This document shows positions 1 through 64,000 of a stretch of 64,000 nucleotides of DNA, piece by piece. The notes beneath the pieces are model-generated. The model worked only from the letters and a program-made list of their open reading frames with translations, was not told where the DNA came from and made no database searches. How positions within the stretch are numbered: position 1 is the stretch's first letter; each line of letters starts with the position of its first letter. Both the position numbers and the translations under genes were made by a program. Where the stretch lies: sequence record NC_054919.1. One strand, written 5' to 3'. The DNA comes from Escherichia phage vB_EcoM_G4507.

Positions 1-28
1 TAAAGGTATCTAATCTTTGACGATTTAA

Positions 29-44
29 GGGACCTTCGGGTCCC
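29..44 (+). terminator. GC-clamped tetraloop hairpin (gggacc-ttcg-ggtccc) followed by T-run; terminator downstream of upstream head gene
   Basis: Perfect inverted repeat with UUCG-type loop and T-rich tail, read directly. Confidence 0.6.
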
Positions 45-61
45 TTTAGTTGTTTTTATGG

Positions 62-69
62 TATAAATA
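62..69 (+). promoter_or_regulatory. T4-type late promoter TATAAATA for gene 24
   Basis: Exact TATAAATA about 28 nt upstream of the gene 24 ATG. Confidence 0.6.
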
Positions 70-96
70 AATCATATAAACTGAAAGGAAAGCGCA

Positions 97-1380
97 ATGG
101 CTAAAATCAACGAACTTCTGCGCGAATCAACCACAACGAATAGCAACTCAATCGGTCGCCCAAATCTCGTTGCTTTGACTCGCGCTACCACTAAATTAAT
201 ATATTCTGACATTGTAGCAACGCAAAGAACTAATCAACCTGTTGCTGCTTTTTATGGTATCAAATACCTTAACCCGGATAACGAATTTACATTTAAAACT
301 GGTGCTACTTACGCCGGCGAAGCTGGATATGTAGACCGAGAACAAATCACAGAATTAACAGAAGAGTCTAAATTAACTCTCAATAAGGGCGATTTATTCA
401 AATATAATAATATCGTTTATAAAGTATTAGAAGATACACCATTTGCTGATATTGAAGAAAGCGATTTAGAATTAGCTCTTCAGATTGCAATTGTTCTTTT
501 AAAGGTTCGTCTATTTTCTGACGCAGCGTCAACAAGCAAATTTGAAAGCTCTGATAGTGAAATTGCGGATGCTAGATTCCAGATTAATAAATGGCAAACC
601 GCAGTTAAATCTCGTAAACTTAAAACTGGTATCACAGTTGAATTAGCACAAGATTTAGAAGCAAATGGATTCGATGCTCCTAATTTCTTGGAAGATTTGC
701 TTGCAACCGAAATGGCAGATGAAATCAATAAAGATATTCTGCAGTCTTTGATTACAGTGTCAAAACGCTATAAAGTTACAGGAATTACTGATACTGGATT
801 CATCGATTTGAGTTATGCATCTGCACCTGAAGCTGGTCGTTCATTATACCGAATGGTATGTGAAATGGTTTCACATATCCAGAAAGAATCAACTTATACA
901 GCAACGTTCTGTGTTGCTTCAGCTCGTGCCGCTGCGATTCTTGCTGCATCAGGTTGGTTAAAACATAAACCAGAAGATGACAAATATCTTTCACAAAATG
1001 CCTACGGGTTCTTAGCTAATGGTTTACCGCTTTATTGCGATACCAACAGCCCATTAGATTATGTAATCGTTGGCGTAGTAGAAAATATCGGTGAAAAAGA
1101 AATTGTTGGATCAATTTTCTATGCTCCGTATACAGAAGGTCTTGACTTAGATGACCCTGAACATGTAGGTGCATTTAAAGTTGTAGTTGATCCAGAAAGT
1201 TTGCAGCCATCTATCGGTTTATTAGTTAGATATGCTTTATCTGCAAATCCTTACACTGTAGCAAAAGATGAAAAAGAAGCAAGAGTAATTGATGGTGGAG
1301 ACATGGATAAAATGGCGGGTCGTTCAGATTTGTCTGTTTTATTAGGTGTTAAGCTACCAAAAATTATCATTGATGAATAA
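97..1380 (+). CDS. 24: Head vertex protein gp24
   Basis: 427 aa, same length as T4 gp24; N-terminus MAKINELLRES... recognised as major-capsid-fold vertex protein. Confidence 0.9.
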   Translation: MAKINELLRESTTTNSNSIGRPNLVALTRATTKLIYSDIVATQRTNQPVAAFYGIKYLNPDNEFTFKTGATYAGEAGYVDREQITELTEESKLTLNKGDLFKYNNIVYKVLEDTPFADIEESDLELALQIAIVLLKVRLFSDAASTSKFESSDSEIADARFQINKWQTAVKSRKLKTGITVELAQDLEANGFDAPNFLEDLLATEMADEINKDILQSLITVSKRYKVTGITDTGFIDLSYASAPEAGRSLYRMVCEMVSHIQKESTYTATFCVASARAAAILAASGWLKHKPEDDKYLSQNAYGFLANGLPLYCDTNSPLDYVIVGVVENIGEKEIVGSIFYAPYTEGLDLDDPEHVGAFKVVVDPESLQPSIGLLVRYALSANPYTVAKDEKEARVIDGGDMDKMAGRSDLSVLLGVKLPKIIIDE

Positions 1381-1386
1381 AACAAA

Positions 1387-1402
1387 GGGACCTTTCGGTC
1401 CC
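1387..1402. terminator. Bidirectional hairpin terminator (gggacc-tttc-ggtccc) between gene 24 and rnlB
   Basis: Perfect inverted repeat flanked by A-run and T-run. Confidence 0.6.
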
Positions 1403-1409
1403 TTTTTAT

Positions 1410-2414
1410 TTAACTTACCAATTCAATCCAAGCCGGACGAAGTACATCTTGTACCATTTTAACTAATTCCTTCTTAATCAAAGAAGGATTATCCGCTTGA
1501 GTTAGAGTAATACCTTCACGAGAAGTTTCTTCCAAAATATCTTGAACCGTTAGTCCCATCACCTTTCCAAAATCTTTTGGACCAATTTCACCAATTTTAG
1601 AAATAACGTTATTTACTCGGTTCAGTGTAACATAACAAGCTAAAATTCCCAGCAATTTATTATCAGCTTCTGACAACTCAACTTTAGCTTTAATAGGCTT
1701 ATCAGACTTTTTCTTTTCACTAAATTTAGAGTTCTTGCATTTGATGGCTACACGATTGCGATTAGGCAGCCAAGAAGGATAACAAGGTTTCAATACATAT
1801 CCTTCAGCGGTAAATACTTCGCCTTTTGCTTCAGCATTCCAAACGCATTTATTTGCATCAACTAATCCAGCATGGTCTACCGTAAAATTATAATCCTGTA
1901 CGACAGAATCTAAATCATTTGGCAATTTAATAAGTTCTTCAAATTTACCACGACCTAAAAGTGGAGCCATTTTAAATTTAAATGTATTACAGAATGATTC
2001 CATCATATAATCATCGACATAAATTACATCACCACTTTCTGTAGTAACAATAATGTCAAATACATAAAAATCTTTATCACCATAATCGACATTCTTCTGA
2101 ATGCCAGGTCCGGCGAATTCACCAAAGACTTGATAAGATACAACCGCTGAAGTTTCCATAATATCTTGTACTGCTTTAATGGAATCAGCGTAATTCTTCA
2201 AAATAATTTCATACCCAAAGAAATCTTCAGCAGGAAGAATAGGACCAGTTCGTTTAGCACAAGTTACTTTATCACGCTCAATAATCAATGAGAAATTTGT
2301 GCCGTGAATCTTTTCACGAGCTACCCATTCGCCGCCAGTCAATCCTAAACTGTAAAGTTTTTCAATAAATTTAGAGTTGTAATGATTTTCAAGACTGCTA
2401 TACTTTTTAAACAT
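1410..2414 (-). CDS. rnlB: RNA ligase 2 (Rnl2)
   Basis: 334 aa; [16 protein letters not shown]...KIHGTNFS contains the nucleotidyltransferase lysine motif; matches T4 Rnl2 length and N-terminus. Confidence 0.9.
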
Positions 2415-2423
2415 AATTAATCC

Positions 2424-2702
2424 TCAAAATGTAATTTCTAACCAATCACCATCACGCTGATCACTATTGACTTTAAAGCTAAATCCTTCTTTTCTCAGCC
2501 AATCACCAATTTCTTCAGTAATCAATTTATCGCGAGCAGTACAATAATAACTAAAATATGTTTTACCTTGTTCAGCTGCTTTATTAGCAAGTTCCGAAAA
2601 ATCTTTAATAAAACACTCTAGCTTAAACTGTTTACTTTTAAGTGCTTTTTCACGTAATTGATTAGCAAAAGATTCATTTTCATAAAGATCATACTGTTCC
2701 AT
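2424..2702 (-). CDS. Hypothetical protein (T4 24.2 position)
   Basis: 92-aa ORF, translationally coupled to neighbours, syntenic with T4 24.2. Confidence 0.6.
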   Translation of the reverse strand: MEQYDLYENESFANQLREKALKSKQFKLECFIKDFSELANKAAEQGKTYFSYYCTARDKLITEEIGDWLRKEGFSFKVNSDQRDGDWLEITF

Positions 2703-2904
2703 TTTTCACCTTTTTATTAATATGCCTTTTTCTATAGACAACTTTTTCTCGAGTTTCAAATTTATTCTTAGCAGTCATAGCTCGAGCCCATAATACAGCC
2801 ACTTCTTTCGCCTGTAAGTTTAATTCACGAGCAATTTCAATGAATGACTTTCCAGACTCATGAAGAGTAAACACCACAACCTCAGTTCTCATAATCAATC
2901 TCAT
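2689..2904 (-). CDS. Hypothetical small protein with possible helix-turn-helix (T4 24.3 position)
   Basis: 71-aa ORF; segment SFIEIARELNLQAKEVAVLWARA resembles an HTH. Confidence 0.5.
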   Translation of the reverse strand: MRLIMRTEVVVFTLHESGKSFIEIARELNLQAKEVAVLWARAMTAKNKFETREKVVYRKRHINKKVKNGTV

Positions 2905-2973
2905 GTTATCGAGTTGATGCCATTATATACATCATTTTCTGAGTATGTTTTGTGTGCTTTCAAAATGAAGAAA

Positions 2974-2987
2974 GGGGCCGAAGCCCC
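2974..2987 (-). terminator. Hairpin terminator (ggggcc-ga-agcccc) region downstream/upstream of hoc
   Basis: GC-rich inverted repeat in the intergenic region. Confidence 0.45.
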
Positions 2988-2993
2988 TTATGA

Positions 2994-4412
2994 TTATGGA
3001 TAGGTATAGATGATACCAGTTTCTAAAGCAGTTTTATGAATGATGTATCCATTGCGTGATTCTTGAACATCAACTTCTGGATAGTCTTTCATCATCTTCT
3101 GAAGAGTGTAACGATGCAGGTAGTATTTACTATCTGGATCTTCAGTTTTCCAATCTTTACCTTCTTCGGTCATTTTTTGGATTTCATCCATAACCCACCA
3201 ACCGCACCAGATATAAGCTGAAGTGCGATGTGGAAGAGGATGAACATAAGGCAATTCACCTTCTGGTTCCGGAGCAACTTTATCAGTTACCTGAACTTGG
3301 CCTGTTGCTTTAACTGTTTTACTATCATAGTCGGTTGCTGTAACGGTTGCAGTAACTTCAATAGTTTGACTTCCAATAGATGATGTATCAACCGTGTATA
3401 CATTAGTTGATTCTTCTACAGGAGAAGAATCTTTCTTCCATGAATATTCGATTTGTGCTTCTTCTGGAGCATCCGTAACATTAGCAGTAAATGTAGCCGA
3501 AGCATCTTGCTGAACGTTAATAGAAGGAGGAGTCAATGTAACCTGTGGATTCATTGTCTTCTTATTAACTGTTAATGATACTTCATTAGAAGTAACTTCC
3601 TTTTCATTGTAATTTTCAGCCGTTACTTGGGCTACGCATTTAATTCTTTTTACTCCACTTGTAGTTGGAGTATAGTTAAATGTAGAGTTAGTTTCTCCAC
3701 CAATTTGAGAATCATCTACATACCATTTATATGTAGCAGACGCTCCATCAGGTTGAGAAACCAAGGCAGCAGTAAATTGAACTGGGGTTCCAATTACTCC
3801 AGCTGGAGGACTATCAGGAGTTACTGCCAAGGTAGTTGTCTGCGTCTTTTTATTAACAGTCAGTGACACTTCATTGGAAGTAACTTCCTTTGTATCATAA
3901 TCTGTCGCGGTTACTTGAGCTACGCACTTAATTGTTTTAACTCCGCTTGCGTCAGGAGTGTAATTGAATGTAGTGCTAGTTGCTTCGCCCACAGGAGAAC
4001 CGTCAACGTACCATTGATACGTAGCGTTTGCACCTGATGGCTGTGAAGCTAAGGCAGCGGTAAATTCAATTGGAGTTCCAATCACTCCAGCATCAGGGCT
4101 ACCAGGAGTTACTGCCAAAGTAGTTGTTTGTGTCTTATTTTGAACTGTGATAGTTGTACTAATTTCAGCTGTTTCAGGTTCAGATTCTGCAACTTGATTG
4201 GTTGCAACTACTTTAATAGTCTTTTGACCGGCAGGTCCTTTTAGTACATAACTAAAAGTTGCTGACGTTTCTTCCTGTGGAGCGTCGTCTACAGTCCAAG
4301 CATATGTAATAGGTCCATCTCCAGTTTGACCACTGGGTGTAGCAGTAAACTGCTGAGTCTGATCTATAACTCCAGTAGGTGTTTTAGGAGTTATATCAAC
4401 TGTAAAAGCCAT
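2994..4412 (-). CDS. hoc: Highly immunogenic outer capsid protein Hoc, with four Ig-like domains
   Basis: 472 aa; N-terminus MAFTVDITPKTPTGVIDQTQQFTATPSGQTG and C-terminal capsid-binding tail ...IWCGWWVMDEIQKMTEEGKDW match T4 Hoc; about 96 aa longer than T4 Hoc (376 aa). Confidence 0.85.
   Translation of the reverse strand: MAFTVDITPKTPTGVIDQTQQFTATPSGQTGDGPITYAWTVDDAPQEETSATFSYVLKGPAGQKTIKVVATNQVAESEPETAEISTTITVQNKTQTTTLAVTPGSPDAGVIGTPIEFTAALASQPSGANATYQWYVDGSPVGEATSTTFNYTPDASGVKTIKCVAQVTATDYDTKEVTSNEVSLTVNKKTQTTTLAVTPDSPPAGVIGTPVQFTAALVSQPDGASATYKWYVDDSQIGGETNSTFNYTPTTSGVKRIKCVAQVTAENYNEKEVTSNEVSLTVNKKTMNPQVTLTPPSINVQQDASATFTANVTDAPEEAQIEYSWKKDSSPVEESTNVYTVDTSSIGSQTIEVTATVTATDYDSKTVKATGQVQVTDKVAPEPEGELPYVHPLPHRTSAYIWCGWWVMDEIQKMTEEGKDWKTEDPDSKYYLHRYTLQKMMKDYPEVDVQESRNGYIIHKTALETGIIYTYP
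3561..4136 (-). repeat. Tandem duplication of a 288-nt Ig-like domain unit inside hoc (two diverged copies)
   Basis: Residues 93-188 and 189-284 are near-identical at protein level (KTQTTTLAVTP...EVSLTVNK twice); DNA copies diverged by synonymous changes. Confidence 0.7.
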
Positions 4413-4421
4413 AAGTTATCC

Positions 4422-5102
4422 TTATTTTAATGTTACGAAAGAAGAATTACGTGTTTCACGAATTAGAACTGATCCGTCACGATTAATGTAGTAAATTAAG
4501 CTAAATAAAGTTTGGTGTGCCGACGCATGTTCAAAACTAGTTGGGTGAGATTTCCAATCTGGGGTTTCAGCAATCCATTGATAAATCCACCAAGGAACAG
4601 TGCAGAATCCTGGATTTTTTCCAATCAGCTGAAGATTCGGACTAAAGTTTTCCGGAAGAGTAAATACAGACGGCTTTTCAGATTCAATAATCTCAGCTAC
4701 AGCCTGTTCGAATTTTTCTTCAACAAAAGGAGTATCTTCAATTAAAACAGTGGTATTTTCAGGAATTTTATCCGTTTCTACTACTTCAATTTTAATGTCA
4801 GATTTAACCGGAGAATCAATCAGAAGTGCTGCCTCTGGATTGACTTCTTCATCGTCATATTTTAATCCGTCTGCGGCATCAGCAGCATCAATTAAGTCTT
4901 TAATAGATAACCCATCAGTCTCTGGCATAGGTTCACTAGCGAGCTTCTGGAGAGCTTCTTCAATATCATTAACGATATTATCAAAAGATTTATTCTTTTT
5001 GACCTTTATACCAAACTGTTCAGCATATTCAGCTAATTTAGCTTTAGCTTCTTTATTATCATCAAGAGCCTTCAGCTCTGCAATATAATCTTTATCTATC
5101 AT
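4422..5102 (-). CDS. inh: Inhibitor of prohead protease gp21 (Inh)
   Basis: 226 aa, same length and position as T4 inh. Confidence 0.7.
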   Translation of the reverse strand: MIDKDYIAELKALDDNKEAKAKLAEYAEQFGIKVKKNKSFDNIVNDIEEALQKLASEPMPETDGLSIKDLIDAADAADGLKYDDEEVNPEAALLIDSPVKSDIKIEVVETDKIPENTTVLIEDTPFVEEKFEQAVAEIIESEKPSVFTLPENFSPNLQLIGKNPGFCTVPWWIYQWIAETPDWKSHPTSFEHASAHQTLFSLIYYINRDGSVLIRETRNSSFVTLK

Positions 5103-5115
5103 AATATTTCCTCAG

Positions 5116-5123
5116 TATAAATA
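5116..5123 (+). promoter_or_regulatory. Late-promoter-like TATAAATA upstream of segD
   Basis: Exact TATAAATA about 30 nt upstream of the segD ATG. Confidence 0.4.
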
Positions 5124-5151
5124 TAGATATATTTATTACTCGGAAAATAGT

Positions 5152-5769
5152 ATGTACCACTTTGTATATGAAACAACAAATCTAATAAATGGTAAAAAGT
5201 ATATAGGAAAACACTCTACTGATGACTTGAATGATGGTTACCTTGGTTCCGGTAAGGCAATTCAGCAGGCTATAAAGAAATATGGTGAAAACAATTTCTC
5301 TAGAACAATACTAAAAGAGTTTAAAACTTCCGAAGAAGCGTACATGTATGAAGAAGAAATTATAACTCCTGAAATAATAAAAAGCAAAAATTATTATAAT
5401 ATGAAACCTGGTGGAATTGGTGGAATTGTTATGACTACAGAGGTTATAGCAAAGATGAAAGAATCTTCCGCTAAGAGATTTGAAAACTCACCGGGCACGG
5501 TATTAGGTACAACTTGTTACACTAATGGAACTAAAAATATTTTTATTAAACCTGGAGAACTTGTTCCAGAAGGATTTGTAAAAGGAATGGTTCATCCTAA
5601 TAGAAAGTCCAGAAAAGGATGTAAAGTCAAACCGACTACCACAGGAACTTTTTGGGTCAATAACGGTGCAATAAATAAATTAATACAACCAGACGGTATT
5701 ATTCCCGACGGATTTATTAAAGGTCGTCTCATGAAAAGAGATTCTAAAGGCAAATTTAGTAAGGCATAA
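5152..5769 (+). CDS. segD: Free-standing GIY-YIG homing endonuclease SegD-like
   Basis: 205 aa; N-terminal HFVYETTNLINGKKYIGK is a GIY-YIG motif; sits between inh and uvsW as in T4. Confidence 0.75.
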   Translation: MYHFVYETTNLINGKKYIGKHSTDDLNDGYLGSGKAIQQAIKKYGENNFSRTILKEFKTSEEAYMYEEEIITPEIIKSKNYYNMKPGGIGGIVMTTEVIAKMKESSAKRFENSPGTVLGTTCYTNGTKNIFIKPGELVPEGFVKGMVHPNRKSRKGCKVKPTTTGTFWVNNGAINKLIQPDGIIPDGFIKGRLMKRDSKGKFSKA

Positions 5770-5771
5770 TT

Positions 5772-7280
5772 ATGGATATTAAAGTACATTTTCACGACTT
5801 CAGCCATGTACGCATCGATTGTGAAGAGAGCACGTTCCACGAATTAAGAGATTTCTTTTCGTTTGAGGCCGATGGATATAGATTTAATCCTCGCTTCAGA
5901 TATGGCAACTGGGATGGACGAATCCGTCTTTTAGATTATAATCGTCTTCTTCCATTTGGCTTAGTCGGGCAAATTAAAAAGTTCTGTGATAACTTTGGCT
6001 ATAAAGCCTGGATTGACCCACAAATTAACGAAAAAGAAGAATTATCAAGAAAAGATTTTGATGAATGGCTTTCTAAATTAGAAATCTATTCAGGAAATAA
6101 AAGAATTGAACCGCATTGGTATCAAAAAGATGCAGTGTTCGAAGGATTAGTTAATCGTCGTAGAATTCTTAATCTTCCAACATCCGCTGGTAAATCTTTA
6201 ATTCAAGCTTTGCTTGCGCGATATTATTTGGAAAATTATGAAGGCAAAATTCTTATCATTGTTCCAACAACTGCTCTGACAACTCAGATGGCTGATGACT
6301 TTGTTGACTATCGTTTATTCAGTCATGCAATGATAAAGAAAATCGGCGGTGGAGCATCAAAAGATGATAAATATAAAAATGATGCACCGGTCGTTGTTGG
6401 TACATGGCAAACTGTAGTTAAACAACCAAAAGAATGGTTCTCACAGTTTGGAATGATGATGAATGATGAATGCCATCTTGCTACAGGAAAAAGTATTTCA
6501 TCTATCATATCAGGTTTAAATAACTGTATGTTCAAATTTGGTCTATCTGGTTCATTACGTGATGGCAAAGCCAATATCATGCAGTATGTTGGAATGTTTG
6601 GTGAAATATTTAAGCCAGTAACGACTTCTAAGTTAATGGAAGATGGACAAGTAACTGAGCTAAAAATTAATAGTATTTTTCTTCGCTATCCCGATGAGTT
6701 CACTACTAAATTAAAGGGAAAAACTTATCAAGAAGAAATAAAAATTATTACGGGGCTTAGTAAAAGAAATAAATGGATCGCTAAATTGGCTATTAAGCTT
6801 GCACAAAAAGATGAAAACGCTTTTGTCATGTTTAAACATGTATCACATGGTAAAGCTATTTTCGATTTAATTAAAAATGAATACGATAAAGTTTATTACG
6901 TATCAGGGGAAGTTGATACCGAAACCCGCAATATAATGAAAACCTTAGCTGAAAATGGTAAAGGAATAATTATAGTAGCTAGTTATGGTGTATTTTCTAC
7001 TGGTATTTCAGTTAAAAATCTGCATCACGTTGTTTTAGCGCACGGTGTTAAATCAAAAATCATTGTATTACAAACAATCGGTCGTGTATTACGTAAGCAT
7101 GGTTCTAAAACAATCGCAACAGTCTGGGACCTCATAGATGACTGTGGTGTCAAGCCAAAATCTGCTAATACTAAAAAGAAATATGTTCACTTGAACTATC
7201 TTTTAAAACACGGCATTGATCGTATTCAGCGCTACGCAGATGAAAAATTTAATTACGTAATGAAAACAGTTAATTTATAA
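5772..7280 (+). CDS. uvsW: UvsW DNA/RNA helicase (SF2, recombination and origin unwinding)
   Basis: 502 aa, same length as T4 UvsW; Walker A-like LNLPTSAGKS and DECH box (MMMNDECHLATGK). Confidence 0.9.
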   Translation: MDIKVHFHDFSHVRIDCEESTFHELRDFFSFEADGYRFNPRFRYGNWDGRIRLLDYNRLLPFGLVGQIKKFCDNFGYKAWIDPQINEKEELSRKDFDEWLSKLEIYSGNKRIEPHWYQKDAVFEGLVNRRRILNLPTSAGKSLIQALLARYYLENYEGKILIIVPTTALTTQMADDFVDYRLFSHAMIKKIGGGASKDDKYKNDAPVVVGTWQTVVKQPKEWFSQFGMMMNDECHLATGKSISSIISGLNNCMFKFGLSGSLRDGKANIMQYVGMFGEIFKPVTTSKLMEDGQVTELKINSIFLRYPDEFTTKLKGKTYQEEIKIITGLSKRNKWIAKLAIKLAQKDENAFVMFKHVSHGKAIFDLIKNEYDKVYYVSGEVDTETRNIMKTLAENGKGIIIVASYGVFSTGISVKNLHHVVLAHGVKSKIIVLQTIGRVLRKHGSKTIATVWDLIDDCGVKPKSANTKKKYVHLNYLLKHGIDRIQRYADEKFNYVMKTVNL

Positions 7281-7292
7281 GGGCTTCGGCCC
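7281..7292. terminator. Short hairpin gggc-ttcg-gccc after uvsW
   Basis: Inverted repeat with UUCG loop. Confidence 0.4.
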
Positions 7293-7305
7293 TTTGGAGA
7301 AAAAG

Positions 7306-7536
7306 ATGTTACTAGAATTTAAACAATTTCTTTATGAAGCTTCTATTGATGAATTTATGGGTAAAATTGCCTCTTGTCAAACATTAGAAGGTTTAGAAGA
7401 ACTTGAAGCTTATTATAAGAAAAGAGTTAAAGAAACTGAATTAAAAGATACTGATGACATCTCAGTCAGAGATGCTTTGGCAGGAAAAAGAGCTGAATTA
7501 GAAGATTCAGACGATGAAGTAGAAGAAAGCTTTTAA
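7306..7536 (+). CDS. uvsW.1: UvsW.1 small acidic protein
   Basis: 76 aa from the internal ATG preceded by GGAGAAAAAG; matches remembered T4 UvsW.1 MLLEFKQFLYEASIDEFMGK. Confidence 0.8.
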   Translation: MLLEFKQFLYEASIDEFMGKIASCQTLEGLEELEAYYKKRVKETELKDTDDISVRDALAGKRAELEDSDDEVEESF

Positions 7537-7591
7537 ATTAAAAAAGGCCCAACCAAAAAGGAAGGGCCAAAACTATAGACTAAAGGTCACA

Positions 7592-7759
7592 CTATAGCAA
7601 AAGTTGCGTTTCATTTAATTGTTCTTCCGAACTTTCTGAAACTGGTAGTTCTTTAATGTAATTATAGCAAGGCCCAGGATGTACAGGACCTTTGTCTGTT
7701 TCAACAACCAATGCAGAATCGATTGGAGTTTTACAGACAACACAAATCTTATCTGACAT
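7592..7759 (-). CDS. Small Cys-containing protein (uvsY.-1 position); 55 aa, below the ORF-track cutoff
   Basis: Hand-translated MSDKICVVCKTPIDSALVVETDKGPVHPGPCYNY...; CxxC plus a later Cys suggests a zinc ribbon; syntenic slot. Confidence 0.4.
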   Translation of the reverse strand: MSDKICVVCKTPIDSALVVETDKGPVHPGPCYNYIKELPVSESSEEQLNETQLLL

Positions 7760-7787
7760 GATTGTCTCCTCTGAATTATATATCTAT

Positions 7788-8012
7788 TTATACAACTCTC
7801 ATATGCATATCAATGCCCATATCTTTAGAATAAAAATATTCATCAAGATATCCGGCAAATTTTCCTTTAATATAAAGAACATCTTCACCGCACGGGTGGT
7901 CGGCCAGGATACGAATATCCTGACGCTTAAGATTATGCTTTTTCATTAAGAATTGAATTTCCGTTTCAAATTCTTCTTCATAATTAAAAGCATCATCAAT
8001 GTTATATCTCAT
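7788..8012 (-). CDS. Hypothetical protein (uvsY.-2 position)
   Basis: 74-aa ORF, stop/start-coupled to uvsY. Confidence 0.6.
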   Translation of the reverse strand: MRYNIDDAFNYEEEFETEIQFLMKKHNLKRQDIRILADHPCGEDVLYIKGKFAGYLDEYFYSKDMGIDMHMRVV

Positions 8013-8425
8013 TATTTTCCAGCCTCAAATGCTCGCATGTCTTGAATATGCTTAATAGCAAATCCACGTGATTTAATAGCATCAAGAGCTCCGCTACAGA
8101 AATCTAATAAAATCCCCCAATACTGTAACGAGGTATCAACCTTTAAAACATCCTTATCAGCTGATAGAACTGTCTTCATTTCTGATTTCTCGTAACGATC
8201 CATACTAAATTCATCACCATCTCCTCGTCCCGAGTAGTAGTCTAATTTAGCTTTAAGAGCAACTTTTTTCTGTGCTTCAATTCTAAGCATTTCCTTTTTA
8301 ATACTTGAATGCTTATTAAGCCATTTACTATATAACATCACATTATTAGCTGCTTCATACTGTAATTTAGTCGAATCTATAAACACATCTTTCTTCAATT
8401 CTTCTTGAAGATCTTCTAATCTCAT
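8012..8425 (-). CDS. uvsY: UvsY recombination mediator
   Basis: 137 aa, same length as T4 UvsY; N-terminus MRLEDLQEELKKDVFIDSTKLQYEAANNVMLYSKWL. Confidence 0.9.
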   Translation of the reverse strand: MRLEDLQEELKKDVFIDSTKLQYEAANNVMLYSKWLNKHSSIKKEMLRIEAQKKVALKAKLDYYSGRGDGDEFSMDRYEKSEMKTVLSADKDVLKVDTSLQYWGILLDFCSGALDAIKSRGFAIKHIQDMRAFEAGK

Positions 8426-8491
8426 ATTGTTCTCTATTCAATTGTTATTGGATGGACTTAGATTCATTATACCACGTTTATACGTGAAGCA

Positions 8492-8890
8492 TTATACTCT
8501 ATTACTGGAAGCCAGTTGTAGTTTTATCTGCTCAATATCATCAGGGTTATCGATGACTGAAAAGCGTATTTCTACTATCAAAGTATAATCATCATAAACC
8601 GGTATTACATTAACTGCTAATTTATCAATACGTGGCTCATAGTTTCTTACTGCGCTTTCGATATTACGCTCAACCGTGTCAGCAGTAAGAGGAGTCATAT
8701 TCTCAAAAAGTTGGTCAGATAAATCGCATCCAAATTCAGGGTCAAACGGTCTTGAACCTTTTCTTGTTGTAATAATTCCTAAAAGACTATTTTTAATTGA
8801 CCTTAATCCAAGTGATCTTGAAACGTCTTTGTTCCAATCCATTTTCATCTCTGGGTCAATATCAGAATAAAGCTTATTAATATTTGCCAT
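8492..8890 (-). CDS. 25: Baseplate wedge protein gp25
   Basis: 132 aa, matches T4 gp25 size; GPW/gp25 family. Confidence 0.85.
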   Translation of the reverse strand: MANINKLYSDIDPEMKMDWNKDVSRSLGLRSIKNSLLGIITTRKGSRPFDPEFGCDLSDQLFENMTPLTADTVERNIESAVRNYEPRIDKLAVNVIPVYDDYTLIVEIRFSVIDNPDDIEQIKLQLASSNRV

Positions 8891-9516
8891 TACAATAGCT
8901 CAAAGAATTCTTTGAGTCCTCTTATTACATGAGCGTGAGTTTTTCCACACTCTGGACATTTAATTGGAACAGCCAAATAAACAGTAGGCTTTAAAAGCAT
9001 ATCTTTTATAGCTACAATATCTGACTCTGTGATGATAGAATATAAATCTTCTAGTTCCTTTTCATTTAAGTCTTCAACTGGAATGCTTTCCCCGTTAGCA
9101 TGAATCGTTTCTATACATGATACTATCATGTGGGCTATATTTTTATCATCAAAAATTTTAGGGTATCGGAATTTAATTTTAATGTCACCCAGTGTATACC
9201 AAAGGTCTTCTGGTGCATCTATTTGTGTATGTAATAGATTTATATGGGTTGGTATTTCAGTTCCGCAGGTGCACTTCCAGGAGTTTTCGTGATTAACTTC
9301 TCCAAGAGAATGCGCCCATAAATGAATCAACAATAGTTCTGATTCTTGGCGATTTAAATCTTTTGCATTTGTGCAGTCTTTGATTAGCTTTTTAACAATT
9401 ACTTCTACAGAACCATTATTTTTGGCAGTAATAAGTTCTAGATATTCTTTAAGAGTAAATGCGCGACAGTTGATTATTTTAGAACCAACTCTCACATCAA
9501 ATTTGTATTCATACAT
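8890..9516 (-). CDS. 26: Baseplate hub protein gp26
   Basis: 208 aa, T4 gp26 size and position. Confidence 0.8.
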
Positions 9517-9537
9517 ATTTAGCTCCTTTATTTATCA

Positions 9538-9549
9538 TATTTATAAATA
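9538..9549. promoter_or_regulatory. Overlapping divergent late promoters (TATAAATA on both strands) for 26/25 and for 51
   Basis: Palindromic tatttataaata; minus-strand TATAAATA about 22 nt upstream of the gene 26 start, plus-strand TATAAATA about 18 nt upstream of gene 51. Confidence 0.55.
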
Positions 9550-9566
9550 GAATAAAAGGAGCATCT

Positions 9567-10316
9567 ATGGCAAACATTATTCGTTGTAAATTACCAGATG
9601 GTGTTCATCGTTTTAAACCATTTACGGTAGAAGATTATCGAGATTTTTTGTTAGTTCGAAACGATATAGAGCATCGGTCACCACAAGAACAAAAAGAAAT
9701 AATTACTGATTTAATTGATGATTATTTTGGAGACTATCCGAAGACTTGGCAACCATTTATATTTTTGCAGGTATTTGTAGGTTCAATAGGTAAAACTAAA
9801 GTACCAGTCACATTTGTATGTCCAAAATGTAAAAAAGAAAAGACAGTTCCATTTGAAATATATCAAAAAGAATTAAAGGAACCTATTTTTGATGTAGCTA
9901 ATGTTAAAATTAAATTAAATTTTCCTTCTGAGTTTTATGAAAATAAAGCAAAGATGATTACTGAAAATATTCATTCTGTTCAAGTAGATGAAATGTGGTA
10001 TGATTGGAAGGAAATTAGTGAATCGAGTCAAATAGAACTTGTTGACGCCATCGAGATAGAAACATTAGAAAAAATTCTCGATGCAATGAATCCTATTAAT
10101 TTAACATTGCACATGTCGTGTTGTGATAAGTACATTAAAAAATACACTGATATAGTAGATGTGTTTAAGCTATTAGTTAATCCAGATGAGATATTTACTT
10201 TTTATCAAATTAATCACACGCTTGTAAAAAGTAATTATAGCTTAAATTCAATAATGAAAATGATTCCTGCCGAGCGCGGATTCGTATTAAAACTGATTGA
10301 GAAGGATAAACAATAA
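9567..10316 (+). CDS. 51: Baseplate hub assembly catalyst gp51
   Basis: 249 aa, T4 gp51 size and position. Confidence 0.8.
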
Positions 10317-11488
10317 TGAGTATGTTGCAACGCCCCGGATATCCAAATCTCAGCGTTAAATTATTTGAGAGTTATGACGCTTGGAGTAATAATAGATTTG
10401 TTGAATTAGCTGCTACTATTACCACATTAACTATGCGGGATTCTCTTTATGGTCGAAATGAAGGAATGCTACAATTTTATGATTCTAAAAATATCCATAC
10501 AAAAATGGATGGAAATGAAATAATTCAGATTTCTGTAGCTAATGCAAACGATATTAATAATGTTAAAACAAGAATTTATGGATGTAAGCATTTTTCTGTA
10601 TCTGTAGATTCAAAAGGTGATAACATCATTGCTATTGAATTGGGAACTATTCATTCTATAGAAAATCTTAAATTTGGTAGACCATTTTTCCCTGATGCAG
10701 GTGAATCTATAAAAGAAATGCTTGGTGTCATTTATCAAGACCGCACATTATTAACTCCAGCAATAAATGCTATAAATGCTTATGTTCCTGATATTCCATG
10801 GACTAGCACATTTGAAAACTATTTGTCATATGTAAGAGAAGTTGCTCTAGCGGTAGGAAGCGATAAGTTCGTATTTGTATGGCAAGACATCATGGGAGTT
10901 AACATGATGGACTATGATATGATGATAAATCAAGAACCATATCCAATGATTGTAGGTGAGCCAACTTTAATAGGTCAATTCGTCCAAGAATTGAAATATC
11001 CATTAGCATATGATTTTGTTTGGTTGACTAAATCAAACCCGCATAAACGTGATCCAATGAAAAATGCTACTATCTATGCTCATTCATTTTTAGATTCTTC
11101 ATTACCAATGATTACTACAGGAAAGGGTGAAAACTCTATTGTAGTGTCAAGGTCAGGTGCTTATTCTGAAATGACTTATAGAAATGGATATGAAGAAGCT
11201 ATTCGTCTTCAGACTATGGCGCAATATGACGGCTATGCTAAATGTTCTACTGTCGGTAATTTTAACTTGACTCCTGGCGTTAAAATTATTTTTAATGATA
11301 GTAAAAACCAATTTAAAACAGAATTTTACGTTGATGAAGTTATTCACGAATTATCAAATAATAATTCCGTAACTCATCTATATATGTTCACTAATGCAAC
11401 GAAACTGGAAACAATCGACCCAGTTAAGGTTAAAAATGAATTTAAAACTGATACTACCACTGAAGAAAGTAGTTCTTCCGATAAGTAA
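10316..11488 (+). CDS. 27: Baseplate hub subunit gp27
   Basis: 390 aa; T4 gp27 is 391 aa. Confidence 0.85.
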
Positions 11489-11969
11489 TAAAGAAGTTTC
11501 TATTCCTAAGATGGGTCTTAAACATTATAACATTTTAAAAGATGTTAAAGGTCCTGATGAAAATTTAAAGCTTCTTATTGATTCTATTTGTCCAAATTTA
11601 TCACCGGCAGAAGTTGATTTCGTTTCTATTCATTTATTGGAATTTAATGGAAAGATTAAATCTCGTAAAGAAATAGATGGCTATACTTATGACATTAATG
11701 ATGTTTATGTATGCCAAAGATTAGAATTTCAATACCAAGGAAATACATTTTATTTTAGACCTCCTGGAAAATTTGAACAATTTTTAACGGTGAGCGATAT
11801 GTTATCTAAATGCTTGCTTAAGGTCAACGATGAAGTTAAAGAAATTAATTTTCTTGAGATGCCAGCATTCGTTTTAAAATGGGCAAATGATATTTTTACA
11901 ACTTTAGCAATTCCTGGCCCTAATGGTCCAATAACTGGAATTGGCAATATTATTGGATTATTTGAATGA
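11436..11969 (+). CDS. 28: Baseplate distal hub subunit gp28
   Basis: ORF-track ORF trimmed to the internal ATG preceded by AAGG, giving 177 aa as in T4; start position uncertain. Confidence 0.65.
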
Positions 11970-13738
11970 AAAAGCCACAAGAAATGCAAACGATGCGTAG
12001 AAAAGTTATTTCAGATAATAAACCAACACAGGAAGCGGCTAAATCCGCTTCCAATACTTTATCTGGACTTAATGACATTTCTACAAAATTGGATGATGCT
12101 CAAGCTGCTTCTGAATTAATAGCTCAAACCGTTGAAGAAAAATCGAATGAAATAATTGGAGCAATTGACAATGTAGAAAGCGCAGTGAGTGATACTACTG
12201 CTGGTTCTGAGTTAATTGCTGAAACTGTCGAAATTGGCAATAATATTAATAAAGAAATCGGTGAATCGCTCGGAAGTAAATTAGATAAATTAACGAGTTT
12301 ACTCGAGCAAAAAATCCAGACAGCCGGAATTCAACAAACAGGAACTAGTTTAGCTACGGTTGAAAGCGCTATTCCTGTTAAAGTTGTTGAGGACGATACA
12401 GCTGAATCCGTGGGTCCTTTATTACCAGCTCCTGAAGCAGTTAATAATGATCCTGACGCTGATTTTTTCCCTGCCCCTCAACCAGTTGAACCTAAGCGAG
12501 AGTCACCGGAAGAAAAACAGAAAAAAGAAGCATTTAATTTAAAATTATCTCAAGCTTTAGATAAATTAACAAAGACTGTTGATTTTGGATTTAAAAAATC
12601 CATTTCAATTACTGATAAAATATCAAGCATGCTATTTAAGTATACTGTCAGTGCTGCTATTGAAGCTGCTAAAATGGTTGCATTAATAATGGCTGTTGTT
12701 ATTGGAATAGACCTACTGATGGTTCATTTTAAATATTGGTCAGATAAATTTTCAAAAGCCTGGGATTTGTTTAGCACTGATTTTAAAACTTTTTCAAGCG
12801 AAACCGGAACTTGGGGTCCTTTATTACAGAGCATCTTTGAATCTATTGATGAAATTAAAAAGTTCTGGGAAGCGGGAGATTGGGGCGGTTTGACGGTAGC
12901 TATTGTAGAAGGGCTTGGAAAGGTTCTTTATAATTTAGGAGAACTTATTCAGCTTGGAATGGCTAAATTATCAGCAGCAATTCTTCGAGTTATTCCTGGT
13001 ATGAAAGATACTGCTGACGAAGTAGAAGGAAGAGCACTGGAAAATTTCCAAAATTCTACTGGAGCATCTCTCAATAAAGAAGACCAGGAAAAAGTTGCGA
13101 ATTATCAAGATAAACGAATGAATGGAGACCTTGGTCCGATAGCAGAAGGACTAGACAAAATTGCGAACTGGAAAACTCGTGCATCTAACTGGATTCGTGG
13201 TGTTGATAATAAAGAAGCATTGACAACTGATGAAGAACGCGCAGCAGAAGAAGAAAAATTAAAGCAGCTTTCACCAGAAGAAAGAAAAAATGCTTTAATG
13301 AAGGCTAATGAAGCCCGTGCCGCGATGATTCGTTTTGAAAAATATGCTGATTCAGCTGATATGAGTAAAGACTCAACGGTTAAATCAGTTGAAGCTGCCT
13401 ATGAAGACCTTAAAAAACGAATGGATGACCCGGATTTAAATAATTCACCGGCAGTTAAAAAAGAACTTGCTGCTAGATTTTCTAAAATTGATGCTACTTA
13501 TCAAGAGCTCAAGAAAAATCAGCCTAATGCCAAACCTCAAACTTCTGCTAAATCGCCAGAAGCAAAACAAGTCCAGGTAATAGAAAAGAACAAAGCACAG
13601 CAAGCTCCTATTCAACAAGCATCTCCTTCAATCAATAATACTAATAATGTTATTAAGAAAAATACTGTCGTTCATAATATGACACCCGTAACGAGCACGA
13701 CTGCTCCTGGTGTATTTGATGCGACTGGAGTTAATTAA
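11966..13738 (+). CDS. 29: Baseplate hub / tail tube length determinator (tape measure) gp29
   Basis: 590 aa, same length as T4 gp29. Confidence 0.85.
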   Translation: MKKPQEMQTMRRKVISDNKPTQEAAKSASNTLSGLNDISTKLDDAQAASELIAQTVEEKSNEIIGAIDNVESAVSDTTAGSELIAETVEIGNNINKEIGESLGSKLDKLTSLLEQKIQTAGIQQTGTSLATVESAIPVKVVEDDTAESVGPLLPAPEAVNNDPDADFFPAPQPVEPKRESPEEKQKKEAFNLKLSQALDKLTKTVDFGFKKSISITDKISSMLFKYTVSAAIEAAKMVALIMAVVIGIDLLMVHFKYWSDKFSKAWDLFSTDFKTFSSETGTWGPLLQSIFESIDEIKKFWEAGDWGGLTVAIVEGLGKVLYNLGELIQLGMAKLSAAILRVIPGMKDTADEVEGRALENFQNSTGASLNKEDQEKVANYQDKRMNGDLGPIAEGLDKIANWKTRASNWIRGVDNKEALTTDEERAAEEEKLKQLSPEERKNALMKANEARAAMIRFEKYADSADMSKDSTVKSVEAAYEDLKKRMDDPDLNNSPAVKKELAARFSKIDATYQELKKNQPNAKPQTSAKSPEAKQVQVIEKNKAQQAPIQQASPSINNTNNVIKKNTVVHNMTPVTSTTAPGVFDATGVN

Positions 13739-13746
13739 GGAATAAT

Positions 13747-14841
13747 ATGGCAATTGTTAAAGAAATAACTGCTGATTTAATTAAAAAGTCCGGTGAGAAA
13801 ATTTCAGCCGGACAGAGTACTAAATCAGAAGTAGCAACTAAAACATACACTGCCCAGTTTCCAACTGGGCGTGCTAGTGGTAATGACACTACAGGGGACT
13901 TCCAGGTAACAGATCTATATAAGAATGGATTATTATTTACTGCATACAATATGTCATCTAGGGATTCTGGAAGTCTTAGAACGATGAGATCTAACTACTC
14001 TTCTTCATCTTCGAGTATTTTACGTACAGCCAGAAACACTATCAGTAATACAGTATCAAAACTATCAAATGGACTAATATCAGATAATAATTCAGGAACA
14101 ATAAGTAAAGTTCCTGTTGCAAATATTCTTTTACCTAGATCTAAATCTGACGTCGATACGTCATCACATAGATTTAATGATGTTCAAGATAGTCTTATTA
14201 CAAAAGGTGGAGGTACTGCTACTGGTGTGCTAAGCAATATGGCTTCAACCGCAGTATTTGGAGCGCTGGAAAGTATAACACAAGGTATAATGGCTGATAA
14301 TAATGAACAGATTTATACGACAGCCAGAAGCATGTACGGCGGTGCTGAAAATAGAACTAAAGTGTTCACTTGGGATTTGACTCCGCGCTCAACAGAAGAT
14401 TTAATGGCTATTATTAATATCTATCAGTATTTTAACTATTTTTCTTACGGTGAAACTGGTAAATCTCAATATGCTGCTGAAATAAAAGGATATCTAGATG
14501 AGTGGTACCGTTCTACTTTTATTGAGCCGTTAACTCCAGAAGATGCAGTTAAAAATAAGACGTTATTTGAGAAAATGACATCGAGTTTAACTAACGTTCT
14601 TGTAGTTTCAAACCCGACAATTTGGATGGTGAAAAACTTTGGTGCAACATCTAAGTTTGATGGAAAAACGGAAATATTCGGTCCATGTCAAATCCAGAGT
14701 ATCAGATTTGATAAAACACCTAATGGTAACTTTAACGGATTAGCTATTGCTCCAAATCTCCCTAGTACATTTACTCTCGAGATTACTATGAGAGAAATTA
14801 TCACGTTAAACCGTGCTTCTTTATATGCGGGGACTTTTTAA
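13747..14841 (+). CDS. 48: Baseplate tail tube cap gp48
   Basis: 364 aa, same length as T4 gp48. Confidence 0.85.
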   Translation: MAIVKEITADLIKKSGEKISAGQSTKSEVATKTYTAQFPTGRASGNDTTGDFQVTDLYKNGLLFTAYNMSSRDSGSLRTMRSNYSSSSSSILRTARNTISNTVSKLSNGLISDNNSGTISKVPVANILLPRSKSDVDTSSHRFNDVQDSLITKGGGTATGVLSNMASTAVFGALESITQGIMADNNEQIYTTARSMYGGAENRTKVFTWDLTPRSTEDLMAIINIYQYFNYFSYGETGKSQYAAEIKGYLDEWYRSTFIEPLTPEDAVKNKTLFEKMTSSLTNVLVVSNPTIWMVKNFGATSKFDGKTEIFGPCQIQSIRFDKTPNGNFNGLAIAPNLPSTFTLEITMREIITLNRASLYAGTF

Positions 14842-15806
14842 TGTATTCTTTAGAGGAATTTAATAATCAAGCAATAAACGCAGATTTCCAACGTAATAAT
14901 ATGTTCAGCTGTGTTTTTGCTACAACTCCATCAACTAAAAGCTCTTCGTTGATAAGTTCAATTAGCAACTTTTCTTATAATAACTTGGGCCTAAATTCAG
15001 ATTGGTTAGGATTAACTCAAGGCGATATTAATCAGGGAATTACTACGCTAATTACAGCTGGCACACAAAAACTGATAAGAAAATCAGGGGTTAGTAAATA
15101 TCTTATTGGTGCCATGAGTCAACGTACAGTTCAAAGTTTATTAGGCTCATTTACAGTTGGTACATATTTAATTGACTTCTTTAACATGGCATATAACTCA
15201 TCTGGATTGATGATATACTCTGTAAAAATGCCAGAGAATAGATTATCCTATGAAACTGACTGGAACTATAATTCTCCTAATATTCGTATAACTGGGAGAG
15301 AATTAGACCCTTTGGTTATTTCATTCAGAATGGATTCAGAAGCTTGTAACTATCGTGCAATGCAAGACTGGGTTAACGCTGTTCAAGACCCAGTAACTGG
15401 ATTGCGTGCTTTGCCGCAAGATGTCGAGGCTGATATTCAGGTTAATCTTCATTCTCGCAATGGATTACCACATACTGCGGTGATGTTCACTGGATGCATT
15501 CCAGTGTCCGTAAGCGCTCCTGAGTTATCATATGATGGAGATAACCAAATAACTACATTTGATGTTACTTTTGCGTATAGAGTCATGCAGGCTGGAGCAG
15601 TTGATAGACAAGCTGCGCTTGAATGGCTTGAATCTGCTGCTATAAATGGTATTCAAAGCGTTCTCGGAAATAGTGGAGGTGTCACTGGACTATCTAATTC
15701 GCTTTCACGACTTAGTAGATTAGGGGGAACTGCAGGAAGCATTTCAAATATTAACACTATGACAGGAATTGTCAATTCGCAAAGTAAAATATTAGGAGCA
15801 ATATAA
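14841..15806 (+). CDS. 54: Baseplate tail tube initiator gp54
   Basis: 321 aa; T4 gp54 is about 320 aa. Confidence 0.85.
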   Translation: MYSLEEFNNQAINADFQRNNMFSCVFATTPSTKSSSLISSISNFSYNNLGLNSDWLGLTQGDINQGITTLITAGTQKLIRKSGVSKYLIGAMSQRTVQSLLGSFTVGTYLIDFFNMAYNSSGLMIYSVKMPENRLSYETDWNYNSPNIRITGRELDPLVISFRMDSEACNYRAMQDWVNAVQDPVTGLRALPQDVEADIQVNLHSRNGLPHTAVMFTGCIPVSVSAPELSYDGDNQITTFDVTFAYRVMQAGAVDRQAALEWLESAAINGIQSVLGNSGGVTGLSNSLSRLSRLGGTAGSISNINTMTGIVNSQSKILGAI

Positions 15807-15810
15807 CAAT

Positions 15811-15828
15811 GGGGACCTTTCGGTCCCC
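15811..15828. terminator. Bidirectional hairpin terminator ggggacc-tttc-ggtcccc
   Basis: 7-bp GC stem, tetraloop, flanked by A/T runs; between convergent gene 54 and the minus-strand 96-aa ORF. Confidence 0.65.
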
Positions 15829-15834
15829 ATATTT

Positions 15835-16125
15835 TTATTTACGGAATGAAATGAAAGCAGCAACTGAAGCAACTAAACTGTCTTCAATATAAACTTCAAT
15901 TTTTACCGGAGCTTCTGACTCAAATTTACCTGTTACTACACCCTGAAAAATACTTTCAGTCTGTTCTGGCTTTGAAAAATTTTCAGAAGGAAAAATTCCG
16001 AACTTTTTATCTGTTCCAAAAATTTTGATAAATTCATCGTAAACTGCTTCATTAAAAGCATTATCAGCAGGAATAACGCCTTCAACTACAAGTTCTTGAC
16101 CTAAAAAGCGCAAAGAAGATTTCAT
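15835..16125 (-). CDS. Hypothetical protein (alt.-3 position)
   Basis: 96-aa ORF preceded by an early promoter and GAGGA Shine-Dalgarno. Confidence 0.6.
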   Translation of the reverse strand: MKSSLRFLGQELVVEGVIPADNAFNEAVYDEFIKIFGTDKKFGIFPSENFSKPEQTESIFQGVVTGKFESEAPVKIEVYIEDSLVASVAAFISFRK

Positions 16126-16132
16126 TTTGTGT

Positions 16133-16186
16133 TCCTCATGTTATGTCAGTAAGACTACTATAACACAACACGAGGGACTTGTAAAC
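16133..16186 (-). promoter_or_regulatory. T4-type early promoter plus leader: GTTTAC(-35), 18 nt, TATAGT(-10); copy 1 of a 54-nt repeat
   Basis: Minus strand reads GTTTACAAGTCCCTCGTGTTGTGTTATAGTAGTCTTACTGACATAACATGAGGA then ATG; identical bar 1 nt to 31387-31440. Confidence 0.6.
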
Positions 16187-18243
16187 TACATCTTGAACTT
16201 TTTAGACATTCCGTTGATGTTAACCAAAGAAGCTAAGATTTGAGAAACTTCGTTTTCCTCTTCTTTTGATTCTTCTACAAGGAATTGATTAAATCCAGCC
16301 ATTGGACGAACTTCACCAGTTTCCATTAGATGGTCGCCATCATATACTGATTCTTCTAATTGTTCAGAAGGAGGAACGATTGTACCTTCGATTAGATACT
16401 TGTTATAAGCAGTTTCTTTCATAAAGTAAGTACTTACTTTATTAATCTTCAGTAAAATTCCACGTGGTAGAATAACTTCAGCTTCTGACGGAAATCCTGA
16501 TAAATGACCCGGAACGATAACTTTGATTCGCTCAGCTCCTTTAATTACCATACCCACGCTAGTTTCAGCATCTTCATTAGCATATGTAGAATGACTACCC
16601 ATATGCATCAAATCTTCTGCATCAACGGAACCTTCTCCTTCACCAGAAAATACTGCGCCGGAATCATCTAGAGCCATATAGTTTTTACCATGCTCACCGA
16701 AGATATTTGGTTTAAGCGATGTGGATACGAAGTTCTTGAAATAGAACATTTTATTTTCAATGTTATGACGCAAAGTTTTAAAGGTAACTTCTTGTCCACG
16801 GTAAAGTGTAGTTCCTGGAGGAAGAACTGAACCTTTAGCGAATGCAGAATCAAGCGTCTCAATATGTTTAATAGCTCGTTCCATATATTCTTCACGGGTA
16901 GAATCTGGTTTACCCAAAAGGAACGAGTTCATTTCAACATATGAATCTGCACAATAATCTTCAATTACATCAGATTCAGCTTGAGTTAATCCTTTTGGAG
17001 TTACTTCAGTGCTTGCGTATTCATATGCCTGAGCAGCAGATTCATTAATCAATTTATAAATGCCATTCATGACAAATTGAATAATAGCTGTCTTTTCATC
17101 TGGCGTAGCTTTAGAACCTTTAACCAAATCATTGATAATTTTCTTAATAACATCAAAGCTATTAGAAATATTAATATCAGCAAGATCGCTTAAAATTTTA
17201 TCAGTCTTATAATCAAAGAATTCTTTATTCTTTAAATATTCTTGAGAACCTTGATATGTTATATCGCTCTGTAACTTGATAGATGGATCACGTAAACGTG
17301 CATGGGCTAATGCAATATGATTTCGGAAGCTTTCGAGTTCATAATCACTAGATTTAAAACGAGAAGCGCTTCTCATACCGCCTATAGCTCCTTTGCTGAA
17401 GTTTGAACCAATTTGAATAACGCCAGAGTTCATTGGTCCTTCTGCTTTATACACCGGAACTTTAGATTCAAACTCTTGATATTTCTTAGCAGCGAAGCTA
17501 TCACCCTGAAGTGAAGCATCAACAGTAGAATATTGAGCTTGTGCTGCTAATCGACGACTAATTTTAGTTTTCTGAATAACAGCTTGGTCCGTGCGCTTAT
17601 CATTTTCTAAAGCAATAGAAGCAGCAACAGCAACAGCTTTAGGAACAGCATTACCTGTTTTAACATCTACATAAACATCACCAACCTTTGATTCAACTTT
17701 TGTGAATAACTCAGTTGAAATAGGAGGTACACCTGGAATGTCTTCTAAATTGGCATTTTTACGATAAACCATAATATATGCGTACTTTTTATCATAATCC
17801 CAGATTTCCTTTAAAAGAACATATCGACCTGCTCCTTTAGTACGTACTAAACGGTCAGCAATAACTTGCATTTGACGAGCAGCGCCATTTGTTTTACTCT
17901 TTAGTACGCGGAATAAGCATGCATCAATTTTATACTGTTTCATTGTTTGAAGAGCAGTATCAAAAACAGCGTTAATGACGCCAATTGGATTTCCACCCAA
18001 GTTTCTAAGTTTAACCAGTGATAATTTCTCGTTGACACCTATCATTACGATATGCATCATTTTATCGCCCGGCTTAACGTTTTTATTTGTATCACCTCCA
18101 GAGGTGTATGTACAAAATCTAAATCCAGGAAGCACGCTTTCTTCGCCGGCTTGAATAGCAAAAATTTGAGGTATTTTATGCTTAGGATTTAAGTTAACAA
18201 CCGGCGCCGAAGCGCCGTCAAATAATTCTGTAATAAGTTCCAT
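16186..18243 (-). CDS. Alt-family mono-ADP-ribosyltransferase paralog (685 aa)
   Basis: Shares N-terminus MELITELFD, LCTYTSGGDTN, YKIDAC, QVIADRL, YVLLKE.WDYDKKYAYI with the adjacent Alt; C-terminal R-S-E motifs LYRGQ, FVSTSL, EAEVILPRG. Confidence 0.75.
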   Translation of the reverse strand: MELITELFDGASAPVVNLNPKHKIPQIFAIQAGEESVLPGFRFCTYTSGGDTNKNVKPGDKMMHIVMIGVNEKLSLVKLRNLGGNPIGVINAVFDTALQTMKQYKIDACLFRVLKSKTNGAARQMQVIADRLVRTKGAGRYVLLKEIWDYDKKYAYIMVYRKNANLEDIPGVPPISTELFTKVESKVGDVYVDVKTGNAVPKAVAVAASIALENDKRTDQAVIQKTKISRRLAAQAQYSTVDASLQGDSFAAKKYQEFESKVPVYKAEGPMNSGVIQIGSNFSKGAIGGMRSASRFKSSDYELESFRNHIALAHARLRDPSIKLQSDITYQGSQEYLKNKEFFDYKTDKILSDLADINISNSFDVIKKIINDLVKGSKATPDEKTAIIQFVMNGIYKLINESAAQAYEYASTEVTPKGLTQAESDVIEDYCADSYVEMNSFLLGKPDSTREEYMERAIKHIETLDSAFAKGSVLPPGTTLYRGQEVTFKTLRHNIENKMFYFKNFVSTSLKPNIFGEHGKNYMALDDSGAVFSGEGEGSVDAEDLMHMGSHSTYANEDAETSVGMVIKGAERIKVIVPGHLSGFPSEAEVILPRGILLKINKVSTYFMKETAYNKYLIEGTIVPPSEQLEESVYDGDHLMETGEVRPMAGFNQFLVEESKEEENEVSQILASLVNINGMSKKFKM

Positions 18244-18246
18244 GAT

Positions 18247-20298
18247 TTATCCTTGAACGAACTTGTAAGGCATGTTTGTAATATCTATGCAAGACGCAAT
18301 AATTCCAAGAGATGATTCTACTTTCTGTTTAACATTTGATGAAACAAATGATGCAAAGTCAACTCTATCTTCTATATCACCTGTCATTGTAACTACTTCG
18401 CCGGTTTCCATTAAACGGTCACCGTCATAAATTACTGATTCGGTGAGTTCTTCGGTGGTCATAACTTCAGCTTGAATAAGCTTGTTGTTAGTTTTGACTG
18501 TTCCATCATTGTAAGATGCATCAGTTATTTTATTAACTTTGACCATTAATCCACGTGGCAAAATGACTTCCATTTCATTTGAAGGCGCTAAACTTCCACC
18601 GGGTAAAACAACATTGACTTTATCAGCCCCAGTAATAACCCATCCAATTCCGACTAAATTATCGCTAGAATTAACAAGCCCTTCATCATTTTTATCGATA
18701 GAAATGTTTAGACGCTTTTCATCTGGTAAAACACCAACAGCTGAATCAGTCATCCAAGTACCAAAAATGTTTGGATATAATGATGTTGATACAAAATTTC
18801 TAAAATAAAAAACTCGATTTTTTACCATTGCTTCGTATATTGAAGGTAACATTCGTTGTGAACGATACAAAGTAATACCTTTTGGTAATCGTTCACCATT
18901 TTTAAAGGCTGAATCTAAATTATCAATAGCTTTTTCTATGTCAGATGCTGTCAAAATACTTGTACGCTCATCTGGATTATATAATCCCAAAAGAGCATTA
19001 TTTATGTCTACATATCCTGAACCTACGTATTCACGAATTCCGCGTTTTTGTGCTGGTGTGTATTTAGATGAATCTTTATTTTCGACTATAGGATGTAATG
19101 ACCATCCAGCTGTAAGAGCATATCCACGTAATTCTCTTCGAATAATCTTTGTTTTTATTGCATTCCAAGAATTTTGTACTAACTCATTTGCAGCATCTTG
19201 GTTTAAATGCGAATGTTTGTTAATATTTCTTTCAAACCAAGCACCTTTATATTTTTCTAAAGTATTATCGACGATAGAAGCAATAGTTTCTAAAGTTTTT
19301 ATTGAAGTAATAGATTCTTTTCGTAATTTTTCTAAAGCTTTATTTTTTATTTCTGCATTAATAATGGATTCTTTATCTTCAGGAATTATAGAAGCTTCTC
19401 TGAATGCCATCCCAGCTGTAACACTGCTAAGAGCATTCTCTAGTGCAAATCCTGAAGTAGAAATTACCGTTAATTCATTAGAATCAGAAATTAAAGGCGC
19501 ATCAGCGGGTTTATTTAATTCTGCTGCTGAAGCCTCAAATTTTTGAAACATCGGTGTTTCAAATCTAGAAGATTCCAATGACTGACTTTGTGCAATTGCT
19601 CTACGGGAAATTTTAACTTTAACGATTACAGCTTGGTCAGAACGTTTATCATTTTCTTGTGCAATAGATGCTGCAATTGCCTCATTTTTGGTTACTTGAG
19701 CTCCGGTATCTTTATTGATATAAACATCACCGACCTTCGATTCAACTTTAGTAAAGAGCTCGGTACTAATTTCCGGAACTCCTGGAATGTCTTCTAGTGA
19801 TACATTTTTGCGATGTATAAGAATATATGCATACTTTTTATCATAATCCCAGAGTTCCTTAAGAAGGACGTATCTGCCACCTGAACGACTACGGATAAGT
19901 CTATCAGCAATAACTTGAATTTGTCGAGCTTGACCAGCGGTTTTAGACTTAAGAATACGAAGCATACAGGCATCAATTTTATACTGACGCATTGTTTGCA
20001 TCGCAACAGTAAAAACTGAATTGATATAATTAATTGGGCTTGGACCAAGACCTTTTAATTTAGCAATTGAACCTTTAGCAGTTAATGTAAAAGGAACAAT
20101 ATGCATCATTTTATCGCCCATCTTTAAATCGCGATTAGTATCACCTCCAGATGTATAGGTACATAAACGAAAGCCTGGTTGTTCAATTGCATCATCAACA
20201 TGAACTGAAAAAATTTGCGGTATTTTCTTCTTTGGATTTAAGTTTGTAATCGGAAGAGTAGTATCTTCGTCAAATAATTCTGTAATAAGTTCCATCAT
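18247..20298 (-). CDS. alt: Alt, RNA polymerase ADP-ribosyltransferase (packaged and injected)
   Basis: 683 aa (T4 Alt 682 aa); R-S-ExE motifs LYRSQ, FVSTSL, EMEVILPRG; immediately upstream of DNA ligase as in T4. Confidence 0.85.
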   Translation of the reverse strand: MMELITELFDEDTTLPITNLNPKKKIPQIFSVHVDDAIEQPGFRLCTYTSGGDTNRDLKMGDKMMHIVPFTLTAKGSIAKLKGLGPSPINYINSVFTVAMQTMRQYKIDACMLRILKSKTAGQARQIQVIADRLIRSRSGGRYVLLKELWDYDKKYAYILIHRKNVSLEDIPGVPEISTELFTKVESKVGDVYINKDTGAQVTKNEAIAASIAQENDKRSDQAVIVKVKISRRAIAQSQSLESSRFETPMFQKFEASAAELNKPADAPLISDSNELTVISTSGFALENALSSVTAGMAFREASIIPEDKESIINAEIKNKALEKLRKESITSIKTLETIASIVDNTLEKYKGAWFERNINKHSHLNQDAANELVQNSWNAIKTKIIRRELRGYALTAGWSLHPIVENKDSSKYTPAQKRGIREYVGSGYVDINNALLGLYNPDERTSILTASDIEKAIDNLDSAFKNGERLPKGITLYRSQRMLPSIYEAMVKNRVFYFRNFVSTSLYPNIFGTWMTDSAVGVLPDEKRLNISIDKNDEGLVNSSDNLVGIGWVITGADKVNVVLPGGSLAPSNEMEVILPRGLMVKVNKITDASYNDGTVKTNNKLIQAEVMTTEELTESVIYDGDRLMETGEVVTMTGDIEDRVDFASFVSSNVKQKVESSLGIIASCIDITNMPYKFVQG

Positions 20299-20334
20299 AG
20301 CCTCTCTAGTGTTTATTCTATTTATAAAATTAAA

Positions 20335-20346
20335 GGCCCGAAGGCC
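20335..20346. terminator. Hairpin ggccc-ga-aggcc
   Basis: Inverted repeat in the alt upstream intergenic region. Confidence 0.4.
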
Positions 20347-20347
20347 T

Positions 20348-20536
20348 TTAATAATCTAGTGGTAAGAGAGTACGGTATATTTCAAACTTTGGACCTTTTT
20401 CATAGGCATCAAATGTTTCTGTGAATTTATTATAAGCATATGCATCTACAAATTCGAGAATGACTTGTGATACAGAAGTAGAAACATCTCCACCTTCTTT
20501 TTGAGCAATGACAATTGTTTCTAAGTAAGCTTTCAT
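20348..20536 (-). CDS. Hypothetical small protein
   Basis: 62-aa ORF overlapping the ligase stop by 4 nt (translational coupling). Confidence 0.5.
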   Translation of the reverse strand: MKAYLETIVIAQKEGGDVSTSVSQVILEFVDAYAYNKFTETFDAYEKGPKFEIYRTLLPLDY

Positions 20537-21996
20537 AAACCAGTTACCTCATGAAAATCACCAAATACATCCTCGAATGTATTAGCTTTAGTTTTATCTT
20601 CACGCAAACGAATCGCAATCGGAAGAAATAATTTAACGTAATCAGTGCGGCCATCAGATTTTAACCAACCGTTGCATTCGCACTCTAGAATTTTTCCAAT
20701 ATAATAATTTTGGTTTTCCATAATGCGAGTACGGTCAAGTTCATGCGATTTTACACCGGCTTTATCTTTTAAGCCTGAACCAGCATTTACTTTAATTTTT
20801 CCACACTCTGACTCAAGAATAAATCCACCTGCTTTAGTAGGGTCTTTACGGTGAGGATAAATTCCTACAATTTTTAAATCAACATCAATTACTTCTTTAA
20901 ATTTATAGAGATTTTTTGAACGAGCATTTTCCCATAATCCATCGATATTTTTGAGAATAATACCTTCAAGACCTTGGTCAATATACTTTTTATAAATTAT
21001 CTTGGCTTCGTCTAGGTTATTTACTACCTGGTTTTCAATTAAAATTACTTTATCATAGCCTGATGTCATTTGTTCTAGTTTAGAAAAACGTACATCATAT
21101 TTCAAACGAAATGCAGGAAGACCGTATATTTCTACCAACGGTACATAATCCCAGACCTGAAACTTCATGCATTGTGCTTCTTTTTCAGAAATGGTTCCCT
21201 TTAAAGATTTATTGGCGATGCCATTAGATGCAGTACGTGATTCAGCTACTTCGGCGAATTCTTTAGCTTTACTGTTTTCAGGATAAGCATCAAAAAGAAA
21301 ATCTAGGCCTTCTGGCTCCTTTTTAACTTGCTCATGATATACCAATTCGCCATCAATTAACACGCCTTCTGGATGAATCTGGCGGGCTTCAGCGGTCATT
21401 TTGATTAATTCTTCCTTAAGAAGATCTAATCCTAGATATTCATTACCAGCTCGTGATAAAAGACGAACGTCATCTAATTCATCACCTCTGACTTCGGCAA
21501 AGCACCGAGCTCCATCAGCTTTTAACTGGGCAAAGGCTGGAAATTTGATATTCTTATTAATGCCTTTTTCATCATAAGAACTTGCAAGCATTTGAGGTTG
21601 TTCAGGAATTAAACCTGGCCAAACTTTGTTCGCAATAGATACTGAAGCGCCACATTCAAGGTCTCGCATCATCACTCGACGCAAAACTTCAACATCATCT
21701 TTTTTACCGTCAGTAATATAACCTACTAATTCCTCAATTGCCGCATTTCCGGTCAATTTTCGAGTAGCTAATGTAAATTCAATGAAGTCAAGCATATCAG
21801 TAATAGTCAGCATTCCAAAACTCTGGGTAGCAATACCAGGTTTAGGCCATTTCTTGATATAATACTGTAACCCACGAGAATAAGTCAGACGATATACTCG
21901 TTTAAGCAATTCATTATCTTTATTCTTTTCAAGAATTGCTTGCTTCTGCTTAGTTGAACCAATAGATGCTATTTCGTTCAGAATTTTAAGAATCAT
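20533..21996 (-). CDS. 30: ATP-dependent DNA ligase gp30
   Basis: 487 aa, same length as T4 ligase; adenylation motif AQLKADGARCF (KxDG). Confidence 0.95.
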   Translation of the reverse strand: MILKILNEIASIGSTKQKQAILEKNKDNELLKRVYRLTYSRGLQYYIKKWPKPGIATQSFGMLTITDMLDFIEFTLATRKLTGNAAIEELVGYITDGKKDDVEVLRRVMMRDLECGASVSIANKVWPGLIPEQPQMLASSYDEKGINKNIKFPAFAQLKADGARCFAEVRGDELDDVRLLSRAGNEYLGLDLLKEELIKMTAEARQIHPEGVLIDGELVYHEQVKKEPEGLDFLFDAYPENSKAKEFAEVAESRTASNGIANKSLKGTISEKEAQCMKFQVWDYVPLVEIYGLPAFRLKYDVRFSKLEQMTSGYDKVILIENQVVNNLDEAKIIYKKYIDQGLEGIILKNIDGLWENARSKNLYKFKEVIDVDLKIVGIYPHRKDPTKAGGFILESECGKIKVNAGSGLKDKAGVKSHELDRTRIMENQNYYIGKILECECNGWLKSDGRTDYVKLFLPIAIRLREDKTKANTFEDVFGDFHEVTGL

Positions 21997-22262
21997 TGTT
22001 CATCCTTTAGAGTTTGGTTTACAGCTCTATTATAAATCAATTCATCATTAAGCTCAGTCAAAGACCTGTGGTACGTTGTTCTAACTTTATTTCCTTGCAT
22101 CCAGTGCTTGACGTAAATGAAACCTTGCTCTACACATTTTTTAAAAATTCGTTCGTCTTTTTGAGCTCGGAATTCTGGATTGCATCTAAAAAATTGATTT
22201 ACGTGACCGTAATCACGTGTAGTATTACCTTCATTTTCATAAATAGTGTGAACAACAAACAT
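21993..22262 (-). CDS. Hypothetical protein (30.1 position)
   Basis: 89-aa ORF coupled to the ligase start. Confidence 0.6.
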   Translation of the reverse strand: MFVVHTIYENEGNTTRDYGHVNQFFRCNPEFRAQKDERIFKKCVEQGFIYVKHWMQGNKVRTTYHRSLTELNDELIYNRAVNQTLKDEQ

Positions 22263-23101
22263 TAGAATGCTCCTTGGAAAATATTATTAGCACCAGTAGG
22301 TCTATTATACAAATACTCTATGCCACCGGGTTTAATATAGTTCCATGTCTGAAACGGATGCGTCTGATATGGATGATATAGATGATTATAAGGATTAAAT
22401 CCAGGAGTTCTCCAGGTAGTGTTCCAAGGAAAAGAATCGTTTTTAATCATCTTTTCAATTACATCTTTTATAGCTTTTTCACTATCAAAACTTTCTTTAT
22501 TTTCCTTCGGTGAAAAAAGCTTATTTTCTACATCATTCCATGTATAAACTCGCTGAGCAGTTTTTGGAATATTGTCACGCTCTCCTCGAGCCATCCAATA
22601 AACAGGAACATTTAATATTTCACTCGCATGATCGCAATGGTGAGCGAGATCGTCAATATAACAAATCACGTTATATTTCTCTTTTGCCTTTTTAAACAAC
22701 TCTTCTTTTGAAGAATCATGACCACACATCAGTACTTCTGAGAAGGCACCAGGAAAAAGAGCGTTCAAATTAAATTGACGATTCAGCAGAGCGTCAATAG
22801 AATCACCCAATGCTGTAACAGCTACAAAATTATAATCTTCTTTTAATTTGTTAATTACACACAGAGCATCTTTATATGGAGACAAGTAACGAATAAAATC
22901 TGAACGATTGTATTTTTCAATTAGCTTGACGCCAAGTTCTTCATCACAATTAAAAAGTTTACCTGGAGAAATAAATTTCTCATCTTGGATCATTTTTAAA
23001 ATATGTTCTAATGGAAGATTATATTTCTGAGCAAAATAAGGAAGACCTGATTGCCAGCTTAAACATACTCCATCAATATCAGTTAAAATAGTAGGCTTCA
23101 T
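22262..23101 (-). CDS. HAD-superfamily hydrolase-like protein (30.2 position)
   Basis: 279 aa; N-terminal ILTDIDGV is HAD motif I (DxDGx); later CYIDD fits motif IV. Confidence 0.65.
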   Translation of the reverse strand: MKPTILTDIDGVCLSWQSGLPYFAQKYNLPLEHILKMIQDEKFISPGKLFNCDEELGVKLIEKYNRSDFIRYLSPYKDALCVINKLKEDYNFVAVTALGDSIDALLNRQFNLNALFPGAFSEVLMCGHDSSKEELFKKAKEKYNVICYIDDLAHHCDHASEILNVPVYWMARGERDNIPKTAQRVYTWNDVENKLFSPKENKESFDSEKAIKDVIEKMIKNDSFPWNTTWRTPGFNPYNHLYHPYQTHPFQTWNYIKPGGIEYLYNRPTGANNIFQGAF

Positions 23102-23562
23102 AGAGAGTCTCTTAATAGGTTTAACACATCAATAAATTCAGCTTCGGTTAGTATTGTATCATCTTTTGTTAGACCACTAGCCATGCTGTGCTTCAAAACT
23201 TTTCCTTTCGAGGCTTGTAATGCATCACGAAAGCCCTTGTTTTGAATCGCTGCTTCAAAATATGCATTTGTGTATAATTCTTTCCACGCCGGGGAGTATC
23301 TTGAAAACGGAACTCCAATCCAGAAGAGGGTCCCACGGTCCTGAGCTCTAGCATAAGACCTTCCAGCTTGTTGGGCGGCAAGCCCGGATAACCCAAATAT
23401 ACGACGTTGTTGTTCAACATTTTTCACCTTACACCCTTGGAGGAATCCTTCAAGACCTCCAAATTGAATACCATCCATAACGAAAGGCCATTGGGCGAAA
23501 TTACTTAATGCGCATGATGGCCATCTAAAATTACTTCTAATCTCTAACTCAGACATTTTCAA
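23098..23562 (-). CDS. NADAR/YbiA-like (DUF1768) protein, putative ADP-ribose or N-glycoside hydrolase (30.3 position)
   Basis: 154 aa; WPSCALSNFAQWPFVMDGIQFGGLEGFLQGCK parallels E. coli YbiA GDFSNFAAWPIKVDGKTWPTSEHYFQAQK (recalled from memory). Confidence 0.55.
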   Translation of the reverse strand: MKMSELEIRSNFRWPSCALSNFAQWPFVMDGIQFGGLEGFLQGCKVKNVEQQRRIFGLSGLAAQQAGRSYARAQDRGTLFWIGVPFSRYSPAWKELYTNAYFEAAIQNKGFRDALQASKGKVLKHSMASGLTKDDTILTEAEFIDVLNLLRDSL

Positions 23563-23755
23563 TGCTTATAATTTCAACATCAGCCCAATGACCATAGCAA
23601 GGAAGACGAAATTCAACTGGCCAGTTAGGGTCCTTTTCTAATATAATAGACTTAACTTGTGGTTCTTCGTGTTCATCAGTATACGGATTTTTATCTGTTA
23701 CTTTATATGTGACCTTAATGTACTGAATTCCAAAAATCTTATTAATTATATTCAT
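23549..23755 (-). CDS. Hypothetical protein
   Basis: 68-aa ORF in a translationally coupled chain. Confidence 0.5.
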   Translation of the reverse strand: MNIINKIFGIQYIKVTYKVTDKNPYTDEHEEPQVKSIILEKDPNWPVEFRLPCYGHWADVEIISIENV

Positions 23756-23949
23756 ACTAATTCCTTTAATCCGTAGATAGGAGATAATTCATCACCCATA
23801 CGAAGGTCTTCATTTCCATCTACCCAGGAAACAATATAAGCCTCTTTTATTTGAATACCACTCCATTTAAATGGAGGTAGAACCTTAGAAATTAATCCAG
23901 GTATACCAACTCCCTTTAATTCAACGGTTTGACCTAAAAAGAATTTCAT
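23752..23949 (-). CDS. Hypothetical protein
   Basis: 65-aa ORF, coupled. Confidence 0.5.
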   Translation of the reverse strand: MKFFLGQTVELKGVGIPGLISKVLPPFKWSGIQIKEAYIVSWVDGNEDLRMGDELSPIYGLKELV

Positions 23950-24236
23950 TAAAACCTCATCTGAAAACCATGCGATTTAACGTTACCACCGCCAATATCA
24001 GAAATATTAATTTCACGCGCAATTGAAGGGTCAATGTCAATTTCACGATTGAGTTTAGTGATAGCTAAAGTATCGCGCCCATTTACAGTACGGAACTCTA
24101 AAGGACAAACCACATCAACGTAGTTTTTAATCGATTCGCTAGTAGGTTGCAAATGTGCAGGAAGGTCTTTAGGCGACTTTGAGAAAACTACTTCGCAGAA
24201 GTTTTTACGGGTATCAAAATAAGTAGTCATAAACAT
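23949..24236 (-). CDS. Hypothetical protein
   Basis: 95-aa ORF, coupled; terminator hairpin upstream. Confidence 0.5.
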   Translation of the reverse strand: MFMTTYFDTRKNFCEVVFSKSPKDLPAHLQPTSESIKNYVDVVCPLEFRTVNGRDTLAITKLNREIDIDPSIAREINISDIGGGNVKSHGFQMRF

Positions 24237-24253
24237 AACATTTTCCTCAGTAA

Positions 24254-24267
24254 GGGGCCAAAGCCCC
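24254..24267. terminator. Hairpin ggggcc-aa-agcccc
   Basis: GC inverted repeat in the intergenic region. Confidence 0.45.
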
Positions 24268-24277
24268 TCATTTTATT

Positions 24278-24655
24278 TTAAATATCAAATTCGTTAAGAA
24301 CTACATCAAAGATTGCTTCAAGATGCTCAGGTTTAGCTCTGTTACTCAGAATATGACGAATCCAAGTTTTAACCAAAAGCTTGCGATTAGCACCATTCCA
24401 GCAAGGATGAGTCCCTAAATCACGTTGACGAAAATCATCATCCAGAGCGATTTTGAAGTTTGAACCTTCCATTGTGATTGAAACCGTGATGCCATTTTCA
24501 AATCGCATATAAACGTAATTAGGAGTCATATACTGTTCAATTTCGCATACTGATCCATTTTGATGTTTCCAAAGGCAAATAGTATCAATAGAACCTGCAA
24601 TACAATTAGAAACATATTTACGTTCAAAATTGGTGTAGTTCATTTTATTCTCCAA
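24278..24655 (-). CDS. Hypothetical protein
   Basis: 125-aa ORF with its own early promoter. Confidence 0.55.
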   Translation of the reverse strand: MENKMNYTNFERKYVSNCIAGSIDTICLWKHQNGSVCEIEQYMTPNYVYMRFENGITVSITMEGSNFKIALDDDFRQRDLGTHPCWNGANRKLLVKTWIRHILSNRAKPEHLEAIFDVVLNEFDI

Positions 24656-24671
24656 GATGTTTAATTGCGGT

Positions 24672-24708
24672 ACAGGTATATAATATCATATCCTGTACCA
24701 AAGTAAAC
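24672..24708 (-). promoter_or_regulatory. Early promoter (GTTTAC -35, TA-rich -10) overlapping a ggtacagg/cctgtacc hairpin
   Basis: Minus strand GTTTAC followed at about 18 nt by TATTAT/TATATA; coordinates approximate. Confidence 0.45.
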
Positions 24709-24710
24709 AA

Positions 24711-25043
24711 TTATTTTACTACTTTCCAATGCTGCATGTCAAGTTTACCAACTTTTTTCATCTTCTCAATTAAGCGTTCTGCACGTTGGCGAGCTGTAAC
24801 ATAATGCCATTCGCCTAATTCATTTTGTTCAATTTTTCCAACGATTACTGTATTCAATTCATAAATCCAACCAGTAAAGAAATTATGAACTTGAATTGTA
24901 AAGGTGAAATCTGTTCCCATACCTTCTGTTGTTTCTACTTCAATAATATCACCTTCAACTGCCATTAAGAACCACATAGTTTCATCATATTTACCATTGA
25001 AGCATTTAGTTTTAACTGTAGCGTTCAGATTAATCGTTTTCAT
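24711..25043 (-). CDS. Hypothetical protein
   Basis: 110-aa ORF with upstream early promoter and AAGGAG Shine-Dalgarno. Confidence 0.55.
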   Translation of the reverse strand: MKTINLNATVKTKCFNGKYDETMWFLMAVEGDIIEVETTEGMGTDFTFTIQVHNFFTGWIYELNTVIVGKIEQNELGEWHYVTARQRAERLIEKMKKVGKLDMQHWKVVK

Positions 25044-25059
25044 TTTATTCTCCTTTGTT

Positions 25060-25099
25060 TATGTAAGATAATACTATCACAAAGGAACTATACTGTAAA
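25060..25099 (-). promoter_or_regulatory. Early promoter GTTTAC, 18 nt, TAGTAT
   Basis: Minus strand GTTTACAGTATAGTTCCTTTGTGATAGTAT; coordinates approximate. Confidence 0.45.
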
Positions 25100-25128
25100 C
25101 AACTTTATGCAATCTTTGGAAAATAAAA

Positions 25129-25148
25129 AAGGACTCCCGAAGGAGTCC
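25129..25148. terminator. Hairpin aggactcc-cgaa-ggagtcct
   Basis: 8-bp stem, tetraloop, A-run upstream. Confidence 0.55.
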
Positions 25149-25153
25149 TCAAC

Positions 25154-25330
25154 TTATGCTTTCTGCTTACCAAAACGAGAAGCATCATCTCGAAGAACCG
25201 CACGTGCTCGGCGCATGATCTTCTCAACAGTTTGATTGATACGAGAGTTCGACCCACGCTTGTAGCCAGCGCGTTTAGAATCACCAACTTTCTTTTCAAC
25301 TGCTTTCTTTGCTTTAACTTGTTTTGCCAT
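25154..25330 (-). CDS. Small highly basic protein (30.9 position), possible nucleic-acid binder
   Basis: 58 aa from the internal ATG with upstream AAGAG; MAKQVKAKKAVEKKVGDSKRAGYKRGSNSR is Lys/Arg-rich. Confidence 0.5.
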   Translation of the reverse strand: MAKQVKAKKAVEKKVGDSKRAGYKRGSNSRINQTVEKIMRRARAVLRDDASRFGKQKA

Positions 25331-25574
25331 TATAAATTCTCTTTTAAATGAAAATGCAGGACTTATTGGCATTGCCTGCGAAAGCCCTCAAAGGGGTACT
25401 TAGGTTTTGAATATTTACCGACAGGATAACCATAAACCCGTCATCATTCACATTCAAGAGGTACACCATAAAACTGCCGGGGTCTTAAAACTATAATGAT
25501 TCGCAAATCATTAATCAGACAGTTCGATGGCTCCTCGATTTTAGCTCACACTAAGGCAGTGAATCTCCAATAAA

Positions 25575-25823
25575 TTACTTCAGTGTTACCACAAAGTGAC
25601 GAACTGCTTTTCGTGCAGCAGAAGCCAGAGGCTTAGCATACTTAAGTTCATCTTTTTCCTGAAGCTCAGCGGCTAATGCAGTTTGAGCAGGATTTAGATG
25701 TTTGAAATAACGCAGGATTTCAAGAGCTTCGGCTTCAACATCAATAGATGCGCCATAGTTTTCGTGACCATTATTCCATGCGTTTCGTTGCAGTTCAAGA
25801 GCGTGTTGTAATTGTTTAATCAT
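25575..25823 (-). CDS. rIII: rIII lysis-inhibition accessory protein
   Basis: 82 aa, same length as T4 RIII; lies immediately before gene 31 as in T4. Confidence 0.85.
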   Translation of the reverse strand: MIKQLQHALELQRNAWNNGHENYGASIDVEAEALEILRYFKHLNPAQTALAAELQEKDELKYAKPLASAARKAVRHFVVTLK

Positions 25824-25962
25824 TTAAAAATTCTCGTTAGAGATTAAAACTCGGTAGTCACGTTCTTCTGAATTTCATCTTCTTTCGACAGATCTCTCAG
25901 TTGTAGACTACCACATAGAATTGTTCGGTTAACTTATTATTCCGACACCCAATTCATATTAT

Positions 25963-25970
25963 TATTTATA
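25963..25970 (-). promoter_or_regulatory. Late promoter TATAAATA upstream of rIII
   Basis: Plus-strand tatttata, i.e. TATAAATA on the coding strand. Confidence 0.45.
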
Positions 25971-26306
25971 TCACTTATAAAGACATGGAATAGCTTTATA
26001 GTGACAAGTAACGAATTTTTGTTTAATTTCTTTTGGCTGCTTAAGACCCAGAGCTACAAAAGGATGCGGAACGTTTCGAATTTGACCAACTGGAAGAGAA
26101 GTCAAATCACCAACTTCGCAGAAACCTTCAGGAACATCAGGACCAACAGAGTGAACTACACACAATTCAGGAACTTCACCTTGAACACGTTTACCGATAA
26201 TAAGCCCTGATTCTGTGACTTCTTCATCGCCAGCTTGTGCAGGTTCAGAAACTAAAATAACATATTCACCGACAGCACGAATTGGTAGCTGTTGTACTTC
26301 AGACAT
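25971..26306 (-). CDS. 31: Co-chaperonin gp31 (GroES functional analogue required for gp23 folding)
   Basis: 111 aa, same length as T4 gp31; [55 protein letters not shown]. Confidence 0.9.
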
Positions 26307-26362
26307 CGTTTTTCCTTTTTGTTAATAGATGAATTAATAATAACAAATAATTCTTAAAGCAT

Positions 26363-26671
26363 TTATTTACCAATAAATTGGAGCAAATGCTCAACTTTCA
26401 TACCATTAACGGAAATCAATTTGTCAATAGAAAAACCTCGCCATGCGCCAAGTTCAACATCAAATACTGGAATCATGTCAGTAGATTCTTTCCGAGTAGA
26501 TTCAGTCAATTTACCAGTTTGCATGGTTGGCATAAAGTCTGCATCACGAGTACCTTTCATAGTACGAATAGTACCATCAGACTTTTCAAAAACTACGTTT
26601 GAAACACCCATGGACAATTTAGTTTTCAAAATTTCGCGAATTGCTACTTTCTGCTCAGTTGTCAGTTTCAT
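26363..26671 (-). CDS. Hypothetical protein (31.1 position)
   Basis: 102-aa ORF. Confidence 0.6.
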   Translation of the reverse strand: MKLTTEQKVAIREILKTKLSMGVSNVVFEKSDGTIRTMKGTRDADFMPTMQTGKLTESTRKESTDMIPVFDVELGAWRGFSIDKLISVNGMKVEHLLQFIGK

Positions 26672-26908
26672 TTATTTACCTATTACAGTTTTAATATGAG
26701 TTGTTCCACGTTCTTTAAGGGTGGAAAGTAATTTTTGGCATTTTTCTAAATCAGATTTCCAACTATATGGTCTATCAATACAAACCCAATTTGTCTTATA
26801 ATACTGTTTCCATTTAGAGAAAAAATATTTCTTATACTCTACAGCAAACGAGATGTTCTCATTAGAATAAGAACTAATTGCTGTGAGCTTTACCAAACGA
26901 AATTTCAT
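26672..26908 (-). CDS. Hypothetical protein (31.2 position)
   Basis: 78-aa ORF coupled to cd. Confidence 0.55.
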   Translation of the reverse strand: MKFRLVKLTAISSYSNENISFAVEYKKYFFSKWKQYYKTNWVCIDRPYSWKSDLEKCQKLLSTLKERGTTHIKTVIGK

Positions 26909-27489
26909 TATTCACCACAGAATTCGTTGATATTTTCCCAGTTTAACTTATTCAAGTTTTTCTTAGGAACATTAAACACTTCAATACCTGCATTTCGCAG
27001 AATATCATCCCAGCCAGGTTTATTTTTATCGTATGTTTCGCAATAAACCAGCTTTTTAATACCAGATTGAGCTATTGCTTTTGCACAATCTGGACAGGGA
27101 GAAAGTGTTACATACATAGTAGCACCTTCAATAGAAGAACCATTTCGTGCAGCAAACAAAATTGCATTTAGTTCAGCATGAATTTCATTTTTAGATGACC
27201 ATTCCGAGTGAGCACTACGATGTTCTTTTGCCAAGACAAAACGATCAGTTGAACCAAATGATACGCATTCGGGCTTATGGCCTTGAATGATAGTATGTTT
27301 AGGCTTATTCAACAACCATCCTTGCTCAGCAGCATAATCACAACAGTTCACACCCCCTGCGGGTGAACCATTATACCCAGTAGAAATAATACGTCCATTC
27401 TTTTCAATTACTGCTCCTACCTTCCAGGAGCAACATTTTGATTCTTGTGATACTAAATATGCAATTTGAAGTACTGTACTCGCTTTCAT
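26908..27489 (-). CDS. cd: dCMP deaminase
   Basis: 193 aa, same length as T4 Cd; zinc-dependent CDA motifs HAELNAI and LSPCPDCAKAI. Confidence 0.9.
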   Translation of the reverse strand: MKASTVLQIAYLVSQESKCCSWKVGAVIEKNGRIISTGYNGSPAGGVNCCDYAAEQGWLLNKPKHTIIQGHKPECVSFGSTDRFVLAKEHRSAHSEWSSKNEIHAELNAILFAARNGSSIEGATMYVTLSPCPDCAKAIAQSGIKKLVYCETYDKNKPGWDDILRNAGIEVFNVPKKNLNKLNWENINEFCGE

Positions 27490-27824
27490 TTCATAATCAC
27501 CAGATAAGCAGATTTAGCAGTTTCAACACGATAAATTTCGTGACGAAGTTTAGTTATACTTTTAATAACAGAACTAATTATATTCTGCCCATCTTTAAAG
27601 CGGTTTTTCTTGTCAATAAAAATTGCACCAACCATCTTTTTGTGAAGCTCAACTGGATACTTCGTCACAATAATAGCATCATATACAGAAGGATGAATAC
27701 TATTTACTAGAGTGTCATTCATTAAAGTTATTCTAATGAACTGTGCTGTTTCAGAGTCAAGCGCTCTATGATCGCCAGTATCATTTTCAAGACAATTATC
27801 AATTATATCAGTTAAATTCATCAT
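27486..27824 (-). CDS. Hypothetical protein (cd.1 position)
   Basis: 112-aa ORF coupled to cd. Confidence 0.55.
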   Translation of the reverse strand: MMNLTDIIDNCLENDTGDHRALDSETAQFIRITLMNDTLVNSIHPSVYDAIIVTKYPVELHKKMVGAIFIDKKNRFKDGQNIISSVIKSITKLRHEIYRVETAKSAYLVIMK

Positions 27825-28060
27825 AGTACGCCATACACCCTTTGTGCTTCAACTAATCCATCAAAATCCAGTTTAAGATGCGATATTTGATCGCCATCGC
27901 CTGGATTCACAATTACTAATACTGAACGAGGAGTTTCGGTAATAACACGAACCGATGTTTCAGGAAATCGTTCAGAAACCTTATTTACCAATTCCTGAGC
28001 AAATAGTTTAACTTTTTCTTGGAATTCTTTAACAGTAATTGGTTTTTCACTTAGCAGCAT
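27821..28060 (-). CDS. Hypothetical protein (cd.2 position)
   Basis: 80 aa from the internal ATG with GAGGAAAACAAA Shine-Dalgarno; ORF-track start lies inside the promoter. Confidence 0.5.
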   Translation of the reverse strand: MLLSEKPITVKEFQEKVKLFAQELVNKVSERFPETSVRVITETPRSVLVIVNPGDGDQISHLKLDFDGLVEAQRVYGVL

Positions 28061-28079
28061 TTTGTTTTCCTCATTTGTT

Positions 28080-28119
28080 TGGTAGAGCCATAATATCACA
28101 ACTCTACCGTAAAGTAAAC
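28080..28119 (-). promoter_or_regulatory. Early promoter GTTTAC, 18 nt, TATTAT
   Basis: Minus strand GTTTACTTTACGGTAGAGTTGTGATATTAT; coordinates approximate. Confidence 0.45.
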
Positions 28120-28121
28120 TA

Positions 28122-28397
28122 TTAAATCGCTTTGAATTCCGCAGTTTGAGATTCAAAGCGAATGTCGCCTTTGATAACTAGCTCAGCATCAAGACCAAAT
28201 ACGACAATGATATGCGCGGAACCTGGATACAGCGTAATGGCAACAGAATCCACCTGGTCTGGAAGCAAAGTGTTTAATACATGAGTCACTTGAGCATGGA
28301 TTCGAAGTTCGGCTGCGTTATCAAGCTTTTCAAACATATTATTAGCGATAATTTGGCTAAACACTACTTCTACGATTTTAGAGTAAGTCGGAAACAT
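28122..28397 (-). CDS. Hypothetical protein (cd.3 position)
   Basis: 91-aa ORF. Confidence 0.55.
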   Translation of the reverse strand: MFPTYSKIVEVVFSQIIANNMFEKLDNAAELRIHAQVTHVLNTLLPDQVDSVAITLYPGSAHIIVVFGLDAELVIKGDIRFESQTAEFKAI

Positions 28398-28399
28398 AT

Positions 28400-28600
28400 T
28401 TACCTCACATAATTTTCTTCAAGCCAATCAATAACATCCAACGCATTATCAAAAGTTGAACCATCTACTCTGTCTTCTGTTTCATAATCAAGAACATCTA
28501 AGCCTACTCTTCCATCAACAATAGGCCATAAACAAAATAGATATTTCTTTTCTTTTTCAATTTTATCACAAAGACGATAAATCTTTTCTATGTTATTCAT
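28400..28600 (-). CDS. Hypothetical protein (cd.4 position)
   Basis: 66-aa ORF. Confidence 0.5.
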   Translation of the reverse strand: MNNIEKIYRLCDKIEKEKKYLFCLWPIVDGRVGLDVLDYETEDRVDGSTFDNALDVIDWLEENYVR

Positions 28601-28789
28601 AAGTTTTCCATGGTAAAGGCAGTTTAGTTTTCTTTACTGTTAGTTCAACATCAGGATTCTTTTCTCTTAATTTAAGGCATTCCTCCCAAGCTCTGATTTC
28701 ACTAGTGAATACACAAAATTGCCCATTACTAGTACCGACTAAACCACTATTTACAATAATAATAGCCCAAGTTTCATGGTGCAAAGCCA

Positions 28790-28790
<1 letters not shown>
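28593..28790 (-). CDS. Hypothetical protein (cd.5 position)
   Basis: 65-aa ORF coupled to pseT. Confidence 0.5.
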
Positions 28791-30008
<1,218 letters not shown>

Positions 30009-30012
<4 letters not shown>

Positions 30013-30239
30013 TTATTTTTCTCAACCAATGATTGAATATAATCATGCAGGTCTTTAGATGCTTTACCCCACTTATTTTGATATTCATTTTTGAGATTAG
30101 CACGTGATTGAGCTAATAAAACATCATTAGTTGGAGGTAAAGATTCTAATCGCTGAATCTGGCGTCCATAAATCATTGCAGCCATCTCGGATTCATAAAT
30201 CAATCCTTTGAGATGTTCAAATTGATGCCATGAAATCAT
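30009..30239 (-). CDS. Hypothetical protein
   Basis: 76-aa ORF coupled to neighbours. Confidence 0.5.
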
Positions 30240-30535
30240 TTACATTTATCCTCTTTTAACTCTTGACGATAATAACATATCATAGTTTTCTGGTCATGTA
30301 CATATCGTTTTACATCATTAAGCCAAATACGAAATTCCTGGGAATCTTCAAATGGCATACCGACCCAAGCTTTACCATCAATAACTTTAACTTGCCAAGA
30401 TAATTTAGCTTCGTCATATGACTTTATTTGTACAGGCCAATTAGGATGAATTGTTTCTTTCTTTACTTCTAGAGGCTTTGTCGAACAACCAACTAGAAGA
30501 CCAATAGATAATATTACTGCTGATAGTTTAATCAT
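30236..30535 (-). CDS. Outer-membrane lipoprotein, o-spanin (Rz1 equivalent)
   Basis: 99 aa; signal peptide plus lipobox MIKLSAVILSIGLLVGC; overlaps the i-spanin stop. Confidence 0.7.
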   Translation of the reverse strand: MIKLSAVILSIGLLVGCSTKPLEVKKETIHPNWPVQIKSYDEAKLSWQVKVIDGKAWVGMPFEDSQEFRIWLNDVKRYVHDQKTMICYYRQELKEDKCK

Positions 30536-30885
30536 TTAGAAAGGTCCTGGATGTCTTCTGCTAACTTGTTGAAGGAGTTGTTAATTTGTTTTTCAACCAA
30601 TCCTGGCTTATGAGCCACCACATCCGCCTTCTTTGCGTCTTTGCGCAGTTTTTCATTTTCACGCTCAATAGCAGCAATTGCCTCACGATTTTTATTATTC
30701 ATCGCATCAATATAATTATACTGAATTCGCAAATTATTTAATGCTAAAGCGTTTTCATTGGCTGTTTTTGTAATTTCGGTAACTGATGTTTCTAATCTTT
30801 CTACCTTATTTTTTAAAATAATAGATGTTCCGCCAAATGCTATTACAAGTAATAGCAATCCAGCTGTAAAATTACTTACATGCAT
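30532..30885 (-). CDS. i-spanin (Rz equivalent): N-terminal transmembrane helix plus coiled-coil periplasmic domain
   Basis: 117 aa; TM segment AGLLLLVIAFGGTSIIL then heptad-rich helical region. Confidence 0.7.
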   Translation of the reverse strand: MHVSNFTAGLLLLVIAFGGTSIILKNKVERLETSVTEITKTANENALALNNLRIQYNYIDAMNNKNREAIAAIERENEKLRKDAKKADVVAHKPGLVEKQINNSFNKLAEDIQDLSK

Positions 30886-31382
30886 AAAGTTTTAATAACC
30901 TCTATAATATCGTCTTGAGAAAGACCGTTAATTAAAATATGATGTTCAGCTGGAGATTTAGAAATTTTAAAGCATGCCTCAACATCTTCTGCCATATCCG
31001 ATGCACTACGATTTGGATTACTAATCCCAAGGCGATGTTTTCCCGTCAAAGGATTAACGATGATATAGCATTTGCAGCTATTGATATGAACATTGGGTTG
31101 AGTCTGATTAATGAACACTTCACAATCATACTTAGCGAGTTGATTTTCTAAAAAGACTTTCATCTCTTCAACCGCATCAGGAAGCATATCACGGGCTTGC
31201 TCAAGACGACGATTTCGATATTCTTTAATGGTCGTTTTCCGCTTGACTTGTTTAGCTAAATCTTTCTTAAGATCAGTGATATATCCAACTCGACGATTTC
31301 CTTTAAATACAGAAATCCCATCTGTAGTATCACCGTATGCTTCAACGACCATTTCAGTAGTAATACGCTGCAAATCCATCAT
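30876..31382 (-). CDS. alc: Alc, host transcription terminator for cytosine-containing DNA
   Basis: 168 aa (T4 Alc 167 aa); directly upstream of rnlA as in T4; preceded by early promoter. Confidence 0.75.
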   Translation of the reverse strand: MMDLQRITTEMVVEAYGDTTDGISVFKGNRRVGYITDLKKDLAKQVKRKTTIKEYRNRRLEQARDMLPDAVEEMKVFLENQLAKYDCEVFINQTQPNVHINSCKCYIIVNPLTGKHRLGISNPNRSASDMAEDVEACFKISKSPAEHHILINGLSQDDIIEVIKTLCM

Positions 31383-31386
31383 AAAG

Positions 31387-31440
31387 TCCTCATGTTATGC
31401 CAGTAAGACTACTATAACACAACACGAGGGACTTGTAAAC
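31387..31440 (-). promoter_or_regulatory. Early promoter plus leader, copy 2 of the 54-nt repeat (GTTTAC, 18 nt, TATAGT)
   Basis: Identical to 16133-16186 except one substitution. Confidence 0.6.
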
Positions 31441-31443
31441 AGC

Positions 31444-33031
<1,588 letters not shown>

Positions 33032-33039
33032 AATAAAAT

Positions 33040-33053
33040 GGGCCTTGCGGCCC
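33040..33053. terminator. Hairpin gggcc-ttgc-ggccc between nrdB and denA
   Basis: Perfect 5-bp GC stem with tetraloop. Confidence 0.5.
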
Positions 33054-33058
33054 ACTCC

Positions 33059-34237
33059 TTAAAAGTATTTTTTAAAACTCATCATAACTTTATCATCAAC
33101 ATCATTATCAATCTGTGCAACAAGGTAAGATGACAGTTCTACTTCTTGTGGCGCGGATTGAACATTATCAGAATTAAGATATTCACGAATCCAAGGATAC
33201 GGATGTTTAACCGGAGCATCGGTAATTGGGCATGGAAGACCACACTGTTTCATACGAGATACAGTTAAGTAATCAATAAAGCTCCACATGCTATTTGTAT
33301 TTAATCCAGGAACATCGCCGTCTTTAAATAAATGAACTGCCCAATCTTTTTCTTGGCGGTTAACTTCCATGAAAATATCAACTGCTTCTTGTTCACACTC
33401 TTGAGCAATTTTAACCCATTCATCGCCATCAGTGCCAAGTTGAAGTTGACGAATAATATATTGGGTGCCTTTAAGGTGAAGCTGCTCATCACGTGCAATG
33501 AACTTCATAATCTTGGCATTACCTTCCATGATTTCCATGTTTTTATGGAAGTTAAAGGTACATGCGAAAGATACATAAAAACGAATAGCTTCCAATGCGT
33601 TGATTACATGCAAACAGAGGTAAAGAGATTTCATTAGCTCACGCTTCCAATATGTCTCATGCTCAATAGCATCTTCAATAACGTCTTCGTCTGCATTAAT
33701 TTCTTTTTGGTATTCGATATCAGCTTTAGCGTTTTCCCAATAACGAGTTTTAATCAGAACATCATCATAATAACGTCCAATGGATTCAGCACGTTTCATA
33801 ATAGCTTCATCTAATACAATTTCATCAAATACCTTCGATGGATCAGTATAAAGATTTCGCATGATATGTGTATATGAACGGCTGTGAATAGTTTCACTAA
33901 AAGTCCACGTAGCAACCCATGTATCAAGGCTTGGGTCTGAAATTAATGACATAAGTACAGCAGACGGCGCACGACCCTGAATGCTATCCAAAAGTGATTG
34001 ATACTTCAGATTATTAGTAAAAATATTTTGCTGATACTGAGGAAGCTTATTAAACTGTGCAGCATCCATCATCAAGTTTACTTCTTCAGGACGCCAGAAA
34101 AATGATAATTGCTTTTCGGTTAAATCTTCAAAAACTTTATGACGTTGAATATCATAACGCGCAATACCAAGACCTGAACCAAAAAACATAGGTTCTTTTA
34201 AAACATCAACTGGATTTGTATTAAAAACTGTGCTCAT
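33059..34237 (-). CDS. nrdB: Ribonucleotide reductase small (beta) subunit, uninterrupted
   Basis: 392 aa continuous ORF with diiron/tyrosyl-radical R2 features; no intron. Confidence 0.95.
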   Translation of the reverse strand: MSTVFNTNPVDVLKEPMFFGSGLGIARYDIQRHKVFEDLTEKQLSFFWRPEEVNLMMDAAQFNKLPQYQQNIFTNNLKYQSLLDSIQGRAPSAVLMSLISDPSLDTWVATWTFSETIHSRSYTHIMRNLYTDPSKVFDEIVLDEAIMKRAESIGRYYDDVLIKTRYWENAKADIEYQKEINADEDVIEDAIEHETYWKRELMKSLYLCLHVINALEAIRFYVSFACTFNFHKNMEIMEGNAKIMKFIARDEQLHLKGTQYIIRQLQLGTDGDEWVKIAQECEQEAVDIFMEVNRQEKDWAVHLFKDGDVPGLNTNSMWSFIDYLTVSRMKQCGLPCPITDAPVKHPYPWIREYLNSDNVQSAPQEVELSSYLVAQIDNDVDDKVMMSFKKYF

Positions 34238-34288
34238 AAATTTTCCGCTTAGTTAATAGATAGTGACTCGTCCATGAGTCAAATTATA

Positions 34289-36553
34289 TCATAATTTACA
34301 GGATGAACAATCTTCAGCTTTTGGAGTTTCTATTTCATAATCATCAGTACCAGAACCATCACGGGTATTATGATAATAGAAATTTTTTCCGCCAAAATAC
34401 CAAAAATACAAAAGGTCATCAATCATTATTGACATTGGAACCTTGCCTTTAGGGAAGATTTGGGGGTCATAATATGTATTCGCTGAAGCTGATTGACACA
34501 CCCATTTCAGCATAATAGCTACCTGCGTAAGATAAGGTTTATTACCTTTCTTAGCTAATTTCCATGTATAATCATAGAGGTCTATGTTATGCTCAATATT
34601 GGGCACGACTTGATTAAAGGAGCCCTCTTTTGATTCTTTAACAGAGACTGGTCCACGTGGAGGCTCGATACCGTTTGTACTGTTAGAAACTTGGGAAGAT
34701 GACTCACATGGCATAAGTGCTGATAATGTGCTATTACGGATGCCAAAGAGCTTAAGGTCTTCCCGCAGCGACGACCAGTCACAAACGTATTTTGGAGCTG
34801 CGATTTGGTCAATCTTTTTATTGTACCAGTCGATAGGTAATTCGCCTCGAGACCAACGAGTGTCTGAATAATATTCGCAAGGTCCTTTTTCTTTGGCGAG
34901 CTTAATGGATGCTTTAATGAGTCCATACTGTAATCTCTCAAATAGTTCATGTGTTAAATCGTTAGCATCTTCATAAGAAGCAAAGTTACTTGCCAGCCAA
35001 GCTGCATAGTTGGTAACACCTACACCGAGGTTACGACGCTTTTTGGCTTTTTCTGCTTCAGGAACCGGATATCCTTGGTAATCCAAAAGATTATCAAGAG
35101 CACGAACTTGGACTTCTGCCAATTCATTAATTTTATCTTGGTCTTGCCAATCAAAGTTATCCAGCACAAATGCTGATAACGTGCACAATCCAATTTCAGC
35201 ATCAGGACTATTCACATCATTTGTTGGAATAGCAATTTCACAGCACAAGTTACTCTGACGAATAGGTGCCTTTTCACGAATAAACGGAGTATAGTTATTC
35301 GTATTATCAATGAACTGTACATAAATCCTTGCTGTTCCTGAACGTTCAGTCATGAGCAATTCAAATAGTTCACGGGCTTTAATACGCTTTTTACGAATAT
35401 TAGGGTCTTTTTCTGCTGCTTCGTACAATTCACGGAAACGGTCTTGGTCTTTAAAATAAGAATAATAAAGTTCGCCACCCATTTCATGCGGACTAAACAA
35501 AGTAATGTAATCGTTCTTTCCGAATCGTTCCATCATTAGGTCATTCAGCTGGACGCCATAATCCATATGACGGATACGGTTTTCTTCTACACCTTTGTTA
35601 TTTTTCAAAACGAGAAGATTTTCAACTTCCAAATGCCAAATAGGATAATAAGCAGTAGCAGCGCCGCCACGAATTCCGCCCTGTGAACATGATTTAACAG
35701 CAGTCTGAAAATGTTTCCAAAAAGGAATAACCCCAGTATGGCGTACTTCACCCATGCCAATCTTAGAACCTTCGGCACGAATCATACCAACGTTAATACC
35801 AATTCCAGCGCGTTTAGAGATATATTCAACAATCGAAGCGGAAGCCTTATTGATAGACTTCAGCGAATCACCTGCCTCAATAACAACACATGAACTAAAC
35901 TGTCGAGTCGGAGTACGACAACCAGCCATAATAGGAGTTGGTAATGAAATCTGTCGAGTAGATACTGCTTCATAAAAACGAATAACATGTTTTAATCTAT
36001 CAACAGGTTCATCTTGATGCAATGCCATTCCAATAGTCATAAATGCAAACTGCGGAGTTTCATAAATTTGACCAGTGGTTTTATCTTTAACTAAATATTT
36101 TTCTTTTAATTGCATCGCCCCGGAATAAGTAAATTCCATATCCCGCTCGTGCTTAATTTTTGATTCTAAAAATGTAATTTCTTCTGCTGAATATTTTGAC
36201 AACAATTCAGGGTCATATTTACCTGCATTTACACAGTAAGAAATATGGTCAATAAATGAACGTGGTTCATACTGCCCATAAACATGCTTACGAAGAGCAA
36301 ACATTAAACAGCGTGCAGCTACATATTGATAATCAGGTTCTTCAACCGAAATAGAATTCGCAGCAGCCTTAATGACAATAGTCTGAATATCATCAGTTGT
36401 CATTCCATCACGGAGATATGATTTAATATTTTCATATAATTCATAAGGATCTACTGATGTTCCCTCAGATGCCCAAGATAAAACTTTAATAATTTTTTGC
36501 GGGTCAAAGCTCTGAGAAACACCACTACTTTTGATAACATTAATTAATTGCAT
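34289..36553 (-). CDS. nrdA: Ribonucleotide reductase large (alpha) subunit
   Basis: 754 aa, same length as T4 NrdA; C-terminal CxxC redox pair (DCSSCKL). Confidence 0.95.
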   Translation of the reverse strand: MQLINVIKSSGVSQSFDPQKIIKVLSWASEGTSVDPYELYENIKSYLRDGMTTDDIQTIVIKAAANSISVEEPDYQYVAARCLMFALRKHVYGQYEPRSFIDHISYCVNAGKYDPELLSKYSAEEITFLESKIKHERDMEFTYSGAMQLKEKYLVKDKTTGQIYETPQFAFMTIGMALHQDEPVDRLKHVIRFYEAVSTRQISLPTPIMAGCRTPTRQFSSCVVIEAGDSLKSINKASASIVEYISKRAGIGINVGMIRAEGSKIGMGEVRHTGVIPFWKHFQTAVKSCSQGGIRGGAATAYYPIWHLEVENLLVLKNNKGVEENRIRHMDYGVQLNDLMMERFGKNDYITLFSPHEMGGELYYSYFKDQDRFRELYEAAEKDPNIRKKRIKARELFELLMTERSGTARIYVQFIDNTNNYTPFIREKAPIRQSNLCCEIAIPTNDVNSPDAEIGLCTLSAFVLDNFDWQDQDKINELAEVQVRALDNLLDYQGYPVPEAEKAKKRRNLGVGVTNYAAWLASNFASYEDANDLTHELFERLQYGLIKASIKLAKEKGPCEYYSDTRWSRGELPIDWYNKKIDQIAAPKYVCDWSSLREDLKLFGIRNSTLSALMPCESSSQVSNSTNGIEPPRGPVSVKESKEGSFNQVVPNIEHNIDLYDYTWKLAKKGNKPYLTQVAIMLKWVCQSASANTYYDPQIFPKGKVPMSIMIDDLLYFWYFGGKNFYYHNTRDGSGTDDYEIETPKAEDCSSCKL

Positions 36554-36870
36554 AAGTCCTCAACTTGAAAATCGTCTTTAAACAATCGGTTAACTATATG
36601 AGCTATTATATCACCATGACACGGCTTTGGTTTACATGTGCATCCTAGCCTCATTCCACGTAAAGGCTCTAAATGTGCTTTAGTTATTTCTCCGGATTTA
36701 ATTCGACGTATAAAATCTTTTTTGAATAATTCAATGGCAGCCTCCCGGCTGCCAGCATCTTTACCGACGTAATTTCCCCAAAATGTACCGCGGTGAATAT
36801 TAACATCAAAGTCGGATTTATATTTATTCACTACTCGGCATATACGGCCTGCGCGGTTGTAAGTGTTCAT
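36544..36870 (-). CDS. Hypothetical Cys/His-motif protein (nrdA.1 position)
   Basis: 108 aa; [14 protein letters not shown] cluster suggests metal binding. Confidence 0.55.
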
Positions 36871-37087
36871 ATTGTTCTTCCGTTAAAACAGTAATATCGT
36901 AGTAACAGTCAGAAGAAGTTTTAACTGTGGAAATTTTATTATCAAAATACTCACGGGTCATTTTATGAGTATAATATTTTTTGCCATAAATGATAATAGG
37001 CTGATTTGGTCCTGGAACTTCTAACTCACTTGGATTAGGAAGTGTAAAAAGAACTACACCAGAAGTATCTTTAAATCGTAAAATCAT
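36824..37087 (-). CDS. Hypothetical protein (nrdA.2 position)
   Basis: 87-aa ORF. Confidence 0.5.
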
Positions 37088-37110
37088 AAATCCTCACAAT
37101 TAAATTAAAA

Positions 37111-37422
37111 TTACACCGCCATTTTTCCTTTCAAGACGCCGTGGGGCTGATAATCTTTGAGAACGAAATCTTTAGGCCTGAGTTTAAGAATGTATTCCAA
37201 TTGTTCTTTAGTAGAAAGATAGCGGAATTTATAAGGCAATCCGCCTATTACCAGTTCACAAAGCTCTTTAGGTTCACGACGCAAAATTTCTTTACATTGT
37301 TCTACGTGATTCATATAGATATGAGTATTACCACCGGAAAATATCAAATCTCCCGGAATAAGATTACACATCTTAGCTACAATATGAACTAACGTAGCAT
37401 ATGATGCAATATTAAATGGAAG
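37111..37422 (-). CDS. td: Thymidylate synthase, exon 2 (103 codons)
   Basis: Begins LPFNIASYATLVHIVAKMC, the conserved ThyA segment following DVFLG; 183 + 103 = 286 aa as in T4 TS. Confidence 0.9.
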   Translation of the reverse strand, partial: LPFNIASYATLVHIVAKMCNLIPGDLIFSGGNTHIYMNHVEQCKEILRREPKELCELVIGGLPYKFRYLSTKEQLEYILKLRPKDFVLKDYQPHGVLKGKMAV

Positions 37423-38438
37423 CATTATGTTCAGATAAGGTCGTTAATCTTACCCCGGAATTATATCCAGCTGCATGTCACCATGCAGATCAGACTATAT
37501 CTCCAACTTGTTAAAGCAAGTTGTCTATCGTTTCGAGTCACTTGACCCTACTCCCCAAAGGGATAGTCGTTAGGCATTTATGTAGAACCAATTCCATTTA
37601 TCAGATTTTACACGATAAGTAACTAATCCAGACGAAATTTTAAAATGTCTAGTTGCATCTGCTGCACAATCAAAAATAACCCCATCACATGAAATCTTTT
37701 TAATATTACTAGGCTTTTTACCTTTCATCTTTTCTGATATTTTAGATTTAGTTATGTCTGAATGCTTATGATTAAAGAATGAATTATTTTCACCTGAACG
37801 ATTTCTGCATTTACTACAAGTATAAGCAGAAGTTTGTATGCGAACACCGCACTTACAAAACTTATGGGTTTCTGGATTCCAACGCCCGTTTTTACTTCCG
37901 GGTTTACTGTAAAGAGCTTTCCGACCATCAGGTCCAAGTTTAAGCATCTTAGCTTTAACAGTTTCAGAACGTTTCTTAATAATTTCTTCTTTTAATGGAT
38001 GCGTAGAACATGTATCACCAAACGTTGCATCAGCAATATTGTATCCATTAATTTTAGAATTAAGCTCTTTAATCCAAAAATTTTCTCGTTCAATAATCAA
38101 ATCTTTCTCATATGGAATTTCTTCCAAAATAGAACATTCAAACACATTACCATGTTTGTTAAAAGACCTCTGAAGCTTTATAGAAGAATGGCATCCTTTT
38201 TCTAAATCTTTAAAATGCCTCTTCCATCTCTTTTCAAAATCTTTAGCACTTCCTACATATACTTTATTGTTTAAAGTATTTTTAATCTGATAAATTCCGC
38301 TTTTCATAAATACCTCTTTAAATATAGAAGTATTTATTAAAGGGCAGTCCTACAATTTAGCACGGGATTGTCTACTAGAGAGGTTCCCCGTTTAGATAGA
38401 TTACAAGTATAAGTCACCTTATACTCAGGCCTCAATTA
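37423..38438 (-). mobile_element. Group I self-splicing intron in td (1016 nt) with embedded homing endonuclease ORF
   Basis: 5' end TAATTGAGGCCTGAGTATAAGGTGACTTATACTTGTAATCTATCTAAACGGGGAACC matches the remembered T4 td intron; ends ...CATAATG before exon 2. Confidence 0.9.
37570..38307 (-). CDS. I-TevI: I-TevI intron-encoded GIY-YIG homing endonuclease
   Basis: 245 aa; MKSGIYQIKNTLNNKVYVGSAKDFEKRWKRH GIY-YIG domain and C-terminal zinc finger/HTH region. Confidence 0.95.
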   Translation of the reverse strand: MKSGIYQIKNTLNNKVYVGSAKDFEKRWKRHFKDLEKGCHSSIKLQRSFNKHGNVFECSILEEIPYEKDLIIERENFWIKELNSKINGYNIADATFGDTCSTHPLKEEIIKKRSETVKAKMLKLGPDGRKALYSKPGSKNGRWNPETHKFCKCGVRIQTSAYTCSKCRNRSGENNSFFNHKHSDITKSKISEKMKGKKPSNIKKISCDGVIFDCAADATRHFKISSGLVTYRVKSDKWNWFYINA

Positions 38439-38987
38439 ACCCAAGAAAACATCTACTGATCGTTGATACCACTGCAAATCCAAATAGCCATTACGCACAT
38501 TAAACTGATAGAACATATGACAAGGCGGTAATGCCATTTGCTTAAGTTCTGCCGGATTCCATGCTGAAACAATTTGACGCCTATCATTTGGCAGTTTTTT
38601 AATACGATCAATAACTTCTATAATTTGGTCTACACCGCCAAAATCACGCCATTGTTTTCCATAAATTGGACCAAGTTCACCGCTATGGTATCCTAAATCT
38701 TTTGCTTGATTTTCGTAATTTTCATCCCAGACTGTTTTGCCTTGAATTAATGAATTATGTTGAATTAATCGCAAATCATTTACGTTAGTACTTCCTGATA
38801 AGAACCACAATAACTCAGAAATACATGCATTCCAGGCGAGCTTCTTAGTTGTTACTGCAGGAAAACCTTTAGTTAAATCCCAGCGTAATTTAGTACCGAA
38901 CAAAGCAATTGTTCCTGTGCCCGTTCGGTCATCAGTTTCATAACCATTTTCAAAAATGTCTTTAATTAAATCTTGGTATTGTTTCAT
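38439..38987 (-). CDS. td: Thymidylate synthase, exon 1 (183 codons)
   Basis: MKQYQDLIKDIFENGYETDDRTGTGT... ends ...QWYQRSVDVFLG at the 5' splice site. Confidence 0.9.
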
Positions 38988-39032
38988 TTAGTACCTTATA
39001 TAAATTATAATACATTTTATGAAGCTAAATAA

Positions 39033-39380
39033 TCAATACGGTTTAGCATCAAATTTTCTCTCAATTTCAGGCGTGAAATATAATTCTTTACCGCGTTTGG
39101 AAAAGCGACCAATAATATGATAATTATTCTCATCAAACGTGATATTACCAATATCCATAGCTTTCAACCAAATATCGATATTTCTATCCAGCTTTATGTC
39201 AAAATTCCAATACGGAGAACTATTACCGAAAATACTGCAAGCGGATTCAGTGAAACAACTGCTATAAATCTTGTCTTTAGGAACTACTAATTGATAGACA
39301 CCTTTAATAAACTGAGGACCCTGCCATTTAGGTTGTTTCTCATCTTTTTCTAATAGAATAGGGTAATAATTAAAATTCAT
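39033..39380 (-). CDS. Hypothetical 115-aa protein of unknown function, inserted between frd and td
   Basis: Intact ORF MNFNYYPILLEKDEKQPKWQGPQF...; no motif I recognise; occupies a position where, from memory, T4 frd and td overlap directly. Confidence 0.55.
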   Translation of the reverse strand: MNFNYYPILLEKDEKQPKWQGPQFIKGVYQLVVPKDKIYSSCFTESACSIFGNSSPYWNFDIKLDRNIDIWLKAMDIGNITFDENNYHIIGRFSKRGKELYFTPEIERKFDAKPY

Positions 39381-39399
39381 ATTTCCGCCACGCGTTATT

Positions 39400-40226
<827 letters not shown>

Positions 40227-40237
40227 ATTATCTCCTA

Positions 40238-40570
40238 TTAAAAAGGATCAGGAATATATCCGCTAGCTTTAATCATTTTAATTAACGTTAGCATTCCTTT
40301 ATTAACCGCTCGTGAGATTTCATCAAAAACTTCATCACTAAAAAGTTCTAACACACCCTTCTGAACTTTTAATTTACAGCCAACAATTTCGTCATCGCCT
40401 ATAGTAAATTCATTACCACCAATTCCTCCGAAAAACTTAATTACACCAGTTAACTGTCTTCCACGAGAATATGGGTCGTGTGATAAATTAATATGAGTCA
40501 CCCCGGGTACAGTTTTAAATTGGCAGCGAATGTTTACTTGGGAAATTCCAGTTACATGAATATCAGACAT
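40238..40570 (-). CDS. Hypothetical protein (frd.2 position)
   Basis: 110-aa ORF. Confidence 0.55.
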   Translation of the reverse strand: MSDIHVTGISQVNIRCQFKTVPGVTHINLSHDPYSRGRQLTGVIKFFGGIGGNEFTIGDDEIVGCKLKVQKGVLELFSDEVFDEISRAVNKGMLTLIKMIKASGYIPDPF

Positions 40571-40580
40571 AATATTTTCC

Positions 40581-40880
40581 TCAAACAGACTTTTTCACAA
40601 TTTTCCAATCAGCTTTAAACTGTTCAACGTCAGAATGGTAAATCCAGAATCCTGCGCTTTCTCCATCCTCATAAAGAGGGCATCCATCACATTCATCTTC
40701 CCATCCCATATCACGCAAAAGACGTTCAGCTTTTTCAACAAGTTCAGAATCTTTACCAATAATATTAAAATACCATTTACCTCTAACTTCTGAATCTTTG
40801 ATACTCTGACGTTGTAATCTCATTTTATTCTCCTTAGTTGATAAGGCTATAGTATCACTACCATAGCCTGTTGTAAACAA
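40581..40880 (-). CDS. Hypothetical protein (frd.3 position)
   Basis: 99-aa ORF. Confidence 0.55.
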   Translation of the reverse strand: MFTTGYGSDTIALSTKENKMRLQRQSIKDSEVRGKWYFNIIGKDSELVEKAERLLRDMGWEDECDGCPLYEDGESAGFWIYHSDVEQFKADWKIVKKSV

Positions 40881-41174
40881 TTATTTTTGAATTTTATCGA
40901 GCCACTTACCAAGCTTAATCATTTCTTTAGTAGCCTTTTCCATACTTCTGAACTTAACCAATAGAGGATAGGTATCGACACCCATAACTAAACTGGTTAC
41001 AAGACTGTGTTCACCCACAAGCCATAACGAATACGTTTGAATATCGAGCCCGTAATTTCTGTCTTTGTGGACCCGTACACCTATCACTTCAAATTTCTCA
41101 CTAGCTTTTTCTACCGCATCCAGGAAATCATCTTTAGTCATATTAGGCCTTAAAAGTTTTTCGCAAAAGTTCAA
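40881..41174 (-). CDS. Hypothetical protein
   Basis: 97-aa ORF coupled to the frd.3-like gene. Confidence 0.5.
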   Translation of the reverse strand: MNFCEKLLRPNMTKDDFLDAVEKASEKFEVIGVRVHKDRNYGLDIQTYSLWLVGEHSLVTSLVMGVDTYPLLVKFRSMEKATKEMIKLGKWLDKIQK

Positions 41175-41508
41175 TGATTTCGTCTACATTGTTTTCATCT
41201 ACAATGCAGTGAATTTTTGTTACGCCAGAAACCTTGTCTTTGACTTCATCTTCTTCAGAAGTCGGTTCTTTATACTCGCGAAAACAATGAAATTCGTCTT
41301 CACAAACGTTAAAGTAAAAATGCTTTCCATTTGCGCATTCAATGTGTTTTATTACTCTAAATCCATCAACAAAGAAAGCTTCTTTAACTTCAAACCATCC
41401 GCCGTTTTCTTGAATAATTTTAACTATTGATGAATTAGAACGTGGGCGATAATTAATAAATGTATCAATAAGTCTTGGAACAAGCTCATACTTTTTGCCG
41501 ATATACAT
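41143..41508 (-). CDS. Hypothetical protein
   Basis: 121 aa from the internal ATG with AAATGAGGAAACCGTA Shine-Dalgarno; ORF-track N-terminus runs through a hairpin. Confidence 0.5.
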   Translation of the reverse strand: MYIGKKYELVPRLIDTFINYRPRSNSSIVKIIQENGGWFEVKEAFFVDGFRVIKHIECANGKHFYFNVCEDEFHCFREYKEPTSEEDEVKDKVSGVTKIHCIVDENNVDEIIELLRKTFKA

Positions 41509-41554
41509 TACGGTTTCCTCATTTTGATAGGGGCTTGATAGAGCCCCTTGATAA

Positions 41555-41782
41555 TTATTGTTCAATCAGTCCCATGTAAAATTCTGCGTCTTCAGAATCC
41601 ATGCCATCACAATATTCATTAGCCATAAAGCGGGTGAGGTCTTCAAGAGGACCTTCAATAACGATTTGAATACTCCAAAACTTAGAATCTTGTACGCTTG
41701 TGATACTAAGTTCAGGATAACGATTACGAATAATTTCTTCAATATATTCAAAATCAACGATGTCAATATCAACTTTAGCCAT
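41555..41782 (-). CDS. Hypothetical acidic protein
   Basis: 75 aa from the internal ATG with AAAGAGGAAAATAAT Shine-Dalgarno downstream of an early promoter. Confidence 0.5.
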
Positions 41783-41814
41783 ATTATTTTCCTCTTTAAT
41801 TATCAGCAGTATTG

Positions 41815-41855
41815 CCGATAGTTGTATAGTACCATGGAAGGACAAGGATGTAAAC
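41815..41855 (-). promoter_or_regulatory. Early promoter GTTTAC, 18 nt, TACTAT
   Basis: Minus strand GTTTACATCCTTGTCCTTCCATGGTACTATACAACTATCGGC; coordinates approximate. Confidence 0.45.
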
Positions 41856-41885
41856 CGTTTTGTGAAAAATTTTTAAAATAAAAAA

Positions 41886-41904
41886 GGGGACCCTAGAGGT
41901 CCCC
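41886..41904. terminator. Hairpin ggggacc-ctaga-ggtcccc downstream of gene 32
   Basis: 7-bp GC stem flanked by A/T runs. Confidence 0.6.
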
Positions 41905-41926
41905 AATTAATTAGTAATATAATCTA

Positions 41927-42835
41927 TTAAAGGTCATTCAAAAGGTCATCCAGGTCCGTGTCATCAGCACTAGATGAACTGCCAGAGCTTGAGCTCATAA
42001 AATCATCTTCAGTTTTTGTATTGAAGTCATCAACATTGAATGCATCCAAATCATCAGCAACTTTATCAGCTTTCTTAGCAGCAGTTGCAGCGGCACCGCC
42101 CATCACAGCAGTTCCCATAACTTGACCGAATTTAGTGCTCAGTTCTTCAAATGATTTGAATTTATCTTTAGAAGTCATTTCAGAAAGGTCAACCATTTGT
42201 TCGAACAGTTCTTTCTGAAAAGATTCATCATCAATGTTTGGAATCGCAGATTGATTCAGGAATTTAGATTCATCGTAGTTACTAAATCCAGAAACCTGTT
42301 TAACTTTCAGTACAAAGTTAGCACCTTCCCACGGACAAGTTACATCAACCGGAGTTTCACCCATTTCAACATCAACTGCAATCATTGCATTGATTTTATC
42401 CCAGATTTTCTTACCGAAACGGTATTTAAATACTTTACCTTCATTTTCTGGAGCAGCTGGGTCTTTTACAACAAGAATGTTAGCCCAGTAAGAAGTTTTA
42501 CGTTTAACAAGACTGTACTCTTTATTGTCAGTGTTGTACAGATCATTTTTACTGATGTATTGACATACTGGGCAAGAATCGTAATCACCGTGGGTAGATG
42601 AACAGTTTTCAATATACCATTTACCATTTTTCTTGAAACCGTGATTTACAAGAATTGCGAATGGTGCTTGTTCATCATTTTTAGACGGAAGAAAACGAAT
42701 TACTGCTTGACCGTTACCCGCATTGTCGAGTTTCAGTTTCCACTCGCCTTTATCTTCAGAAGAAAAACCACCTTTATTTCCAGCCAGTTTAGCCATTTGC
42801 GCAGCGAGTTCAGCAGTAGATTTACGTTTAAACAT
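41927..42835 (-). CDS. 32: Single-stranded DNA-binding protein gp32
   Basis: 302 aa; [50 protein letters not shown] and acidic C-terminal tail match T4 gp32. Confidence 0.95.
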
Positions 42836-42900
42836 TTTTATTTCCTTTTTAATTTAATTAACAGTTGGTGCTATGACGATGTATGACCTCATAGCTGGTC
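42836..42900 (-). promoter_or_regulatory. Gene 32 translational autoregulatory operator: unstructured A/U-rich leader plus upstream RNA pseudoknot
   Basis: Coding strand GCTATGAGGTCATACATCGTCATAGCACC (pseudoknot) then TTAATTAAATTAAAAAGGAAATAAAAATG; known T4 feature. Confidence 0.6.
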
Positions 42901-42934
42901 AATGAGATAATTATAATCTATTTATAATAAGCAA

Positions 42935-43588
42935 TTAATACTTACAAGATTTCACAGTTTCAATGAAAACATTTTTAGCTTTCTGTGAATCAATATTTAA
43001 AATTTTTCTATAAGCCTTTAACTTTATAGAATAATTATTCCAGACTAAATTATCAGTCTGTTCATCATGTTTATCAATTATATTTAAAAATGAATCAAGC
43101 AAGATAAACGTCTCAAACGAAATTATGTTCGATTGCAGAAGTTTAAAAATATAACTTGACTGAACCTTTGGATTATATTCAAAGATTTCTTTAAAAGCAG
43201 AAACTTCAACTTTTTTACTAAAATAGTAAATATTGCGAATATCTTCTTCAAACTTAAACTTAATTTGCTTTAAGCGTCCGATATATTCACGATAAAACAC
43301 AAGTGCATCAGCGTCAGAGATGTCACCAATCCAAGCATCTTGGTTAGCAACCAAATTACTTATAAAGATTAAAGCAAGTTCCTTTAATTTATATTTTTCT
43401 GATAACTTCTGGAAAAAATACTTATCCCTTCGCTTTTGATAAGCGGCATCAGACACCCGCATGCACCAATTATACTTAATTACATCATACTTTCCATTCA
43501 TATGCTGTTTTATCATTAAGTATAATTTATAAACTGATTTACCATCAATGTATCTTTCACCACCAGCAGGCATGCGGAGTTTAATCAT
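42935..43588 (-). CDS. 59: Helicase loader gp59
   Basis: 217 aa, same length as T4 gp59; no segG between 32 and 59. Confidence 0.9.
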   Translation of the reverse strand: MIKLRMPAGGERYIDGKSVYKLYLMIKQHMNGKYDVIKYNWCMRVSDAAYQKRRDKYFFQKLSEKYKLKELALIFISNLVANQDAWIGDISDADALVFYREYIGRLKQIKFKFEEDIRNIYYFSKKVEVSAFKEIFEYNPKVQSSYIFKLLQSNIISFETFILLDSFLNIIDKHDEQTDNLVWNNYSIKLKAYRKILNIDSQKAKNVFIETVKSCKY

Positions 43589-43923
43589 AGTAGAAAATCT
43601 AATGTATTAGTTTTTTCACAACGAACAACAGAAGGACGTAAAAGATTTTCGTCAATAGCTTCTGACTGAATTTTTTCAATTATACCCGAAGGAATAAATT
43701 TAGCAAATTGAGTTTCAGGAATAGAATTTTCTTCTAAGAATGCTGTTGTAGCTTCAAGATAACTCATTCCAAACTCTTCTACCATTTTTTCAATAATAAA
43801 TCCATTTTCTTGGCGGTCAAGAAGCTTTGCAATTTCATCCTTTTCTTTCTTAATTGAAAGTTCTTTTTCTGAAAGTCCGGTCTCATCGACCGGACGAATA
43901 TCATTTAGAGAAAACTGTGTCAT
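43585..43923 (-). CDS. 33: Late transcription co-activator gp33
   Basis: 112 aa from the internal ATG; MTQFSLNDIRPVDETGLSEKELSIKKEKDEIAKLLDRQENGF matches T4 gp33. Confidence 0.9.
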   Translation of the reverse strand: MTQFSLNDIRPVDETGLSEKELSIKKEKDEIAKLLDRQENGFIIEKMVEEFGMSYLEATTAFLEENSIPETQFAKFIPSGIIEKIQSEAIDENLLRPSVVRCEKTNTLDFLL

Positions 43924-44170
43924 AAAGTTCAACTACCTCTTCAGTTTCAGCTTCAAACACATCACGATTATCTTTATGATACAAAGCTAACAGACGATTA
44001 AACATCTTACCATCAACGCCAAGTTCATCTTTGGCACGAATTCGAATATCTTTAATCAATTCATTATAACCAGAAATTTTCAGTTTATGATCAGATGCTT
44101 CTTTAATAAATTTAGCCAAGTCTTCGCCATGGATAGCTTCATCAAATTCAACCATTTCTTTTTTAGCCAT
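43901..44170 (-). CDS. dsbA: DsbA double-stranded DNA-binding protein (late transcription enhancer)
   Basis: 89 aa, same length and position as T4 DsbA. Confidence 0.8.
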   Translation of the reverse strand: MAKKEMVEFDEAIHGEDLAKFIKEASDHKLKISGYNELIKDIRIRAKDELGVDGKMFNRLLALYHKDNRDVFEAETEEVVELYDTVFSK

Positions 44171-44178
44171 TATTCACC

Positions 44179-45096
44179 TCAAAATTCATTAATGCTATTA
44201 GTTAATTTAGAAAGACCCGCTTTTACAAAATATGAATAAATTTTGCCGCGCGGTGGTAATTTATATGAATTATAGTAATTCACAATGTTTGAAGCAATAT
44301 TATCAGGAATATAATCAAAATCAATTAGAACTAAATTTTCTTTATAACGATTATATTCAGATTCTGTGAGAAGCACCTTAGCTTGCTCACGGTCATTAGC
44401 AATAGCTTCAACAATAGAGGTTTTCATTGAAGGAGTTCGTTCACCTTCAACTCTGGTAAACCAAAAGTCAGATCGTACTTTAACTGAAGCAACGTTATCC
44501 TTTTTGTCGCCTTTAAGGATTTTAGTCATACAGTCAATTTCAGCAGAACCGCTTTTAATTTTAACCCATTTCTTGTGCATCGGTGACCATTGCTTAACAT
44601 TTGGGTATTTGTGAAGTTGAGTAAAGTCACCATCCGACGAAATGATTAAAATCTTATGTCCTTCTAAAGAGAACTTTTTAACAAGAACAGCGATATGATC
44701 ATCTGCTTCATACTTATCAATATCCATAACGATGTATGGCATATAAGCTTTCAATTCATCTATAACTTTATGACTGGATTCAAAATAACCTTCCCAGTCC
44801 CAAGTAGATTCTTCTCGTGCTTTTCCACGGTTTTTCTTATAATAATAAGCGAAATCACGACGCCAGTATCCAGATTTCGCATTATCAATACACAATACAA
44901 TTTTAGTGTATCCAAGAGTTTTTGCTTTTTTAACATTGAACTTAATTGAGTTCAATATCAAATGACGAACCATTGATAAATTAATTTTTTCTTTATCTGG
45001 GAAGTTTACCAGAGCAGTTGAAAGCGCAATCTGACTAAAGTCAATTAAGCAAATTCCTTCTTTGTAATCTTCATCCAGCATCATTTCTAAATCCAT
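44179..45096 (-). CDS. rnh: RNase H / 5'-3' exonuclease (FEN-1 family)
   Basis: 305 aa from the internal ATG; MDLEMMLDEDYKEGICLIDFSQ matches T4 RNase H. Confidence 0.9.
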   Translation of the reverse strand: MDLEMMLDEDYKEGICLIDFSQIALSTALVNFPDKEKINLSMVRHLILNSIKFNVKKAKTLGYTKIVLCIDNAKSGYWRRDFAYYYKKNRGKAREESTWDWEGYFESSHKVIDELKAYMPYIVMDIDKYEADDHIAVLVKKFSLEGHKILIISSDGDFTQLHKYPNVKQWSPMHKKWVKIKSGSAEIDCMTKILKGDKKDNVASVKVRSDFWFTRVEGERTPSMKTSIVEAIANDREQAKVLLTESEYNRYKENLVLIDFDYIPDNIASNIVNYYNSYKLPPRGKIYSYFVKAGLSKLTNSINEF

Positions 45097-45158
45097 ATGA
45101 ACCTCGTTCAATTAGTGAGATTTCTATTATATACTATCTAAATCTTAAAGTAAACAGG

Positions 45159-45166
45159 TATAAATA
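45159..45166 (+). promoter_or_regulatory. Late promoter TATAAATA for gene 34
   Basis: Exact TATAAATA about 35 nt upstream of the gene 34 ATG. Confidence 0.6.
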
Positions 45167-45200
45167 CTTATTATTGAAAACACAATAGGAGCCCGGGAGA

Positions 45201-48200
45201 ATGGCCGAGATTAAAAGAAAGTTCAGAGCAGAAGATGGTCTGGACGCAGGTGGCGATAAAATAATCAACGTAGCTTTAGCTGACCGTACCGTAGGAACTG
45301 ACGGTGTTAACGTTGATTACTTAATTCAAGAAAACACAGTTCAGCAATATGATCCAACTCGTGGATATTTAAAAGATTTTGTAATCATTTATAATAATCG
45401 TTTTTGGGCAGCAACGGATAATATTCCAAAACCTGCTGGAAATTTTAATAGAATTCGTTGGAAAGCATTACGTACTGATGCCGTATATACAACCGTATCA
45501 TCTGGACCATATCAATTAAAATCCGGAGAAGCAATTTCAGTAGATACATCAGTTGGCAATGACATTGAGTTTACTTTACCACCTTCTCCGCTTGATGGAG
45601 AAACCGTAATAATTCAAGATATCGGTGGAAAACCTGGCATAAATCAGGTTAAAATAAATTCTTCAAATCAGAGTATTGTCAATTTTAGAGGTGAACAGGT
45701 ACGTTCAGTTTTAATGACTCATCCAAAGTCACAGATGATATTCATTTTTAATAATCGTTTGTGGCAAATGTATGTTGCTGATTATAGCAGAGAAGCTGCG
45801 ATTGTTACTCCATCGACTGCGTATCAAGCACAATCTAATGATTTTATCGTACGTAGATTTACTTCTGCTGCACCAATTAATGTTAAACTTCCGAGATTTG
45901 CTAATCATGGCGATATTATTAATTTCGTTGATTTAGATAAACTGAATCCACTTTATCATACAATTGTTACTACATACGATGAAACGACTTCAGTACAAGA
46001 AGTTGGAACTCATTCCATTGAAGGCCGTACATCGATTGACGGTTTCTTGATGTTTGACGATAATGAGAAATTGTGGAGATTGTTTGACGGGGATAGTAAA
46101 GCACGTTTACGCATTATAACAACTAATTCAAATATTCGTCCAAATGAAGAAGTCATGGTATTTGGCGCGAATAATGGAACAACCCAAACAATTGAACTTC
46201 AGCTTCCGACTGATATTTCTGTTGGTGATACTGTTAAAATTTCCATGAATTACATGAGAAAAGGACAAACAGTTAAAATCAAAGCTGCTGGTGAAGATAA
46301 AATTGCTTCTTCAGTTCAATTGCTGCAATTCCCAAAACGTTCAGAATATCCGCCTGAAGCTGAATGGGTAACAGTTCAAGAATTAGTTTTTAATGGTGAA
46401 ACTAATTATGTACCAGTTTTGCAACTTGCTTATATAGAAGATTCTGATGGAAAATACTGGGTTGTACAGCAAAACGTTCCAACAGTTGAAAGAGTCGATT
46501 CTTTAAATAATTCTACTAGAGCAAGATTAGGCGTAATTGCTTTAGCTACACAAGCTCAAGCAAATGCTGATTTAGAAAATTCTCCACAAAAAGAATTAGC
46601 AATTACTCCAGAAACGTTAGCTAATCGTACTGCTACTGAAACTCGCAGAGGTATTGCAAGAATAGCAACTACTGCTCAAGTAAATCAGAACACCACATTC
46701 TCTTTTGCAGATGACCTTATCATCACTCCTAAAAAGCTGAATGAAAGAACTGCTACAGAAACTCGTAGAGGTGTTGCTGAAATTGCTACGCAGCAAGAAA
46801 CTAATACAGGTACTGATGATACTACAATCATCACTCCTAAAAAGCTTCAAGCTCGTCAAGGTTCTGAATCATTATCTGGTATTGTAACTTTTGTATCTAC
46901 CGCAGGAGCTACTCCAGCTTCTAGTCGTGAATTAAATGGTACGAATGTTTATAATAAAAACACTAATAATTTAGTTGTTTCACCTAAAGCTTTGGATCAG
47001 TATAAAGCTACTCCAACGCAACAAGGCGCAGTAATTTTAGCAGTTGAAAGTGAAGTAATTGCTGGACAAAGCCAAGAAGGATGGGCAAATGCGGTTGTAA
47101 CGCCAGAAACGTTACATAAAAAGACATCAACTGATGGAAGAATTGGTTTAATTGAAATTGCTACGCAAAGTGAAGTTAATACAGGAACTGACTATACTCG
47201 TGCAGTCACTCCTAAAACTTTAAATGACCGTAGAGCAACTGAAAGTTTAAGTGGTATAGCTGAAATTGCTACGCAAGTTGAATTCGACGCAGGCGTCGAC
47301 GATACTCGTATCTCTACACCATTAAAAATTAAAACCAGATTTAATAGTACTGATCGTACTTCTGTTGTTGCTCTATCTGGATTAGTTGAATCAGGAACTC
47401 TCTGGGACCATTATACCCTTAATATTCTTGAAGCAAATGAGACACAGCGTGGTACACTTCGTGTAGCTACACAAGTTGAAGCTGCTGCAGGAACATTAGA
47501 TAATGTTTTAATAACTCCTAAAAAGCTTTTAGGTACTAAATCTACCGAATCGCAAGAAGGTGTTATTAAAGTTGCAACTCAGTCTGAAACTGTGACTGGA
47601 ACGTCAGCAAATACTGCTGTATCTCCAAAAAATTTAAAATGGATTGTGCAGAGTGAACCAACTTGGGCAGCAACTACTCTGATAAGAGGGTTTGTTAAAA
47701 CTTCTTCTGGTTCATTAACGTTTGTTGGTAATGATACGGTAGGTTCAACACAGCCATTAGAATCATATGAGAAAAATGGTTATGCAGTATCACCATATGA
47801 ATTAAATCGCGTATTAGCAAATTATTTGCCGTTAAAAGCAAAAGCTGCTGACGCAAATTTATTAGATGGTCTAGATTCATCTCAGTTCATTCGTAGGGAT
47901 ATTGCCCAGACAGTTAATGGTTCACTAACCTTAACCAAACAAACGAACCTGAGTGCCCCTCTTGTATCATCTAGTACTGCTACGTTTGGTGGATCAGTTT
48001 CAGCAAATAGTACACTAACTATTTCTAATACTGGAACGGCAACTCAATTAATTTTTGAGAAAGGACCTCAAACTGGAACAAACCCGACTCAAACAATGAC
48101 TGTAAAAGTGTGGGGAAATCAATTTAGTGGGGAGTCAGACACAACACGTTCTACTGTATTTGAAGTTAGTGATGAAACTTCTAGTCATTTTTATTCTCAG

Positions 48201-49070
48201 CGTAATAAAGCTGGTAATATAACATTTAATATCAACGGTACAGTAACACCGATAAATGTGAATGCTTCAGGAACATTGAATGCGAATGGCGTTGCTACAT
48301 TTGGTAATTCAGTCACTGCAACTGGTGAAATTATTTCTCGAAGCGCAAATGCTTTCCGTGCTATTAATGGAAATTATGGTTTCATTATTCGTAATGACGG
48401 GTCAGTAACGAATTTTATGCTTACTGCATCAGGCAATCAAACTGGTGGATTTAATGGATTACGTCCATTGTCCATTAATAATCAATCTGGGCAGGTCACA
48501 ATTGGTGAAAGCTTGATCATTGCTAAAGGTGCTACTATAAATTCAGGTGGTTTAACTGTTAACTCGAGAATTCGTTCTCAAGGTGTTAAAACATCTGATT
48601 TATATACCCGTGCGCCGACATCTGATACTGTAGGATTCTGGTCAATCGATATTAATGATTCAGCCACTTATAACCAGTTCCCGGGTTATTTTAAAATGGT
48701 TGAAAAAACTAATGAAGTTACTGGACTTCCATACTTAGAACGTGGCGAAGAAGTTAAATCTCCTGGTACATTGACTCAGTTTGGTAACACACTTGATTCA
48801 CTTTACCAAGATTGGATTACTTATCCAACGACTCCAGAAGCACGTACCACTCGCTGGACACGTACATGGCAAAAAACTAAAAACTCTTGGTCAAGTTTTG
48901 TTCAGGTATTTGATGGAGGTAACCCTCCTCAACCTTCGGATATAGGAGCAATTCCATCTGATAATGGAATAATAGGTAATCTTACTATTCGTGATTTCTT
49001 ACGAATTGGTAATGTTCGCATTATTCCTGACCCAGTGAATAAAACTGTTAAATTTGAATGGGTTGAATAA
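45201..49070 (+). CDS. 34: Long tail fiber proximal subunit gp34
   Basis: 1289 aa, same length as T4 gp34; N-terminus MAEIKRKFRAEDGLDAGGDKIINVALADRTVGTDGVNV. Confidence 0.95.
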   Translation: MAEIKRKFRAEDGLDAGGDKIINVALADRTVGTDGVNVDYLIQENTVQQYDPTRGYLKDFVIIYNNRFWAATDNIPKPAGNFNRIRWKALRTDAVYTTVSSGPYQLKSGEAISVDTSVGNDIEFTLPPSPLDGETVIIQDIGGKPGINQVKINSSNQSIVNFRGEQVRSVLMTHPKSQMIFIFNNRLWQMYVADYSREAAIVTPSTAYQAQSNDFIVRRFTSAAPINVKLPRFANHGDIINFVDLDKLNPLYHTIVTTYDETTSVQEVGTHSIEGRTSIDGFLMFDDNEKLWRLFDGDSKARLRIITTNSNIRPNEEVMVFGANNGTTQTIELQLPTDISVGDTVKISMNYMRKGQTVKIKAAGEDKIASSVQLLQFPKRSEYPPEAEWVTVQELVFNGETNYVPVLQLAYIEDSDGKYWVVQQNVPTVERVDSLNNSTRARLGVIALATQAQANADLENSPQKELAITPETLANRTATETRRGIARIATTAQVNQNTTFSFADDLIITPKKLNERTATETRRGVAEIATQQETNTGTDDTTIITPKKLQARQGSESLSGIVTFVSTAGATPASSRELNGTNVYNKNTNNLVVSPKALDQYKATPTQQGAVILAVESEVIAGQSQEGWANAVVTPETLHKKTSTDGRIGLIEIATQSEVNTGTDYTRAVTPKTLNDRRATESLSGIAEIATQVEFDAGVDDTRISTPLKIKTRFNSTDRTSVVALSGLVESGTLWDHYTLNILEANETQRGTLRVATQVEAAAGTLDNVLITPKKLLGTKSTESQEGVIKVATQSETVTGTSANTAVSPKNLKWIVQSEPTWAATTLIRGFVKTSSGSLTFVGNDTVGSTQPLESYEKNGYAVSPYELNRVLANYLPLKAKAADANLLDGLDSSQFIRRDIAQTVNGSLTLTKQTNLSAPLVSSSTATFGGSVSANSTLTISNTGTATQLIFEKGPQTGTNPTQTMTVKVWGNQFSGESDTTRSTVFEVSDETSSHFYSQRNKAGNITFNINGTVTPINVNASGTLNANGVATFGNSVTATGEIISRSANAFRAINGNYGFIIRNDGSVTNFMLTASGNQTGGFNGLRPLSINNQSGQVTIGESLIIAKGATINSGGLTVNSRIRSQGVKTSDLYTRAPTSDTVGFWSIDINDSATYNQFPGYFKMVEKTNEVTGLPYLERGEEVKSPGTLTQFGNTLDSLYQDWITYPTTPEARTTRWTRTWQKTKNSWSSFVQVFDGGNPPQPSDIGAIPSDNGIIGNLTIRDFLRIGNVRIIPDPVNKTVKFEWVE

Positions 49071-49078
49071 GAGGTATT

Positions 49079-50194
49079 ATGGAAAAATTTATGGCAGAGT
49101 TTGGACAAGGATATGTCCAAACGCCATTTTTATCGGAAAGCAATTCAGTAAGATATAAAATAAGCATAGCGGGCTCTTGCCCGCTTTCTACTGCAGGGCC
49201 ATATGTTAAATTTCAGGATAATCCCGTTGGAAATCAAACATTTAGTGCAGGTCTTCATTTAAGAGTTTTTGACCCTTCTACGGGAGCATTAGTTGATAGT
49301 AAGTCATATGCTTTTTCTGCTTCAAACAATACAACATCTGCCGCTTTTGTCAGTTTCATGAATTCTTTGTCAAACAATAGACTTGTTGCTATATTAACTA
49401 GCGGAAAGGTTAATTTTCCTCCTGAAGTGGTATCTTGGTTAAGGGGAGCAGGAACTTCAGTTTTTCCATCAGATTCAGTATTGTCAAGATTTGACGTATC
49501 ATATGCTGCTTTTTATACTTCTTCTAAAAGAGCTATTGCATTAGAGCATGTTAAACTAAGTAATAGAAAAAGCACAGATGATTATCAAACTATTTTAGAT
49601 GTTGTATTTGATAGTTTAGAAGACGTCGGAGCGACAGGATTTCCAAAAAGAACTTATGAAAGTGTCGAGCAATTCATGTCAGCAGTTGGTGGAACTAATA
49701 ACGAAATTGCGCGATTGCCAACTTCAGCTGCTATAAGTAAACTTTCTGACTATAATTTAATTCCTGGTGATGTTCTTTATCTTAAAGCACAGTTATATGC
49801 TGATGCTGATTTACTTGATCTTGGAACTACAAACATATCCATTCGTTTTTATGATGCATCAAATGGATATATTTCCTCTACCCAAGCTGAGTTTACTGGG
49901 CAAGCTGGGTCATGGGAATTAAAGGAAGATTATGTAGTTGTTCCTGAAAATGCAGTCGGATTTACTATATATGCGCAGAGAACTGCTCAAGCTGGTCAAG
50001 GCGGAATGAGGAATTTAAGCTTTTCTGAAGTATCAAGAAATGGCGGCATTTCAAAACCTGCCGAATTTGGCGTCAACGGTATTCGCGTTAATTATGTCTG
50101 TGAATCGGCTTCACCTCCAGATATAATGGTACTTCCTACACAAGCCTCTTCTAAAACTGGCAAAGTGTTTGGACAGGAATTTAGAGAAGTTTAA
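49079..50194 (+). CDS. 35: Long tail fiber hinge connector gp35
   Basis: 371 aa; T4 gp35 is 372 aa. Confidence 0.85.
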   Translation: MEKFMAEFGQGYVQTPFLSESNSVRYKISIAGSCPLSTAGPYVKFQDNPVGNQTFSAGLHLRVFDPSTGALVDSKSYAFSASNNTTSAAFVSFMNSLSNNRLVAILTSGKVNFPPEVVSWLRGAGTSVFPSDSVLSRFDVSYAAFYTSSKRAIALEHVKLSNRKSTDDYQTILDVVFDSLEDVGATGFPKRTYESVEQFMSAVGGTNNEIARLPTSAAISKLSDYNLIPGDVLYLKAQLYADADLLDLGTTNISIRFYDASNGYISSTQAEFTGQAGSWELKEDYVVVPENAVGFTIYAQRTAQAGQGGMRNLSFSEVSRNGGISKPAEFGVNGIRVNYVCESASPPDIMVLPTQASSKTGKVFGQEFREV

Positions 50195-50199
50195 ACTGA

Positions 50200-50217
50200 G
50201 GGAGCCTTCGGGTTCCC
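50200..50217 (+). terminator. Hairpin gggagcc-ttcg-ggttccc after gene 35
   Basis: GC stem with UUCG loop followed by T-run. Confidence 0.55.
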
Positions 50218-50225
50218 TTTTTCTT

Positions 50226-50233
50226 TATAAATA
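50226..50233 (+). promoter_or_regulatory. Late promoter TATAAATA for gene 36
   Basis: Exact TATAAATA about 24 nt upstream of the gene 36 ATG. Confidence 0.6.
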
Positions 50234-50256
50234 ATATTAAAATAAAGGGGCATATA

Positions 50257-50907
50257 ATGGCTGATTTAAAAGTAGGTTCAACTGTAGGTGGATCTGTCAT
50301 TTGGCATCAAGGAAATTTTCCATTGAATTCAGCCGGTGACGATGTACTCTACAAATCATTTAAAATATATTCAGAATATAATAAACCACAGGCAGCTGAT
50401 AACGATTTCGTTTCTAAAGCTAATGGTGGTACTTACACCGGTCCAATTACTATTAATTACGGGGTAAATAGTTATCTTCAATTAAGTAATAATGAAACCC
50501 CCATTCGAATTCGTTCTGGTGGCGGTACCGGTAATACTCTTGTAGTTGGCGGCTCTTCCGGCGGTATTAGTTTTAGACCTGCAGGTAGTGAAATCACTAC
50601 TGGACAAATTACTATTACACCAGAAGGTTTGACAACATTTACCAGGGCTGTAACGGCTCCATCGGTAACTGTTACATCTACTCCTTCCGCAGCATCTGAT
50701 GTTACTCGCAAAGATTATGTTGATGGAGCAATAAATACTGTTACAGCAAATGCAAACTCTAGGGTATTACGCTCTGGAGACACTATGACAGGAAATTTAA
50801 CTGCGCCAAACCTTTTTTCACAGAATCCTGCATCTCAACCCTCGCATGTTCCGCGATTTGACCAAATCGTAATTAAGGATTCTGTTCAAGATTTCGGCTA
50901 TTATTAA
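50257..50907 (+). CDS. 36: Long tail fiber distal connector gp36
   Basis: 216 aa; T4 gp36 is about 221 aa. Confidence 0.85.
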   Translation: MADLKVGSTVGGSVIWHQGNFPLNSAGDDVLYKSFKIYSEYNKPQAADNDFVSKANGGTYTGPITINYGVNSYLQLSNNETPIRIRSGGGTGNTLVVGGSSGGISFRPAGSEITTGQITITPEGLTTFTRAVTAPSVTVTSTPSAASDVTRKDYVDGAINTVTANANSRVLRSGDTMTGNLTAPNLFSQNPASQPSHVPRFDQIVIKDSVQDFGYY

Positions 50908-50915
50908 GAGGACTT

Positions 50916-55035
<4,120 letters not shown>

Positions 55036-55065
55036 TTTGAATAAATATCCTTAAAAGGAGGGTCT

Positions 55066-55722
55066 ATGGCAGCACCTAGAATATCATTTTCGCCCTCTGA
55101 TATTCTATTTGGTGTTCTAGATCGCTTGTTCAAAGATAACGCTACCGGGAAAGTTCTTGCTTCCCGGGTAGCTGTCGTAATTCTTTTGTTTATGATGGCG
55201 ATTGTTTGGTATAGGGGAGATAGTTTCTTTGAGTACTATAAGCAATCAAAGTATGAAACATACAGTGAAATTATTGAAAAGGAAAGAAATGCACGCTTTG
55301 AATCTGTCGCCCTGGAACAACTCCAGATAGTTCATATATCATCTGAGGCAGACTTTAGTGCGGTGTATTCTTTCCGCCCTAAAAACTTAAACTATTTTGT
55401 TGATATTATAGCATATGAAGGAAAATTACCTTCAACAATAAGTGAAAAATCACTTGGAGGATATCCTGTTGATAAAACTATGGATGAATATGCAGTTCAT
55501 TTAAATGGACGTCATTATTATTCCAACTCAAAATTTGCTTTTTTACCAACTAAAAAGCCTACTCCCGAAATAAACTACATGTACAGTTGTCCATATTTTA
55601 ATTTGGATAATATCTATGCTGGAACAATAACCATGTACTGGTATAGAAATGATCATATAAGTAATGACCGCCTTGAATCAATATGTGCTCAGGCGGCCAG
55701 AATATTAGGAAGGGCTAAATAA
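55066..55722 (+). CDS. t: Holin T
   Basis: 218 aa, same length as T4 T; single TM segment VAVVILLFMMAIVWY and large periplasmic domain. Confidence 0.9.
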   Translation: MAAPRISFSPSDILFGVLDRLFKDNATGKVLASRVAVVILLFMMAIVWYRGDSFFEYYKQSKYETYSEIIEKERNARFESVALEQLQIVHISSEADFSAVYSFRPKNLNYFVDIIAYEGKLPSTISEKSLGGYPVDKTMDEYAVHLNGRHYYSNSKFAFLPTKKPTPEINYMYSCPYFNLDNIYAGTITMYWYRNDHISNDRLESICAQAARILGRAK

Positions 55723-55995
55723 TTATTTGTTTGTATACATTTCTAAATATCTATATACACCCTCAAAACCCTCGTTGAATTCGTCGATGAGGGTTTTCTT
55801 ATCTTCTTGAGTTAATTCAGAAACAATTTTACGGAATGAATTCTGATTTAATTTTCTACCTTCATGCGTTACTCCAATCTCATTCAGAAATGCAATAAAA
55901 TTAGCACGATTTTCAACAATATCTTCTCTGGAAAATTTAATCAAAATAGACGCAACAGTAATAATTTCACGAACTGTATCAATGTTTTTATTCAT
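55723..55995 (-). CDS. asiA: Anti-sigma-70 factor AsiA
   Basis: 90 aa; MNKNIDTVREIITVASILIKFSREDIVENRANFIAFLNEIGVTHEGRKL matches T4 AsiA. Confidence 0.9.
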   Translation of the reverse strand: MNKNIDTVREIITVASILIKFSREDIVENRANFIAFLNEIGVTHEGRKLNQNSFRKIVSELTQEDKKTLIDEFNEGFEGVYRYLEMYTNK

Positions 55996-56007
55996 TAACT
56001 ATACCAC

Positions 56008-56160
56008 TCAATTAGTTGACTTTATTATAATATCATCAGACGCTTGATTTGTAAACTGGTCTGTGTTATTTTCTTCAAAAATTTTTTCTACGAATTCCTT
56101 GAACGACTTACGTTCCTGAGCTACATTATGCTCGATTACCTTTTCAAGATTATGACTCAT
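56008..56160 (-). CDS. Small hypothetical protein (about 50 aa), below the ORF-track cutoff
   Basis: Hand-translated MSHNLEKVIEHNVAQERKSFKEFVEKIFEEN...; start overlaps the arn stop (ATGA); coordinates approximate. Confidence 0.35.
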   Translation of the reverse strand: MSHNLEKVIEHNVAQERKSFKEFVEKIFEENNTDQFTNQASDDIIIKSTN

Positions 56161-56435
56161 TCGAAATAATCTTCAATTTCATAATGATGGACATAAATCA
56201 TTATAGTTTTTAATACATCATCAATACTTTTTCCTGGAGCTGGAATTACGTAAAAACACCCTGCTTTTGAGAGGTCTTTATAAGTTCCAATCAAGAAATC
56301 ATTATTCTCAAGATGTAGTTCTTCAACTAATTCATTAACAATTGAGTGGTATAAATTTGGTAGAAACTTATATAGCTTTTCTAGAATATCAATTTTGATT
56401 GTGTATTGAACCACAGACTGAGAATCAATAATCAT
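56157..56435 (-). CDS. arn: Arn-like anti-restriction protein (McrBC inhibitor) candidate
   Basis: 92 aa, same length and position as T4 Arn next to asiA; identity by synteny and size only. Confidence 0.55.
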   Translation of the reverse strand: MIIDSQSVVQYTIKIDILEKLYKFLPNLYHSIVNELVEELHLENNDFLIGTYKDLSKAGCFYVIPAPGKSIDDVLKTIMIYVHHYEIEDYFE

Positions 56436-56518
56436 AGACCTTCCCCTTATGTTTCTGTTTGCGATTAGATTCTTTAAACGCTTTCTTCTTATCCTTATGA
56501 ACAGAAGCTTTATTGAAA

Positions 56519-56737
56519 TTATGTTTTGCGACTAAATTGTTCATAGTGCTGAATTACCTCTCTCAAACATTTGCATGTGAATGAAAACTTTTTAGCTACA
56601 CCACATTCAAATATATGTTCTCTTAAATCGCGTGTATCGGTATATCCCATCTCAACAATAAAATGCCGTATTAGATTTTTATCTTTATCATTGAGAGAAT
56701 TAAAATAATCAGATTTTGAATTAATTTCCCTGGCCAA
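56519..56737 (-). CDS. Hypothetical Cys-containing protein
   Basis: 72-aa ORF (ECGVAKKFSFTCKC). Confidence 0.5.
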   Translation of the reverse strand: MAREINSKSDYFNSLNDKDKNLIRHFIVEMGYTDTRDLREHIFECGVAKKFSFTCKCLREVIQHYEQFSRKT

Positions 56738-57017
56738 ATTGAATCACCTTCAGTTGACGTTTTAATTCTTTTATCATTTCTTCGTTCATCGCAATATAAA
56801 GATCGCGTAAAGCAGGTTTTAGCATTCCATTTACTGGAGAACTAAATGGACATACATAATCTTTTCCTACAAGCTTTTTGGCAAATTCCATATCACAAAA
56901 TTTAAATGCCGGCTCATTCGCATAAATTCCCCAATTAGTTGACATCATTTTATTGGCATATTCTAGTGCCTGGATTTGATTCATAATTCCATCGATTTGA
57001 AACTTTTTAATATTCAT
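56721..57017 (-). CDS. Hypothetical protein
   Basis: 98-aa ORF coupled to neighbours. Confidence 0.5.
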   Translation of the reverse strand: MNIKKFQIDGIMNQIQALEYANKMMSTNWGIYANEPAFKFCDMEFAKKLVGKDYVCPFSSPVNGMLKPALRDLYIAMNEEMIKELKRQLKVIQFGQGN

Positions 57018-57478
57018 TAGTAAAGGTCCTCAGAGTAAAGTTCTTTTTCACTACCACCACGTTCAATACGTACTTGTCCAGCGTAAGTTGCAATAATCAT
57101 TGCTTCTTCACGTGTCCAATAATTACTATATTGGTCAATAAACCCTTGGTCATCATCACAAACTTGTTGAGTAACTAATTGAGGTTTAACTACATCTAAA
57201 ACTTCTGCCATATCTTTAGAATAATGACGAGCACCTGGAATAATAAGAGTTCGTCCATCTTTTAATTTAAAACGGTTGGCTGCACAGACAATTCGTCGTT
57301 GATACTTTTGATTTTCATCCCAATATGCAGTCTGCCAACAGATTTCAGGAACTTCTTTTAGAATATCTTCTTCTGTGCATTTATAACCGTGTGCTTTAAA
57401 CTTTTGAACAAGACTTTCTGGAGTTTCACGAGATAAAGGAACATTCAGCATTTTTAAACGATTGATAAATGGGTTCAT
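57017..57478 (-). CDS. Hypothetical protein
   Basis: 153-aa ORF coupled to neighbours. Confidence 0.55.
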
Positions 57479-57804
57479 TTAAACCATCCTTTAATACGTT
57501 GCCACAAAGTTTTCTGCTGAGCTTTGTTAACACCAATTGAACGAATAACCGGTTGAGATTCCTGGAATTCTTTATAATCGGCAAGGTAAATTTCGTAAGC
57601 TGCATCCGTAAATGAACTTATCGCTGCCATAAAATTATTGCGAATACCTACTGGAGCATCTTTACTTTCACGAATAATCATGTATTTACCAGTCTTAATC
57701 TTTACGATAGTTCCAAGATAAGCTCCATGGTACCAAATATCCCAACCCTCTTGAGTAGGTTCTGCGCAACGACGAAGTTCATTAACAATTTCTAACTTGT
57801 TCAT
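57475..57804 (-). CDS. Hypothetical protein (motA.1 position)
   Basis: 109-aa ORF immediately after motA. Confidence 0.55.
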
Positions 57805-57814
57805 TATTTATTCC

Positions 57815-58450
57815 TCACAGTTCAGATGCTACAGTGATTACAGCTTCAATGTTTTCTGCCGAGCGTTTAATGTCAAGATACACATTACCGTTTTTAGCGA
57901 TTTTACATGACATTCCGATATCAGTAAATTTCTGAATATGATGTTCCATCATTTTGTATCCAAAAATTCGCATATTTCCATTGTTGTTAATTTCAAAATT
58001 ACGAATTCCGTGAGTACGTTTTTCTAAAATAGCGAGATAGTTACTGCGGTAAGTTTCAACCTTTTTAAGAACAAATCCATTTTCATCTAAAAGTTTTAAC
58101 ATGAGGTCTTTATCTTCTTCCATATCGGAAGTAATCTCACGAGCTTTACGAGTTGCTCGTTTTTTCAGCAGTTCCGGAGCATTTTCCTGTGCGTATAAAG
58201 TTGCTGCATTTGAAATAATATCCTGAGCTTCACCTGTAATGATTAATCCATCACCAGATTTCTCCACCAGGCCTTTTTTAATCAATACCCCAATATTACT
58301 ATTAACTACTGCGTTACCTAAATCTGGATGCACCTCACGAACTTCTGCAGCTGTAATGAAATCTTTCTTAGCAATGGTAATTAAAATCGCAGCAGTTTTT
58401 TCATTCAGAACATCGTTAGAAGCTTTGATGATGTAAGTTACTTTAGACAT
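57815..58450 (-). CDS. motA: Middle-mode transcription activator MotA
   Basis: 211 aa, same length as T4 MotA; N-terminus MSKVTYIIKASNDVLNEKTAAILITIAKKDFITAAEVREVHPDL. Confidence 0.9.
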   Translation of the reverse strand: MSKVTYIIKASNDVLNEKTAAILITIAKKDFITAAEVREVHPDLGNAVVNSNIGVLIKKGLVEKSGDGLIITGEAQDIISNAATLYAQENAPELLKKRATRKAREITSDMEEDKDLMLKLLDENGFVLKKVETYRSNYLAILEKRTHGIRNFEINNNGNMRIFGYKMMEHHIQKFTDIGMSCKIAKNGNVYLDIKRSAENIEAVITVASEL

Positions 58451-58480
58451 TTTCTAATCTCCGTAATTCTGTATCAGTAG

Positions 58481-58521
58481 TTGATAGTTGTATAGTACCA
58501 CAGTATGCTTTGGTTGTAAAC
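58481..58521 (-). promoter_or_regulatory. Early promoter for motA (GTTTAC, 18 nt, TACTAT)
   Basis: Minus strand GTTTACAACCAAAGCATACTGTGGTACTATACAACTATCAACTAC; coordinates approximate. Confidence 0.5.
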
Positions 58522-58553
58522 CGTTTTGTGAAAAAATTTTTGAAATAAAAAAA

Positions 58554-58573
58554 GGGAGAGCCGAGGCTCTCCC
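58554..58573. terminator. Hairpin gggagagc-cgag-gctctccc
   Basis: 8-bp stem flanked by A-run and T-run. Confidence 0.6.
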
Positions 58574-58578
58574 TAAAA

Positions 58579-58728
58579 TTACTGCATGACTGTGATAACT
58601 GTCATGATAACACGTTGAATTCCGAACGCAAGAAGACCTCCTGCTACGGCTGGAACAACGCCTAAACCCGCCAGTAAAATGCTACCAGATACTAATGCAG
58701 CGCTTGTAATACCAATGAATGGACTCAT
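58579..58728 (-). CDS. Small hydrophobic membrane peptide (52.1 position), 49 aa
   Basis: Hand-translated MSPFIGITSAALVSGSILLAGLGVVPAVAGGLLAFGIQRVIMTVITVMQ; start overlaps gene 52 stop (ATGA). Confidence 0.45.
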   Translation of the reverse strand: MSPFIGITSAALVSGSILLAGLGVVPAVAGGLLAFGIQRVIMTVITVMQ

Positions 58729-60053
58729 TTAATTTCCTCTAAATCTTTGGTGTATTCAGTAACTACATCAGTAGTTTTCCAATATTCGTTTTCTTCTTTT
58801 TTAGCTTTAGCTTCTTCAGCAAGTTTCTTTGCTTCGTCGGAAGTCATATGAAAAATATTCATTCCAACTAGTTTATCAACATAAGAAGAATACATATCGA
58901 TTTTCGAAAGTTCTTCGGTCAGTTCTTTACGAGTTTTACCCTGTACAACAATTTCACCTGAAATTACTTTCTTAATGAAATGTGCCTTGGCAAAGGCTAA
59001 ACGAAAAGCTGACTCAGTTTCTTTAATTTTGTTATCAATTCGTTTTTGGACATAAGTTTTACGAACTTCGACGAAGTCTTTGATTAAATCAACTACGTTA
59101 TCGTAAACTTGTAGCTTTCCTTTCTCATTAATAACTGTAATATTCTGGGAACGACGCTCAATCAACCCGAAGTCTTTCATAATTTTTGCATGACGTTCTT
59201 CTTCATTATCGCTCAAAGAATATTCTTTGCGGAATTTAACTTTAAAGCCGAAGCCGTGCTCACCACAAGCATCATCCCATGTAATGAAGCCTTTATCTTC
59301 AAGCGGGTCTAAGATTTTACTCACATAAGTTTCACGATCATACTTATACGGAATCTCAGTGATATGCATTTGAGTTCGTGAAGTAAACTTGTACGTTCCA
59401 CGAATTTCATATTGACCGTCAATCTCAACGACTTCACCACGAAATTCTGGGAATTCTACCTTCGGTTTAGTTACTTTCTTTCCTTGAAGAGCTTGCAGTA
59501 CAGCTTTCTTAACAGAAGAAACACTATGAGGAAGAATGTAAGTTGCATAACCAGTTGCAATACCGGAAACGCCATTAAGAAGAACAGTAGGAATAATAGG
59601 CAAATAGAAAGCAGGCGGAATGTGTTCTTTATCTTGATGTACCGGAGCATATTCAGTATCTTTATATACGTTATAGAAATTTTTACTTACACGAGCAAAA
59701 ATATAACGACTTGCTGCTGCCTTTTGGACAGTACGAGAACCGAAGTTTCCTTGACCATCTAACAAAGGAAAGTTATTATTCCAAGTATTAGCCATCAAAG
59801 CGCCTGCGTCTTGTGCAGAGTTTTCGCCATGGTGATATCCAAGGTCCGCTACACCACCTGCAATAGAAGCGAGTTTGTGAAACTTATCTTTATTTCCTCG
59901 TGCCAAATCAAGAGCTCGAGCAATAACAAATCGTTGAACTGGCTTAAATCCATCAATCATATTTGGGATAGCACGATTTTCAACCGTGTACATAGCATAA
60001 GCCAATGCTTCATTATCAATGATACTTTTTAAATCGCGATTATTCAGTTGCAT
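58725..60053 (-). CDS. 52: DNA topoisomerase II medium subunit gp52
   Basis: 442 aa, same length as T4 gp52; MQLNNRDLKSIIDNEALAYAMYTVENRAIPNMIDGFKPVQRFV. Confidence 0.95.
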   Translation of the reverse strand: MQLNNRDLKSIIDNEALAYAMYTVENRAIPNMIDGFKPVQRFVIARALDLARGNKDKFHKLASIAGGVADLGYHHGENSAQDAGALMANTWNNNFPLLDGQGNFGSRTVQKAAASRYIFARVSKNFYNVYKDTEYAPVHQDKEHIPPAFYLPIIPTVLLNGVSGIATGYATYILPHSVSSVKKAVLQALQGKKVTKPKVEFPEFRGEVVEIDGQYEIRGTYKFTSRTQMHITEIPYKYDRETYVSKILDPLEDKGFITWDDACGEHGFGFKVKFRKEYSLSDNEEERHAKIMKDFGLIERRSQNITVINEKGKLQVYDNVVDLIKDFVEVRKTYVQKRIDNKIKETESAFRLAFAKAHFIKKVISGEIVVQGKTRKELTEELSKIDMYSSYVDKLVGMNIFHMTSDEAKKLAEEAKAKKEENEYWKTTDVVTEYTKDLEEIK

Positions 60054-60190
60054 AAATTTACCATACTAGTGAATGTAGTGCCATAATAACATCAGAAATG
60101 AAAAGCACGACTTGAATTAATCCGAACATTATTCCGTAATATAACGCTATCAATAAAATAGCAAGGGCTAATGAATAGCCCAAGATTTTC

Positions 60191-60346
60191 TTAATCATTA
60201 GATAACAACACAAATGTTAAATATGCACACATACCTTGGGCTAAAGCCTGCGAAAACACACTGCTGGCATCGATACAGATAGTTAAAACACATGCTACTA
60301 TCCAACAAATAAATGAAATAACTCCTAATAATTTTGCGATATTCAT
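60191..60346 (-). CDS. ac: Ac (acriflavine sensitivity) small membrane protein, 51 aa
   Basis: Hand-translated MNIAKLLGVISFICWIVACVLTICIDASSVFSQALAQGMCAYLTFVLLSND; position between 52 and stp as in T4; coordinates approximate. Confidence 0.45.
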   Translation of the reverse strand: MNIAKLLGVISFICWIVACVLTICIDASSVFSQALAQGMCAYLTFVLLSND

Positions 60347-60353
60347 ATTTTCC

Positions 60354-60434
60354 TCACTGGCGTCCGAAGACGCCTTTAGTTTTAAGATTATTACGATAGA
60401 ACTGCATCACGTGTTCGTTGTGGAAATTACTCAT
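60354..60434 (-). CDS. stp: Stp peptide, 26 aa (activator of the host PrrC anticodon nuclease)
   Basis: Hand-translated [26 protein letters not shown], matching remembered T4 Stp; start overlaps ndd stop. Confidence 0.7.
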
Positions 60435-60892
60435 TAATATGCCTGCAAAACGAATTTAAAATTATCAGCCAACATACGGTTCATTTCTTCAAGTGTTTGA
60501 TACTCAGAATGATGATTACGAGTAAACGCTAAAGCTAACTGTCCTTTTCCAAATCCCGTCGTCAGAGGTTTCATCTTAGAAGCAGGCAGATAAAATACTG
60601 TGTATGGAACATTGTTATTTGCAATAGTACGTGCAAGCTGAGACCGACGTTGACGAATATGACTTAGAACTGCACTGAATCCTTGCTTAGAACGCTGATT
60701 ACCTACATAAAATCGTGCAGACACACATGGATTACTAAATGGACGACCATCTAATTTACTTACTAAAAAGTAAAATCCAGGTTTAGACAAAATGTCTTTG
60801 TGCGGAGTTCCCAAAAACCACTCACCGCCCTTGATTGTACCAATAACAGTAGCGCCTGCGTTATTCAGATCAGTAACAGTCATATATTTCAT
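60434..60892 (-). CDS. ndd: Ndd nucleoid disruption protein
   Basis: About 152 aa from the internal ATG preceded by AGAGGAAATTAAT; [23 protein letters not shown]...; T4 Ndd is 151 aa. Confidence 0.75.
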
Positions 60893-60950
60893 ATTAATTT
60901 CCTCTAAATTATTTTCTACTCCAAGGCCGCATGAATACGCGGCCATTAAA

Positions 60951-61166
60951 TTAATCGTCGCAGTCGACGCTCAATTCCCAAAACTCTTCTACAGTATAAG
61001 TTTCAGTATCATTTTCAATACAGAAACGTTCATTACTATTATTTGCTAAAGTAGCATTAACTGTCGGTTTCTCGCCAGTGCTCTTAAGAGGTGAAATACG
61101 AATTAACTGATCACCATTATCTAAACAAAAAATTTCACCAACTTTTACATCTTTAAAGATTTTCAT
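60951..61166 (-). CDS. Hypothetical protein (ndd.1 region)
   Basis: 71-aa ORF. Confidence 0.5.
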
Positions 61167-61281
61167 AATTCACCTCAGGGAGTATAAAACCCAAATGCAG
61201 TTGTTGACCATCCCATCCAATATGGGAAATTTGCACCAATGTAAAACATAAGAATATAAAACCAAATGTTTAGTAAATTCA

Positions 61282-61500
61282 TCATTTTACACCATTCCAA
61301 ATTGTTTCAACTACGGATTTTAAACCATTTTGATGAATATCAATTCCGACTACTGTCATCAAATAGATTCCAACTACAACTGAACCTAAGGCAAAAATCA
61401 GCATGAAAATGAATAAAGCCGGAAAAATATTATCGAAAAACCATTCAATAAATGTAAAAGCACTGCATTTACGCTTCATATTTTCCTCACATAAATCCAA
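61282..61500 (-). CDS. Small membrane protein, two predicted transmembrane helices
   Basis: 72 aa; hydrophobic stretches IFPALFIFMLIFALGSVVVGIYLMTVVGI. Confidence 0.5.
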   Translation of the reverse strand: MDLCEENMKRKCSAFTFIEWFFDNIFPALFIFMLIFALGSVVVGIYLMTVVGIDIHQNGLKSVVETIWNGVK

Positions 61501-61600
61501 AGTAAACGTTTAATACATCAATCATTAAAACGATTGGGAATATACTCAAAACTATTAGTATTATAACTACATTCCATATAGCTTTAATAATCTTTTTCAT
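61487..61600 (-). CDS. Small hydrophobic peptide, 37 aa
   Basis: Internal ATG after GGAGGAACAGAAA; MKKIIKAIWNVVIILIVLSIFPIVLMIDVLNVYFGFM. Confidence 0.4.
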   Translation of the reverse strand: MKKIIKAIWNVVIILIVLSIFPIVLMIDVLNVYFGFM

Positions 61601-61617
61601 TTTCTGTTCCTCCGTAG

Positions 61618-61658
61618 TTGATAGGGTAATAGTACCACGGAAGAACAGTCTTGTAAAC
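61618..61658 (-). promoter_or_regulatory. Early promoter GTTTAC, 18 nt, TACTAT
   Basis: Minus strand GTTTACAAGACTGTTCTTCCGTGGTACTATTACCCTATCAACTAC; coordinates approximate. Confidence 0.45.
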
Positions 61659-61843
61659 AACTTTTTTAAAAATATTCGTAATAAATGTGAATACCAACTA
61701 CTACCGCTGAAACCTGTGCAACCCACCACGCACAAGCAATAAGTACAGAATTCAAAATTTTCATAATAACCTCATCACAAAAGTAAATGTTAAACAAATT
61801 ACTGGAATACTAATTAACCAAACAAAACACCACCACAGTGAAC

Positions 61844-62107
61844 TCATAGTTCAATCTCAGCGATTTTCATTTCATTATTGTTAATAGCATTTTTAAGACT
61901 ATCCGAAAGAATTACATTCCAGTGGTCATTCATATGACCATTAACTAAGCGTGTAATTTCTTCGGGAGTTGAAAAATAAGGCGTATCAGACTCCCAATGC
62001 GATAATCCTAAGCGAGTATAAATCATACCTTCATCATCGCTAGAATATTCAACTGACACAAACTCATCAGTTATTTTATGCTTAGCATAATAAAATTTAA
62101 ATTTCAT
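61844..62107 (-). CDS. Hypothetical protein (ndd.6 region)
   Basis: 87 aa from the internal ATG after GGAGAGTAAA; preceded by early promoter. Confidence 0.45.
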   Translation of the reverse strand: MKFKFYYAKHKITDEFVSVEYSSDDEGMIYTRLGLSHWESDTPYFSTPEEITRLVNGHMNDHWNVILSDSLKNAINNNEMKIAEIEL

Positions 62108-62130
62108 TTTACTCTCCAAATCAGTATCAG

Positions 62131-62171
62131 TTGATAGTTGTATAGTACCACGGTCCTTGTGGTATGTAAAC
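62131..62171 (-). promoter_or_regulatory. Early promoter GTTTAC, 18 nt, TACTAT
   Basis: Minus strand GTTTACATACCACAAGGACCGTGGTACTATACAACTATCAACTG; coordinates approximate. Confidence 0.45.
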
Positions 62172-62187
62172 TGTTTTGTGAAATTTT

Positions 62188-62745
62188 TTAAATGGAAAGA
62201 TACCATCCGTTGTAGTTGCTTTTTCTTACAACCTTACGAAGGTCTTCTCTGTCACCGATGAACTTCGGAGTGTACTGGATGACACCTGGATGAATTTCTT
62301 TAGTGTTGAATATAATTATACAGTCAGCGACTTGATGATTTAGAATGGGCCCTAGATTTATTCCAGAACCGTATGGATACTCTCCGCTGCATCCTGTTGT
62401 TACAGAAATCCAACGTGAGTCAGTTTGATGTGTCTTAACTTCTACACGAAGCCCGCAGTATTTTGGATGCGCCAATACATCCCATGCATATGTGTACGGA
62501 TCATCGACATCTTCTTGACCTTTGTTAACATACCCGCTCAGCCAATCTGCTACAAAAAACTCTGCGTACACAGCGATACGGCATCTTTCGATAACTTCTG
62601 CCTTATCCTGATTTGGGTTTTGTTTTAAAGAGTATCTTGCAGTATCAGCAATTTTGACCTTCATTTCACTGGTCAAGTCACTGTTCGATAGGGTAAATGA
62701 CGGAATCTGAAATAGTCTCTGTAGCCCAGGATTCGTTTTCTGCAT
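62188..62745 (-). CDS. denB: Endonuclease IV (DenB), cytosine-DNA-specific ssDNA endonuclease
   Basis: 185 aa, same length as T4 DenB; position between rIIB and ndd. Confidence 0.7.
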   Translation of the reverse strand: MQKTNPGLQRLFQIPSFTLSNSDLTSEMKVKIADTARYSLKQNPNQDKAEVIERCRIAVYAEFFVADWLSGYVNKGQEDVDDPYTYAWDVLAHPKYCGLRVEVKTHQTDSRWISVTTGCSGEYPYGSGINLGPILNHQVADCIIIFNTKEIHPGVIQYTPKFIGDREDLRKVVRKSNYNGWYLSI

Positions 62746-62810
62746 TTAAACTTTCCTTTATGTCGGAATCACTGATATTCATATAAATCATAATTTCTCT
62801 TAAAACAAAA

Positions 62811-62822
62811 GGGCCGAAGCCC
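62811..62822. terminator. Hairpin gggcc-ga-agccc, copy A of a flanking 20-nt repeat
   Basis: aagggccgaagcccttattt is identical to the sequence at about 63037-63056. Confidence 0.5.
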
Positions 62823-62827
62823 TTATT

Positions 62828-63022
62828 TTATTTGAATTGTGCAATTCTTTTCTCTAAACAGTCAGCATAAGATTTCATTGAGATAAACTGCGAAAGTAAT
62901 AGTTCTTGCTCAACTGCGTTAACTGTTAGAAATTTTGCGCTTTCTAAAAATTTACTCAGTGCATTAATTTTGAGCATTAATTGATCGTATTCTTCTTTTA
63001 CTCGTGCTTGATAACCTAACAT
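62828..63022 (-). CDS. Hypothetical small helical protein between rIIB and denB
   Basis: 64-aa ORF bracketed by identical hairpin repeats. Confidence 0.5.
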   Translation of the reverse strand: MLGYQARVKEEYDQLMLKINALSKFLESAKFLTVNAVEQELLLSQFISMKSYADCLEKRIAQFK

Positions 63023-63038
63023 AATTTTCCTTAGTTAA

Positions 63039-63050
63039 GGGCCGAAGCCC
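63039..63050. terminator. Hairpin gggcc-ga-agccc, copy B of the flanking repeat
   Basis: Same 20-nt unit as at 62809-62828. Confidence 0.5.
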
Positions 63051-63989
63051 TTATTTAAATTGTTCAGTAACGTCTTCAACTACTTCGTATTGGCAGGTAC
63101 GCATTTTAGCATCGTTGTAATCAATCGGAATTGATACTACATCGCGAGGATGAACTTTAACTTTTACGACTCGGCTGGTTGAACTGCCAAAGTGACGAAT
63201 ATAAGATTTAGAACACACATGCAGACCACGAGAACAAGTTTGTGTATCATCGTCATTCACACGAGTACGCGGCATTTTAACTACTTTACCAGGACTGTTA
63301 TCAAAGGTGTTTGAGTGACAGTCAAAGTAGTTGTCACGAACTACTTTCCAAGCATAGAAGTAACCATCTTCTGTAATTTCAATATCGTTTGCTACCAAGA
63401 AATCAAAGAGTCGAGATACCGCTTTCTGGCTTGGGTTTTCCAGCAGATTTTCCAAGAACGGAAAATAAAATTCAAAGTTTTCGCCTTTTTCCATCGAGTC
63501 AAGAATACGATCAACCAAACCAGATCGCAATTCAATATTTTGATAGAACAAGCTTCCACCTTCAATTCGAACATCGCCAGAAATATATTTTTCAACAGCG
63601 CGCCGAACATTAATTTTTTGCGCAGCTTCTTCCAGCTTATCCGCTACAAGCAGATTAAGAATTTCCTGGAAGTTTGAATGAGTATTAGGAGTTGCGTTAT
63701 AAGTTACACCGTCAACAGTAATTGAAATGAATTTTTTAGATGCATTCCAAATAATGTCAGATTTAGCAACTGGAGCAATAACTGCATCGCTATTAACTTT
63801 AACTGTAATATCACCGCTAATAGTAACTTTAGGGCGTTTAGCTTCTTCAGCATTTTTCAAAACACGACGGATTGTGTCAACCGATACACCTTGCCAATCA
63901 GCCAATTCCTGCTGAGTGTAATTACCACTTGAATACAATTTAACAATTTCAGCTTGTTCGTTTTTGGTCAGGCATTTAATATTGTACAT
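63051..63989 (-). CDS. rIIB: rIIB membrane-associated protein (rapid lysis / Rex exclusion phenotype)
   Basis: 312 aa, same length as T4 RIIB; N-terminus MYNIKCLTKNEQAEIVKLYSSGNYTQQELADWQGVS. Confidence 0.95.
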   Translation of the reverse strand: MYNIKCLTKNEQAEIVKLYSSGNYTQQELADWQGVSVDTIRRVLKNAEEAKRPKVTISGDITVKVNSDAVIAPVAKSDIIWNASKKFISITVDGVTYNATPNTHSNFQEILNLLVADKLEEAAQKINVRRAVEKYISGDVRIEGGSLFYQNIELRSGLVDRILDSMEKGENFEFYFPFLENLLENPSQKAVSRLFDFLVANDIEITEDGYFYAWKVVRDNYFDCHSNTFDNSPGKVVKMPRTRVNDDDTQTCSRGLHVCSKSYIRHFGSSTSRVVKVKVHPRDVVSIPIDYNDAKMRTCQYEVVEDVTEQFK

Positions 63990-64000
63990 AATTTTCCTTA

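Follow-up and report, generated by a model that had tools for sequence, protein, structure and literature searches.

A small gene conserved between frd and td in T4-like phages as a candidate host-specific counter-defence or host-range factor

The frd-td interval and its open reading frame

We analysed a 64-kb stretch of the genome of Escherichia phage vB_EcoM_G4507 (NC_054919.1; hereafter the window), in which the minus-strand genes for dihydrofolate reductase (frd) and thymidylate synthase (td) are separated by 412 bp (38988-39399) holding a single intact 115-aa ORF on the same strand (39033-39380, stop codon counted). The first-pass annotation of this DNA had put the gap at about 410 bp and quoted the sequence of the ORF, which we matched. 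According to the ORF listing and the sequence, the TGA of frd lies at 39402-39400 and the ATG of td exon 1 at 38987-38985, and the ORF belongs to PHROG 1928, being the ortholog of RB32ORF229c, EcT6_00235, and bas37_0070. The upstream neighbour, frd, spans 39400-39981 (minus strand) when read from its T4-equivalent start at 39981, which gives a 193-aa product and adjoins the stop of an upstream 81-aa gene; the mechanical ORF (39400-40008) is longer, at 202 aa, owing to an in-frame ATG upstream. Downstream, td exon 1 (38436-38987, minus strand) is followed by the group I intron with I-TevI (37570-38307).

The ORF is separated from frd by a 19-nt spacer (AATAACGCGTGGCGGAAAT; 39381-39399, minus strand), with a weak Shine-Dalgarno-like GGCGGA at 39389-39384, and from td by a 45-nt spacer (38988-39032, minus strand) carrying the td Shine-Dalgarno AAGG (38997-38994). 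The 45-nt spacer is near-identical in T2, T6, RB32, and Bas43 (the T6 version is one base shorter), whereas PHB12 and NHEP29 have a 15-nt spacer in its place; in NHEP29 the 19-nt spacer is missing as well, the start of the ORF overlapping the stop of frd as ATGA. Both ends of the interval are marked by copies of a 9-bp direct repeat, TAAATGAAA, all on the minus strand: the left copy (39398-39406) consists of the frd codons AAA TGA plus AA, and the right copy (38982-38990) of TAA plus the td codons ATG AAA. The resulting repeat unit measures 416 bp, and T4 keeps a single copy of TAAATGAAA.

The late-promoter-like element TATAAATG that the first-pass annotation placed just upstream is indeed present (39408-39401), but it is made up of the terminal frd codons (TAT AAA TGA). 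T4 has it unchanged with no ORF behind it, and it is therefore not a feature of the 115-aa gene. A scan for sigma-70 promoters and terminators returned 13 candidates against 8.9 ± 2.8 in shuffled background, with nothing specific to the ORF. Within the conserved spacer between the ORF and td, TTTAGCTTCA-N12-TAATTT (39029-39002, minus strand) comes within one mismatch of a MotA-dependent middle promoter; the transcription start that it implies would land on the td ribosome-binding site, which makes promoter function doubtful. Early expression together with frd and td is suggested by what is known of the transcription unit in T4 and by the early promoters predicted in the fPS-2 record.

Family, predicted product, and the T4 junction

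The 115-aa ORF is a genuine gene under strong purifying selection. A chance reading frame is excluded because pairwise dN/dS among seven phage copies (T2, T6, RB32, Bas43, PHB12, NHEP29, and the window) is 0.04-0.07 at dS of 0.6-0.9, and because the product matches the HMM of PHROG 1928 ("unknown function") at E=3.1e-36, residues 4-111 aligning to profile positions 2-125 of 126. By tblastn we found the protein in 562 phage records, each at least 80% covered, with identity of at least 90% in 361 and below 60% in 201. The frame is intact in all 562.

Contrary to what had first been proposed, the gene is already described: the same ORF stands at the same position in well-annotated T-even genomes, and T6, RB32, and hundreds of further records, many of field isolates, list it as a hypothetical protein. 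The examined T2 record contains the ORF with no CDS annotation; the RB32 record (2006; RefSeq; RB32ORF229c / YP_803171.1) carries the remark "flanked by 9 bp repeat"; and in the BASEL phages Bas37, Bas41, and Bas43 it is called a "putative homing endonuclease." These labels, together with "putative glucose-1-phosphate adenylyltransferase," are uninformative or unsupported. The window copy is 97-99% identical to its PHROG 1928 relatives RB32ORF229c, EcT6_00235, bas37_0070, Bas41_0068, and Bas43_0069, with one to three residues differing, and these occupy the same frd-td slot, where the 19-nt and 45-nt spacers and the flanking 9-bp repeat recur. We found no mention of the ORF in the Petrov 2010 review, it is absent from the accessory-gene screens of Silas et al., and the bNACHT11 trigger paper names other T2 genes; a literature search, including by family and gene identifiers, returned no established function for the PHROG 1928 gene.

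Across the loci that we collected from annotated phages and IMG/VR, a family member sits between frd and td in 28 of 28, covering at least five Tevenvirinae genera or groups (Tequatrovirus, Mosigvirus, Kanagawavirus, Moonvirus, and Klebsiella phages). Denoting the 115-aa gene as X, a tandem paralog as Y, and an unrelated 68-aa gene as Z, we find that Tequatrovirus, Mosigvirus, and the Klebsiella phages have the order frd-X-td; Kanagawavirus PEi20 and Moonvirus have frd-X-Y-td; frd-X-Y-Z-td occurs in Enterobacter phage Entb_45 and on two IMG/VR contigs; and about a quarter of Tequatrovirus-type records have frd-Z-td. The Y paralogs of PEi20 and Merlin also match the PHROG 1928 profile. Cross-genus identity is 31-47% for X and 44-53% for Frd, a roughly parallel divergence that fits joint vertical descent. 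An evenly spaced sample of 60 among the 513 records matching the T4 junction comprised about 38 with X, 14 with Z, 5 empty, and 3 with partial matches, placing the gene in about two thirds of sampled T-even relatives.

The 68-aa cassette Z (PHROG 9550; fPS-65 g232c, JS98) shares with X the slot and the coupled ATGA/TAATG junctions, and in roughly a quarter of T-even records it is the allele found in place of X, although its sequence is unrelated; since Kanagawavirus carries X, Y, and Z in tandem, these are separate genes of one array and not versions of one. Z has no Pfam match, lies at 498-704 of our locus L005 (fPS-65) and at 3173-3379 of L013 (Entb_45), and replaces X in about 135 T-even-type records; its start codon is the ATG that serves as the td start in T4. 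In Entb_45, frd is annotated as two pseudogene fragments (L013:2002-2516), pointing to a frameshift or an error of sequencing; X, Y, Z, and td downstream are intact.

Beyond these loci the family is narrow. A search of 1.84 billion representatives yielded 19 clusters at 50% identity, restricted to phages and about 100-116 aa in length (the exception in length, the 838-aa P0029, is a TPR-repeat protein and was set aside as a spurious match), and a word-indexed protein search gave 3 matches, or 14 when seeded with distant phage homologs. No paralog was found elsewhere in the window. One 195-aa protein from a 100-kb contig of NCBI source (P0014) matches the C-terminal half of the phage nucleotidyltransferase PHROG 388 over its first ~160 residues and ends in ~35 residues that are the C terminus of a Klebsiella-type X, a fusion that suggests a rearrangement or insertion within the frd-td slot of some Klebsiella phage.

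This distribution bears on the state of T4, whose record (NC_000866) has the overlap of the frd stop and td start (ATGA) that the first-pass annotation described. From that overlap the 115-aa gene had been taken for an insertion; the 28 loci across at least five genera, and its presence in T2, T6, and RB32, speak for the opposite polarity. Alignment of T4 with the window reveals a 416-bp indel bounded by exact TAAATGAAA repeats (39406-39398 and 38990-38982), and T4, FL18, and the divergent phage ECO07P3 have identical empty junctions with a single TAAATGAAA copy. By parsimony, T4 probably represents the derived, deleted state, with loss between the two junction repeats, because its empty junction equals one copy of the flanking repeat and because every family locus places the gene between frd and td. 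Overlapping stop and start codons (ATGA or TAATG) occur at each junction of the array, and the 9-bp repeat is that coupling motif seen twice. Recombination between two such motifs would excise a gene and restore a working coupled junction, which is the simplest account of the state of T4.

A similar reduction, in keeping with this account, is seen on the other side of frd. Between frd.1 (DUF5417, 40581-40880 in the window) and frd, the window carries two minus-strand genes with no T4 counterpart, the 81-aa PHROG 3183 gene (39981-40226) and a 110-aa DUF7247/PHROG 3566 gene (40238-40570); in T4 this space is a gap of just 72 bp, T2 holds the 81-aa gene alone, and the DUF7247 gene also lies 3' of frd.1 in Mexia, PEi20, Entb_45, and Merlin. 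The absence of these small genes makes T4 the most reduced genome across this neighbourhood.

The encoded protein is 13.7 kDa, with a pI of 7.7 and 17% aromatic residues. As the first-pass annotation had noted, it contains no assignable motif: GIY-YIG, HNH, and LAGLIDADG signatures are absent, and there is no Pfam match at E up to 10, no match in NCBIfam (E up to 1) or PADLOC, and no similarity to known anti-defence families (Acb, Tad, Ocr, Arn, Dmd, and others). A profile search of PDB sequences hit TagH over a fragment at E=0.005, which we judged to be chance. An AlphaFold2 model built on a 14-sequence alignment (pLDDT 88, pTM 0.81) assigns residues 6-12, 27-34, and 80-82 to strands, 38-40, 48-50, and 62-64 to short strands, 68-77 to a helix, and 86-96/99-104 to a hairpin, and we read it as a predicted small beta-barrel with weak OB-fold resemblance; its weak structural neighbours include S1 domains and the LysRS anticodon-binding OB domain, in matches that are not significant. 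The closest known comparisons include the OB-fold nucleic-acid-binding domains of S1, SSB/RPA, HIN, Teb1/Cdc13, and the RecO N terminus, again with weak resemblance. Aligned across X and Y, the residues M1, Q16, W19, G21, G27, G91, F93, K95, G97, and F102 are invariant, and no D, E, H, C, or S is. The lack of an invariant acidic residue, His, Cys, or Ser argues against an enzyme, especially a nuclease, and for a binding protein. With no match to a solved structure or known family, the family is apparently new in fold.

A host-specific phenotype in Bas37

A phenotype for the gene can be read from the HIDEN-SEQ preprint (10.1101/2025.11.20.689424), which built mariner insertion libraries at saturation in T4 and Bas37 (phage KarlGJung, MZ501089). 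In Bas37 the ortholog, bas37_0070, is flanked by td exon 1 and frd across spacers of 45 and 19 nt, as in the window, and its protein is identical to the window protein at 114 of 115 residues (99%). Insertions hit 34 of its 36 TA sites on K-12, where it is classed as "Non-essential" (10.1101/2025.11.20.689424, Extended Data Table 7), and its mean insertion count there is 372, compared with 117 for frd and 29-31 for td. We covered five of the six comparisons, those of four uropathogenic strains and of CFE336 with K-12, identifying the sheets of the four by sheet order and that of CFE336 by its header. None of the four gave a significant change in bas37_0070 (log2FC of +0.40 on CFT073, +0.18 on CFE299, -0.09 on CFE303, and +0.16 on CFE331). 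A mean count of 372.4 on K-12 becomes 14.1 on uropathogenic CFE336 (log2FC -4.62, p and adjusted p shown as 0.00000; 10.1101/2025.11.20.689424), a depletion of about 25-fold.

The neighbouring genes are not depleted on CFE336 (log2FC of +0.37 for frd, +1.5 for td, +1.2 for I-TevI, and +0.46 for bas37_0072), and a polar effect therefore cannot explain the bas37_0070 result. The full set of significant depletions on this host consists of ba-glucosyltransferase (-7.70), PseT (-7.58), bas37_0070 (-4.62), Srd (-3.44), Cef (-3.37), bas37_0225 (-1.52), and rIIB (-0.99), while bas37_0260, Dmd, and td are significantly enriched (10.1101/2025.11.20.689424). bas37_0070 thus ranks third in depletion overall and first among genes of unknown function. 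The main text of the preprint never names it; its authors report that extra factors turned essential on strains beyond T4 infection, the T4 tables hold no CFE336 experiment, and Lamassu-Cap4 is the sole CFE336 defence that they cloned, with no pairing reported (10.1101/2025.11.20.689424).

Insertions in Bas37 td and I-TevI, which correspond to 37111-38987 (minus strand) in the window, are also enriched on CFT073, CFE299, CFE331, and CFE336 relative to K-12 BW25113. For td the log2FC is about +1.5 to +2.6 on those strains, with only some values surviving multiple-testing correction, and how costly it is to lose the phage thymidylate synthase therefore seems to vary with the host.

A probable host-specific counter-defence or host-range factor

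An ortholog 99% identical to the window protein is dispensable on a defence-poor host (K-12) and needed on a specific wild host (CFE336). Dispensability on ordinary hosts and a strong requirement on particular E. coli strains make a host-specific role in counter-defence or host range, exerted by binding, the most likely reading, to which we assign a probability of roughly 0.6. Of the original description as an undescribed accessory or anti-defence gene, "accessory" holds, the guess at anti-defence gains support from the depletion of bas37_0070 on CFE336, and "undescribed" has to be given up. The closest parallels are T4 NrdC.1 (anti-Septu) and Bas37_0203 (anti-Druantia III), small T-even proteins that, like bas37_0070, lack a known domain, can be lost on K-12, and show strong depletion on a single clinical isolate in the same data set. 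They have no sequence relationship to the 115-aa protein, and their phenotypes have been confirmed by clean deletions and matched to cloned defences, whereas the phenotype of the 115-aa gene comes from Tn-seq.

We infer that the CFE336 phenotype is counter-defence and that the protein works by binding. On this account, an ancient accessory gene of the T4-like frd-td module (PHROG 1928), probably lost from T4 by deletion, encodes a 13.7-kDa, aromatic-rich, non-catalytic beta-barrel of predicted OB-like topology, presumably synthesized before replication along with dihydrofolate reductase and thymidylate synthase. Binding would run through the conserved Q16/W19 and G91-x-F93-x-K95-x-G97/F102 motifs, and the ligand may be a strain-specific host immune protein or a nucleic-acid or nucleotide trigger of that protein. 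Three points count against this account: the phenotype comes from one Tn-seq comparison in a preprint supplementary table, for an ortholog rather than for this phage; conditional essentiality could reflect host physiology instead of immunity; and anti-defence genes, which turn over fast, less typically combine deep vertical synteny with strong purifying selection.

The composition of the CFE336 depletion list raises the alternative, which we consider unlikely, that the protein is an OB-type RNA-binding helper protecting or repairing RNA or tRNA after a host ribonuclease-type defence, in the pathway of PseT (polynucleotide kinase), RnlA, and Cef. The RNA-centred genes PseT, Cef, and Srd are co-depleted with it, the structural neighbours named above are S1 and anticodon-binding domains, and the invariant W19, F93, K95, and F102 are of the aromatic and basic type by which OB folds bind nucleic acid. 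Those structural matches are, however, not significant, and ba-glucosyltransferase is depleted on CFE336 as well, indicating that several independent defences operate there, so that co-depletion need not mean a shared pathway. The gene is, moreover, not required on CFE299, where Cef is highlighted. T4, which lacks the 115-aa gene, is classically reported to need only Pnk and Rnl1 against the PrrC anticodon nuclease.

The invariant position between frd and td, in all 28 loci, and the frequent overlap of stop and start codons, which implies translational coupling, could instead be taken to mean that the protein is an accessory subunit or regulator of phage thymidylate, folate, or dNTP synthesis, co-translated with dihydrofolate reductase and thymidylate synthase. 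We regard this as improbable: conserved order and ATGA overlaps are common in T4-like genomes and do not necessarily imply a functional link, the pathway runs in T4 without the gene, and Pfam detects no nucleotide- or folate-binding domain. The transposon data point the same way, K-12 tolerating insertions in X but showing lowered counts in frd and td, and CFE336 requiring the gene while td insertions are enriched.

We give very little credence to the reading, annotated in Bas37, Bas41, and Bas43 and close to the idea of the first-pass annotation, that a free-standing homing endonuclease or mobile cassette entered between frd and td and duplicated 9 bp of its target. X does resemble the Seg and Mob homing endonucleases of T4 in being a small gene at a junction of conserved genes, variably present in close relatives and flanked by a short repeat, and its neighbourhood is rich in such genes, including I-TevI in td. 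It differs from them in having no GIY-YIG or HNH motif or other nuclease domain, none of the potentially catalytic residues D, E, H, and C is invariant in the family, and its predicted beta-barrel is unlike the GIY-YIG, HNH, LAGLIDADG, and PD-(D/E)XK folds. Its distribution is vertical and not sporadic, with strict cross-genus synteny, divergence parallel to that of frd, and strong purifying selection (dN/dS about 0.05), and the "repeat" is the stop/start coupling motif that recurs at every junction of the array. Equally improbable is a dispensable remnant with no current function, as the gene's non-essentiality on K-12 and four clinical strains, its loss in T4, and the presence of a different gene in its place in about a quarter of relatives might suggest, given the low dN/dS, the intact frame in all 562 records, and the depletion on CFE336.

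Taking the counter-defence reading further, it is possible, as a tentative extension that we hold with less than even confidence, that the gene founds a structurally new counter-defence family directed against a CFE336 immune function, possibly one acting on RNA, that its loss contributes to the narrower host range of T4 relative to T2-, T6-, and RB-type relatives, and that the frd-td slot with X, Y, and Z is a conserved anti-defence locus that sheds genes through the repeated ATGA motif. Since T4 is the reference genome of the group, genes absent from it are easily overlooked or taken for insertions. The coupled ATGA junctions of T4-like arrays allow single genes to drop out with their essential neighbours unharmed. 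Published transposon data hold a strong, unremarked host-specific phenotype for one such gene, which points to a candidate new counter-defence protein and to a host immune function that it opposes.

Follow-up and report, generated by a model that had tools for sequence, protein, structure and literature searches.

A conserved accessory gene, ORF86, in the gene 32-frd interval of the T4-like phage vB_EcoM_G4507

The stretch of Escherichia phage vB_EcoM_G4507 DNA analysed here (64,000 nucleotides, NC_054919.1), hereafter the window, contains between gene 32 and frd the genes and signals listed in Table 1. From the ORF listing and direct reading, every gene in this region is carried by the minus strand. 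Using megablast, the segment 40500-42100 was matched over its full length, at 100%, by Escherichia phage vB_EcoM_G10400 (MK327937.1), a member of Tequatrovirus; partial or full matches were found in 618 phage records, 224 of which extend over 80% or more of the query. Public records already carry annotations for the genes of the whole region, which include two textbook T4 ORFs. Upstream of the interval, genes 32 and 59 lie 99 nt apart (42836-42934), the homing endonuclease gene segG, which T4 carries between them, being missing from this phage. Beyond its other end a 115-aa hypothetical ORF (approximately 39032-39379, minus strand) is situated between td and frd; it is present in T2 and absent from T4, in which td and frd abut.

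Table 1. Genes and transcriptional signals of the gene 32-frd region, in the order in which they are read (positions are those of the window).
Feature	Position	Strand	Remarks
gene 32	42835-41927	minus	302 aa
gene 32 intrinsic terminator, GGGGACCTCTAGGGTCCCC + T run	41886..41904	minus	upstream boundary of unit
early (sigma-70) T4-type promoter, TTTACA-N17-TACTAT with TGn	41826..41854	minus	ahead of frd.3-frd.2-ORF86
frd.3	41555..41782	minus	75 aa, pI 4.05
intergenic hairpin, AGGGGCT-CTATCA-AGCCCCT	41529..41548	minus	7-bp GC-rich stem, 6-nt loop
frd.2	41143..41508	minus	121 aa, T2-type allele, FRD2 family
ORF86	40881..41141	minus	86 aa from ATG 41141
second early promoter, TTTACA-N17-TACTAT, in 11-bp stem-loop	40844..40877	minus	PeSL-type, ahead of frd.1
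frd.1	40581..40823	minus	80 aa, DUF5417
DUF7247 ORF	40238-40570	minus	110 aa
acidic ORF	39981-40226	minus	81 aa
frd	39981-39400	minus	193 aa

In the T4 record the gene order is 32, frd.3 (75 aa), frd.2 (128 aa), frd.1 (80 aa) and frd. When T4 and window DNA were aligned, the terminator and promoter hexamers were nearly identical, as were frd.3, the stem of the hairpin, frd.1 and the 3' half of frd.2; the 5' two-thirds of this last gene contained a diverged block. BLASTP analysis of the 75-aa protein showed that it is 100% identical to T4 Frd.3 (NP_049853), and it matches Phage_FRD3 (PF05798) over residues 1-75 of 75 with 135.6 bits against a cut-off of 28.1 bits. Its gene is the first one past the gene 32 terminator and early promoter, as in T4, where the position and the stem of the downstream hairpin are the same and the few DNA differences within the gene are all silent. 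Over its full length the 121-aa protein shows 68% identity to T4 Frd.2, and it possesses an FRD2 domain (PF03197; 109.8 bits, cut-off 29 bits) at residues 28-120. T2 Frd.2 is also 121 aa long and 94% identical, and the diverged block is therefore the T2 allele. In comparison with T4 Frd.2, the 50 residues at the C terminus are almost the same, whereas the N-terminal domain (residues ~10-75) is about 45-50% identical and includes an 8-residue gap, the window protein being 7 residues shorter overall. The gene thus belongs to the same family, and has the same position and a near-identical C-terminal half, as frd.2 of T4 and T2. Judged by sequence, Frd.3 and Frd.2 are direct T4 orthologues. The 80-aa protein shows 98.75% identity to T4 Frd.1 (BLASTP) and contains a DUF5417 domain (PF17438, 115 bits).

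T4 Frd.3 is the protein named in UniProt as the 'uncharacterized 8.8 kDa protein in frd-Gp32 intergenic region'. In the structure model Frd.3 is an acidic protein with a ferredoxin-like fold of a generic kind. In phrog_1764, a 391-column profile, Frd.3 covers positions 317-391 only. Within this interval, some GenBank records give a gene the label 'putative portal vertex of the head', probably an annotation error passed on from record to record. The frd.3 mRNA of T4 is reported to rank among the most abundant phage RNAs that bear an NAD cap (bioRxiv 10.1101/2024.04.04.588121), which fits a strong early promoter initiating with A. For T4 Frd.2, AlphaFold3 models show an N-terminal five-stranded LSm/SH3-like beta-barrel, reported to be shared by GoF and MotB.1 as well as Frd.2; an amber mutant is reported to show that the protein is non-essential (PMC12152347). 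In a T4 CRISPRi-ART screen frd.2 was nevertheless the sole 'Fit' gene of unknown function, scoring as important to the fitness of T4 (PMC11879866). By analogy with the published T4 models, the window Frd.2 would also be placed in the LSm-like family.

ORF86 corresponds to PHROG 4423 (phrog_4423; E-value=2.5e-49), residues 1-86 aligning with profile positions 1-86. No match to ORF86 was found in Pfam, NCBIfam, PADLOC or the PDB sequences; for all three proteins of the frd.3-frd.2-ORF86 group no E-value below 0.1 was obtained against PDB sequences, and NCBIfam and PADLOC gave no match. The initial annotation had rightly recognised three ORFs at this site, all of them on the minus strand as found here, and had made the third one 97 aa long by starting it at TTG 41174, which overlaps the preceding gene. 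Every homologue starts at the equivalent of ATG 41141 with M-T/N-K, and the GenBank CDS is 261 nt, giving 86 residues. The strong Shine-Dalgarno sequences ascribed to all three are found ahead of the 75-aa (AAGAGG) and 121-aa (GAGG) ORFs; ORF86 has AAGG only, plus stop/start coupling with frd.2 (TAAtATG).

Homologs of ORF86 were sought by tblastn. In the whole T4 genome (NC_000866, 168,903 bp) there is no counterpart, the top match having an E-value of 0.53 and spanning 20 residues within a region that is unrelated. Altogether 350 phage records carry the gene. About 218-220 of these are T4-like, with identities of 80% or more, and about one third of Tequatrovirus-like records possess it. The T4-like carriers include Tequatrovirus RB18, RB68, AR1 and wV7, Dhakavirus JS10 and Gaprivervirus P479. 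Outside the T4-like phages, homologs with 28-63% identity are present in Drexlerviridae, Stephanstirmvirinae and Vequintavirinae: identity is 59-63% in Phapecoctavirus and the T1-like phage ADB-2, some 42% in Webervirus of Klebsiella, and 28-34% in Certrevirus as well as in other phages of 145-150 kb. The PHROG 4423 proteins of RB18, RB68, AR1, wV7, JS10, ADB-2 and KOX1 have the same length and are 42-99% identical over their full length, while the genomic neighbours of those outside the T4-like phages are unrelated. The homologs are always stand-alone proteins of 83-98 aa located within arrays of small genes. A profile search with ORF86 against 1.8 billion representative proteins yielded 12 clusters, all of small stand-alone proteins, with zero domain fusions. 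In ADB-2 a gene for a 'Phage antiviral trigger protein Gp54' (PF25180) lies near the ORF86 homolog; from this neighbour, homologs of ORF86 appear to sit among early genes which interact with host defence.

An alignment of 19 homologs contains 21 invariant residues, including K-D-x-N-x-G-L-D-x-Q-T-Y-S-L-W. The AF2 model (pLDDT 84) is that of a small alpha-beta3-alpha protein with a generic fold. A dsRBD-like alpha-beta-beta-beta-alpha fold was considered as well, and no structural match to dsRNA-binding domains was obtained. As modelled, the folds of Frd.3 and ORF86 are both generic, and neither yields a function.

Two early promoters of the T4 type were located. The first, which the initial annotation had also recognised, spans 41854 to 41826, and its -35 and -10 hexamers are identical in T4 and T2. 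The second extends from 40877 to 40849 and overlaps a stem-loop of 11 bp (40869-40844; dG -15.6, z -2.9). A generic sigma-70 scan was at chance level (15 sites, 13.7 expected). In contrast, the extended motif TTTACW-N14-TGN-TAYWAT occurs seven times in the window against 0.01 expected, and all copies are on the minus strand. Since this T4-specific motif is both enriched and strand-specific, the early promoter call is sound. The seven matches, at 28090, 40849, 41826, 56027, 58492, 61629 and 62142, provide a map of T4-type early promoters.

Both promoters in the interval also agree with the TTTACW-N17-TAYWAT consensus of promoter/stem-loop (PeSL) cassettes of the PST/T4 type (PMC4122927, Comeau et al. 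2014). Each is accompanied by a stem-loop, that of the upstream promoter being the gene 32 terminator (41904-41886). This terminator was called by the terminator scan (fold dG -15.2, z -2.5), is annotated as such in MK327937, and is kept in T4 with inverted loop bases, as seen in the DNA alignment. Equivalents of the cassette ahead of frd.1 are found in T4, T2, JS10 and P479, in which the stem arms differ and still pair. The arms around the early promoters (GGCTAT..ATAGCC, GGGTAGTAG..CTATTACCC and GGTCTATAG..CTATAGACC) vary among phages and stay complementary. In phages RB49 and phi1, PeSL cassettes flank ORFans and recombine into mini-circles (PMC2839356, Arbiol et al. 2010), and such cassettes are reported to bring about the shuffling of genes (PMC2839356, PMC4122927). 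ORF86 resembles these PeSL-flanked ORFans of T4-type hyperplastic regions in being a small ORF, present or absent, next to a stem-loop promoter in a variable region. It differs from them in having a PeSL on its 3' side only, its 5' end being stop/start-coupled to frd.2, and the simple excision model with two PeSLs therefore falls short of a full account of the 5' junction.

The initial annotation had described the frd-32 interval as variable, and this is borne out: T4, T2, JS10, P479 and the window phage all differ, and the interval lies in a known hyperplastic region. The frd.2/frd.1 junction has at least three states among T-even phages. In T2 it consists of the promoter cassette only. In T4 the promoter is followed by about 70 nt with a 22-codon ORF, and the full junction of this type is present in 197 records. 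In the window ORF86 is inserted between the frd.2 stop codon and the promoter, as in about 218 Tevenvirinae records (at least 80% identity). The T4 junction, 138 nt in length (NC_000866, 146005-146142, minus strand), occupies the place of ORF86; its 22-codon ORF, situated between the early promoter and frd.1, is unannotated, would specify a hydrophobic peptide (MFAPYIMAAVMLVCLYLLIKAC) and has a GGAG Shine-Dalgarno sequence. Further downstream, tblastn of all window proteins found no counterpart in the T4 genome for the 110-aa DUF7247 protein or the 81-aa one. T2 has the 81-aa ORF only, without the DUF7247 gene, between frd.1 and frd. The alignment shows that, past frd.1, some 50 nt from the DUF7247 gene's 5' end survive in T4 as a deletion scar. 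In JS10 and P479 the same modules, namely frd.3, frd.2 (alone or followed by ORF86) and frd.1, are reordered, each bounded by cassettes of the PeSL type.

The position of ORF86 was compared at 13 T4-like loci, namely the window, JS10, P479 and ten IMG/VR T4-like contigs, which represent Tequatrovirus, Dhakavirus and Gaprivervirus. At all 13 it starts 1 nt past the stop codon of an FRD2-family gene (TAAnATG). This upstream gene is of the T2 type, the T4 type, the JS10 frd.2b type or the frd.2a type, and the junction sequences differ. In searches by Pfam, by blastp and with a local HMM for FRD2, no FRD2-like neighbour was identified beside the ORF86 homologs of ADB-2, ESCO13, KOX1 and PcCB7V.

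According to the initial annotation all three ORFs were extra genes, without a T4 counterpart, lying between an frd.3-like gene and gene 32. ORF86 is indeed missing from T4 and the interval does vary among T-even phages, yet the 75-aa protein is Frd.3 itself, the 121-aa protein is a full-family Frd.2, both stand in T4 order, and the supposed frd.3-like neighbour is Frd.1. Two of the three ORFs are hence orthologous to T4 genes that occupy the same place, and that proposal is scarcely credible for the group as a whole. What had been observed was largely correct; how it had been interpreted was mostly wrong, with support in part. We consider it highly probable that the interval is an ordinary T-even early unit following gene 32, made up of frd.3, frd.2 and the accessory ORF86. 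One might still regard ORF86 as a chance ORF or non-coding spacer, given its weak Shine-Dalgarno sequence, its lack of a Pfam family and of any known function. Against this speak a protein conserved at 28-42% across unrelated phage families with constant length and its invariant residues, a fold predicted confidently from just 19 sequences, and a stop/start coupling that is itself conserved; such an explanation is extremely improbable. ORF86 is a real, conserved and horizontally mobile accessory gene, already annotated as a hypothetical protein.

The hairpin between frd.3 and frd.2, which the initial annotation had also seen, has a predicted dG of -12.8 kcal/mol, and its stem is the same in T4 (loop ATCA) and T2 (loop ATTAC). 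Rfam gave no match across 39300-43000. A promoter-like sequence, TTTACA-18-AATTAT (41551-41580, minus strand), lies directly upstream of the hairpin in the 3' end of frd.3, and together with the CTATCAA tail it resembles a degenerate PeSL. Were the hairpin to terminate the frd.3 transcript, frd.2 and ORF86 would need another promoter. The conserved GC-rich stem with its varying loop, the promoter-like site just upstream and the report that PeSL stem-loops terminate transcription (PMC2839356) are all in keeping with termination. However, there is no U tract 3' of the stem and the terminator scan made no call here, the z-score is just -1.8, an invariant stem means that covariation offers no support, and the internal promoter-like site has neither the TGn nor the TAYWAT of the enriched motif. 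We judge termination at this hairpin to be unlikely. A different question is whether ORF86 serves as a dedicated partner of the FRD2 (LSm-like) protein, made in a fixed ratio by translational coupling and acting jointly with it, for example on RNA. The 1-nt gap kept at all 13 loci, with at least three FRD2 alleles or paralogues and two different junction sequences, would favour such a pairing. On the other hand, T2 and T4 have Frd.2 without ORF86, the upstream neighbour in T1-like, Webervirus, Phapecoctavirus and Certrevirus phages has no similarity to FRD2, and the linkage may be historical. We judge a dedicated partnership to be quite unlikely; the linkage is equally compatible with functional pairing and with one old insertion spread by homologous recombination. 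A fuller proposal is more doubtful again: ORF86 would be an obligate coupled FRD2 partner, the two proteins would form a module for post-transcriptional regulation which some T-even phages possess and which is missing from T4 and T2, and ORF86 would have been traded with T1-like and rV5-like phages to serve in host takeover or counter-defence.

Returning to the ordinary early unit, we propose that past the gene 32 terminator the promoter at 41854 to 41826 would drive frd.3, the hairpin, frd.2 and ORF86, and that the second promoter/stem-loop cassette would restart transcription into frd.1. In T4-like phages ORF86 would be translationally coupled to the FRD2-family gene, and it has most likely been gained and lost via recombination at the flanking PeSL cassettes. 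We infer that it may be made early in infection, alongside Frd.2, as a small soluble binding protein. Perhaps its role is a dispensable one in host takeover or counter-defence.

With annotations of these genes in GenBank for hundreds of phage genomes, the value of the interval as a discovery is small. The useful outcome is a frd.2/frd.1 junction with at least three alternative states, along with corrected labels: the gene taken as frd.3-like becomes frd.1, and the extra ORFs become frd.3, frd.2 and one accessory gene. The stop/start coupling of ORF86 to FRD2 genes is the sole lead worth noting, and a cheap one for groups studying Frd.2.

Follow-up and report, generated by a model that had tools for sequence, protein, structure and literature searches.

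The interval between asiA and motA of Escherichia phage vB_EcoM_G4507 raises the question of which of its small open reading frames are genes and what their products do for the phage. The window analysed is a stretch of 64,000 nucleotides from this phage (NC_054919.1), with the interval at positions 55996-57804. A sequence-only reading of the same DNA had called a 92 aa frame Arn from its size and synteny, and had described five further frames of about 50-153 aa as uncharacterised and translationally coupled. Our analysis makes it very probable that the interval corresponds to the arn cluster of a Tequatrovirus of the T2 type, comprising a DNA-mimic Arn, an mRNA carrying a site for the host sRNA ArcZ, and six genuine companion genes (asiA.1, orf39, arn.1, arn.2, arn.3 and arn.4).

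Gene content and transcription of the interval

The flanking asiA and motA calls of the earlier reading are borne out by Pfam matches to AsiA, MotA_activ and MotCF (Table 1), and AsiA has 100% amino acid identity with AsiA of T4 and T2. Between these boundaries the frames are tightly packed, every one of them on the minus strand, and most of their starts and stops overlap. In transcription order there is a 10 nt gap at the motA/arn.4 junction, then six successive overlaps from arn.4 to asiA.1 (4, 1, 17, 26, 11 and 4 nt), and finally a 12 nt gap between asiA.1 and asiA; Shine-Dalgarno motifs lie 5' of most starts in the cluster. The overlaps are compatible with translational coupling of the cluster genes. 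As to the earlier claim of coupling, the overlaps (1-26 nt at six junctions) are present and the coupling itself is deduced from sequence; we infer it, like the operon and transcript structure and the promoters, from the sequence together with work on T2 and T4.

Each frame of the interval matches a PHROG family (E 1e-23 to 1e-74) and is conserved in phage records numbering from hundreds to more than 1000, with the companions present in 1000-1581 of them. By sequence comparison the interval frames are evidently real genes rather than chance frames, and the companions are protein-coding genes under purifying selection. Read from motA to asiA, the cluster consists of seven small same-strand genes, namely arn.4, arn.3, arn.2, arn.1, orf39, arn and asiA.1. 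The five further frames of the sequence-only reading are thus recovered, at 50, 72, 98, 153 and 109 aa, but a sixth, of 39 aa, had been overlooked. The word uncharacterised holds in so far as the companions are listed as function unknown, and as hypothetical proteins in T4, but the cluster is a named and long-annotated one in T-even phages.

T4 (NC_000866) and T2 (LC348380) are annotated with these genes in an identical order, and over 2.7 kb the arn region shows 97.8-98.7% DNA identity with T2 and other Tequatrovirus genomes; the cluster and the role of Arn are already known and belong to T-even textbook biology, and two preprints of 2026 deal with this operon. Further afield, all T4-like contigs with both MotA and AsiA retain the order motA-arn.4-arn.3-arn.2-(arn.1)-orf39-...-asiA, and the slot between orf39 and asiA ranges from about 220 to 1100 nt with an ORF content that differs by lineage. 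In one contig group the identities of orf39 and Arn.4 are 87% and 84%, respectively, as compared with 81% for topoisomerase gp52. A narrow-pattern scan of genome contigs returned a single contig, from a metagenome-assembled genome, and says little about the wider family.

Table 1. Positions of genes and sequence elements in and around the asiA-motA interval, in order of transcription
Feature	Positions	Strand	Basis
Terminator-like hairpin upstream of motA	58574-58553	-	Consensus scan
Early-promoter-like site upstream of motA, after the hairpin	58520-58492	-	Consensus scan
motA, activator of middle transcription, 211 aa, upstream boundary	58450-57815	-	Pfam MotA_activ 203, MotCF 224 bits
arn.4, intact, 109 aa	57804-57475	-	Homologues of 107-119 aa cover 100% of query
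arn.3, 153 aa	57478-57017	-	phrog_839
arn.2, 98 aa	57017-56721	-	phrog_1844, E 7e-51
arn.1, 72 aa from TTG 56737 (or 43 aa from ATG 56650)	56737-56519	-	phrog_4452
Predicted ArcZ (host sRNA) pairing site GGCCAGGGAAAU	56735-56724	-	Best ArcZ-seed duplex in operon
GCAUU motif, proposed RNase E site in T2	56666-56662	-	Sequence read directly
orf39, 39 aa basic peptide, DUF7230	56544-56425	-	Pfam DUF7230, phrog_1359
arn, 92 aa, predicted DNA-mimic inhibitor of McrBC	56435-56157	-	3WX4, Pfam DM_Arn
Perfect 14 nt inverted repeat	56353-56340 (inside arn) and 56013-56000 (covers asiA Shine-Dalgarno)	-	Sequence search
asiA.1, 50 aa, acidic (pI 4.9)	56160-56008	-	phrog_3762, E 1.6e-37
Sigma-70/T4-early-type promoter-like site inside asiA.1 (GTTTACA, 17 nt, TGnTATTAT)	56055-56027	-	Consensus match only
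asiA, anti-sigma-70 factor, 90 aa, downstream boundary	55995-55723	-	Pfam AsiA 144.6 bits

The hairpin and the promoter-like site 5' of motA likely represent the 5' limit of the transcription unit. The promoter-like site inside asiA.1 is the region's best consensus match (10/12, with an extended -10 TG), and could drive a short asiA transcript. In read-through transcripts the helix formed by the 14 nt inverted repeat might hide the asiA ribosome-binding site: it closes the minimum-free-energy fold of 56370-55985, and the repeat is retained in all nine close relatives, where a single C-to-U change leaves a G-U pair. Statistically the repeat is weak, some 14 nt perfect inverted repeat being found in 18 of 300 shuffles. 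We do not claim a MotA-box middle promoter, the candidate TGCTTTA at 56814 having a non-canonical 9 nt spacer to TATATT, and an Rfam scan of 55000-59000 gave nothing credible.

Arn and its divergence

The identification of the 92 aa frame as Arn stands. Aligned over its full length with crystallised T4 Arn (PDB 3WX4) it is identical at 88 of 92 residues (96%; E 1e-53), it scores 175.2 bits against Pfam DM_Arn (PF22134; cut-off 26 bits), and it has the acidic character that had been looked for, with 15 acidic and 7 basic residues, a net charge of -8 and a pI of 4.76. McrBC inhibition and DNA mimicry are described for T4 Arn (review PMC12707154), and McrBC inhibition by T2 Arn is implied via mcrC suppression. 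Judged by its near-identity to the studied T4 protein, the window Arn is most probably an inhibitor of McrBC; it would block this type IV restriction enzyme and so protect hydroxymethylcytosine DNA that lacks glucose.

Four substitutions distinguish the protein from T4 Arn (F13I, Y60C, N70S and D84H). I13 and S70 represent the T2-type allele, C60 and H84 differ from T4 and T2 alike, and no phage record was found with an Arn at 99% identity to that of the window. N70S in T4 Arn abolishes inhibition of PUA-Cal-HAD (PMC12871103). The window Arn lacks the N70 of the inhibiting, T4-type alleles and has S70 as in T2, and is therefore predicted not to inhibit PUA-Cal-HAD, the defence that T4 Arn blocks.

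Searches by tblastn with Arn give matches only at identities of at least 88%, and the Pfam DM_Arn model misses the acidic proteins at the equivalent position in other T4-like genera. Profile-profile comparison links Arn to these proteins at 96% probability, which argues against its confinement to Tequatrovirus. Across genera the identity falls to 13-32%; this fast divergence of the positional homologues fits an arms race, and the divergent proteins are natural variants for specificity studies.

The six companions and their possible roles

The 39 aa product of orf39 has a net charge of +9 and a pI of 10.2, matches Pfam DUF7230 (PF23876) at 44.9 bits (cut-off 27 bits), and is present in 1195 phage records with the consensus MNN[LP]VAKHDFNK..HKDKK...RKQKHKGK. 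It is missing from the T4 RefSeq annotation, yet the T4 frame is 100% identical, and substitutions at codon positions 1, 2 and 3 number 167, 145 and 498. Most likely this basic peptide binds nucleic acid or an acidic partner; its lysine-rich motif also suggested an ArfA-like ribosome-rescue peptide, an idea set aside for want of PDB or Pfam support. asiA.1 is annotated as AsiA.1 in T4 and T2, and its N-terminal MSHNLE motif recurs, in other T4-like genera, in the ORF that lies 5' of asiA (12/28 identical). The arn.2 family comprises 23 protein clusters (precomputed family PF26819), and where other T4-like contigs have a homologue at the equivalent position it is 33-65% identical.

The arn.4 frame is intact in the window and in nearly all relatives other than the reference T4 and T2. 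It is disrupted in T4 by a change of the start ATG to ATA and in T2 by a 2 nt deletion, and the annotations of both phages hold the C-terminal 68 aa only, in T4 because the start codon reads ATA; conservation within the protein is highest over the N-terminal 41 aa. As arn.4 is broken in T4 and T2, knock-down or deletion in those strains cannot reveal the function of Arn.4, and it is phages like vB_EcoM_G4507 that can. An AlphaFold2 model (pLDDT 83.9) gave no assignable fold in a PDB fold search (best E 0.64).

Arn.3, one residue shorter in T4, has a variable N-terminal helical part followed by a core of about 95 aa that is conserved (residues 58-153). It has an invariant His/Arg/Asp/Glu/Gln pattern, and the invariant residues include H85, G112, F113, R123, L147 and E150. 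Its family, of 3381 clusters, extends to many unrelated phages, among which are jumbo phages as well as contigs of about 40 kb, and is found in 1 of 72,556 plasmid records; it is a very large and almost phage-only family, most likely of a small enzyme or ligand-binding domain. The AlphaFold2 model is confident (pLDDT 90.7), and a PDB fold search with it again gave no assignable fold (best E 0.11, TM <0.25). The structure of this very large and phage-specific family is thus predicted with confidence, yet it matches no known fold or function. Marginal matches (E 7e-3 to 4e-2) are seen between the model and a 'large polyvalent protein associated domain' segment in three uncultured-phage proteins; no named LPD Pfam family matches Arn.3 or 146 family members, and the polyvalent-protein paper of Iyer et al. 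2017 (PMC5512222) does not mention Arn.3. Among those 146 diverse members a Pfam scan found one RMF fusion and one DFF-C match, and in ten long proteins with a C-terminal Arn.3 domain the N-terminal parts have no Pfam match and match only PHROGs of unknown function. The 90 neighbouring ORFs in unrelated phages include no recurrent partner (DUF4326 occurs twice, and NADAR, dGTP_diPhyd_N and DUF488 once each).

None of the companions has a significant PADLOC, Pfam, NCBIfam or PDB match with an anti-defence or defence-linked role; matches to a Nif11 leader, Prok-E2_B, PD-T4-9_B, REase_II and TNF ligand are short and non-significant and are put down to chance. The database label on arn.1-arn.4, 'anti-restriction nuclease', looks like a name carried over from arn; they match no nuclease or anti-defence family. 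In a T2 preprint (10.64898/2026.06.19.733364), as in the annotation table of CRISPRi-ART, arn.1-arn.4 are given as function unknown, and we found no paper that mentions PF26092, PF26819, PF26821, DUF7230 or phrog_839. In the T4 CRISPRi-ART screen all companions score 'Not Fit', and they are dispensable for T4 in the laboratory host, with which the disruption of arn.4 in the reference T4 and T2 agrees. Our best guess is that the companions would be conditionally useful accessory proteins of early host takeover or counter-defence, which is the default reading, since neither homology nor a fold match nor a recurrent gene neighbourhood points to an activity.

One way of narrowing this reading, in line with the sequence-only reading, which saw the block as a place to look for further anti-restriction functions, is to regard the companions as additional anti-restriction or anti-defence proteins, and the whole block as a counter-defence island, a role that the T2 preprint authors call 'conceivable' (10.64898/2026.06.19.733364). 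The companions share one operon-like unit with Arn, their dispensability in the laboratory host also speaks for it, and arn.4 has been inactivated in the long-propagated reference strains of T4 and T2. The weak fold match of Arn.3 points the same way, as large polyvalent proteins are proposed to act in early host conflicts (PMC5512222), but it is marginal, and the only two PADLOC matches to companions are short and non-significant (E 0.003-0.005). The pace of change also counts against it: orf39, Arn.4 and Arn.3 evolve slowly and stay syntenic across genera where Arn does not keep its sequence, and in their strong conservation orf39 and Arn.4 differ from typical fast-evolving anti-defence genes such as Arn. 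The presence of the Arn.3 domain in many unrelated phages argues against a role specific to McrBC or hydroxymethylcytosine, and its near absence from plasmids also speaks against the island. We therefore consider a counter-defence island possible but on balance unlikely.

A different proposal is that the conserved companions serve host takeover tied to the MotA/AsiA switch, acting on RNA polymerase, nucleoid, RNA or ribosome, and that Arn, evolving fast, is a passenger in the variable slot just upstream of asiA. The invariant gene order and the lineage-specific ORFs between orf39 and asiA described above speak for it, and the very high conservation of the basic orf39 peptide, the small, conserved and helical-looking Arn.1 (72 aa), and the fusion of one distant Arn.3-family member to a ribosome modulation factor domain are consistent with it. 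However, no companion has homology with a factor of transcription, the nucleoid or the ribosome, phages without MotA/AsiA commonly carry the Arn.3 domain and there it has inconsistent neighbours, and knock-down in T4 is without fitness defect. This proposal, too, can be held only tentatively, and the broader reading of the companions as accessory proteins is the one we retain.

The arn.1 start, the ArcZ site and known systems

The T4 and T2 annotations of arn.1 give the last 43 aa only, from ATG 56650. It appears from sequence conservation that this entry is mis-annotated and that Arn.1 is really 72 aa, which phrog_4452 (72 aa) covers end to end. A good Shine-Dalgarno, AAGGTG at 56750-56745, lies 7 nt 5' of the TTG, whereas ATG 56650 has almost none. 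Residues 1-29 (KSDYFNSLN..K..I..FI.ELGY) are kept as protein in T4-like contigs that are only 54-73% identical in DNA there, and in close relatives 100% of the nucleotide changes in these 29 codons are synonymous. Divergent homologues have Leu in place of the annotated Met30, with the single exception of L007, and open with ATG at the upstream position. That the 29 codons, or orf39, are untranslated and that the stretch serves as a regulatory spacer without coding function, in line with the T2 ArcZ model, is very improbable in view of this conservation and of the third-position bias of orf39 substitutions, even though the reference annotations start arn.1 at the ATG and that of T4 omits orf39, the upstream start in Tequatrovirus is TTG, and the preprint read its reporter results with the spacer as non-coding (10.64898/2026.06.19.733364).

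[quoted passage not shown] With an ArcZ sequence verified by Rfam RF00081 (120.8 bits), the site predicted in the window forms a duplex of -19.6 kcal/mol in its core and -26 when extended, as compared with an operon mean of -10.3 (sd 3.3), and it occurs in 9/9 Tequatrovirus loci as against 0/33 of the other T4-like loci. By analogy, the cluster mRNA would have the site by which ArcZ guards against RNase E in T2. The T2 model has as a premise that arn.2 and arn.1 are separated by 70 nt of non-coding sequence. This is contradicted here, as the stretch encodes conserved residues of the 72 aa Arn.1, a coding nature that the preprint does not consider (10.64898/2026.06.19.733364). Our comparison indicates that the '70-nt intergenic region' codes for the N-terminal part of Arn.1, so that the ArcZ site overlaps the arn.1 start codon; it covers the last arn.2 codons together with the start codon and codons 2-5 of the 72 aa frame. 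The GCAUU motif, 11 nt 5' of the annotated arn.1 ATG, falls inside codons 24-26. The location of the ArcZ site and the RNase E motif in or at the start of a real Arn.1 frame bears directly on the current T2 regulatory model.

A bolder idea, which we think doubtful, is that the companions and not Arn are the evolutionary core of the module, with Arn.3 a small enzyme or ligand-binding domain of unsolved fold that unrelated phages use in their thousands, orf39 a very highly conserved basic peptide whose target is host nucleic acid or an acidic partner, and the arn.1 start a direct target of ArcZ. If it were true, the T2 model would shift from protection of a spacer to control of translation and decay at an overlapping stop/start junction, and at least one companion would be the first of a new class of factors for phage takeover or counter-defence.

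Among known systems, T4 Arn is matched in length, in acidity and in location between orf39/arn.1 and asiA.1. T7 Ocr and ArdA resemble Arn in placing a negatively charged protein in the DNA-binding site of a restriction enzyme (PMC12707154), but they are non-homologous and target type I/BREX systems rather than McrBC (PMC12707154), and no companion ORF is similar to them. With the T2 arn operon (10.64898/2026.06.19.733364) the cluster has in common an identical gene set and order, ArcZ site CCAGGGAAAT, GCAUU motif and 70 nt spacing; the two differ in arn.4, which carries the 2 nt deletion in T2 and is intact, at 109 aa, in the window.

The asiA-motA cluster and its Arn allele

The interval between asiA and motA is already known, since its gene cluster is annotated and the phage type is known. 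DNA identity across the 55.7-58.5 kb region is 97.8% with phage T2 and reaches 98.7% with other Tequatrovirus genomes, and the region is covered to at least 80% in 476 phage records. All cluster genes from motA through asiA lie on the minus strand, and we have named them after the T4 and T2 records, where gene set and order are identical. From motA to asiA the junctions comprise a gap of 10 nt, overlaps of 4, 1, 17, 26, 11 and 4 nt, and a gap of 12 nt, with a Shine-Dalgarno motif upstream of most starts. The sequence-only reading, which had described an Arn-sized 92-aa ORF and five further, translationally coupled ORFs, is accurate overall except for the ORF count, as the 39-aa ORF, the seventh, was left out. 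The worthwhile by-products are a corrected Arn.1 frame with its ArcZ-site overlap, an arn.4 that is intact, an overlooked gene (orf39), homologues of Arn that have diverged in other genera, and an Arn.3 family that is large and a structural orphan.

Features of the cluster, its surroundings and related loci (window positions unless a fetched locus, L, is named)
Feature	Position	Strand	Remarks
motA.1	58579-58728	-	49 aa
terminator-like hairpin	58553-58574		
motA	58450-57815	-	211 aa
arn.4	57804-57475	-	109 aa
arn.4 locus, L002	3128-3467		
arn.4 locus, L001	3251-3578		
arn.3	57478-57017	-	153 aa
arn.2	57017-56721	-	98 aa
arn.1	56737-56519	-	72 aa from TTG; 43 aa from ATG 56650
ArcZ site	56733-56724		CCAGGGAAAT
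GCATT	56666-56662		
orf39	56544-56425	-	39 aa
arn	56435-56157	-	92 aa
inverted repeat, arm in arn	56340-56353		14 nt
asiA.1	56160-56008	-	50 aa
promoter-like site	56055-56027		consensus match only
inverted repeat, arm near asiA	56000-56013		asiA Shine-Dalgarno region
asiA	55995-55723	-	90 aa
gene 38	54247-55035	+	262 aa
Arn-like ORF, L020	5571-5831		
Arn-like ORF, L022	5994-6272		
Arn-like ORF, L031	5952-6230		
Arn-like ORF, L010	5860-6141		
Arn-like ORF, L037	5632-5895		
Arn-like ORF, L027	5779-6057		

Alignment with the T4 Arn structure 3WX4 over 92 residues, 88 of them identical (E 1e-53), establishes that the 92-aa ORF is Arn, as had been proposed. It scores 175 bits against Pfam DM_Arn (cut-off 26 bits) and is acidic, with a net charge of -8 and a pI of 4.76. 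T4 Arn inhibits the restriction of non-glucosylated T4 by McrBC; in the current model it binds McrB as a DNA mimic, and H-NS is a further binding partner (review PMC12707154). Judged by near-identity to T4 Arn, the mechanism of the window protein is known. The window Arn differs from T4 Arn by F13I, Y60C, N70S and D84H, and from T2 Arn by Y60C, F80I and D84H, so that Y60C and D84H set it apart from both; its best match among phage records is 97.8% identical, and none reaches 99%. The T2-type S70 has been linked with loss of inhibition of the PUA-Cal-HAD defence (preprint PMC12871103), and by this residue-70 criterion the window Arn, which carries S70, would be of the non-inhibiting T2 type.

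Outside the interval, gene 38 is a T2-type adhesin with glycine-rich stretches, which marks the phage as T2-like, not T4-like, at the tail-fibre tip; GC content rises locally to about 0.52 there, against 0.30-0.37 in the rest of the region. On the other side, the end of topoisomerase gene 52 overlaps a hydrophobic ORF (motA.1 of T4 and T2). After this ORF come a strong terminator-like hairpin, an early-type promoter (both consensus matches only) and motA.

The arn.1 reading frame and the ArcZ site

The arn.1 frame is open upstream of its annotated ATG as far as a TTG, which has AAGGTG ahead of it at 7-nt spacing; the ATG has almost no Shine-Dalgarno sequence. Divergent T4-like contigs with 47-72% Arn.1 identity conserve the 29 upstream residues at the protein level (KSDYFNSLN..K..I..FI.ELGY). 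In all of these homologues but one (locus L007) the annotated Met30 is Leu, and an ATG occupies the upstream position, as in MMRIID or MPRTIY. Among close relatives, nucleotide changes in the 29-codon stretch are all synonymous. The 43-aa arn.1 of T4 and T2 appears to be mis-annotated, and these comparisons support a 72-aa protein instead.

[quoted passage not shown] The ArcZ site, the GCATT and the 70 nt from the arn.2 stop to the annotated arn.1 ATG are all unchanged from T2. We confirmed the ArcZ sequence in 5417 of 5426 E. coli genomes (Rfam RF00081, 120.8 bits), and the best predicted duplex of its seed in the 2.8-kb unit falls exactly at the arn.2 site (core -19.6, extended -26 kcal/mol; mean -10.3, sd 3.3). 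The site occurs in 9 of 9 fetched loci from Tequatrovirus and in 0 of 33 from other T4-like phages. With the upstream frame of arn.1 conserved, the 70-nt 'intergenic region' of the T2 model is itself coding if Arn.1 has 72 residues: the GCAUU RNase E motif corresponds to codons 24-26, and the ArcZ site spans the last base of the TTG, arn.1 codons 2-5 and the final arn.2 codons. This arrangement suggests that ArcZ acts at an overlapping arn.2 stop/arn.1 start junction, and the 72-aa reading is compatible with the preprint's data.

Further downstream there is a perfect 14-nt inverted repeat between arn and the asiA Shine-Dalgarno region. It is retained in 9 close relatives with one change to G-U and belongs to the minimum-free-energy fold, but is statistically weak, some 14-nt repeat occurring in 6% of shuffles. 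The repeat and a good promoter-like site that lies upstream of asiA, within asiA.1, might together mean that asiA is translated only from a short transcript.

Conservation of the module

When all window proteins were mapped on 78 related viral contigs, the order motA-arn.4-arn.3-arn.2-(arn.1)-orf39-...-asiA was retained in every T4-like contig with MotA and AsiA. Within the interval, conservation is highest for the orf39 protein, at 63-92% identity in nearly all contigs compared with about 50% for AsiA and MotA. It is basic (+9), belongs to DUF7230 and is present in 1195 phage records, although the T4 RefSeq record leaves it without annotation. Its substitutions by codon position (167/145/498) show a strong third-position bias, the mark of a protein under clear protein-level selection.

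BLAST confines Arn matches to Tequatrovirus (483 records, each at least 88% identical). In other T4-like genera the ORF right after orf39 closely resembles Arn, with 86-99 aa, a pI of 4.1-4.4 and an ending in DLEDYF, FEDYL, DIGDYL or similar motifs; the table gives examples among others. Neither BLAST nor Pfam DM_Arn detects these proteins, but profile-profile comparison aligns them with Arn over the full length (96.1% probability, E 3e-9, 88 columns). Homology of this kind suggests that Arn evolves fast as part of a conserved module, where it occupies a variable slot (about 220-1100 nt) upstream of asiA. AsiA.1 and the ORF preceding asiA elsewhere have only an N-terminal MSHNLE motif in common.

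In Arn.3 about 95 residues (58-153) form a conserved core, in which H85, G112, F113, R123, L147 and E150 are invariant and R84, Q111, D115, Q135, S149 and a C-terminal ...SEDLY nearly so. The family comprises 3381 clusters (50% identity, E up to 1e-3). Its members are found in only 1 of 72,556 plasmids but in 1581 phage records, among them those of jumbo Pseudomonas and Erwinia phages, Salmonella phages (about 157-160 kb) and contigs (about 40 kb). In nearly all multi-domain members listed the domain is the extreme C-terminus, ending in ...SE.LY. One distant member, from the alignment of family representatives, has a ribosome modulation factor (RMF) domain (Pfam E 9e-6). AlphaFold2 models Arn.3 with confidence (pLDDT 90.7). 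The model has no fold match in the PDB (best E 0.11); among predicted viral structures it matches only uncharacterised proteins, apart from marginal matches to three 'large polyvalent protein' entries. A local copy of Pfam returned no family match to the Arn.3 domain in Arn.3 and 146 relatives, and no consistent clue was found among fusion partners and gene neighbours. From the polar residues among those conserved, Arn.3 may be an enzyme or possess a ligand-binding site.

Role of the companion genes and comparison with T4 and T2

Two readings of the genes accompanying arn are equally plausible. The first, common to the sequence-only reading and the T2 authors (10.64898/2026.06.19.733364), is that they are further anti-restriction genes. 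This is a reasonable proposal. In its favour are their operon context, the loss of arn.4 in laboratory strains and their dispensability in the laboratory: when T4 was screened by CRISPRi-ART, asiA.1, arn and arn.1-arn.4 all scored 'Not Fit', i.e. dispensable in the laboratory host (PMC11879866 supplement). However, orf39, Arn.4 and Arn.3 are strongly conserved, unlike the fast-evolving Arn, and Arn.3 is spread among phages with unrelated DNA biology. The second reading is that the companions are host-takeover factors tied to the MotA/AsiA switch. Searches with Arn.2, Arn.1, orf39 and AsiA.1 gave no informative match, and none with the arn.1-arn.4 proteins matched a nuclease or anti-restriction family. 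Many GenBank records label arn.1-arn.4 homologues (window 56519-57804) 'anti-restriction nuclease', which looks like a carry-over of the arn gene-name expansion.

The arn.4 gene is intact in the window and in most relatives. Homologues of 107-119 aa cover its whole frame, the N-terminal 41 residues being best conserved, and at least 80% of it is covered in 995 of 1000 phage records; the Arn.4 model (pLDDT 83.9, core above 90) has no fold match in the PDB. The reference strains T4 and T2 are annotated with an arn.4 of 68 aa because in T4 ATA replaces the ATG start and in T2 a 2-nt deletion shifts the frame, with the result that full Arn.4 is probably missing from both laboratory strains.

Follow-up and report, generated by a model that had tools for sequence, protein, structure and literature searches.

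The stretch of Escherichia phage vB_EcoM_G4507 analyzed here (NC_054919.1; 64,000 nucleotides, referred to below as the window) belongs to a Tequatrovirus, and its rIIB-denB segment is 96-98% identical to T4-like phages. Three genes follow one another on the minus strand: rIIB (63051-63989, 312 aa), an ORF of 64 aa that starts with ATG (62828-63022), and denB, encoding endonuclease IV (62188-62745, 185 aa). The rIIB gene was assigned from the ORF list and by homology to annotated T4-like records; its protein matches T2 rIIB at 100% identity, 494 phage records hold it at 95% identity or more, and relatives carry the annotation rIIB. The denB product is likewise DenB in relatives' annotation. 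An earlier note, made from the sequence alone, had described this neighborhood as a small ORF between rIIB and denB, and homology to T4-like records identifies the flanking genes as just these. A further ORF of 37 aa on the minus strand (62678-62791) overlaps the start of denB. It is the remnant of a DUF7418 gene whose full-length form in RB32-type relatives encodes 109 aa and matches PF24193 (E 9e-36); alignment shows that the 37-aa form arose through the in-frame loss of about 216 nt, with its own Shine-Dalgarno sequence (SD) and ATG retained directly after the second hairpin described below.

The 64-aa ORF is flanked by two identical 20-nt copies of AAGGGCCGAAGCCCTTATTT (62809-62828 and 63037-63056, plus strand), as the earlier note had observed, and the pair extends to 26 nt at 92% identity. 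The shared 20-nt stretch has the palindromic core AAGGGC-UUCG-GCCCUU. The copies do form hairpins, although the stem is not the gggcc/ggccc pairing proposed in the note: it is GGGC/GCCC with a 4-nt loop that reads CGAA on the plus strand and UUCG on the sense (minus) strand. Both copies therefore read GGGC-UUCG-GCCC in the sense direction, a UUCG tetraloop closed by a C-G pair.

Hairpin 1, proximal to rIIB (UAAGGGC-UUCG-GCCCUUA; 63036-63053, minus strand), has a 7-bp stem (-10.9 kcal/mol), the first three bases of which are the rIIB stop codon UAA. It has no U-tract on the sense strand, where the tail is ACUAAGGAAA (ACUAAGG), and a terminator scan flagged it on the antisense strand only. The SD of denB.1 as read from the sequence, AAGGAA (63027-63032, minus strand), lies 4 nt upstream of the ATG and is left free by this hairpin rather than sequestered. 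In hairpin 2, distal to denB.1 (AAGGGC-UUCG-GCCCUU; 62809-62824, or 62802-62824 with its tail; minus strand), flanking AA/UU pairs lengthen the stem to 6 bp (-11.9 kcal/mol). Its tail, UUGUUUU (62802-62808), together with the paired UU makes up UUUUGUUUU, giving the shape of a canonical intrinsic terminator. The scan flagged hairpin 2 on both strands, including the sense strand, and both hairpins are annotated as (putative) terminators in G10400. The note's description "terminator-like" was apt. A search of 62500-63300 against Rfam matched no family. The two intergenic regions flanking denB.1 measure 28 nt and 36 nt from stop codon to ATG.

The denB.1 gene and its product

The 64-aa ORF is the T4 gene denB.1, a known, conserved and expressed accessory gene. 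The T4 orthologue (T4p277, UniProt P39251) has the same position and length, and the label denB.1 is carried by the orthologues in vB_SsoM_113, T6 and RB14. The protein, which falls in phrog_774, is 95-98% identical to those of T4, T2, T6 and the RB phages, differing at one or two positions from most relatives, and 16 residues are invariant in orthologues from eight genera. Its match to PF21825 ("crAss001_48 related", helical hairpin) scores 68.4 bits (E 5e-19), which exceeds the family's gathering threshold of 24.8, with residues 4-61 aligned to profile positions 3-60 of 61. An AlphaFold2 model with a pLDDT of 96.8 places helices at residues 3-26, 29-33 and 36-61, and on this model the denB.1 product is a small two-helix hairpin protein of PF21825. 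Sequence searches of the PDB, run both with the protein and with a profile of 24 sequences, returned nothing below E 0.008, a search of NCBIfam with the protein gave no match, and Foldseek of the model against the PDB found generic helical hairpins only, none at E ≤ 0.001.

In T4, both RNA and protein of denB.1 have been detected, and the RNAs of rIIB, denB.1 and denB are classed as early, middle and middle, respectively (PMC9697503 Table S2). The name "denB.1" was found in the literature only in a genome paper, "crAss001_48" gave no matches, and denB is absent from the main text of the CRISPRi-ART and HIDEN-SEQ T4 screens. Many GenBank records call denB.1 an "endonuclease", a label that lacks any support. 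The gene is kept universally in Tequatrovirus while being dispensable in the laboratory, which makes it a candidate for functional study.

A genome-wide family of C(UUCG)G hairpins

The hairpins at this locus belong to a larger set. The motif GGGCTTCGGCCC occurs five times in the window as against none in 100 shuffles, and C(UUCG)G hairpins with stems of at least 4 bp number 14. Nine of these begin between -5 and +4 nt relative to the stop codon of a same-strand ORF of at least 50 aa. A third identical copy of the 16-nt core lies 55 kb away (7279-7294, plus strand), and the near-identical variants AAGGGGCUUCGGCCCCUU are found at 2972-2989 (minus strand) and 54231-54248 (plus strand). On these sequence counts, the identical core is a genome-wide consensus and not a repeat private to the two sides of denB.1. 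Exceptional stability to heat and reverse-transcriptase stops count among the hallmarks of the T4 family of such hairpins. Both hairpins are present in T4 itself and are therefore orthologous members of the T4 family; the CUUCGG hairpins of T4 are described as especially abundant in its intergenic regions (Tuerk et al. 1988, PNAS 85:1364, as cited in PMC8948821). Full identity over 20 nt is confined to G4507 and G10400, since the second hairpin differs by 1-nt indels in T4 and RB32-type relatives.

The same counts bear on the possibility that the palindromes arose by chance, or that the ORF is no real gene. The short length of repeat and ORF is all that speaks for such a reading. Set against it are the motif count, the conservation of the ORF over eight genera with its invariant residues, the Pfam match, the confident fold and the detection of the T4 protein, which together refute it and leave its probability close to nil.

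The pattern of conservation at hairpin 1 points to selection on its structure. The intergenic region that holds it is 100% conserved in five relatives whose flanking genes differ there by 2-9%. A hairpin directly follows rIIB in ten genera, with different stems and compensatory changes: double changes occur at all seven pairs, and 91% of the alignment cells are paired, a percentage inflated by the anchoring of loops by hand. None of 500 shuffles attains the score observed.

We considered whether hairpin 2 might have been copied from the rIIB hairpin, stop-codon context and stem-loop together, by a local duplication or gene conversion that would imply no mobility of the gene. Identical copies do occupy adjacent gene boundaries, and by a rough estimate two of the three identical 16-nt copies would fall on adjacent boundaries about 6% of the time under random placement. 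The likeness also reaches beyond the stem, with CAATTYAAATAA (Q-F-K-stop) preceding both hairpins apart from a 5-nt AATAA indel and a similar AAG(G/A)(A/G)AAATTATG following both, and the sister genera Dhakavirus and Gaprivervirus have no hairpin 2. However, [QRY]-F at the end of the denB.1 product and TEQF in rIIB are ancestral, each within its own protein family, and these ancestral C-termini explain most of the apparent extension of the repeat into the coding ends. The SD-spacer-ATG strings are equally similar in unrelated hairpin-bearing intergenic regions, and the distant copy at 7279-7294 is just as identical. Moreover, hairpin 2 has since acquired indels in T4 and RB32-type phages, in contrast to the invariant hairpin 1, and this indicates that no conversion is ongoing. 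We regard a local copying event as unlikely, though worth keeping in mind.

Presence and absence of genes at the rIIB-denB junction

The earlier note had proposed that recombination between the two hairpins inserted the ORF as a cassette, and had suggested a search for empty sites bearing a single hairpin. The arrangement hairpin-denB.1-hairpin is present in all 495 Tequatrovirus records, with no empty site among them; within the genus, this is the uniform presence that the note itself had set against its proposal. Between genera, such sites do exist. In Mosigvirus (153 records) and Jiaodavirus (135 records) the order is rIIB, one hairpin, DUF7418 and denB, with no denB.1, and the single hairpin of Mosigvirus has a 3' U-tract and SD resembling those of hairpin 2.

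These single-hairpin sites would be expected if the direct-repeat hairpins excise and insert denB.1 in the manner of a promoter-less PeSL (promoter-early stem-loop), a cassette known from T4-type phages. In Cronobacter phage S13, two identical 26-nt hairpins at the same rIIB/denB site enclose an unrelated ORF of 71 aa, and the first of them is followed by a promoter-like sequence. Excision and mini-circles have been demonstrated experimentally for PeSLs in RB49/phi1 (PMC2839356, PMC4122927). PF21825 is also present in early regions of unrelated Autographiviridae, so that the gene was at some time transferred between phages.

Several observations nevertheless count against mobility driven by the hairpins. 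The gene occupies the rIIB-denB position in at least eight genera, of which four lack the downstream hairpin and one the upstream hairpin; Dhakavirus, Gaprivervirus and Kanagawavirus have denB.1 without the downstream hairpin, and Moonvirus has it without the upstream one. In the rIIB tree, both genera without denB.1 branch from within those that have it, a topology that implies two losses and no insertion, and as judged from this sequence comparison denB.1 is ancestral at its position. Klebsiella phage Biddle, which among the relatives with denB.1 is closest to Jiaodavirus, lacks the second hairpin, and hairpin-hairpin recombination is thus unnecessary for the loss in Jiaodavirus. (The record of the Slopekvirus-like Klebsiella phage Earwig starts within the locus and is uninformative.) A repeat homology of 16-20 nt is short for T4 homologous recombination.

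Breakpoints do not coincide with the hairpins either. The sole visible recombination tract, identical to G10400 over 62725-63167, overshoots both of them, and a laboratory T4 deletion that removes denB.1 (X04376) ends at a ribosome-binding-site microhomology and not at a hairpin. With the hairpin core spread over the genome and the gaps around denB.1 free of promoters (see below), we consider it doubtful that the hairpins mobilize denB.1 as a cassette.

A related version of this idea takes the bare, promoter-less C(UUCG)G hairpins as minimal recombination modules, through which denB.1 would have been excised precisely in Mosigvirus and Jiaodavirus, leaving a chimeric hairpin, and the cargo swapped in S13. 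We think this improbable; were it true, the presence of denB.1 in all 495 Tequatroviruses, in spite of the direct repeats around it, would point to strong selection for DenB.1 function.

The note's broader description of a plastic region was correct. Across 12 lineages, denB.1 and the DUF7418 gene are present or absent between rIIB and denB independently of one another, and hairpins at the gene boundaries there are gained and lost. The comparison provides a clean picture of one hyperplastic junction.

Proposed role of the hairpins and comparison with known systems

No sigma-70-like site was found in either short intergenic gap or on the minus strand of 62530-63270, and no combination of a MotA box with a -10 pattern on the minus strand of 60108-64000; a middle promoter for denB.1 was rejected on these grounds. 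Since no internal promoter is recognizable, we suggest that rIIB, denB.1 and denB form a single transcription unit served by promoters upstream. Hairpin 1, with no U-tract, would mark and protect the 3' end of the rIIB message and attenuate read-through, and may not terminate transcription at all. Hairpin 2, with its UUUUGUUUU tail, could act as a leaky intrinsic terminator closing the rIIB-denB.1 message. Because denB has no promoter of its own, any termination at the hairpins must be partial. Together the two hairpins would cause denB.1 and denB to accumulate later than rIIB; the early and middle RNA classes of T4 give an indirect hint of RNA ends at this site, but may instead reflect differential decay or an unrecognized promoter. 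The identity of the two hairpins would follow from a consensus, AAGGG(G)C-UUCG-G(C)CCCUU, under selection across the whole genome, with a local copy event as a possible added contribution.

An RNA-level attenuator or terminator combined with a 3' stabilizer is thus the most likely function of the hairpins, as far as their sequence and position allow it to be predicted. A known, expressed gene set between ordinary UUCG hairpins speaks for the normal punctuation of T4 genes and not for a fresh cassette. We assign a probability of roughly 0.8 to the reading that this is an ordinary rIIB-denB.1-denB segment of Tequatrovirus, in which hairpins of the C(UUCG)G family act in the mRNA and are not scars of insertion. 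The gene, the CUUCGG hairpins (1988) and exchangeable ORFs bracketed by stem-loops (PeSLs, 2010 and 2014) have all been published, and with gene, hairpin family and bracketing idea already known the locus has little value as a discovery.

Among known systems, a moron, that is, an insertion of promoter, gene and terminator, shares a terminator-like hairpin with this locus, but no promoter is present here and the gene is ancestral at its position. With PeSLs (Arbiol et al. 2010, PMC2839356; Comeau et al. 2014, PMC4122927) the locus shares its layout. In both cases an intergenic stem-loop in a region of high plasticity precedes the SD and ATG of a small accessory ORF, and repeats on both sides of the ORF provide the geometry that gives excision in RB49/phi1, which the S13 locus also fits. 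A PeSL exchange has been proposed for the nearby ndd.4/ndd.5, between T4 and PST (PMC2839356, PMC4122927). PeSLs, however, are conserved over about 100 bp, as compared with about 16-20 nt for the hairpins here. The gaps of only 28 and 36 nt leave no room for a promoter between stem-loop and SD, and none was found in them by the minus-strand scan or the MotA pattern, so that the composition that defines a PeSL is lacking and we rejected this identity for the hairpins. Furthermore, the flanked ORF is no ORFan; its presence is invariant among close relatives, with single-hairpin empty sites only at genus distance.

The likeness to intrinsic terminators differs between the two hairpins. Hairpin 2 is similar, a G+C stem-loop followed by UUUUGUUUU, with an A-rich stretch upstream that gives it a bidirectional look, whereas hairpin 1 has no sense-strand U-tract; the stems here are short, with four G-C pairs. 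The closest match is provided by the C(UUCG)G intercistronic hairpins of T4, which have the same loop and closing pair on a G+C stem of 4-7 bp, are likewise placed between a stop codon, which they follow directly, and the next SD, and occur in many copies per genome. The two hairpins that flank denB.1 show no difference of substance from them.

Organization of the rIIB-denB.1-denB locus

The 64-aa ATG ORF listed at 62828-63022 (minus strand) carries the label denB.1 in vB_SsoM_113, T6 and RB14. In the sense direction it follows a 312-aa ORF, rIIB (63051-63989, minus strand), and precedes a 185-aa ORF, denB (62188-62745, minus strand); the annotation of both neighbors in relatives bears out the gene neighborhood given in the earlier note. 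Identity to T4-like phages across the interval is 96-98% (98.1% for vB_EcoM_G10400, 96.9% for T4), and every feature at the locus is orthologous to an already known T4 feature.

Reading of the sequence together with the ORF listing across 62400-64000 confirms that denB.1 is bracketed by identical repeats: AAGGGCCGAAGCCCTTATTT (plus strand) lies at 62809-62828 and again at 63037-63056, and a repeat finder extends the match to 26 nt at 92% identity. The repeat is not a product of chance: the window holds five copies of GGGCTTCGGCCC, whereas 100 dinucleotide-preserving shuffles gave none. Each copy forms a hairpin, as had been proposed, but not in the suggested gggcc/ggccc arrangement; on the minus strand both share the core AAGGGC-UUCG-GCCCUU, with a 4-nt loop. 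Hairpin 1, the rIIB-proximal copy (63036-63053, minus strand), has a 7-bp stem, UAAGGGC/GCCCUUA, which begins with the rIIB stop codon. Hairpin 2, after denB.1 (62809-62824, minus strand), has a 6-bp stem followed by UUGUUUU (62802-62808). The two dominate the predicted local folds, at -10.9 and -11.9 kcal/mol, respectively.

DenB.1 scores 68.4 bits with Pfam PF21825 ('crAss001_48 related protein'), for which the cut-off is 24.8, and also matches phrog_774, a PHROG without known function. Orthologues from eight genera align over their full length with 16 invariant residues, and an AlphaFold2 model made with 24 homologues (pLDDT 96.8, very confident) is a helical hairpin in which residues 3-26 and 36-61 form the main helices and 29-33 a short one. 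Foldseek comparison of this model with the PDB returned only generic helical hairpins, none at E ≤ 0.001, and PDB sequence and NCBIfam searches were uninformative. For T4 DenB.1 (T4p277, 167743-167937, P39251), time-resolved omics detected both RNA and protein, each classed as 'middle' (PMC9697503 Table S2). Many GenBank records, including comparison records L001 and L004, name the orthologues 'endonuclease' or 'putative endonuclease'; none of the searches made supports this name, which is apparently bleed from denB in k-mer annotation. In OL964735, two ndd-region ORFs (locus positions 71-526 and 587-802) bear the name 'naphthalene 1,2-dioxygenase', which likewise has no support from any search. 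In T7-like Autographiviridae, small free-standing genes encode homologues of 36-44% identity (Vibrio phage 15E36.1, L018:2501-2695; Providencia phage MTT, L019:2501-2692), and the family is therefore common to unrelated phage groups; in the annotated 15E36.1 record the PF21825 gene lies near the left end, at 5.8 kb of 45 kb.

Directly after hairpin 2, a 37-aa ORF (62678-62791, minus strand) was recognized by comparison with L003:1174-1503 as the remnant of a DUF7418 (PF24193) gene. Its first and last residues are those of the 109-aa RB32-type protein and of the 94-106-aa genes of other genera, and T4-type phages, including the one studied here, have lost about 216 nt from within the gene by an in-frame deletion. 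In T4-type and RB32-type phages alike the 3' end of this gene and the 185-aa denB frame overlap, although in RB32-type records the annotated denB starts at an internal Met (158 aa).

A dispersed hairpin family and its predicted roles

Scanning of the 64-kb window found 14 hairpins with a C(UUCG)G loop and four or more stem pairs, for example at 27-46 and 50198-50219 (plus strand) and at 20329-20352, 25129-25150 and 60359-60374 (minus strand). Relative to the stop of a same-strand ORF (50 aa or longer), nine of the 14 start at -5 to +4 nt, the stop codon is often part of the stem, and for several the next start codon lies 12-50 nt on. Because a third exact copy of the 16-nt core, AAGGGCTTCGGCCCTT, identical to both around denB.1, is found at 7279-7294 (plus strand), and AAGGGGCTTCGGCCCCTT-type variants at 2972-2989 (minus strand) and 54231-54248 (plus strand), the denB.1-flanking copies are members of a dispersed, strong-consensus family. 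They belong to the C(UUCG)G family that Tuerk et al. (1988, cited in PMC8948821) described in T4; no Rfam family matches the region.

Because three copies are identical and several more nearly so over a span of 60 kb, a shared selected consensus is the simplest explanation of why the two hairpins are identical. It is also possible that a local copy event produced the pair, as their position on adjacent gene boundaries and the similarity of their flanks (CAATTYAAATAA upstream, SD-ATG downstream) might suggest. The terminal Q/R-F residues, however, are ancestral in both protein families, unrelated junctions show SD-spacer-ATG strings that resemble each other as closely, and hairpin 2 of T4 and RB32-type phages has changed by 1-nt indels, evidence against ongoing conversion.

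As the unit has no recognizable internal promoter, the simplest arrangement would have rIIB, denB.1 and denB read from the rII promoters as one transcription unit. Functions for the hairpins can be proposed from sequence. Hairpin 2 with UUUUGUUUU has the form of an intrinsic terminator in a terminator scan and is annotated as one in G10400; it would have to be leaky if denB is to be expressed. Hairpin 1 is without a U-tract; its invariance, the stop codon in its stem and the SD left free 9 nt downstream would fit a 3'-end stabilizer or attenuator. In T4, rIIB RNA is classed as early and denB.1 and denB RNA as middle (PMC9697503 Table S2); attenuated read-through would produce this difference, but so could differential decay. 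In the antisense (plus-strand) reading (62809-62834 and 63036-63062), T-rich tails ATTTTATTTG and TTTAAATTGT follow the hairpins, and both are flagged as terminator-like on that strand; they might stop antisense transcription across the minus-strand gene block.

History of denB.1 at the rIIB|denB junction

The earlier note had proposed that recombination between the hairpins inserted the ORF as a cassette. Among T-even genomes, empty sites are absent within Tequatrovirus, and single-hairpin ones appear only at genus distance. All 495 matching records cover without a break a 276-nt query that spans denB.1 and its two hairpins, in agreement with the 494 records having rIIB at ≥95% identity and the 494 having DenB.1 at ≥90%. 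Within the genus this is the uniform presence that the note had named as refuting its proposal. Fixed empty sites with exactly one hairpin occur in 153 Mosigvirus and 135 Jiaodavirus records. In a neighbor-joining tree of rIIB, Mosigvirus groups with Tequatro-, Dhaka- and Gaprivervirus, and Jiaodavirus is sister to the denB.1-bearing Klebsiella phage Biddle; on these placements two losses of denB.1 are far more parsimonious than at least five gains. The gene already stood between rIIB and denB in the common ancestor.

The plasticity attributed to the region is evident in the junctions extracted from 12 further lineages. RB32-type Tequatroviruses carry hairpin, denB.1, hairpin and the 109-aa DUF7418 gene, where T4-type phages have the 37-aa remnant. 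In Dhakavirus, Gaprivervirus, Kanagawavirus and Biddle, DUF7418 follows denB.1 after 0-7 nt, without a second hairpin. Winklervirus X20 has two hairpins unlike in sequence around denB.1, then DUF7418; those around denB.1 in Mosugukvirus PM2 also differ (loops UCAG and GCAA). In Moonvirus KM16 the rIIB stop overlaps the denB.1 start (TAATG) and the only hairpin follows denB.1. Mosigvirus and Jiaodavirus have a hairpin and DUF7418 without denB.1, and Krischvirus has different genes, without denB.

The hairpin after denB.1 is phylogenetically patchy. A hairpin directly 3' of rIIB is present in 10 genera with differing stems; in an alignment whose loops were anchored by hand, which favors pairing, all seven pairs show double (compensatory) changes and 91% of cells pair, and no shuffle reached the covariation score observed with this anchoring. 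The 28-nt rIIB-denB.1 spacer is 100% conserved in five Tequatroviruses whose flanking genes differ by 2-9%. Spacer conservation and compensatory changes across genera indicate that the structure after rIIB is old and under selection.

Four further observations speak against hairpin-mediated insertion. The window is identical to G10400 over 443 nt (62725-63167), with flanks 2-4% divergent (37 mismatches in rIIB); this block, which we read as a small mosaic tract, overshoots both hairpins and ends inside rIIB and inside the denB/DUF7418-remnant overlap. The classical T4 deletion in X04376.1, a 1986 record joining the rIIB 3' end to gene 52, spares hairpin 1 and removes denB.1 through ac; its junction, GGAAA/TTTATG, fuses the ribosome-binding site of denB.1 with the start of gene 52 and uses AAAT/TTATG microhomology (…GCCCTTAACTAAGGAAA/TTTATGCAACTG…). 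This record also lacks one G, reading GGCTTCGGCCC, perhaps through a sequencing compression in the hairpin. The DUF7418 deletion, too, is away from any hairpin, and Biddle, nearest to the Jiaodavirus empty site, has no second one. Insertion of denB.1 by hairpin recombination is thus not supported, given its presence in 495/495 records, the rIIB tree and these breakpoints. The gene persists in every Tequatrovirus, despite being dispensable in the laboratory.

Comparison with PeSL cassettes

The cassette idea is essentially the promoter-early stem-loop (PeSL) model set out by Arbiol et al. (2010; PMC2839356) and Comeau et al. (2014; PMC4122927). There, ORFans lie between composite elements of about 100 bp that combine a promoter with a stem-loop; the elements recombine, mini-circles are excised, and a single element stays behind where the site is empty. 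The latter study applies the model to the ndd.4/ndd.5 exchange, about 1 kb from denB.1. The promoter defines the class, and the denB.1 locus is without it: the stop-to-ATG gaps of 28 and 36 nt hold no sigma-70-like site on the minus strand, and no MotA-box pattern was found on that strand across 60108-64000. The locus is therefore not a member of the PeSL class, and would at most function in the manner of a degenerate, stem-loop-only PeSL. It is possible, though not likely, that promoter-less CUUCGG hairpins served as points of deletion or exchange in Mosigvirus, Jiaodavirus and Cronobacter phage S13. In S13 (L017), identical 26-nt hairpins, AAAAGGACTCTTCGGAGTCCTTTTTT, at 2826-2851 and 3164-3189 flank an unrelated 71-aa ORF between rIIB and denB, and the first is followed by a promoter-like TTTACA…TACTAT. 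Its matching hairpins, the promoter-like sequence and the unrelated cargo make the S13 junction resemble a true cassette; judged on these features, it looks much more like a genuine PeSL-type element than the denB.1 locus does.
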